Below the pieces are notes generated by a model, which was given only the letters and a program-made list of their open reading frames with translations, ran no database searches and was not told the DNA's origin. Shown here one piece after another: positions 1 to 21,948 of a stretch of DNA of 21,948 bases. The stretch is from positions 1 through 21,948 of the forward strand of contig JAWBQF010000038.1 of assembly GCA_038845975.1 (NCBI GenBank), given 5' to 3'. The position numbers and the translations under genes are program-made. How positions within the stretch are numbered: the stretch's first letter is position 1; each line of letters starts with the position of its first letter. Source of the stretch: Candidatus Methanomethylicia archaeon. GTDB lineage: Archaea; Thermoproteota; Methanomethylicia; CALHIW01.

Positions 1-127
1 TAATGCTTATAAAATCAATAATATACATATTAAGCAAACATGGATAAGGAAAATAAAAGCTAAGGAATTCATAGAAACACAATACCAAAATAGAGATGAT
101 AAAACATGCTTAAGTTAACAAAGCCTT
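1..127. mobile_element. Terminal part of a degenerate IS-like element cut by the window edge; terminal inverted repeat at 108-127
   Basis: 108-127 (gcttaagttaacaaagcctt) is the exact reverse complement of 19693-19712. The reverse complement of ~85-125 aligns with the start of the miniature element at 1047. The DNA inside the end is A/C-rich, like the right ends of the other IS relics here. Confidence 0.5.
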
Positions 128-1046
128 CATTGCTATAGGAAGCTTTATAAGAGGTAGATTCCAGTAAACATCCTCTAAAGTAGATTCTTACCTCTCTAAC
201 TATTAAGAATCTATTTAGATTTGTAAGAAAAGGTTAAGAATACTTTAACTCTTCTATTAATGAATAGCTTATTTATATTCTCATATTGTACTCCTCTACT
301 AGCAACCATAAGTCTTAACCTTGCAAAATTTCATAGTGAGGTTTCGTGAGAAACTTCTTAAACCTAAAAGAATATCTATCTGATACATTCATTTTGGAAT
401 TATGATTGAATTTGTTCAATCCAAACTTATCCTCAAAAGCTAGCCCTTAGATTTCATGAAAGATGTTCTTATACTTCCTCAACTTTTAGACTTTTCATAC
501 AGCCTGGACCTAGATTTTCACTCATGACTCTTTACTTACTTTTGCGCAAATCACCTCATTAAGTATTTTGTAATAATCTAATACTCCAATCTAAGATAGC
601 TAATGGTTTCGGACCTTTAATGTCATTTCAACTATAATCTCTTTATTTTACTATTAAATTTAAGCTTCTATCAAAGTTTAGACTTATTCCTAATCCATCA
701 GCCCATATATCCTGTACTCCTAGATGATAAACTCTTAAACTTCATAATTATTACTAGAGACTTCTATTCAATATTACTCGTCTCTTCATAAAGTTTGTGG
801 GGAAGATATATTCTCACTAGGTAATGAAAAATCTTAAGCTTCATAGACGATATATAGCAGAGAAAGTATGAGGGCATCACTATAAGGGGATTACTTCATT
901 GGTCGGCTACAAATTCTATGATTACTCATGGTCAAAACAGCTCATTTCGTCGCGAGATCGTCATTTATTCAATCAGGCTGGGACGGCTTAATCATTGCTG
1001 AAATATAATTAGAGTTAAACTAATTAAACTTTTCTATAAATCTTAC

Positions 1047-1105
1047 GACTTTGTGAACTTAAGTATGTTTATTATCTTAACTATTTTCATCAAGTTCGTA
1101 AAGCT
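1047..1105. mobile_element. ~59-bp miniature inverted-repeat element (family A)
   Basis: Left end gactttgtgaacttaag matches GGCTTTGTTAACTTAAG at 15/17. Right end is caagttcgtaaagct (reverse complement agctttacgaacttg). Flanks aatcttac/aatttcat may be a decayed 8-bp TSD (5/8). Confidence 0.6.
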
Positions 1106-1155
1106 AATTTCATATTGTACAAGTTTAGATATAAAGGATACATGTGGATGAAAGC

Positions 1156-1497
1156 TTAGCTTGTAGAACTGTATTGCATGTTATTTTTACTTTCTCTTAG
1201 ACTCTTTAAAGTTCCGGAAACTTTATGTATATGAAATATTACTTCTTCACCTCCTATTTGCTTTATTAAGGCTAGAGCTACTCTTAGATTTTCAACATAT
1301 CTATGACTAACTCTAATTATGCCTATATGTGAATTCTGATTATACTCTATCAGTTTAATATTTGCAGAACTATATGCTATTATACCAAAGACTGTTTTAA
1401 AAATTTCACAAATTTTTGCAAAAATTTTTCTGCCATCTATAGGTTTAGAGAGATAGTGTATATCGAAAAGTATGTATCTTTTCCTTAGCCTATGCAT
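1156..1497 (-). CDS. rnp2: Ribonuclease P protein Rpp14/Pop5 family
   Basis: 113 aa. N-terminal R-K-R-Y-I-x-F motif, GIIRV, C-terminal VSGTLKSL. Overlaps rpp30 in the usual gene order. Confidence 0.9.
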   Translation of the reverse strand: MHRLRKRYILFDIHYLSKPIDGRKIFAKICEIFKTVFGIIAYSSANIKLIEYNQNSHIGIIRVSHRYVENLRVALALIKQIGGEEVIFHIHKVSGTLKSLRESKNNMQYSSTS

Positions 1498-2213
1498 AAT
1501 GGGCTTCTGAGAATTTTAACATATTTATTGATTAGCTTTCCCCTTGTTTTTAATATACTTTGCTCAATAAGCTTCATTGGAGTTGTTGAAATAGAATCTC
1601 TGGCACTTTTAATATCTAATCCAGAACTAACAAGTATAGAAGCTATTTCGAAAGGTGATCTTAGAATTTGTGGTCTATTAGCTCCACTTGATGCTATAAT
1701 TGGAATTTTATTTTCATATGCTATTCTTACCCATCTTAATAGGTTAGTATACGTTCTCTCTAGATTAATATTTTTAGCTATTTCAGCATATCTAATTTCA
1801 ATGTATTGATTTTTAGCCTTCATAAGAGAGCATTGTGCATCATTAAATATGTCCTTAATAGTAGTATCTAATGGAAATATTAATATGTTGATCCTACTAT
1901 CTCTTCCAGCAATCCTTGCAATTTTTTTATCTATACAATAAGCACTTATAATTTCGTATTTTCTCCAGATTTTTCTAACTTTTTCTCTAAGTTTTTTAGA
2001 GTCATTTGTATTAATTTCATATCTGAATACAATATTCAACTTATTTTTTATAGCTATCTTTTTAATTTCATTAATTATCTCGCTACTGATTATATTATCG
2101 TTAGTTAACGTCAATGATATCGTATGATATCCTAAATGTTTAGCCATTACTAGCATTTCATCTATATTTTTTACATCTGTTAAAAAAACACATAGATCAA
2201 CATACCTTCGCAT
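1485..2213 (-). CDS. rnp3: Ribonuclease P protein Rpp30 (component 3)
   Basis: 242 aa. YVDL N-terminus, A-x-x-D-x-R-I-x-I, IIASSGA...LRSPFEI C-terminal signature. Adjacent to rpp14. Confidence 0.9.
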   Translation of the reverse strand: MRRYVDLCVFLTDVKNIDEMLVMAKHLGYHTISLTLTNDNIISSEIINEIKKIAIKNKLNIVFRYEINTNDSKKLREKVRKIWRKYEIISAYCIDKKIARIAGRDSRINILIFPLDTTIKDIFNDAQCSLMKAKNQYIEIRYAEIAKNINLERTYTNLLRWVRIAYENKIPIIASSGANRPQILRSPFEIASILVSSGLDIKSARDSISTTPMKLIEQSILKTRGKLINKYVKILRSPLCIG

Positions 2214-2277
2214 TATTTCCCCATTATTATCTATTTTTCATATTAATGTTAATTATGAAAATTACACACTCACTCTA

Positions 2278-2745
2278 CTACTTAACTCTATTATTTGTGT
2301 TGAATATCTTATTTGCCCATTGTACTATAGATTCTTTGTCTTTCACTCTTGGATTGAATACTATTTCGGTTTTAATAATGTCGTCTGAATAATCTGTTAA
2401 CTCTAAGCTTCCAAGATAGGCTTTCTGTTTATCAAATCTAATATATAATACTCCTCTATTAAATCTCATATCTATGGTATTTCTGATAAATTCCTTATCA
2501 TCTCTACTAAGACTCTTAATTATATAGTCTAATGTTTCATTTGCTAACAGGTTTTCAACCTTAACTTTGAAAACTTTTATTTTATTGTTGAAATGGCCTT
2601 TAACAGTAAGCATTGTTAAATTAATAATATTTCTTAACCTTTCTGGAACTATATTTAATAATGCCTTAATAACTTTTTCTTCGTCCTCAGTTTCATGCCC
2701 AAAAGTTTCTAATTTAATGGATCTAACACGAAGTTTTTGAGACAT
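2278..2745 (-). CDS. Conserved archaeal RNA-binding protein / predicted exosome-associated protein (COG1325-type)
   Basis: HETEDEEKV, GHFNNKI and LYIRFDKQKAY motifs. Lies between rpl15e and rpp30. Confidence 0.85.
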   Translation of the reverse strand: MSQKLRVRSIKLETFGHETEDEEKVIKALLNIVPERLRNIINLTMLTVKGHFNNKIKVFKVKVENLLANETLDYIIKSLSRDDKEFIRNTIDMRFNRGVLYIRFDKQKAYLGSLELTDYSDDIIKTEIVFNPRVKDKESIVQWANKIFNTNNRVK

Positions 2746-2774
2746 CTAAACACCTGTTTTACTTACTATCAAGC

Positions 2775-3230
2775 TTATATATACTCATTACGTATGTACT
2801 TATCTGCTTTAACTACAGGATTATTTAAATCAGCCATTACAACTTCAAACCATTTATACTTACCATCTTCGGCAACAAAGTATGAACCTAAAACGTTAAG
2901 ATTTGAATATCTTCTTTTTGCCCTTTGCTCAGCTATTTCTCTTGCACTTATGTTTGGACTATGACCGTATATTCCCATTCTTTTAGGTCTTCGACCTGAG
3001 TTTGGTCGAGGTTTTGAAAGAGCTCCTTTTCTTATTCTTACTCGTACAACTATAAAACCCTGTTTAGCCTTATATCCAAACTTTCTTGCACTATGAAGCT
3101 TAGTAGGTTTTTCGATTCTAACAATTCCAGGTTCTTTTCTCCATTCCATTAATCTTCTTCTAATTAACTCGTTAATTCCATACTTTTCAGGTTTTTTATA
3201 CATTTCTGAAAGATATTTATATAGCCCCAT
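2775..3230 (-). CDS. rpl15e: 50S ribosomal protein L15e, C-terminally short (151 aa)
   Basis: Motifs WRKEP, GYKAKQGFIVVRVRIRKG, GRRPKRMG, NLNVLGSYFVAEDGKYKWFEVV. Confidence 0.95.
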   Translation of the reverse strand: MGLYKYLSEMYKKPEKYGINELIRRRLMEWRKEPGIVRIEKPTKLHSARKFGYKAKQGFIVVRVRIRKGALSKPRPNSGRRPKRMGIYGHSPNISAREIAEQRAKRRYSNLNVLGSYFVAEDGKYKWFEVVMADLNNPVVKADKYIRNEYI

Positions 3231-3273
3231 TTAGCTTCCCTTTTGCTCTTTTATGTTAAACTAATATTTAAAT

Positions 3274-4209
3274 CTAAGGCTTTTGTTTGCTTTTAATTAA
3301 CTCATTTAGAATAGCATTAGCTACTAGATATCCAGCTCTTCTTTGTGCTTCTTTAGTAGATGCTCCTATATGTGGCGTTGCTATAACATTTGGGTGAGAA
3401 ATCAGTTCTATTTCCCATTCTTCAATTGGTGGTTCATGCTTAAATACATCTAGTCCAGCACCGGCAATCCATCCTTCATTTAATGCCTTAAGCAATGCTT
3501 TTCCATCTATGACTTCTCCTCTTGATGTATTGATAATTATTGCTGTGTGCTTCATTACTGACAGTTCTTTTTCACTTATCATGTGATAGGTTTCCTTTGT
3601 CAACGGTACATGAATAGTTATTATGTCTGATTCTTCAAGTAGGGTTTTTAATGGTACTTGTAAAGCATTTATCTCATCACATTCCTTCTTTACATCTCGT
3701 ACATCATATACCAGTAGCTTCATTTCGAAAGCTCTTGCTCTTTTAGCAACCTCCATTCCTATTCTTCCTAGCCCAATTATACCAAGAACTTTCTCTCTTA
3801 ATTCGTTACCTATAATTTCATGTTTAAGCCATTTTCTATTTTTCATTGAAAAATCAGCTTTAATAAGATTTCTATAATGGCAAAGAATATATGCAAAAAC
3901 AAGTTCAGCAACAGACGTTGATGTTGCTTCAGGAGTTGAAACTATTTTAATACCCTTACTTATAGCATAACTAACATCAATGTTATCGAGTCCTACGCCT
4001 GCTCTACCAATAACCTTAAGAAGTTTAGCAGCATCAATTATTTCTCTTGTAATTTTTGTTCTGCTTCTAACAATTATAGCATCATAATCTGTAATTATGC
4101 TTCTAAGCTCTTCATGTGAGGCATCGTATTTCTCATCAACTTCCAATCCTTTACTTTTAAGAAGCTTAATGCCTTCAGAATCTATTGGATCAGTAATTAA
4201 TACACGCAT
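3274..4209 (-). CDS. serA: D-3-phosphoglycerate dehydrogenase-like D-2-hydroxyacid dehydrogenase (no ACT domain)
   Basis: RAGVGLDNID, GIIGLGRIG (Rossmann), INTSRG, LDVFxxEP, TPHIGAST. Confidence 0.8.
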   Translation of the reverse strand: MRVLITDPIDSEGIKLLKSKGLEVDEKYDASHEELRSIITDYDAIIVRSRTKITREIIDAAKLLKVIGRAGVGLDNIDVSYAISKGIKIVSTPEATSTSVAELVFAYILCHYRNLIKADFSMKNRKWLKHEIIGNELREKVLGIIGLGRIGMEVAKRARAFEMKLLVYDVRDVKKECDEINALQVPLKTLLEESDIITIHVPLTKETYHMISEKELSVMKHTAIIINTSRGEVIDGKALLKALNEGWIAGAGLDVFKHEPPIEEWEIELISHPNVIATPHIGASTKEAQRRAGYLVANAILNELIKSKQKP

Positions 4210-4264
4210 ATTTATCAGTTTCTATATTGAAAAGTTTACCCTTAAACTTTGCTTTAAACCATAT

Positions 4265-4322
4265 GGCTCTGTGAACTTTAGATTAAAAATATAAGTAATT
4301 GATAGCTTAAGCTAACAAGGCA
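4265..4322. mobile_element. 58-bp miniature inverted-repeat element (family A) between the divergent serA and rfcS promoters
   Basis: Left end ggctctgtgaactttag, right end cttaagctaacaaggca. Its reverse complement aligns end to end with 6672-6731. Flanks aaccatat/aacaatac match at 6/8. Confidence 0.65.
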
Positions 4323-4417
4323 AACAATACCGTATTTAAAAATACAATATCAACTTTACATTATAATGTTTTAAAAATAACTTTTTAAGTCTAAGGTTGT
4401 ACTATATAATGGTTAGT

Positions 4418-5392
4418 ATGGCGCTCGAAGCTCTTTGGGCTGAGAAATATCGTCCTAAAAGACTTGATGAGATGATAAATCAAAAAGAAATCGTTGAAAG
4501 ACTTAAACAATTTGTTAAAACTAAAGCAATGCCCCATTGTCTCTTTGCAGGTCCGCCTGGAACTGGTAAAACTACAGCAGCTTTATGTCTTGCAAATGAG
4601 ATGTTTGAAGGAGAACTTACAGGAAACTTTCTTGAACTTAATGCAAGTGATGAAAGAGGAATAAACGTCGTGCGTGAAGATATTAAAAATTTTGCACGTA
4701 CAATATCAATAGGTAAAGTTCCATTTAAGATTCTTGTGCTTGATGAAGCTGATAACATGACTAGTGATGCTCAGCAAGCATTAAGAAGAACTATGGAAAG
4801 GTATTCTGAAACATGTAGATTCATACTCATATGTAACTATTCAAGCAAGATAATTGAGCCTATACAATCAAGAACAGCCATATTTAGATTTCAGCCATTA
4901 GGTCGTGAAGATATAATTAAATACTTGAAGCATATCTGTAAATGTGAAAATATAGACTATAATGAAGATGGTCTTAATGCTGTCATTGAGGTTTCCGAAG
5001 GAGATATGAGGAAGGCTATCAATACTCTTCAAGCAGCTGCTGCGATAGGCTTTGTTGATGAGAAATCTGTGTATAGAGTTGCTGGTAAAGCTGAGCCCAA
5101 AGAAATTCTTGAAATGATTAAACTTGCTTGGAGTGGCAAATTTATTGAGGCTAGAAGTAAGCTTAGAGAGCTTCTAATAAACTACGGTTTATCTGGAGTA
5201 GATGTATTAAAACAGTTCCATAAAGAAATTATGAAGACTTCAAGCTTACCAATAACCGAAGAGGATAAAATTAAGATTGCTGATATAATTGGGGAGGTAA
5301 GCTATAGAGTTGTTGAGGGGGCTGATGATGAAATACAATTAAGCTACTTGCTTGCAAATATAGCATTACTTGGAAGTAAAAGCCAACATTGA
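4418..5392 (+). CDS. rfcS: Replication factor C small subunit (no intein)
   Basis: WAEKYRP, Walker A GPPGTGKT, ELNASDERG, Walker B LDEAD, IQSR. ATG 4418 is preferred over TTG 4397 or ATG 4409 because a TATA-like ttttaagt lies at ~4383-4390. Confidence 0.95.
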   Translation: MALEALWAEKYRPKRLDEMINQKEIVERLKQFVKTKAMPHCLFAGPPGTGKTTAALCLANEMFEGELTGNFLELNASDERGINVVREDIKNFARTISIGKVPFKILVLDEADNMTSDAQQALRRTMERYSETCRFILICNYSSKIIEPIQSRTAIFRFQPLGREDIIKYLKHICKCENIDYNEDGLNAVIEVSEGDMRKAINTLQAAAAIGFVDEKSVYRVAGKAEPKEILEMIKLAWSGKFIEARSKLRELLINYGLSGVDVLKQFHKEIMKTSSLPITEEDKIKIADIIGEVSYRVVEGADDEIQLSYLLANIALLGSKSQH

Positions 5393-5402
5393 GGTTTAAA
5401 TA

Positions 5403-6638
5403 ATGCCTTTATGGTTGCAAAAGTATCGTCCAAGAACAATAAATGAAATAGTAGGAAATACTAATGCTGTTAATCAATTTGCAGATTGGGTTTCAAAAAG
5501 ACTTGAAGATAATGTTAAAAAAGCAGCTCTTCTATATGGTCCACCTGGAGTAGGTAAGTCATTAACTGTTCAAGTATATGCTGAACAATTTGGATTTGAT
5601 CTTATTGAGCTGAATGCTAGTGATGTAAGAGCTAAAGAACAGATAATGAAAATAGCAGGTACTGTAGCATCACAACCAACACTTTTTGGTGGTATTAAAA
5701 GACTAGTTTTTCTTGATGAGATTGATGGAATAAATCCTGCTGAAGACAGGGGATGCGTTCCTGCTATTATTGACATTATTAATAAATCAAGCTGCCCAGT
5801 AGTTCTTGCAGCAAATGATCCTTGGATTCCTGAACTAAGACCTATAAGAGATCTATGTATTCTAATTAGATACAACAAGATAAGGTCTCCAACAATCGTA
5901 AAATTCCTAAAGGAAATATGTAGGAAGGAGGGTATAGTTGTTGAGGATCGGGCTTTAACCTTTATTGCTGAAAAAGCTGATGGAGACCTTAGATCAGCAA
6001 TCATAGATTTACAAATTCTTACTGAAGGAAGAAGATATTTAAGATTTGAAGATTTAACATGGTTACCTACAAGAAATAGGCAATATGGAGTTTTTGATGT
6101 ATTAAAAGAACTTTTTTGGTCTAAGACAGCTCTTCAGGCTAGGCTTGCGATAGAAAAATCATTAGTAGATCATGAAACATTGAAACTATGGATACATGAA
6201 AATCTTCCATTAGTGTATTCAGACCTTAATGATCTTGTGAAGGCATATGACATGTTATCTAAGGCTGATGTTTTTTTTGGAAGAATGAATAAAACACAAA
6301 ACTGGGATCTACTATCTTACGCTTTAGAGTTTATGACTGCAGGAGTAATATTAGGTGTTAAAAAGAAGCCAGAATTTGTAAAATACCAATTCCCTCAAAA
6401 ACTTTTACTTATAAGTTCAACTAGAGATTCTAGAAGAATTAGAGATGAAATACTTTTAGCATTATCAGAAAAATGTAGACTATCAAGAAGAAAAGCGTCA
6501 ACAGAAATATTGCCTTATTTAAAAGTAATCATTGAGGGAAATCCATCTATAGGTAAACAAATAGGGGAATGGCTAAATTTAGGTGAAGATCACCTGAAAT
6601 ATTTAGGTTTTAAAACATCAAAGCTTAAGAAAGCCTAA
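5403..6638 (+). CDS. rfcL: Replication factor C large subunit
   Basis: WLQKYRP, GPPGVGKS, ELNASD, LDEIDG, GDLRSAI, WIHEN. Directly follows rfcS; gaggt SD at 5392-5396. Confidence 0.95.
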   Translation: MPLWLQKYRPRTINEIVGNTNAVNQFADWVSKRLEDNVKKAALLYGPPGVGKSLTVQVYAEQFGFDLIELNASDVRAKEQIMKIAGTVASQPTLFGGIKRLVFLDEIDGINPAEDRGCVPAIIDIINKSSCPVVLAANDPWIPELRPIRDLCILIRYNKIRSPTIVKFLKEICRKEGIVVEDRALTFIAEKADGDLRSAIIDLQILTEGRRYLRFEDLTWLPTRNRQYGVFDVLKELFWSKTALQARLAIEKSLVDHETLKLWIHENLPLVYSDLNDLVKAYDMLSKADVFFGRMNKTQNWDLLSYALEFMTAGVILGVKKKPEFVKYQFPQKLLLISSTRDSRRIRDEILLALSEKCRLSRRKASTEILPYLKVIIEGNPSIGKQIGEWLNLGEDHLKYLGFKTSKLKKA

Positions 6639-6671
6639 TATCTATTCAAATATTTTTAGGTTTAGATATAG

Positions 6672-6731
6672 TGTCTTGTTAACTTAAATCATCAACTAAA
6701 TAATACTTCATATTTAAAGTTTTACAGAGCT
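6672..6731. mobile_element. 60-bp miniature inverted-repeat element (family A), opposite orientation to 4265-4322
   Basis: tgtcttgttaacttaaatcatcaa...tacttcatatttaaagttttacagagct aligns with revcomp(4265-4322), tgccttgttagcttaagctatcaattacttatattttta...taaagttcacagagcc. Confidence 0.65.
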
Positions 6732-6899
6732 AAATATGTTTTAAACTTACTTGTTATTCAACTGACTTAAACTCCTAGCAAACTTTTACACTTTAGTATT
6801 TCTTCTTCGAGTATGGAAATGCTAAGATTATGTGGCGTTGCTCCACATTTTGTGTCTTAATGTAGGCATTATCGTTTTAACATTAGATTATATAGAATT

Positions 6900-7370
6900 C
6901 TATTCATAGATTTTTCCTAACATACTTATTCCCTCGATTGCATATATTCCTTCAGGACTTATAAGATCTTCTAATTTTCTCCTTATATTTTGATCTATCT
7001 TAACACTTCTATTGCTTAGTTTCATTATAAGTTGCCGGTTTAATTGTTTTCCTTTTTTATCAAAGTCTACAAGTATAGCGCCTCTTTTACCTTGAAACTT
7101 AGCAGAGATTTTATCAATAAATCTGGAGATAATTAATCCGGAGCTACATAACCTAATAATTGGCCCGTCATAGCCTAAATATCTCAATGCCTTCTCATCA
7201 TGTATTCCTTCAACTATTATAAAATCCACATCATAATTAAGATCATCAATAATTCTCTTAATATTTTCTAGTAATCTATGCTTTTTTATTATATTTTTCT
7301 TAGGGGCTAGCCTACAGCTTACTATATCATGACCATTAATCATCTGAACCACAGTTCGGCCATTGCCCAT
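6900..7370 (-). CDS. Small stand-alone TOPRIM-domain protein (small primase-like/RNase M5-like); start uncertain
   Basis: IIVEGIHDEKAL and DFDKKG (DxD) TOPRIM motifs. The first ~20 codons of the ORF may not be translated. Confidence 0.8.
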   Translation of the reverse strand: MGNGRTVVQMINGHDIVSCRLAPKKNIIKKHRLLENIKRIIDDLNYDVDFIIVEGIHDEKALRYLGYDGPIIRLCSSGLIISRFIDKISAKFQGKRGAILVDFDKKGKQLNRQLIMKLSNRSVKIDQNIRRKLEDLISPEGIYAIEGISMLGKIYE

Positions 7371-7539
7371 TCTACATTAAATGAGGGCTTTTAAACTTTA
7401 GCATTAATACAGAGGTCTGACAACTTGAGAAAGAAATTGCAGTATATTAAGCTGCCACGTCCAATACGGAAATGTTCTTTCAACTTTAGAGATTTATATT
7501 ATTTTATCATCTTTCTTATTGGGATCCTCATTTTACCCA

Positions 7540-8110
7540 TATCTTTAATAAGGTTTTTGTAGTTGATTTCTGATGCTTTTATGAGTGTTCCTAGTCTTTT
7601 TTAAAAAAAGGGATGCTTGTTCTAATTTAGGATTGTTAGGTGATTGATGATGTTTACTGTCCTAGATGTGGCTCTACGAGGGCTAAGAATCATGTGCCTC
7701 TACTTAGATGTTTAATACGTATAATATTTCATAGTTCTTGTATGAGAATATCTAATGATAAAACAGGTGTAATATTTCGATTCTCAAAATAATAGATAGA
7801 AGGTTTGAGAGAGGCTCAACCATATACCAGACAGCTTTAGCTCATATCTAAGCTTAATAAGATAAGATACATTCATGAATAAGTAAACACATTCGGATAG
7901 TGAATGTAATGTTATGTAAATAATTGTGGAAATAAAGTATCAATACTAAGACAATAGCTAACAATACATATAAAATATGTAAAAAATAAACCTATACTTA
8001 ACAGCATTCAAACATGTAGAAGATCGAGAAGAATAAGCCCAACCGAAGCAATAACAGAAATTCTAAAACAATTTACAAACTAACAACCACAACAACCTCA
8101 TTAAAGAGTA
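7540..8110 (+). mobile_element. Decayed, internally deleted IS1595-family element with both TIRs
   Basis: 24-bp inverted repeats at 7542-7565 and 8084-8107 (21/24 identical). Broken transposase motifs in the correct order: FRIVR*..DDVYCPRCGS (to 7675), NDKTGVIFRFSK (7754-7789), YIHE*VN, YVNNCGNKVSILRQ*LTIH (~7913-7969), LYLTAFK, CRR..RISPTEAITEILK. Confidence 0.8.
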
Positions 8111-8341
8111 CATTAATTTTTCCATTTTCGTATAGTACTTGATTGTTTAGTAATATGTGTGGTCTTACCTAGTTATATTACGTTATTATGCATACATTTT
8201 TCAACAGGTTCTAACGACTTTTTATATTTGTATGATGTACTCCTAATAAAATCTCTATGATGCTAAAATATTAATTACTATAGTATTTTGCGGAATTTTG
8301 CTAAGCTATAACCTTTACTATAAGACTTTGCCTACATAGTA

Positions 8342-8354
8342 AAAAAGCTTAAAT
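8342..8354 (+). promoter_or_regulatory. Putative BRE/TATA promoter of the thrC-like/decarboxylase unit
   Basis: Purine run aaaaag followed by cttaaat, about 50 bp upstream of the GTG start at 8403. Confidence 0.35.
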
Positions 8355-8402
8355 CTGAGTATATACGTGAATTAAATTAGTCATTGGTAGGCGATAATTA
8401 AG

Positions 8403-9779
8403 GTGTACGAAACACATTTGCGATGTATATACTGTGGTAGAAAATATGAAATATATCCAGACAGAGAACCTTCAGAATTAAACGGAAGACTTCTTTGTCC
8501 TTATTGTTCTGATAAGCATAAAGGCATATATGGATCTCTTGAAGTGGTTTATGATTATGAAAAAATAAAAGAAATACCAGATATCAATAAAATGTTTAAG
8601 CGACCTATTGAGACTATATGGGATTTCGGATTCATGTTACCAACACACATTAAGCCTATAACTTTAGAAGAGGGGGGAACACCGTTATATTTATGTAAAA
8701 GATTAGGGGAATATTATGAAATAGAAAATCTATATGTAAAATATGAAGGAGTAAATCCAACAGGATCATTCAAAGATAGAGAGTCTTCAGTTGCTATTAC
8801 AAGAGCCTTAGAAATTGGAGCTATGGGTGTAACGACCGTAAGCTCAGGTAATGCAGCTTCATCGCTTGCATGCTATGCTGCAAAAGCAGGTCTTAAATGT
8901 CTAGTTTTTGCACCTTCATCAACATCTATCGAAAAGCTTACACAAATAGGTGCTTTTGATGCTGAATGCTTAACTGTGGATGGAACTATTGAGGACGTAT
9001 GGGAGACAATAAATGCAGGGCCTCAATCAAATCCACTAGCAATAGCTCTTTCAAAGTTCATCTATACATACTATTATGACTGTAATCCAGCATTAAATCC
9101 ATACAGATCTGAAGGAGATAAAACTGAGGCATATGAAATTTTTGTAAGTCTAGGTGAGGTGCCAGATTGGGTAGCAGTACCGATTGGTAATGGATGTAAC
9201 CTTATAGGGATATGGAAGGGATTTAAAGAAATGGTAGAAATAGGGATTACAGACAAACTTCCAAGGATAATAGGTGTACAGGTTAAGAGAGGAGATCCAA
9301 TTCTTCAAGCATTTGATAAGGGAATTTTTACATCAATCCCAATTCTGAATCCACCTCACTCAATAGCGGAGGGAATAGTAGCAAGAGATTCATATGATGC
9401 TCCCCGTGCATTAATGGTTATGAAGGAGGCTAAGGCAAAAGCTGTAGCTGTTGATGATGAGGAAATAATAGATGCTTTACTAACACTAGCTAAACTTGAA
9501 GGAATATTTGCTGAACCAACAGCTTCTACAACATTAGCTGCTGTTGAAAAACTACGTGAAGCACATGTCATAGATAAAAGTGATAAGGTAGTATGTGTAG
9601 TTACAGGAGGGGGGCTAAAGGCGGTTAAGGAAGTCTTAACATATTGTCGTAAGGAAGTAAAACCAATAGATAGAATTAAGAGAGGCGATTATAATACATT
9701 ATTTAGAGATGTACAAAAAATAGCTAGAAAGCATTTTCAGACAGGTTCCTCAACAAGGGCGATGAGAAGTGAATTATAG
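8403..9779 (+). CDS. Threonine-synthase-like fold-II PLP enzyme with N-terminal Zn ribbon
   Basis: CIYC...CPYC, TLEEGGTPL, NPTGSFKDR (PLP lysine), SSGNAASSLA, NPYRSEGDKT, PIGNGCNL, GIFAEPTAS, TGGGLK. Several motifs deviate from canonical ThrC, so no gene symbol is given. Confidence 0.85.
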   Translation: MYETHLRCIYCGRKYEIYPDREPSELNGRLLCPYCSDKHKGIYGSLEVVYDYEKIKEIPDINKMFKRPIETIWDFGFMLPTHIKPITLEEGGTPLYLCKRLGEYYEIENLYVKYEGVNPTGSFKDRESSVAITRALEIGAMGVTTVSSGNAASSLACYAAKAGLKCLVFAPSSTSIEKLTQIGAFDAECLTVDGTIEDVWETINAGPQSNPLAIALSKFIYTYYYDCNPALNPYRSEGDKTEAYEIFVSLGEVPDWVAVPIGNGCNLIGIWKGFKEMVEIGITDKLPRIIGVQVKRGDPILQAFDKGIFTSIPILNPPHSIAEGIVARDSYDAPRALMVMKEAKAKAVAVDDEEIIDALLTLAKLEGIFAEPTASTTLAAVEKLREAHVIDKSDKVVCVVTGGGLKAVKEVLTYCRKEVKPIDRIKRGDYNTLFRDVQKIARKHFQTGSSTRAMRSEL

Positions 9780-11166
9780 CTTACCAGTGGTTCATCCAAA
9801 GGAATACTTTAAAAAACAAGATTTAGGAGAAAATTTATCAATAGGTGATGATGGCCAGTTAAGATTCAATAACTTTAAAGTTTCTGACTTCATTAAGAAA
9901 AACGTAAATAGATGTTACGTATCGGATATAACATTACTTAAGAAAAGAGGAAATAGATTAAGAAATGCTTTTTCAAAATATGGCTATGAGTTTAAGCCGT
10001 TCTATGCTGTTAAAGCTAACTTTCATCCACAATATATTAAGACACTAGTTAGTATGGGATTTGGAGTGGAAGTGGCAAATATATATGAATTAAGATATGT
10101 AATTGAAAATTTAAACCTTAAAAACATACCAATAATTTGTAATGGAATAGCGAAGCATGCAAAGTTTAACTCAAATGGTAAGTCACTTGTAGAATACGTA
10201 GCTGAGCTAGAAGGATATGAAGATTTGACAATTAATATAAACTCATACTATGAGGCTAAAGAGCTATTAAAAATCTTAAATAGAATTCAACAAAAGATAA
10301 ATGTTGGATTACGTATAAATATTGAGCTGCATGATAAATTGGTGCATGAAGATTTATACACAGGAGCGGGATATACGAGATTTGGATTAAGAGACAGAGA
10401 CATAGCGAGAACTATTGAGAGCTTAAAAAATTCAAGATGGATAAGAATTTCTGAGCTACATACGCATATAGGATCTCAAATAACCACACTACATGCATTT
10501 AAAAAAATGTCTAAGAAACTTACTGAAATACTTTCTAAAATCAAGAGCAGATACGGTATCAATATAGAAAAAATAAACTTTGGTGGGGGGGTAGCGGTTA
10601 ACTACATTAAGAAAAAAGCAAAGTCTATTGACTATAGTGAATTTTACTGTAACTACAATGTAGAAATGTGGGCTAAGGCCTTAATTGACCCTATTTCAAG
10701 AGAGATTAAAAATGAAAAACCCATACTTGAAGTTGAAGTTGGACGCTGGTTAACAGCCCCGACAATGATCTATCTTGTTAGAGTAGTTGATAAAGTTAGA
10801 GTATCATCAAAATTTAAATCGTATCTTAAGGACGCTGATGAGTGGCTTATAGTAAATGGAAGCGCTATAACCGATCTTCCAGATATAGTGTTACTAAAAC
10901 AATGGTTTGAAATTGTAAATGCATCAAAAGTAGGAGAACCGTTAACAAAATTTTATAATATAGGAGGAGTAGCTTGCGACTCAGGAGATGTATTTGCATG
11001 GGGTAGAGATAGAACTGGACCACGAAAGCTTCCTGAAACCAATGTTGGAGATGTTTTAGCAGTTTTAGACGTTGGGGCATATCAATTACCACTAAGTAAT
11101 AATTATAACTGCTTACCTAAACCTAAGGTGTTTGTTATTAATGATGGGTATGTTATCTCTGATTAA
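9769..11166 (+). CDS. Fold-III PLP decarboxylase (Orn/DAP/Arg family) with arginine-decarboxylase-like motifs
   Basis: YAVKAN, IICNG, RFGL, HTHIGSQI, NFGGG, EVGRWL, NGSAITDLPDIVLLKQWF, ACDSGD, VGAYQ..LSNNYN. The GTG start overlaps the upstream gene's end by 11 bp. Confidence 0.85.
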   Translation: MNYSLPVVHPKEYFKKQDLGENLSIGDDGQLRFNNFKVSDFIKKNVNRCYVSDITLLKKRGNRLRNAFSKYGYEFKPFYAVKANFHPQYIKTLVSMGFGVEVANIYELRYVIENLNLKNIPIICNGIAKHAKFNSNGKSLVEYVAELEGYEDLTININSYYEAKELLKILNRIQQKINVGLRINIELHDKLVHEDLYTGAGYTRFGLRDRDIARTIESLKNSRWIRISELHTHIGSQITTLHAFKKMSKKLTEILSKIKSRYGINIEKINFGGGVAVNYIKKKAKSIDYSEFYCNYNVEMWAKALIDPISREIKNEKPILEVEVGRWLTAPTMIYLVRVVDKVRVSSKFKSYLKDADEWLIVNGSAITDLPDIVLLKQWFEIVNASKVGEPLTKFYNIGGVACDSGDVFAWGRDRTGPRKLPETNVGDVLAVLDVGAYQLPLSNNYNCLPKPKVFVINDGYVISD

Positions 11167-11264
11167 TCATTTATTTTAATAGTTTTAGACTATATATTCC
11201 AAGTAGTGAAGCATTTTACTTAGGCTCATATCATATTTAACTCTATAACTAACTCTATTTCCTC

Positions 11265-12866
11265 CTAATTACAAACTCCACAGGAGCTACATGTACTAGG
11301 ACATGGTTGAGTAAACAGTGCTAACGTCATTTTATAATATTCTGCTTTTAAGAAATCAATAGAAATACCATTATCAATAATATTAAATAAAGGGTTTTCA
11401 TTAATATTAACAGTCAGCATCCTTGAATAATCATGAATATTTAACCTTAGCCATCCAATTAATGATTGCCAATTTACTAAATTACTAGCTAAAATGTTAG
11501 TAGATAGTAATTCTGATAGTTCAGAGGTGCCTAGTGATAATATATGTTCTAAACAACCCATAGACCACGATCCTATACTGATACTTATTTTCTTGCTTTT
11601 TAGGGGTTTTAATATTTTAGTCTTTTTGAGATATTCCTTCCTACTTATATAGGGAACCCACTGCATTGGTGTATAGGGCTTGGGAATTAAAGGATTTACG
11701 CTTAATTTTAGCAATCCTTTAAAATTCTCTAAGATCTTACTAGAAATAGTGTTAATAGCCTCTATGTCTTTAATGGATTCATTTGGTAATCCAACCATAA
11801 AATACATTTTTAAACTTGGAACATTGTTTCTTTGAAATAATTTAGCAACATTTAATATGAGGGAGTTAGGAATAGGTTTATTAATCAAGGTTCTTAAGAA
11901 ATTTGATCCACTTTCAGGAGCTATTGTAATAGTTTTTTGACTTCCTTTTAGTAGGAAACTTATAATATCCTCATCTAAAACATCAATCCTAAGTGATGGA
12001 GTTGAGAAAAATAGACCCTTTGACAATATAAGTTCACATATCTCCTTAAATTTTGGATGATCAGATGCTGAAGTGCCAACTAAAATGATTTTGTTAATTT
12101 TATGATTTTCAATAGCTTCATCGATTATTTTTTCAATTTTTTTAATGGATCTATAACGTGGGGGGCGATATATATAACCTGAAATACAGAATCGACATCC
12201 ACGTCCACATCCTCTTGAAATCTCGAGTAAAAATGAGTTGCTAAATATTGGTTTTGTTGATTTATCATACATTCTAGTTAATACCTGAATTGTCGGATAA
12301 AAAGCGTCATCAATATTCTCAACCCAGACTCTCTTAGTTTTATTTCCAACTTCTGGTAAGTAAAGCCCAGTTATAGATGAAAAATCAAGAAAATCACGTT
12401 TAATATTCTTTAATGATAAAGCTCTCTCGATAAACTTAGGAACTAGTACCTCGGCTTCACCTATGAAGAAAATATCTATAAAGTTTGATAAAGGAAGGGG
12501 GTTTTCCATTACACATGGTCCGCCAGCAATAATAATTGGATGACTAGTATTTCGTTTCTGTCTATCTACTGGTATCTTTGAATTAATTAAAATTTTAAAC
12601 ATATTTATGTAATCAAGTTCAAATTGTAAAGTAAATGCTATAATGTCAAACTTAGATAGTGGTAATTGAGATTCGAGAGAAAAAGTATTCTCTAGAAAAA
12701 ACCTTTCACATACCACATTTTCATAGCTATTGAAAAGGTTATAAATATAATGCAATGCTAGACATGACATGCCGATTCTATATTGATTTGGGTAGCATAA
12801 AGCTACTTTTAAATCAGTCCTTCTAATATTTTTCTTTACTATGTTATCCTCCTTTACTACCTTCAC
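11265..12866 (-). CDS. Radical SAM protein with B12-binding-like N-terminal domain (TIGR03960/COG1032-like), function unknown
   Basis: YPNxYxIGMS, SLESxxPLxxFDIIAF, AGGPC, EISRGCGRGCRFC (CxxxCxxC), APESGS, YFMVGLP, PKPYTP, C-terminal CxxxCxxCGVC. Confidence 0.85.
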   Translation of the reverse strand: MKVVKEDNIVKKNIRRTDLKVALCYPNQYRIGMSCLALHYIYNLFNSYENVVCERFFLENTFSLESQLPLSKFDIIAFTLQFELDYINMFKILINSKIPVDRQKRNTSHPIIIAGGPCVMENPLPLSNFIDIFFIGEAEVLVPKFIERALSLKNIKRDFLDFSSITGLYLPEVGNKTKRVWVENIDDAFYPTIQVLTRMYDKSTKPIFSNSFLLEISRGCGRGCRFCISGYIYRPPRYRSIKKIEKIIDEAIENHKINKIILVGTSASDHPKFKEICELILSKGLFFSTPSLRIDVLDEDIISFLLKGSQKTITIAPESGSNFLRTLINKPIPNSLILNVAKLFQRNNVPSLKMYFMVGLPNESIKDIEAINTISSKILENFKGLLKLSVNPLIPKPYTPMQWVPYISRKEYLKKTKILKPLKSKKISISIGSWSMGCLEHILSLGTSELSELLSTNILASNLVNWQSLIGWLRLNIHDYSRMLTVNINENPLFNIIDNGISIDFLKAEYYKMTLALFTQPCPSTCSSCGVCN

Positions 12867-13035
12867 TAAACAATCACATCATCAGCTATATTTAATGAGT
12901 TTACATAAGATTTAAAAATAAAAGCTTTACGGCTTTAATTAGACATATCTAAAGCATTTCTTTTAGGAAATCTAGTCCTTAACACTTTGAAATGACTATG
13001 TATAATTAACTCTAATAATTTAGCTTTTAAATATT

Positions 13036-13146
13036 GAAGTCATTACAAAACTCTAGAATTTAAGCATGTTAACAATCTTTTACAATACTATTCTCATGTA
13101 GAATTAAACCAGTTAAACCTTAGTAGTAGAGTTTTGCAATGACTTC
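13036..13146. mobile_element. 111-bp MITE-like element (family B) with 20-bp TIRs and ATT target duplication
   Basis: gaagtcattacaaaactcta (13036-13055) vs tagagttttgcaatgacttc (13127-13146): 19/20 inverted match. att is present at 13033-13035 and 13147-13149. Confidence 0.75.
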
Positions 13147-13267
13147 ATTGTATTGAAGCTGCCTCTCTCATTTACCAAATCTAATTTTATGCTTAGACCT
13201 TAAATTAAAATTGATAAAGATCTAAGCATAAACCAGTATGAAGTTCATGCTATGATAATTAAATTAC

Positions 13268-13849
13268 CTAAGTCTCGACTTGAAGTTCATGTAGTTTAAC
13301 AACTCTACTTTTTTGAATCTCAACTCTTCTAAGAGGATATATCTTACGCGCTTCATTGGTTATTTCAGATGCTATTTTTCCTAAAATCATCTGTTGTACA
13401 AACTCATCTATATTACATTGTTGAGACTTTTGATGAATAATATTCATCATGATTTTTCTTATAGCCTTTTTCTGTGATGTTTGACAACGATGTGTAGTTA
13501 CGGCCATACACGTAATTCTTAACTTCCAGCTGTCCTTTGTTTCAACAGAGGTTATTTCACGTATAAGACTTACACCTCTTCGAATTAAATGTCTTACATA
13601 ATCTCTTGTGAGTTCATGGCCATAAAATACAGTATAAGCTTTAATACTATCAACTTTAACCACTCTAAACCTTAATTTTATATGTACCTGTGAAATGTCG
13701 TTAGTAATGTTATACAATGTTGTTTCAACGGTTCTACCAATTATACTTGCTTCTTCATTTGCTATTATTTTACCTATTTCAGCAAGACCAAAATACGGTG
13801 GAGCAAATACTGTATACTGTACTTTAGCTGATTTCTTTTTAGTTGTCAC
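13268..13849 (-). CDS. rps3ae: 30S ribosomal protein S3Ae (eS1)
   Basis: YTVFAPPYFG, GRTVETTLYNITND, GHELTRDYVRHLIRRG, KIYPLRRVEIQKS. GTG start with aggtg SD. Confidence 0.95.
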   Translation of the reverse strand: MTTKKKSAKVQYTVFAPPYFGLAEIGKIIANEEASIIGRTVETTLYNITNDISQVHIKLRFRVVKVDSIKAYTVFYGHELTRDYVRHLIRRGVSLIREITSVETKDSWKLRITCMAVTTHRCQTSQKKAIRKIMMNIIHQKSQQCNIDEFVQQMILGKIASEITNEARKIYPLRRVEIQKSRVVKLHELQVET

Positions 13850-13946
13850 TTAATTACACCTTTAGTATCTTCGATAGAGCCTACTTATATATTTTTAACT
13901 ACTTATCACTCTCTAAATTATTTATAATTACCAAATATGTCAATAT

Positions 13947-14213
13947 CTAGAATTTTAGATTATCGATTACAGTTTTTAGTTTCTCAATAGACGATATGCA
14001 TTGTAAAAGATCGTCAACAGCATAAAGTAAGCTGCCAAGCTCCTTCCATGATTTAATTTTAAATACTAAACTATTGTCTTTAATTGCTGATCGTATTTCT
14101 ATATACGAAGGAAGATTAATATTATCAGGCTGAGTTGAATCAAATATTAACTTAGCTACTTTAGCATTTAAATATACAATTTTAACAATAGCTTTAACAG
14201 GACTACAAATCAT
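13947..14213 (-). CDS. pcc1: KEOPS complex subunit Pcc1
   Basis: ~88 aa with S-x-x-P-D-N and GSLLYAVDDLL pattern. Conserved position between the DHH gene and rps3ae. ATG 14213 is preferred over GTG 14225 because ggtgg then serves as the SD. Confidence 0.75.
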   Translation of the reverse strand: MICSPVKAIVKIVYLNAKVAKLIFDSTQPDNINLPSYIEIRSAIKDNSLVFKIKSWKELGSLLYAVDDLLQCISSIEKLKTVIDNLKF

Positions 14214-15648
14214 AATTTTTACCACCTAATTGTTTCCCAATGAGTTCATCTAGTATTTGGAGGAAGCGTTCTTCAGTACCTATTGGTATAAATGCGCCAG
14301 CAGCTATATCATGTCCTCCACCCTTTCCACCTACTTTTTCTGCTGCCTCTTGTACGGCAGATCCTATATTTATTCCAATAATTCGGGATGGAGAACGGGC
14401 AGACACCTTTATTTGACCATCACTGTTAGCAAAGGCAATTATAACTTTATTCTGAGAAAATAGGCACGAATTCATGGTGACTGATATCATTGTTCCAATC
14501 ATCGAATCCTCTATAAATGATCCGCCATGAAAGCTTTGAATATATATACCCTTTTTAATTCTTTCAGGATTTTCAAATAACCATGCTATATAGCTTGATA
14601 TTTTTCTACGATATTCAACTATTAGTTGGTTTGCTTCTTCTATTGCTTTATCATGCTTCATACATACAGCAATTCCAAGACCACCTTTACCCATTCTGCC
14701 ACAAGCATTTAATAGTGATGAAAACTCACGAATATCTCTTAGTGGAGAAGAAGGGGGTTCATCATTTACAATGTATGTATAGCCTATAATTGACTCTGCT
14801 TCCTTGGGTTCCATTCCCTTACTTATCATGTGTTTTATGAGGTTTGATGTTAAATTTGATTTTTCAACGTCATTAAGATCATTAAGGGTTTTCCATTTCC
14901 CATCAGATTTCTTAGGTTCAATGCCTATATTCTTGAGAAATTTATAACAGGCACCCTCATCACCACTAAGACCAGGTATGAATGGATCTGTTGTGTATTC
15001 TAATGATTTAATTAGTGGACGTGTTTCAGCTCCGAAAAGTCTTAAGCTTAACTTACATTTTATTAATCCAGCATTTTCTGCTTTTTGAACAATCATACTA
15101 TTTATACCAGTTAAACTTCGCATTTCACCTCTATCTTGTCTATCACCTATAGCTCCAACAATGGCAAGTACTGATAGATTTAGACTGCCTTCAGGAATTG
15201 CTTTCTCAGCAATTAAAAATGCTAATCCAGCACTACTTATCTCATAAGATCCATTTAAATTGAATAAATGAGGATTTAACTCAATTAGTTTTTTATCTTC
15301 TTTAAAGAATTTTGATGTCTCATGATGATCAATAATTATAATATCATTTTCTGGAGCTACATTTCTAATTACGTCTTTATATCCGCTTCCAAAATCGAGA
15401 AATATTAGAACATCAGATTTGGAGGGAAACATATTCAATATGTTTTTCTCATTGAGTTGCATTATGATTTTTGCATGAAACCTTGTTTTAAAGTGAGCTA
15501 GTATAGAGACAAGAATACTAGCTGATGATATTCCATCAGCATCATGATGTGCTAAAATTTTAAAATTCTTACCGTCATTTATAAAATCCCTTATAACTTT
15601 AGCTATCTGATCCGCCTTTTTTAATAGTGAATCTCTATTGGAATTCAT
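14203..15648 (-). CDS. DHH-family RecJ-like nuclease, probable GAN/Cdc45 orthologue
   Basis: HHDADG, LDFGSG, IDHH, GAIGD, LLNACGR, KVSAR, GGGHDIAAG (DHHA1). Sits in the rps15-DHH-pcc1-rps3ae context known for GAN. Confidence 0.85.
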   Translation of the reverse strand: MNSNRDSLLKKADQIAKVIRDFINDGKNFKILAHHDADGISSASILVSILAHFKTRFHAKIIMQLNEKNILNMFPSKSDVLIFLDFGSGYKDVIRNVAPENDIIIIDHHETSKFFKEDKKLIELNPHLFNLNGSYEISSAGLAFLIAEKAIPEGSLNLSVLAIVGAIGDRQDRGEMRSLTGINSMIVQKAENAGLIKCKLSLRLFGAETRPLIKSLEYTTDPFIPGLSGDEGACYKFLKNIGIEPKKSDGKWKTLNDLNDVEKSNLTSNLIKHMISKGMEPKEAESIIGYTYIVNDEPPSSPLRDIREFSSLLNACGRMGKGGLGIAVCMKHDKAIEEANQLIVEYRRKISSYIAWLFENPERIKKGIYIQSFHGGSFIEDSMIGTMISVTMNSCLFSQNKVIIAFANSDGQIKVSARSPSRIIGINIGSAVQEAAEKVGGKGGGHDIAAGAFIPIGTEERFLQILDELIGKQLGGKNYDL

Positions 15649-15724
15649 ATCACTTATGAATTAATTATAAACCTAATAGTCTTATACTTATTCATTTCCT
15701 ATATTTAAATTCTCTCTGAAGAAA

Positions 15725-16168
15725 CTATTTTGGAGTGAATAGAGCAGCTGAATACTTCCAATCAGCAGGTAGTATGCCTTCACGCTTATAATACTTTACA
15801 AGCCTATATATTCTAGATTCTAATAGCATCAGTCCTCTCTTAGAGAACATGTCTTTAGGATGAGCTTCTAGATGAGTATGAATTCTTTGAGCACGTTGTA
15901 TCATATTTTGAAGATCTTCAGGAAGAATAGGGGAGAGACCCTTTTCTTTCAGTATATGGGAAATGCCTTTGCCGGTAAGCTCTTTAACTGATGGAATACC
16001 ATATTGATCTCTTAATCTTATCCCAATCATAGATGGTCCTAAACCTTTACGTGCTAGTTCAATTACTAGACTCTCGATCTCATTTGGCGGGTATTTAACC
16101 CATTTATCAGCCTCTGTTTTAACTGGTCTGGTGCTATGTGATTTTCCTTTCTCCTTACTTTTTCTCAA
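15725..16168 (-). CDS. rps15: 30S ribosomal protein S15 (uS15/S13e)
   Basis: GKSHSTRP, PSMIGIRLRDQYGIP, PEDL, ESRIYRLVKYYK. TTG start with aggtga SD. Confidence 0.95.
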   Translation of the reverse strand: MRKSKEKGKSHSTRPVKTEADKWVKYPPNEIESLVIELARKGLGPSMIGIRLRDQYGIPSVKELTGKGISHILKEKGLSPILPEDLQNMIQRAQRIHTHLEAHPKDMFSKRGLMLLESRIYRLVKYYKREGILPADWKYSAALFTPK

Positions 16169-16205
16169 ATAAACTCACCTAAGTACGCACTAAAAGACTA
16201 AGCTA

Positions 16206-16790
16206 CTAATAAACTTTTCCTAAAAATTTATTAAGCCATATACAAAACTTTGTAACAGACTTAGCTCTATGTGAATACATAGATTTTTCCTCTAAGCTCA
16301 TTTCAGCAAACGTTTTTTGTGTAGAGCCTTCAGGCTTAAATATGGGATCAAAACCGAATCCATAGTATCCTCTAGCATTATTTGTGATTTCTCCATAAAC
16401 TGTACCAATAAATATCTTACATATGTTTTCATCACAAAAGGCAATAGCTGATTTAAAATAAGCTCTCCTATCTGTTATATCTTTCATGAGTTTTAAGATT
16501 CCAAGATAACCTATTGTTTTATAAACATACGATGAGTATGGTCCTGGAAATCCATTAAAAGCTTTAATATAAAGCCCAGAATCCTCAACTACTAATGGCT
16601 TCCTTAACTTTTTCCAAATAATCCTAGCACTAAAATATGCAATTTTAGCTAAATTATCAGACTGAACTTCAATTTTTTTGATAGTAATTGGTTTAAATTC
16701 AACACCGTATTTACTTGCAATTTCATTTGCTTCATCAACTTTATTTAAATTTTTAGTTATGAAAAATATTTGTTTCTTAAAGTTATTAAT
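16206..16790 (-). CDS. rdgB: Non-canonical purine NTP pyrophosphatase (HAM1/RdgB, XTP/dITP diphosphatase), 194 aa, probable ATT start
   Basis: The track ORF 16206-16487 is only the C-terminal half (GFGFDPIF, TFAEM, SHRAK). The frame stays open upstream through FFITKNLNKV, KIEVQSD, VEDSGLYI, GFPGPYS to an in-frame TGA at 16794-16796, with no ATG/GTG/TTG. Confidence 0.9.
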   Translation of the reverse strand: MNNFKKQIFFITKNLNKVDEANEIASKYGVEFKPITIKKIEVQSDNLAKIAYFSARIIWKKLRKPLVVEDSGLYIKAFNGFPGPYSSYVYKTIGYLGILKLMKDITDRRAYFKSAIAFCDENICKIFIGTVYGEITNNARGYYGFGFDPIFKPEGSTQKTFAEMSLEEKSMYSHRAKSVTKFCIWLNKFLGKVY

Positions 16791-17442
16791 GTTTCACCAC
16801 CCTTTTTCTAATGTATCGACCTCTACTTCTTATTTCATTTATTTTTAATAATACTGATTTACTCATATTTACACCAGAAATTCTACTGTATCCTTCAATT
16901 ATATATTTGAAGCAGTCTTTAGCTATGTTGTAATGTGTGCTTTCTAAAGCTCGCATCATTAGGTGTAAATCAACACCTCTAGCTTCAATATCATATGTAA
17001 ATTCGCCAAGTCCAAAGTCTATTAAAAATATATGTCCTGACTCATGTAAAATCATATTAGATGTTGTTAAATCACCATGTATAATTCCGTTTTCATGAAG
17101 TAAAGCTATTAACTCACCTATTTTTAAGCATACTTCCTTTTGAATTAAGCCATTAAAACTTGGGAAAAGTTCCTTTAATCTTTGCCCCTTAATATACTCC
17201 ATTATAATTATTGAATCATTGATATTTACATAGTATACTATAGGTGTTGGAACCCCAATGGATCTTGCAGCTGTTAATAGTTTTGCTTCACGTATTGTCC
17301 TAGAAGTTCTTATAAGTAGATCTAGCTTTGAATCTCTATATTTTTTAGATGTTCTAACCTTCTTGATAGCCTCAACACCAAACCACTTAATAAGATACAG
17401 GTAAGCTTCAGCTCCTATTCCTAGTAGTTTCTCAAAATTCAT
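16786..17442 (-). CDS. bud32: KEOPS kinase/ATPase Bud32
   Basis: GAEA, K-x-R-x-x-K-x-YR, RTIREAKLL, HGDLTTSN, IDFGL, VDLHL, IRSRGRY. ATG 17442 forms an ATGA overlap with the kae1 stop. Confidence 0.93.
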   Translation of the reverse strand: MNFEKLLGIGAEAYLYLIKWFGVEAIKKVRTSKKYRDSKLDLLIRTSRTIREAKLLTAARSIGVPTPIVYYVNINDSIIIMEYIKGQRLKELFPSFNGLIQKEVCLKIGELIALLHENGIIHGDLTTSNMILHESGHIFLIDFGLGEFTYDIEARGVDLHLMMRALESTHYNIAKDCFKYIIEGYSRISGVNMSKSVLLKINEIRSRGRYIRKRVVKH

Positions 17443-18446
17443 AGCCTCCAAGGTATATCTACCTCGTCAAGACGCCATTTAGGTTTAATTGTTGACTTTT
17501 CAATTGGAATGGTTATGCCATGTTTATATGCTAAAACTCCTGTCCATGCTATCATAGCTCCATTATCTCCAGCATACTCTGATGGAACCACGTAAAACTT
17601 AACTTTACGTTCTTCGCAGACTGACTGAAGCATTGACTGAAGAAGTTTACTTCTAGCATTACCTCCAGTAAGTAAAACTTCTTTTTTTCCAGTATGGGCT
17701 AATGCACGTTCAGCAACCTCAATAAGCATTGCTGATGCTGTCATATAAAAGCTATAAGCAACATCTTTCCAGAAAAATCCTTCTTGGATTTTTTTAAGAG
17801 CAGCTGTTAGAAGACCACTATAACTTATATCTTGTCCTTTAACTATATAGGGAAGCTCTACAAAATTCCCGCCTTCGATTGATATGCGGTCAAGAGGATG
17901 AAGATCAGTGGGTTTAGGATATGGAAAATTAAGGTTTCTTGAAAACACATCTATACAGTTCCCGTAGGCTATGTCTAATGTCTCACCAAAAATCCTATAT
18001 TTACCAGCATCAAAAGCACTAATTATAGTATTACCTCCAGAAACATAAATTACGAGTGGATCGTAACATTTAGATATTAAACGGCCGATTTCTATATGGG
18101 CGACGCAGTGGTTTACAGGTATGTATGGTTTTTTAAGTGTTAATGCTATAGCTCTAGCAATTGTTGCTCCAGATCTTAAACATGGACCTAGCCCAGGTCC
18201 TTGAGAAAAAGCAATAGCATTAATATCATCTTTTTTAATTTCTGCCTTCCTTAAAGCTGAGGCTACGACTTTATATGCTACGGCACTATGATGTCTTGAT
18301 GCTTCTCTTGGATGTATTCCACCTTCCTTTGGTATATATACTGAGCTTTCATTAGCTAAGATTCTTCCATCCTCCGAAACAATACCGCAACCAAATGTAT
18401 GTGCTGTAGACTCGATGCCAAGGACAATGCATTTTTGGGAACACAT
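17439..18446 (-). CDS. kae1: tRNA N6-adenosine threonylcarbamoyltransferase Kae1
   Basis: LGIESTAHT, GGIHPREA, GPGLGPCL, NHCVAHIEIG, YVSGGNT, GETLDIA, DNGAMIAW, WRLDEV. Confidence 0.96.
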   Translation of the reverse strand: MCSQKCIVLGIESTAHTFGCGIVSEDGRILANESSVYIPKEGGIHPREASRHHSAVAYKVVASALRKAEIKKDDINAIAFSQGPGLGPCLRSGATIARAIALTLKKPYIPVNHCVAHIEIGRLISKCYDPLVIYVSGGNTIISAFDAGKYRIFGETLDIAYGNCIDVFSRNLNFPYPKPTDLHPLDRISIEGGNFVELPYIVKGQDISYSGLLTAALKKIQEGFFWKDVAYSFYMTASAMLIEVAERALAHTGKKEVLLTGGNARSKLLQSMLQSVCEERKVKFYVVPSEYAGDNGAMIAWTGVLAYKHGITIPIEKSTIKPKWRLDEVDIPWRL

Positions 18447-18463
18447 TTTTACGTACCTTAAAA

Positions 18464-18622
18464 TTATAGAAATTCAGTATAGCTACATTTACCACAAGCA
18501 AAGCGTTTTACTGGAATTTCATGTTTAGCCATAATTGCTCCACAACGTGGACATATTTTATTTTTCAATCTAACATTACCCTTTAAGTAATCTACATCGT
18601 ATCTCTTATATGCAGTAGCCAT
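18464..18622 (-). CDS. rps27ae: 30S ribosomal protein S27ae (eS31), 52 aa; absent from the ORF track
   Basis: Hand translation: [57 protein letters not shown]...CGKC Zn finger, gaggt SD, located between rps24e and kae1. Confidence 0.95.
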
Positions 18623-18638
18623 CTAATATCTACCTCTT

Positions 18639-18989
18639 TTAAGATTTCTTTCCCTTAAAATTTTTTCTTTTAATCTCTTCGATATACTTTTTACGCTCAT
18701 CAGGCTTAAGATTTCTTATTTTAATATGAGTTGGTACTATTTTTGCAGCAACATCATTAGTATCATATATATGCACAATCCCTCTTGATATGCCACATCC
18801 AAATCTGGTATCTATACTATAGACATATACCTGCTCTAGAGGTACGTTAAAATTCAATGAGAAATACTCTCTTATAGAATACCTTGATGGAGTGCCTGCA
18901 TTTTTATGATGTACTATGAACTCTACTTCTCTTCTTCCTAGTAGTGGATTAACACGTTCATTCATTACTTGGCATTTAAGCACTGACAT
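18639..18989 (-). CDS. rps24e: 30S ribosomal protein S24e
   Basis: NPLLGRREV, GTPSR, TRFGCGISRG, HIYD. Confidence 0.93.
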   Translation of the reverse strand: MSVLKCQVMNERVNPLLGRREVEFIVHHKNAGTPSRYSIREYFSLNFNVPLEQVYVYSIDTRFGCGISRGIVHIYDTNDVAAKIVPTHIKIRNLKPDERKKYIEEIKRKNFKGKKS

Positions 18990-19169
18990 ATTGAGTCACT
19001 TTACTTCAAGTAAAAGATTCTAAATTTAAAAATTTAACGATAAATAATGTATCTAAAATTATTTTAGTTAGTAGATAATGAACAATTATAGTTTAAAGTG
19101 ATTTCAGAATATTTAACTTTATGATAGTTGTAAAATCAATTTCCAGAAATATTTTTAATAAGTACTAAA

Positions 19170-19382
19170 CTAGTAAACTTTTATTGCATATTTTCCATTT
19201 GCATTCTTTTTTAATTTTTTAGCTACTTCAGAGTTATCCTTATCAAGTATTATAATAAGTCCTTCATACTCGATTGAAAAATTTACTGATCCACAAACAG
19301 GACACTTAACAACTCCGCTTTCTACAAGATAATTACACTTTCTACATGCTTTAAATGTTATGACTTGGCCCTTCTTAGACAT
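19170..19382 (-). CDS. spt4: Transcription elongation factor Spt4 (RpoE'')
   Basis: KACRKC...CPVCGS, EGLIIILD, SEVAK, GKYAIKV. Confidence 0.93.
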   Translation of the reverse strand: MSKKGQVITFKACRKCNYLVESGVVKCPVCGSVNFSIEYEGLIIILDKDNSEVAKKLKKNANGKYAIKVY

Positions 19383-19403
19383 AAATTAATACTTAATTTT
19401 GGT

Positions 19404-19419
19404 TTATTAAAGTTTATTA
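19404..19419 (-). promoter_or_regulatory. Putative TATA box for a (near-)leaderless spt4 transcript
   Basis: Minus strand reads taataaac-tttaataa, with the box 22-29 nt upstream of the ATG at 19382. No SD is visible. Confidence 0.4.
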
Positions 19420-19692
19420 TTAGACTAAAGGTATAGTATATTACCATTAATTTAATTGCACTTGTTAAAAACCAGTTAAGTTAAATCCTTTATTTCTTTC
19501 ATTTATATAGTATTTTGAAAAGCTTTCGCCATAGCAAACTAATGAATACTTCATATTTTAGGTTAATGGTCAATTTAAAAAGCCGCCAATTAATTCATTC
19601 CTTTTTAGCATAGATAATCGACAGACAACTAACTGATTGCTTGTGTTTGTTTTGTTTGCATCTAGTGTTTACGTGTTTTTATGTTAGGTTGT

Positions 19693-19712
19693 AAGGCTTT
19701 GTTAACTTAAGC
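19693..19712. repeat. Family-A terminal inverted repeat copy
   Basis: aaggctttgttaacttaagc is the exact reverse complement of 108-127. The next ~30 bp resemble the interior of 6672-6731. Confidence 0.75.
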
Positions 19713-19757
19713 CATTTATTGCATATACTTATCATATCTAAGTGGCTCCATAAGTAT

Positions 19758-20043
19758 TATAGCTGATTAGATTGATCCTTCCCTCTAGTCTCAATTATAG
19801 ACGTTGGAAAGAAAGTTGCACCAATATGTTGAGTTATTCCCCCAGCCTCTCTTAAAGCTACACTAGTCCCTCTAATTTTATCCAATAAAGGTCCTGAACT
19901 AGTATTGAAGAGTACGTATTTAGAGGGGGAAAAATGCTTCCACACATACTTACTCCCTCCAACTTATACTCCCCAATATCCTAGAGAAAACACTTAAAAT
20001 TACTTAATTTACAATAGAAAATCATATAGCTGATTAGATTGAT
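19758..20043. repeat. Perfect 19-bp direct repeat pair (19758-19776 and 20025-20043) enclosing 248 bp
   Basis: tatagctgattagattgat occurs at both positions. Confidence 0.9.
19787..19888 (-). pseudogene. infB: Isolated fragment of translation initiation factor aIF5B/IF-2 (G-domain, switch I)
   Basis: [34 protein letters not shown]. Similarity is lost on both sides; the GHVDxGKT P-loop and the DTPG motif are absent. Confidence 0.9.
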
Positions 20044-20046
20044 TTA

Positions 20047-20816
20047 CTAATTGTTAGATTAGTAGTTCTTGTATGTGTGGCGATTTTGGTTATGTAGACT
20101 TTTTATAGTTATTAGGGTGTTTACTCATAATTGGCTTTATGTATATAGCCTTATAGAGATCATTCTATATTAGCTTTTCACGGTTTTACTAAGGCTTTTA
20201 GCTTATTGGAAAGGATTTAGGAGTTAGTAGGGTTTGATGATTGCTTCCTTGTTCTGATTATATAATCTTGATAGACTTCTAGCTGTAGGGCTAAGTTAGT
20301 AATGCATTATTGAGTAGTAGCATGATTGTTGGTGTATATGTTACATTAATATGAATGGTAATTTAACTATATTTATAGATTTTATGGTATCCTGGTATCG
20401 ATAAGCCTACTACTGTAAGACTAGAATAAGTATTTTAGGAAATGGTTTAAGACTAAGGAAAGAAGACTTAACTCTAAATCTATTTAATAGCTGGTATTTC
20501 ATTATAAAGAATTTTTAAGTCTATAGGAAGTCCAGCTAGCCCTTCTATAAGATTAAGTAGGCTTACAAATCTTAATGAAACCAGTTAAGCTGATAAGCTT
20601 CATAAACATACCATCAAATTAATAATTCATCAAGAAATACTCTATGGTGAAATACTTAGGATATCAGAAAGGACTGTAAATACTGATTACTAATAAGCTT
20701 AATACAAATATTCATAGGGCTAAAGCTAAACAAAATTAAGATAGAAATAAGCTAGTACTAAGCAAAATCCATAACAATACAACACAATTAAACTTTAGAG
20801 TAAAACTAACAGTACC
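20047..20816 (+). mobile_element. Highly decayed IS5-like transposase relic (boundaries approximate)
   Basis: Fragments in the expected order: PYRD (20149-20160), HGFTKAF, LPCSDYIIL (~PDYSTL, 20244-20270), IFID (~20380), LYG (~20640), RAKAKQN...LVLSKIHN. Left half G/T-rich, right half A/C-rich. Candidate end taaaactaacagtacc at 20801-20816. Confidence 0.45.
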
Positions 20817-21071
20817 AACATACGACTCCTATATGAATACTCTATGAATAGATTACAAATTTTTATGTTTGGAAACTAATCTTGTAAACATTAATAGATA
20901 ATGAATAATAATTTTTAATTAACACTAACTATGCATTAAGGTATATTGTAAAAACTTAAAATGCCATAGCTCACATCATATAAAATTTATATGTATCTAT
21001 GTTTATAGCCCAGAAACTCAAAAAAGAGATCAATATTATGATTAGTCTATAGAAAGATAAGATTGTACTAT

Positions 21072-21668
21072 CTATTTATGTAAGTTAACTTTCTTTTTAG
21101 CTTCAGGTGTTGCTTTCTTAATCCTTAATAGATCTTCTTCTATCCACTCCAGCTTCCCAAAAAATGGCTGGCGCATAGTTAAGCCTATCTTTGTAGCACG
21201 GGGGCCTGATTCACTTAACCCAACACTAACTATTCTTGCTCTTACTTTATCACCAACAGTTATTGATCGACCAGTATTTTTACCATGTAATACTTTTTGT
21301 TTATTATCAAATGAAAAATGATCATCAGCGACCTGTGATATATGAATCAATCCATCAAGGGGGCCTAACCTTACAAAAACTCCGAAATCAACGACTTCTA
21401 CAACTTCAGCTTCTATAACTTCCTGTATGATCGGACTAAAAGTTAAAACTTTAAACCTAACTTTATGATATGTTGCACCATCTCCCTGGATAATTTTACC
21501 TATTGGTGAGACTTTAATATTTAAGATTGCAATTATAACCCCTAACTCTCTATCAACTTTCCCAATATATTTTTCATTTAAAATCATTCTTGCTATTTGG
21601 TTAAGATTTCCAAATGCATTACTGGGGGGTATCCTTATAACGTCTATAACTGTACATATATAGAACAA
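21072..21668 (-). CDS. rpoE1: DNA-directed RNA polymerase subunit Rpo7 (RpoE')
   Basis: DVIRIPP, GKIIQGDGATYH, FGVFVRLGPLDGLIHISQV (S1 domain), KIGLTMRQPFFGKLEWI. TTG start with ggagg SD. Confidence 0.96.
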   Translation of the reverse strand: MFYICTVIDVIRIPPSNAFGNLNQIARMILNEKYIGKVDRELGVIIAILNIKVSPIGKIIQGDGATYHKVRFKVLTFSPIIQEVIEAEVVEVVDFGVFVRLGPLDGLIHISQVADDHFSFDNKQKVLHGKNTGRSITVGDKVRARIVSVGLSESGPRATKIGLTMRQPFFGKLEWIEEDLLRIKKATPEAKKKVNLHK

Positions 21669-21811
21669 TAATTTAACCCTCCATAGATTATTTAAATCGC
21701 ATAATATAAGCCATTTATAAATTTTTCTTTAAAAATGGAGGTAGCATATGAACTTGAGACGTCAACCTATTTATGCTTTTCATATATAAAGTTGATAGAA
21801 CACTACCTACT

Positions 21812-21948
21812 TGTTCTGTTAGTTTTATAAGTTTTATTTATGTGTTCTTGGACCTGGCAGCTTAAGCTCATTTTCTAGGTGGTTGTAGATTGTATGAATA
21901 GTTTATGAGTTCTAGTATTCATTTTTCTCTTATCTATGATTTTATTTA
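21812..21948. mobile_element. Possible left end of another degenerate IS running off the window
   Basis: tgttctgttagtttta (21812-21827) matches revcomp(20801-20816), ggtactgttagtttta, at 14/16. It is followed by G/T-rich non-coding DNA. Confidence 0.3.

Follow-up and report, generated by a model that had tools for sequence, protein, structure and literature searches.

The closest described relatives of the first enzyme analysed here are the threonine synthases (ThrC; TIGR00260; PDB 2zsj and 1uim), whose loop motifs STGNTS, NSxNPxRxEGQKT and TIATAIRIGNP have phosphate- and carboxylate-binding roles in the Thermus enzyme. Cysteate synthase/CapA and SbnA, fold-II PLP enzymes that are ThrC- or CysK-like, act on O-phosphoserine and replace its phosphate with another nucleophile. 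To our knowledge, gamma-replacement with an amine has not been demonstrated for any fold-II enzyme.

The second enzyme belongs with the decarboxylases of the alanine-racemase (AR) fold, among them SpeA-type arginine decarboxylases (ADC), diaminopimelate decarboxylase (DAPDC; LysA) and DokD. As described in section 8 of PMC7857480, an Asp of the specificity helix (D480 in ADC) binds basic substrates, the side-chain amine is bound by an Asp that neighbours the catalytic Cys, and R343 of DAPDC binds the carboxylate of diaminopimelate; pocket Asp residues are typical of basic-substrate enzymes, carboxyspermidine decarboxylase included. The same section presents SbnH as an AR-fold decarboxylase in a logic in which an adduct is made and then decarboxylated. 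The carboxyaminopropylagmatine (CAPA) route of bacteria also makes a basic carboxy-adduct that an AR-fold enzyme decarboxylates, and its final step falls to an arginase-family enzyme (PMC10599626, PMC13625781). The first step in the CAPA and Sbn systems falls to an aspartate-semialdehyde dehydrogenase-type enzyme and to NIS synthetases, respectively, whereas the candidate here is a ThrC-like enzyme. Our literature search found no paper on a ThrC-like enzyme and an AR-fold decarboxylase paired in this way.

The gene pair and its surroundings

The window (the whole stretch of DNA analysed, 21,948 nucleotides) comes from a hot-spring archaeon and holds overlapping genes for a ThrC-family enzyme and an enzyme related to arginine decarboxylases (Table 1). 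The start codons agree with close homologues that begin with M at the same positions (P0105 for the ThrC-like protein, P0004 and P0006 for the decarboxylase). An earlier reading of this DNA, made from the sequence only, had described two plus-strand genes with an 11-bp overlap that stand apart from asd, hom, thrB and dap genes. Both points hold: the two open reading frames are present, and the window has no asd, hom, thrB or dap gene. The neighbouring genes encode a radical SAM protein, RFC subunits, a DHH/RecJ-like protein, ribosomal protein S3Ae and a 2-hydroxyacid dehydrogenase, and no sulfonate or siderophore genes lie near the pair. The overlap and the purine-rich stretch before the second start codon form an arrangement that fits translational coupling.

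Table 1. Features of the locus, in window coordinates
Feature	Position	Strand	Remarks
Two pieces of dispersed repeat in the spacer (1 kb) upstream	7542..8128 (7542-7690, 7782-8128)		matches to other contigs
ThrC-family fold-II PLP enzyme	8403..9779	+	458 aa, GTG start; Pfam PALP
Zinc-ribbon part of the ThrC-like protein	8424..8510	+	4 Cys: C8, C11 ... C32, C35
Purine-rich stretch GGGCGATGAG	just upstream of the decarboxylase GTG	+	
Gene overlap, 11 nt	9769..9779	+	decarboxylase GTG at 9769, ThrC-like TAG ends at 9779
Compact alanine-racemase-fold (fold III) PLP decarboxylase	9769..11166	+	465 aa, GTG start

The longer of the two repeat pieces in the upstream spacer is 74-81% identical to at least four other contigs, and the shorter matches several more. 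No transposase gene lies beside the repeat at the three copies inspected, and the pieces may be what is left of a mobile element. The proposal that an IS1595 relic stands here was not borne out, as a Pfam search with the 50-aa CPRCG frame at 7640-7789 matched neither a transposase nor IS1595 at E<=0.01.

The decarboxylase and the ThrC-like protein

The decarboxylase matches Pfam PF02784 (87.4 bits) and PF00278 (36.6 bits), and its AR-fold catalytic set is complete: K82 (YAVKAN), H233 (HIGSQ), G272-274, E323/R326 (EVGR), C403-D404 (CDS) and Y438 (GAYQ). Among solved structures its best sequence and fold matches are of the LysA/DokD kind (1twi, E = 3.8e-31; 6n2h, E = 9.9e-27), with Foldseek TM values of 0.75-0.78 to DokD, DAPDC and ADC. 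However, the protein passes none of the curated models, falling below the cut-offs for lysA (TIGR01048; 202.7 versus 297.9), speA (TIGR01273, 113.5 versus 624.1; NF003763, 115.1 versus 369), DokD (168.9 versus 700) and nspC (TIGR01047; 33.5 versus 409.05). Where DAPDC has RPxxY and CES, this protein has DLPDIVL and CDS, and in our tree the decarboxylase family is monophyletic (22 of 22 rows; support 100) and lies outside the DAPDC rows. The earlier view that this protein is not DAPDC-like and has motifs in common with arginine decarboxylases is therefore upheld.

The motifs in common with SpeA are I(I/V)CNG, C-D-S and a specificity-helix S..TD.(P)D. The helix motif of SpeA is SIPDSW, with its Asp at 471/482; D372 of the decarboxylase (LPDIV) aligns with the Asp of SpeA S[IL]PD[ST]W, and C403-D404 aligns with the CDS of ADC. 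Judged by numbering rather than by a structure, the Asp at 471/482 would be equivalent to V. vulnificus D480. The best reading of these residues is a pocket that would be built for a basic, arginine-type amino acid. SpeA-type ADCs, the compact 501-aa form included, are also the nearest clade in the tree; this sister relationship is weak (SH-aLRT 78, quick tree), the decarboxylase family stands on a branch of 0.54, and identity to the compact ADC-clade protein P0256 is 28% over 433 aa. Unlike SpeA, the decarboxylase lacks the N- and C-terminal extensions and the helical insert and forms a separate clade. The closest known form that we can single out is the "ancestral" SpeA without the four-helix bundle, for which PMC13625781 cites Burrell et al. 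2010. A profile search of 1.84e9 representatives returned four decarboxylase-clade proteins or clusters at 668-751 bits, followed by the next match at 222 bits, and the clade is thus very rare and isolated.

The ThrC-like protein has the PALP fold (242.1 bits), the PLP lysine (K124, within GSFKDR) and the archaeal-type zinc-ribbon N-terminus of ThrC, although its two Cys pairs lie further apart than those of canonical archaeal ThrC. In a fold search its best matches are all ThrC, and CapA2 (9k3c) is matched over the full length (TMq 0.70). It passes the threonine synthase equivalog TIGR00260 (193 bits versus a cut-off of 167.1), fails the more specific ThrC models NF006050 (244.6 versus 303) and NF004170 (227.2 versus 421), and also fails those for cysteate synthase (TIGR03844; 65 versus 324.9) and SbnA (TIGR03945; 55.3 versus 349.95). 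The three canonical loop motifs are absent, with SSGNAA, PALNPYRSEGDKT and SIAEGIVARDS in their stead; motif by motif, SSGNAA stands for STGNTS, PALNPYR for NSxNPxR, EGDKT for EGQKT and SIAEGIVARDSYDAP for TIATAIRIGNP. The only ThrC motif residues kept are R235 (the NPxR-loop Arg), N232 and K124. Across the subclade the motifs are SSGNAA, YDCNPALNPYRSEGDKT and SIAEGIVARDSYDAP, EGDKT and SIAEG included, and residues are acidic where canonical ThrC is neutral (D239 for Q, E323 for T, D329 and D332). The motifs that the sequence-only reading had quoted (SSGNAA, CNPALNPYRSEGDKT, SIAEGIVARDS) are all present, and so is the insertion that it placed ahead of CNPALNP, which alignment with canonical ThrC shows to be an extra helix at about residues 205-225. 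In the tree, the ThrC-like subclade is monophyletic (14 of 14 rows; support 100) inside a 32-row clade (support 99), and its sister is a Thermoplasmata-labelled group of 7 rows.

The canonical archaeal ThrC clade excludes this subclade and includes another copy from the same genome (C1a; C1:92592-93833), which scores 353.2 bits with TIGR00260 and carries STGNTS, NSINPFRLEGQKT and TIATAIRIGNP. The ThrC-like protein is a third copy beside the canonical one.

Distribution and the genomes that hold the pair

Among 401 genomes of the phylum to which the window belongs, each clade was found in one only, and for both it is the window's genome (G000), so that the two genes were probably acquired together. 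In 400 Asgard genomes, the ThrC-like subclade occurs in exactly the three that hold the lysine-bearing decarboxylase; in Atabeyarchaeia (G402, G407 and G408, which are close kin) the two genes lie tail to tail, 35-48 bp apart, at three of three loci. Adjacency is a matter of two independent lineages only, between which the decarboxylases are 40-43% and the ThrC-like proteins 57-59% identical. Across the 801 genomes searched, every one found to have the ThrC-like subclade also has the decarboxylase. With both proteins outside the canonical clades, a pair unique within its phylum and adjacency seen in a second, distant lineage, the sequence-only idea of a co-located, non-canonical pair retains its footing.

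The reverse association is looser. G401 encodes a decarboxylase with the specificity-helix and Cys-loop motifs of the G000 family member and yielded no ThrC-like orthologue (best match 249.4 bits versus 751.8-798.5 for true members), so the link between the genes appears not to be obligatory. Six Freya/Jord genomes also have the decarboxylase family without the ThrC-like subclade, and in their family members the PLP lysine is replaced by Ala.

G000 is 93% complete. At that completeness no DapB (DapB_C) was found, and there are two LysW-like ORFs ending in EDWGE, which we take to be the LysW motif; the genome would thus have no need for a DAPDC. Taken with the canonical ThrC on C1, this agrees with the suggestion that the pair are extra, non-canonical paralogues in a genome with its own thrC and a LysW-type route. 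We found no PdaD and no OKR_DC_1 in G000. Its single SpeD is 46% identical to the SpeE-adjacent (AdoMetDC) type of the relative G008 and 39-42% to the other type, while 23 of its 30 class relatives have at least two SpeD-family matches. SpeE, two agmatinases above the TIGR01230 cut-off, two deoxyhypusine synthase (DS)-family genes and TiaS are present. A second AR-fold decarboxylase, on C7, scores 288.5 bits with the lysA model; it could be the ADC of G000, although it has an Arg and no Asp in its specificity helix.

In G402, G407, G408 and G401, the family decarboxylase is the only PF02784 protein, and PdaD, SpeD, SpeE, OKR_DC_1 and TiaS were not found. In this set an arginase-family gene adjoins a DS paralogue, an arrangement resembling the agmatine-dependent SpeY/SpeB pair of PMC13625781, and Atabeyarchaeia have three DS-family genes. 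The genomes with the lysine-bearing decarboxylase encode agmatine users, and no other recognisable ADC type was found in these five (G000, G402, G407, G408 and G401). Of the Freya/Jord genomes, G403-G405 have TiaS and yielded neither an AAT-fold ADC nor another AR-fold decarboxylase; PdaD was not found in G403, G405 or G521, and G403, the sole one examined for SpeD, has one copy. Because an ADC is likewise not found in these genomes with the Ala variant, a missing ADC is not by itself proof that the family supplies agmatine.

Possible roles of the pair

Automatic annotation names the pair thrC and lysA, as had been foreseen: going by name, the curated models matched best are those of threonine synthase and diaminopimelate decarboxylase, and the source names of relatives and the protein atlas agree. 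As an account of function, ordinary thrC and lysA are largely refuted and very improbable, given the lysA score, the absent RPxxY and CES, the LysW-like genes with no DapB found, the canonical ThrC elsewhere in G000 and the position of both proteins outside the canonical clades.

We instead propose, with a probability of about 0.5, that the locus is a horizontally acquired two-gene PLP module in which the second gene encodes an ADC and the first a replacement enzyme at the agmatine node. The decarboxylase would most likely be the cell's arginine decarboxylase, making agmatine or a close basic amine, and its agmatine would feed the agmatinase-family, SpeE, DS-family and TiaS gene products of G000. 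The ThrC-like enzyme would most likely act on a phospho-amino acid, by elimination or replacement, together with an amine linked to the agmatine node; agmatine itself might, for instance, receive a carboxy-aminoalkyl group. Since the lysine-bearing genomes have agmatine users and no other ADC type was found in them, plain arginine decarboxylation is the simpler role for the second enzyme, and the pair as a whole probably feeds amine (polyamine-type) synthesis. What we observe is the gene structure, the clade of each protein, the motifs, the co-location and the gene census; all substrates, and any functional link between the enzymes, are inferred.

The sequence-only reading had arranged the two enzymes in a linear pathway: the ThrC-like enzyme would join O-phosphohomoserine or O-phosphoserine to agmatine, a diamine or guanidine, and the decarboxylase would remove CO2 from the adduct, giving an aminopropyl or aminoethyl amine. 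Neither dcSAM nor aspartate semialdehyde would be needed. This pathway is possible but not favoured. It draws on the gene overlap in G000, an adjacency that Atabeyarchaeia retain despite inversion and perfect co-occurrence in 801 genomes of two phyla. Atabeyarchaeia, with three DS-family genes and neither SpeD nor SpeE, would profit from a dcSAM-independent aminopropyl route; the acidic residues of the ThrC-like subclade would suit a cationic nucleophile; the pocket Asp residues are as in enzymes for basic substrates, carboxyspermidine decarboxylase among them (PMC7857480, section 8); and the bacterial CAPA route offers a precedent (PMC10599626). The proposed order of reactions is weakened by G401, with its same-motif decarboxylase and no ThrC-like orthologue, by the ADC that agmatine would still require when none other is detectable, and by the AdoMetDC-type SpeD and SpeE of G000, which leave that genome with no need for a dcSAM-independent route. 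No fused protein was found, which is weak evidence, and the literature search counts on the same side. A related possibility, to which we give a low probability, is amine extension, in which the fold-II enzyme would put a 3-amino-3-carboxypropyl or 2-amino-2-carboxyethyl group from O-phosphohomoserine (or O-phosphoserine) on agmatine or another amine, while arginine and the adduct would both be substrates of the ADC-like enzyme, leading with an arginase-family ureohydrolase to spermidine-type polyamines.

It is also conceivable, though in our judgement unlikely, that the genes are independent neighbours on co-transferred DNA, a decarboxylase of arginine (or another basic amino acid) next to an additional threonine synthase or to a ThrC-family enzyme with no connection to it. 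The TIGR00260 score and ThrC-like fold agree with this, as do the Thermoplasmata-labelled sister group, which gives no sign of sharing a contig with the listed family decarboxylases, the G401 and Freya/Jord genomes that have the decarboxylase family alone, and the convergent genes of Atabeyarchaeia, which cannot form one transcript. Yet the adjacency has outlived both the sequence divergence across phyla and an inversion, the genes overlap in G000, none of the searched genomes was found to have the ThrC-like subclade alone, and G000 and G402 each encode a canonical ThrC as well.

Should the decarboxylase make agmatine, it would be a further independent archaeal solution to arginine decarboxylation beside pyruvoyl PdaD and the SpeD-derived enzymes, and it would fill an annotation gap in Atabeyarchaeia and the hot-spring lineage, where present labels are lysA or "hypothetical". 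Its conserved partnership with a remodelled ThrC paralogue points to a PLP reaction next to the agmatine node, and if a carboxy-aminoalkyl group is what that reaction adds, polyamine chain extension would have a third chemical logic. Amine extension, if true, would yield spermidine-type polyamines without dcSAM or aspartate semialdehyde and would explain how the DS-family enzymes are supplied in Atabeyarchaeia without SpeD and SpeE. The relatives in Freya- and Jordarchaeia that lack the PLP lysine may be pseudoenzymes or have an unusual catalytic arrangement.

The gene pair and its surroundings

Genes 1 and 2 (table) overlap by 11 nt, and since close homologues of both start with Met at the same residues, the assigned starts and the overlap are credible. 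Judged from their translations, both genes encode PLP enzymes that are intact and retain the full set of catalytic residues, and the overlap would be compatible with translational coupling. All of the motifs named in the sequence-only reading are found in the translated genes. We also confirm that the pair is set apart from pathway genes, as threonine, lysine and polyamine genes are absent among its neighbors in the window. The neighbors encode information-processing proteins (RFC subunits, ribosomal S3Ae, a RecJ/DHH-type protein and Kae1/Bud32-like ORFs) and a convergently transcribed radical SAM protein, which has 533 aa and a Radical_SAM_N2 N-terminal domain. The radical SAM gene is probably unrelated to the pair, because it is absent beside it in Atabeyarchaeia. 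The proposed IS1595 relic upstream of gene 1 finds no Pfam support; the 1-kb spacer 5' of gene 1 holds repeat pieces that also occur on several other contigs.

Features of the window around the gene pair
Feature	Coordinates	Strand	Details
Gene 1, PALP-fold (ThrC-like)	8403..9779	+	458 aa, GTG start; PF00291 242.1 bits
Gene 2, alanine-racemase-fold decarboxylase	9769..11166	+	465 aa, GTG start; PF02784 87.4 bits, PF00278 36.6 bits
Radical SAM gene	11265-12866	-	convergent, 98 bp from gene 2 stop
Stretch of ~2 kb	18990-21071		no ORF of at least 80 aa, Rfam family or tRNA

Rfam and tRNA scans of the whole window gave no match. Short pieces of the ~2-kb stretch have further copies in this genome, one of 151 bp on contig C9 (95% identity) and one of 105 bp on C58 (100%). 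The window or part of it is carried by 18 sequencing-run rows from 9 studies, labeled as hot-springs metagenome or as coded organisms, with no RNA runs listed among them; nine of these rows are possible sources of the window. A complex prediction for the two proteins (score 0.00, mark 0.32) is evidence neither way, and a weak search for long proteins fusing both enzymes found none.

Family placement of the two enzymes

Gene 2 scores below the cut-off of every curated model (lysA, 202.7 versus 297.9; DokD, 168.9 versus 700; speA, 113.5 versus 624.1; nspC, 33.5 versus 409.05), and it could be assigned to none of the SpeA, LysA, DokD, FslC or NspC families. A word-indexed search identified 35 proteins at E <= 2.1e-59 (P0003-P0037, including the window's own P0003), with named sources in Atabeyarchaeia, Njordarchaeia, Freyarchaeia, Jordarchaeia and Theionarchaea. 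Apart from the window's close kin these are 38-45% identical to gene 2, and the next match has 122 bits and 27% identity. Similarly, a 22-member profile run against 1.84 billion cluster representatives recovered four proteins at 668-751 bits and a fifth at 222 bits. The decarboxylase family is thus small and isolated. Scanning genome contigs with the single gene 2 protein gave no relative; the profile scan recovered the family loci. In a 76-row tree, all 22 family rows form one clade (support 100) on a branch of 0.54, outside every row labeled diaminopimelate decarboxylase (DAPDC) and weakly (78) sister to the SpeA-type arginine decarboxylases (ADCs), including a compact 501-aa form; this tree and the ThrC tree below are quick single-model searches. 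The AlphaFold model of gene 2 (pLDDT 78, pTM 0.83) fits DokD, the M. jannaschii DAPDC and SpeA about alike (TM 0.75-0.78), so that the fold alone leaves the substrate undecided. In a protein atlas, the clusters matched by the two proteins carry only the generic names "threonine synthase" and "diaminopimelate decarboxylase". From its sequence, gene 2 represents a new clade within a known superfamily.

Gene 1 scores above the broad TIGR00260 cut-off (193 versus 167.1) and below the specific ThrC models, and is distant from cysteate synthase (65 versus 324.9) and SbnA (55.3 versus 349.95). The top structure matches of its model (pLDDT 82) are all ThrC, with CapA2 lower down. A 74-row tree places it in a 14-row clade (support 100) made up of the window and Atabeya-type proteins (97) and a Thermoplasmata-labeled group (99). 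This clade is nested in a 32-row clade (99) sharing SSGNAA, EGDKT and S[IV]AEG, apart from the canonical ThrC clade into which another ThrC copy of the genome falls. Compared to canonical ThrC, the PLP lysine, N232 and R235 are conserved in gene 1; the Thr of the STGNTS loop is replaced by Ser/Ala, Asn-Ser before NPxR by Pro-Ala, the Gln of EGQKT by Asp and the Thr of TIATAI by Glu, and there is an insert of ~15 residues. In Thermus ThrC, the residues lost here are those binding the phosphate group of the substrate; in the literature searched, no paper giving ThrC active-site residues was found. We assign gene 1 to the ThrC family in a broad sense, outside the canonical threonine synthase clade, and speculate that its acidic substitutions and retained Arg would suit a phospho-amino acid as the donor and a cationic compound as the acceptor. 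A metagenome scan with a ThrC-like profile returned 80 loci at 31-39% identity, one of EGDKT type and none in the subclade; its patterns were too general, which leaves the Thermoplasmata-like sister group without gene context. The neighbors of an EGDKT-type ThrC-like gene in another genome (G080) gave no pathway hint.

The 2.77-Mb, 93% complete genome has eight ThrC-model matches, of which gene 1 ranks third at 193.9 bits. A separate canonical thrC, for which the sequence-only reading advised a check, is indeed the top match (C1:92592-93833, 353.2 bits, with STGNTS / NSINPFRLEGQKT / TIATAIRIGNP). A second paralog (C1:65933-67357; TIGR00260 211.1 bits) has SNGNMG / EAQKT / TIASGI and a ~70-aa C-terminal extension that may be a winged-helix DNA-binding domain. 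Besides gene 2 there is one further AR-fold decarboxylase, on contig C7 (C7:72048-74464), which falls just below the lysA cut-off (288.5 versus 297.9), scores 277.7 bits against DokD and overlaps an upstream DUF711 gene by 16 nt. No DapB was detected in this 93% complete genome, and two small zinc-ribbon ORFs end in EDWGE and presumably encode LysW-like proteins. This points to the LysW route as the probable source of lysine, and that route does not require a DAP decarboxylase.

Linkage of the pair across genomes

Among species-representative genomes we identified ten decarboxylase family loci, three of which, all Atabeya-type, carry a ThrC-like ortholog (57-59% identity) immediately downstream on the opposite strand, with 35-48 bp from stop to stop. 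The other seven (one "Bathyarchaeia", six Freya/Jord) have no ThrC-like ortholog within 10 kb. Across 400 Asgard genomes the decarboxylase family occurs in nine and the ThrC-like subclade in exactly three of these nine. Each time the two genes are adjacent, which bears out the expectation that the pair would be found side by side in other genomes. In the window's own phylum, both genes were found in this genome only out of 401 (decarboxylase, 703 versus 224.7 bits for the next match; ThrC-like, 751.8 versus 357.5), and the ThrC runners-up at 337-343 bits in the three genomes checked are canonical ThrC. From this census, the window's lineage most likely acquired the pair together. The pair has stayed adjacent over phylum-level divergence and an inversion, in two independent lineages only, as the three Atabeyarchaeial genomes are close kin. 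We put the chance that gene 1 is functionally tied to gene 2 at about even.

Further metagenomic pairs, on equal-sized contigs of 11,236, 6,075, 5,542 and 7,275 bp, are only suggestive, and the cluster records of the Theionarchaea and Thermoplasmata relatives held no locus tags able to settle adjacency. The decarboxylase's neighbors at locus L011 (genome G401) and at the Atabeyarchaeial and Freya/Jord loci gave no pathway hint except that, in Freya/Jord, an arginase-family gene is located 2.7 kb upstream. No description of a ThrC-like/AR-fold decarboxylase pair was found in the main texts of the literature searched.

Substrate of the decarboxylase and polyamine genes

The decarboxylase family carries I(I/V)CNG, C-D-S and, on its specificity helix, S-A-x-T-D-x-(P)-D-x-V. 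The corresponding motifs are IICNG, CDS and S-[IL]-P-D-[ST]-W in SpeA enzymes, and RPxxY and C-E-S in DAPDCs. As the sequence-only reading held, gene 2 is not DAPDC-like, given these motifs, a clade outside the DAPDC rows and the missed lysA model. In section 8 of PMC7857480, a specificity-helix Asp is described as the ligand of the basic side chain for L/ODC, ADC (D480) and CASDC, and the Asp adjoining the catalytic Cys as that of the side-chain amine; in DAPDC, the distal carboxylate is bound by R343. The SpeA helix Asp is residue 471/482 in aligned ADCs, agreeing with D480 by numbering only. The helix and Cys-loop motifs point to a basic, arginine-type substrate, and gene 2 would work like a compact SpeA-type ADC. 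We consider decarboxylation of a basic amino acid very probable for gene 2 and propose, with a probability of roughly 0.5-0.55, that the enzyme converts L-arginine to agmatine.

In a survey of the genome's polyamine genes, neither PdaD nor an AAT-fold decarboxylase was found. The single SpeD-family gene passes the AdoMetDC model; of the SpeD types in a complete relative, it is closest to the one adjacent to SpeE (46% identity, versus 39-42% to the other). At least two SpeD-family matches occur in 23 of 30 class relatives, the second being fragmentary in two. SpeD paralogs that became arginine decarboxylases are the subject of work cited in the reference list of PMC13625781. The C7 decarboxylase ranks lower as the ADC of this genome, since its specificity helix has an Arg and no Asp. 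The genome also encodes two agmatinases, SpeE, two deoxyhypusine synthase (DS)-family genes and TiaS, an enzyme that requires agmatine. One of the agmatinase homologs is followed, after 0.6 kb and on the opposite strand, by an MttB-family (trimethylamine methyltransferase-like) gene (C27:34178-35638).

PdaD, SpeD, SpeE and AAT-fold decarboxylases were all not found in the three Atabeyarchaeial genomes and G401, where the sole AR-fold decarboxylase is the family member. In these genomes an arginase-family gene adjoins a DS paralog (G402:C1:10495-12396; G408:C1:11581-13437; G401:C79:14-1800; G407:C207:1-1354), with three DS-family genes per Atabeyarchaeial genome. This arrangement resembles the bacterial SpeY/SpeB pair, which converts agmatine to homospermidine according to PMC13625781. 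In a sample of 291 Asgard genomes, 129 have PdaD; the nine family holders are not among these 129, and five of the nine are explicitly listed without a PdaD match. Most simply, the family members that retain the lysine would serve as the arginine decarboxylases of their genomes. TiaS was not found in the Atabeyarchaeial genomes or G401, which counts against agmatine as the product; several of the compared genomes are MAGs whose completeness is not established.

The dcSAM-independent scheme of the sequence-only reading, in which the ThrC-like enzyme joins a phospho-amino acid to an amine and the decarboxylase acts on that product, would be most attractive in Atabeyarchaeia, which appear to lack SpeD and SpeE. 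However, the family member of G401 shares the pocket motifs although this genome has no ThrC-like ortholog (best match 249.4 bits; completeness of G401 not established), which argues that the decarboxylase's substrate does not come exclusively from the ThrC-like enzyme. In addition, the window's genome has an AdoMetDC-type SpeD and SpeE and so does not need such a route. We regard this scheme as unlikely.

Arginine decarboxylation by lysine-bearing members has to be weighed against six Freya/Jord members (L014-L019; P0026-P0033) in which the PLP lysine is replaced by Ala (YALAAN versus YA.KAN); they represent pseudoenzymes or else some unusual kind of catalyst. In three of their genomes (G403-G405) the family member is the only AR-fold decarboxylase, TiaS is present and an AAT-fold decarboxylase was not found; nor was PdaD in G403, G405 and G521, the Ala-bearing holders checked or listed. 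Among the Ala-bearing holders, SpeD was looked for in G403, where one copy adjoins SpeE. These genomes would thus have an unrecognized ADC, imported agmatine or family members with an unusual way of working, any of which weakens the gap-filling argument for arginine. The six Ala-bearing members also have HIGTQ where the others have HIGSQ, and lie ~2.7 kb from an arginase-family gene, with a YjeF/Nnr gene upstream and a Ras-like GTPase gene downstream.
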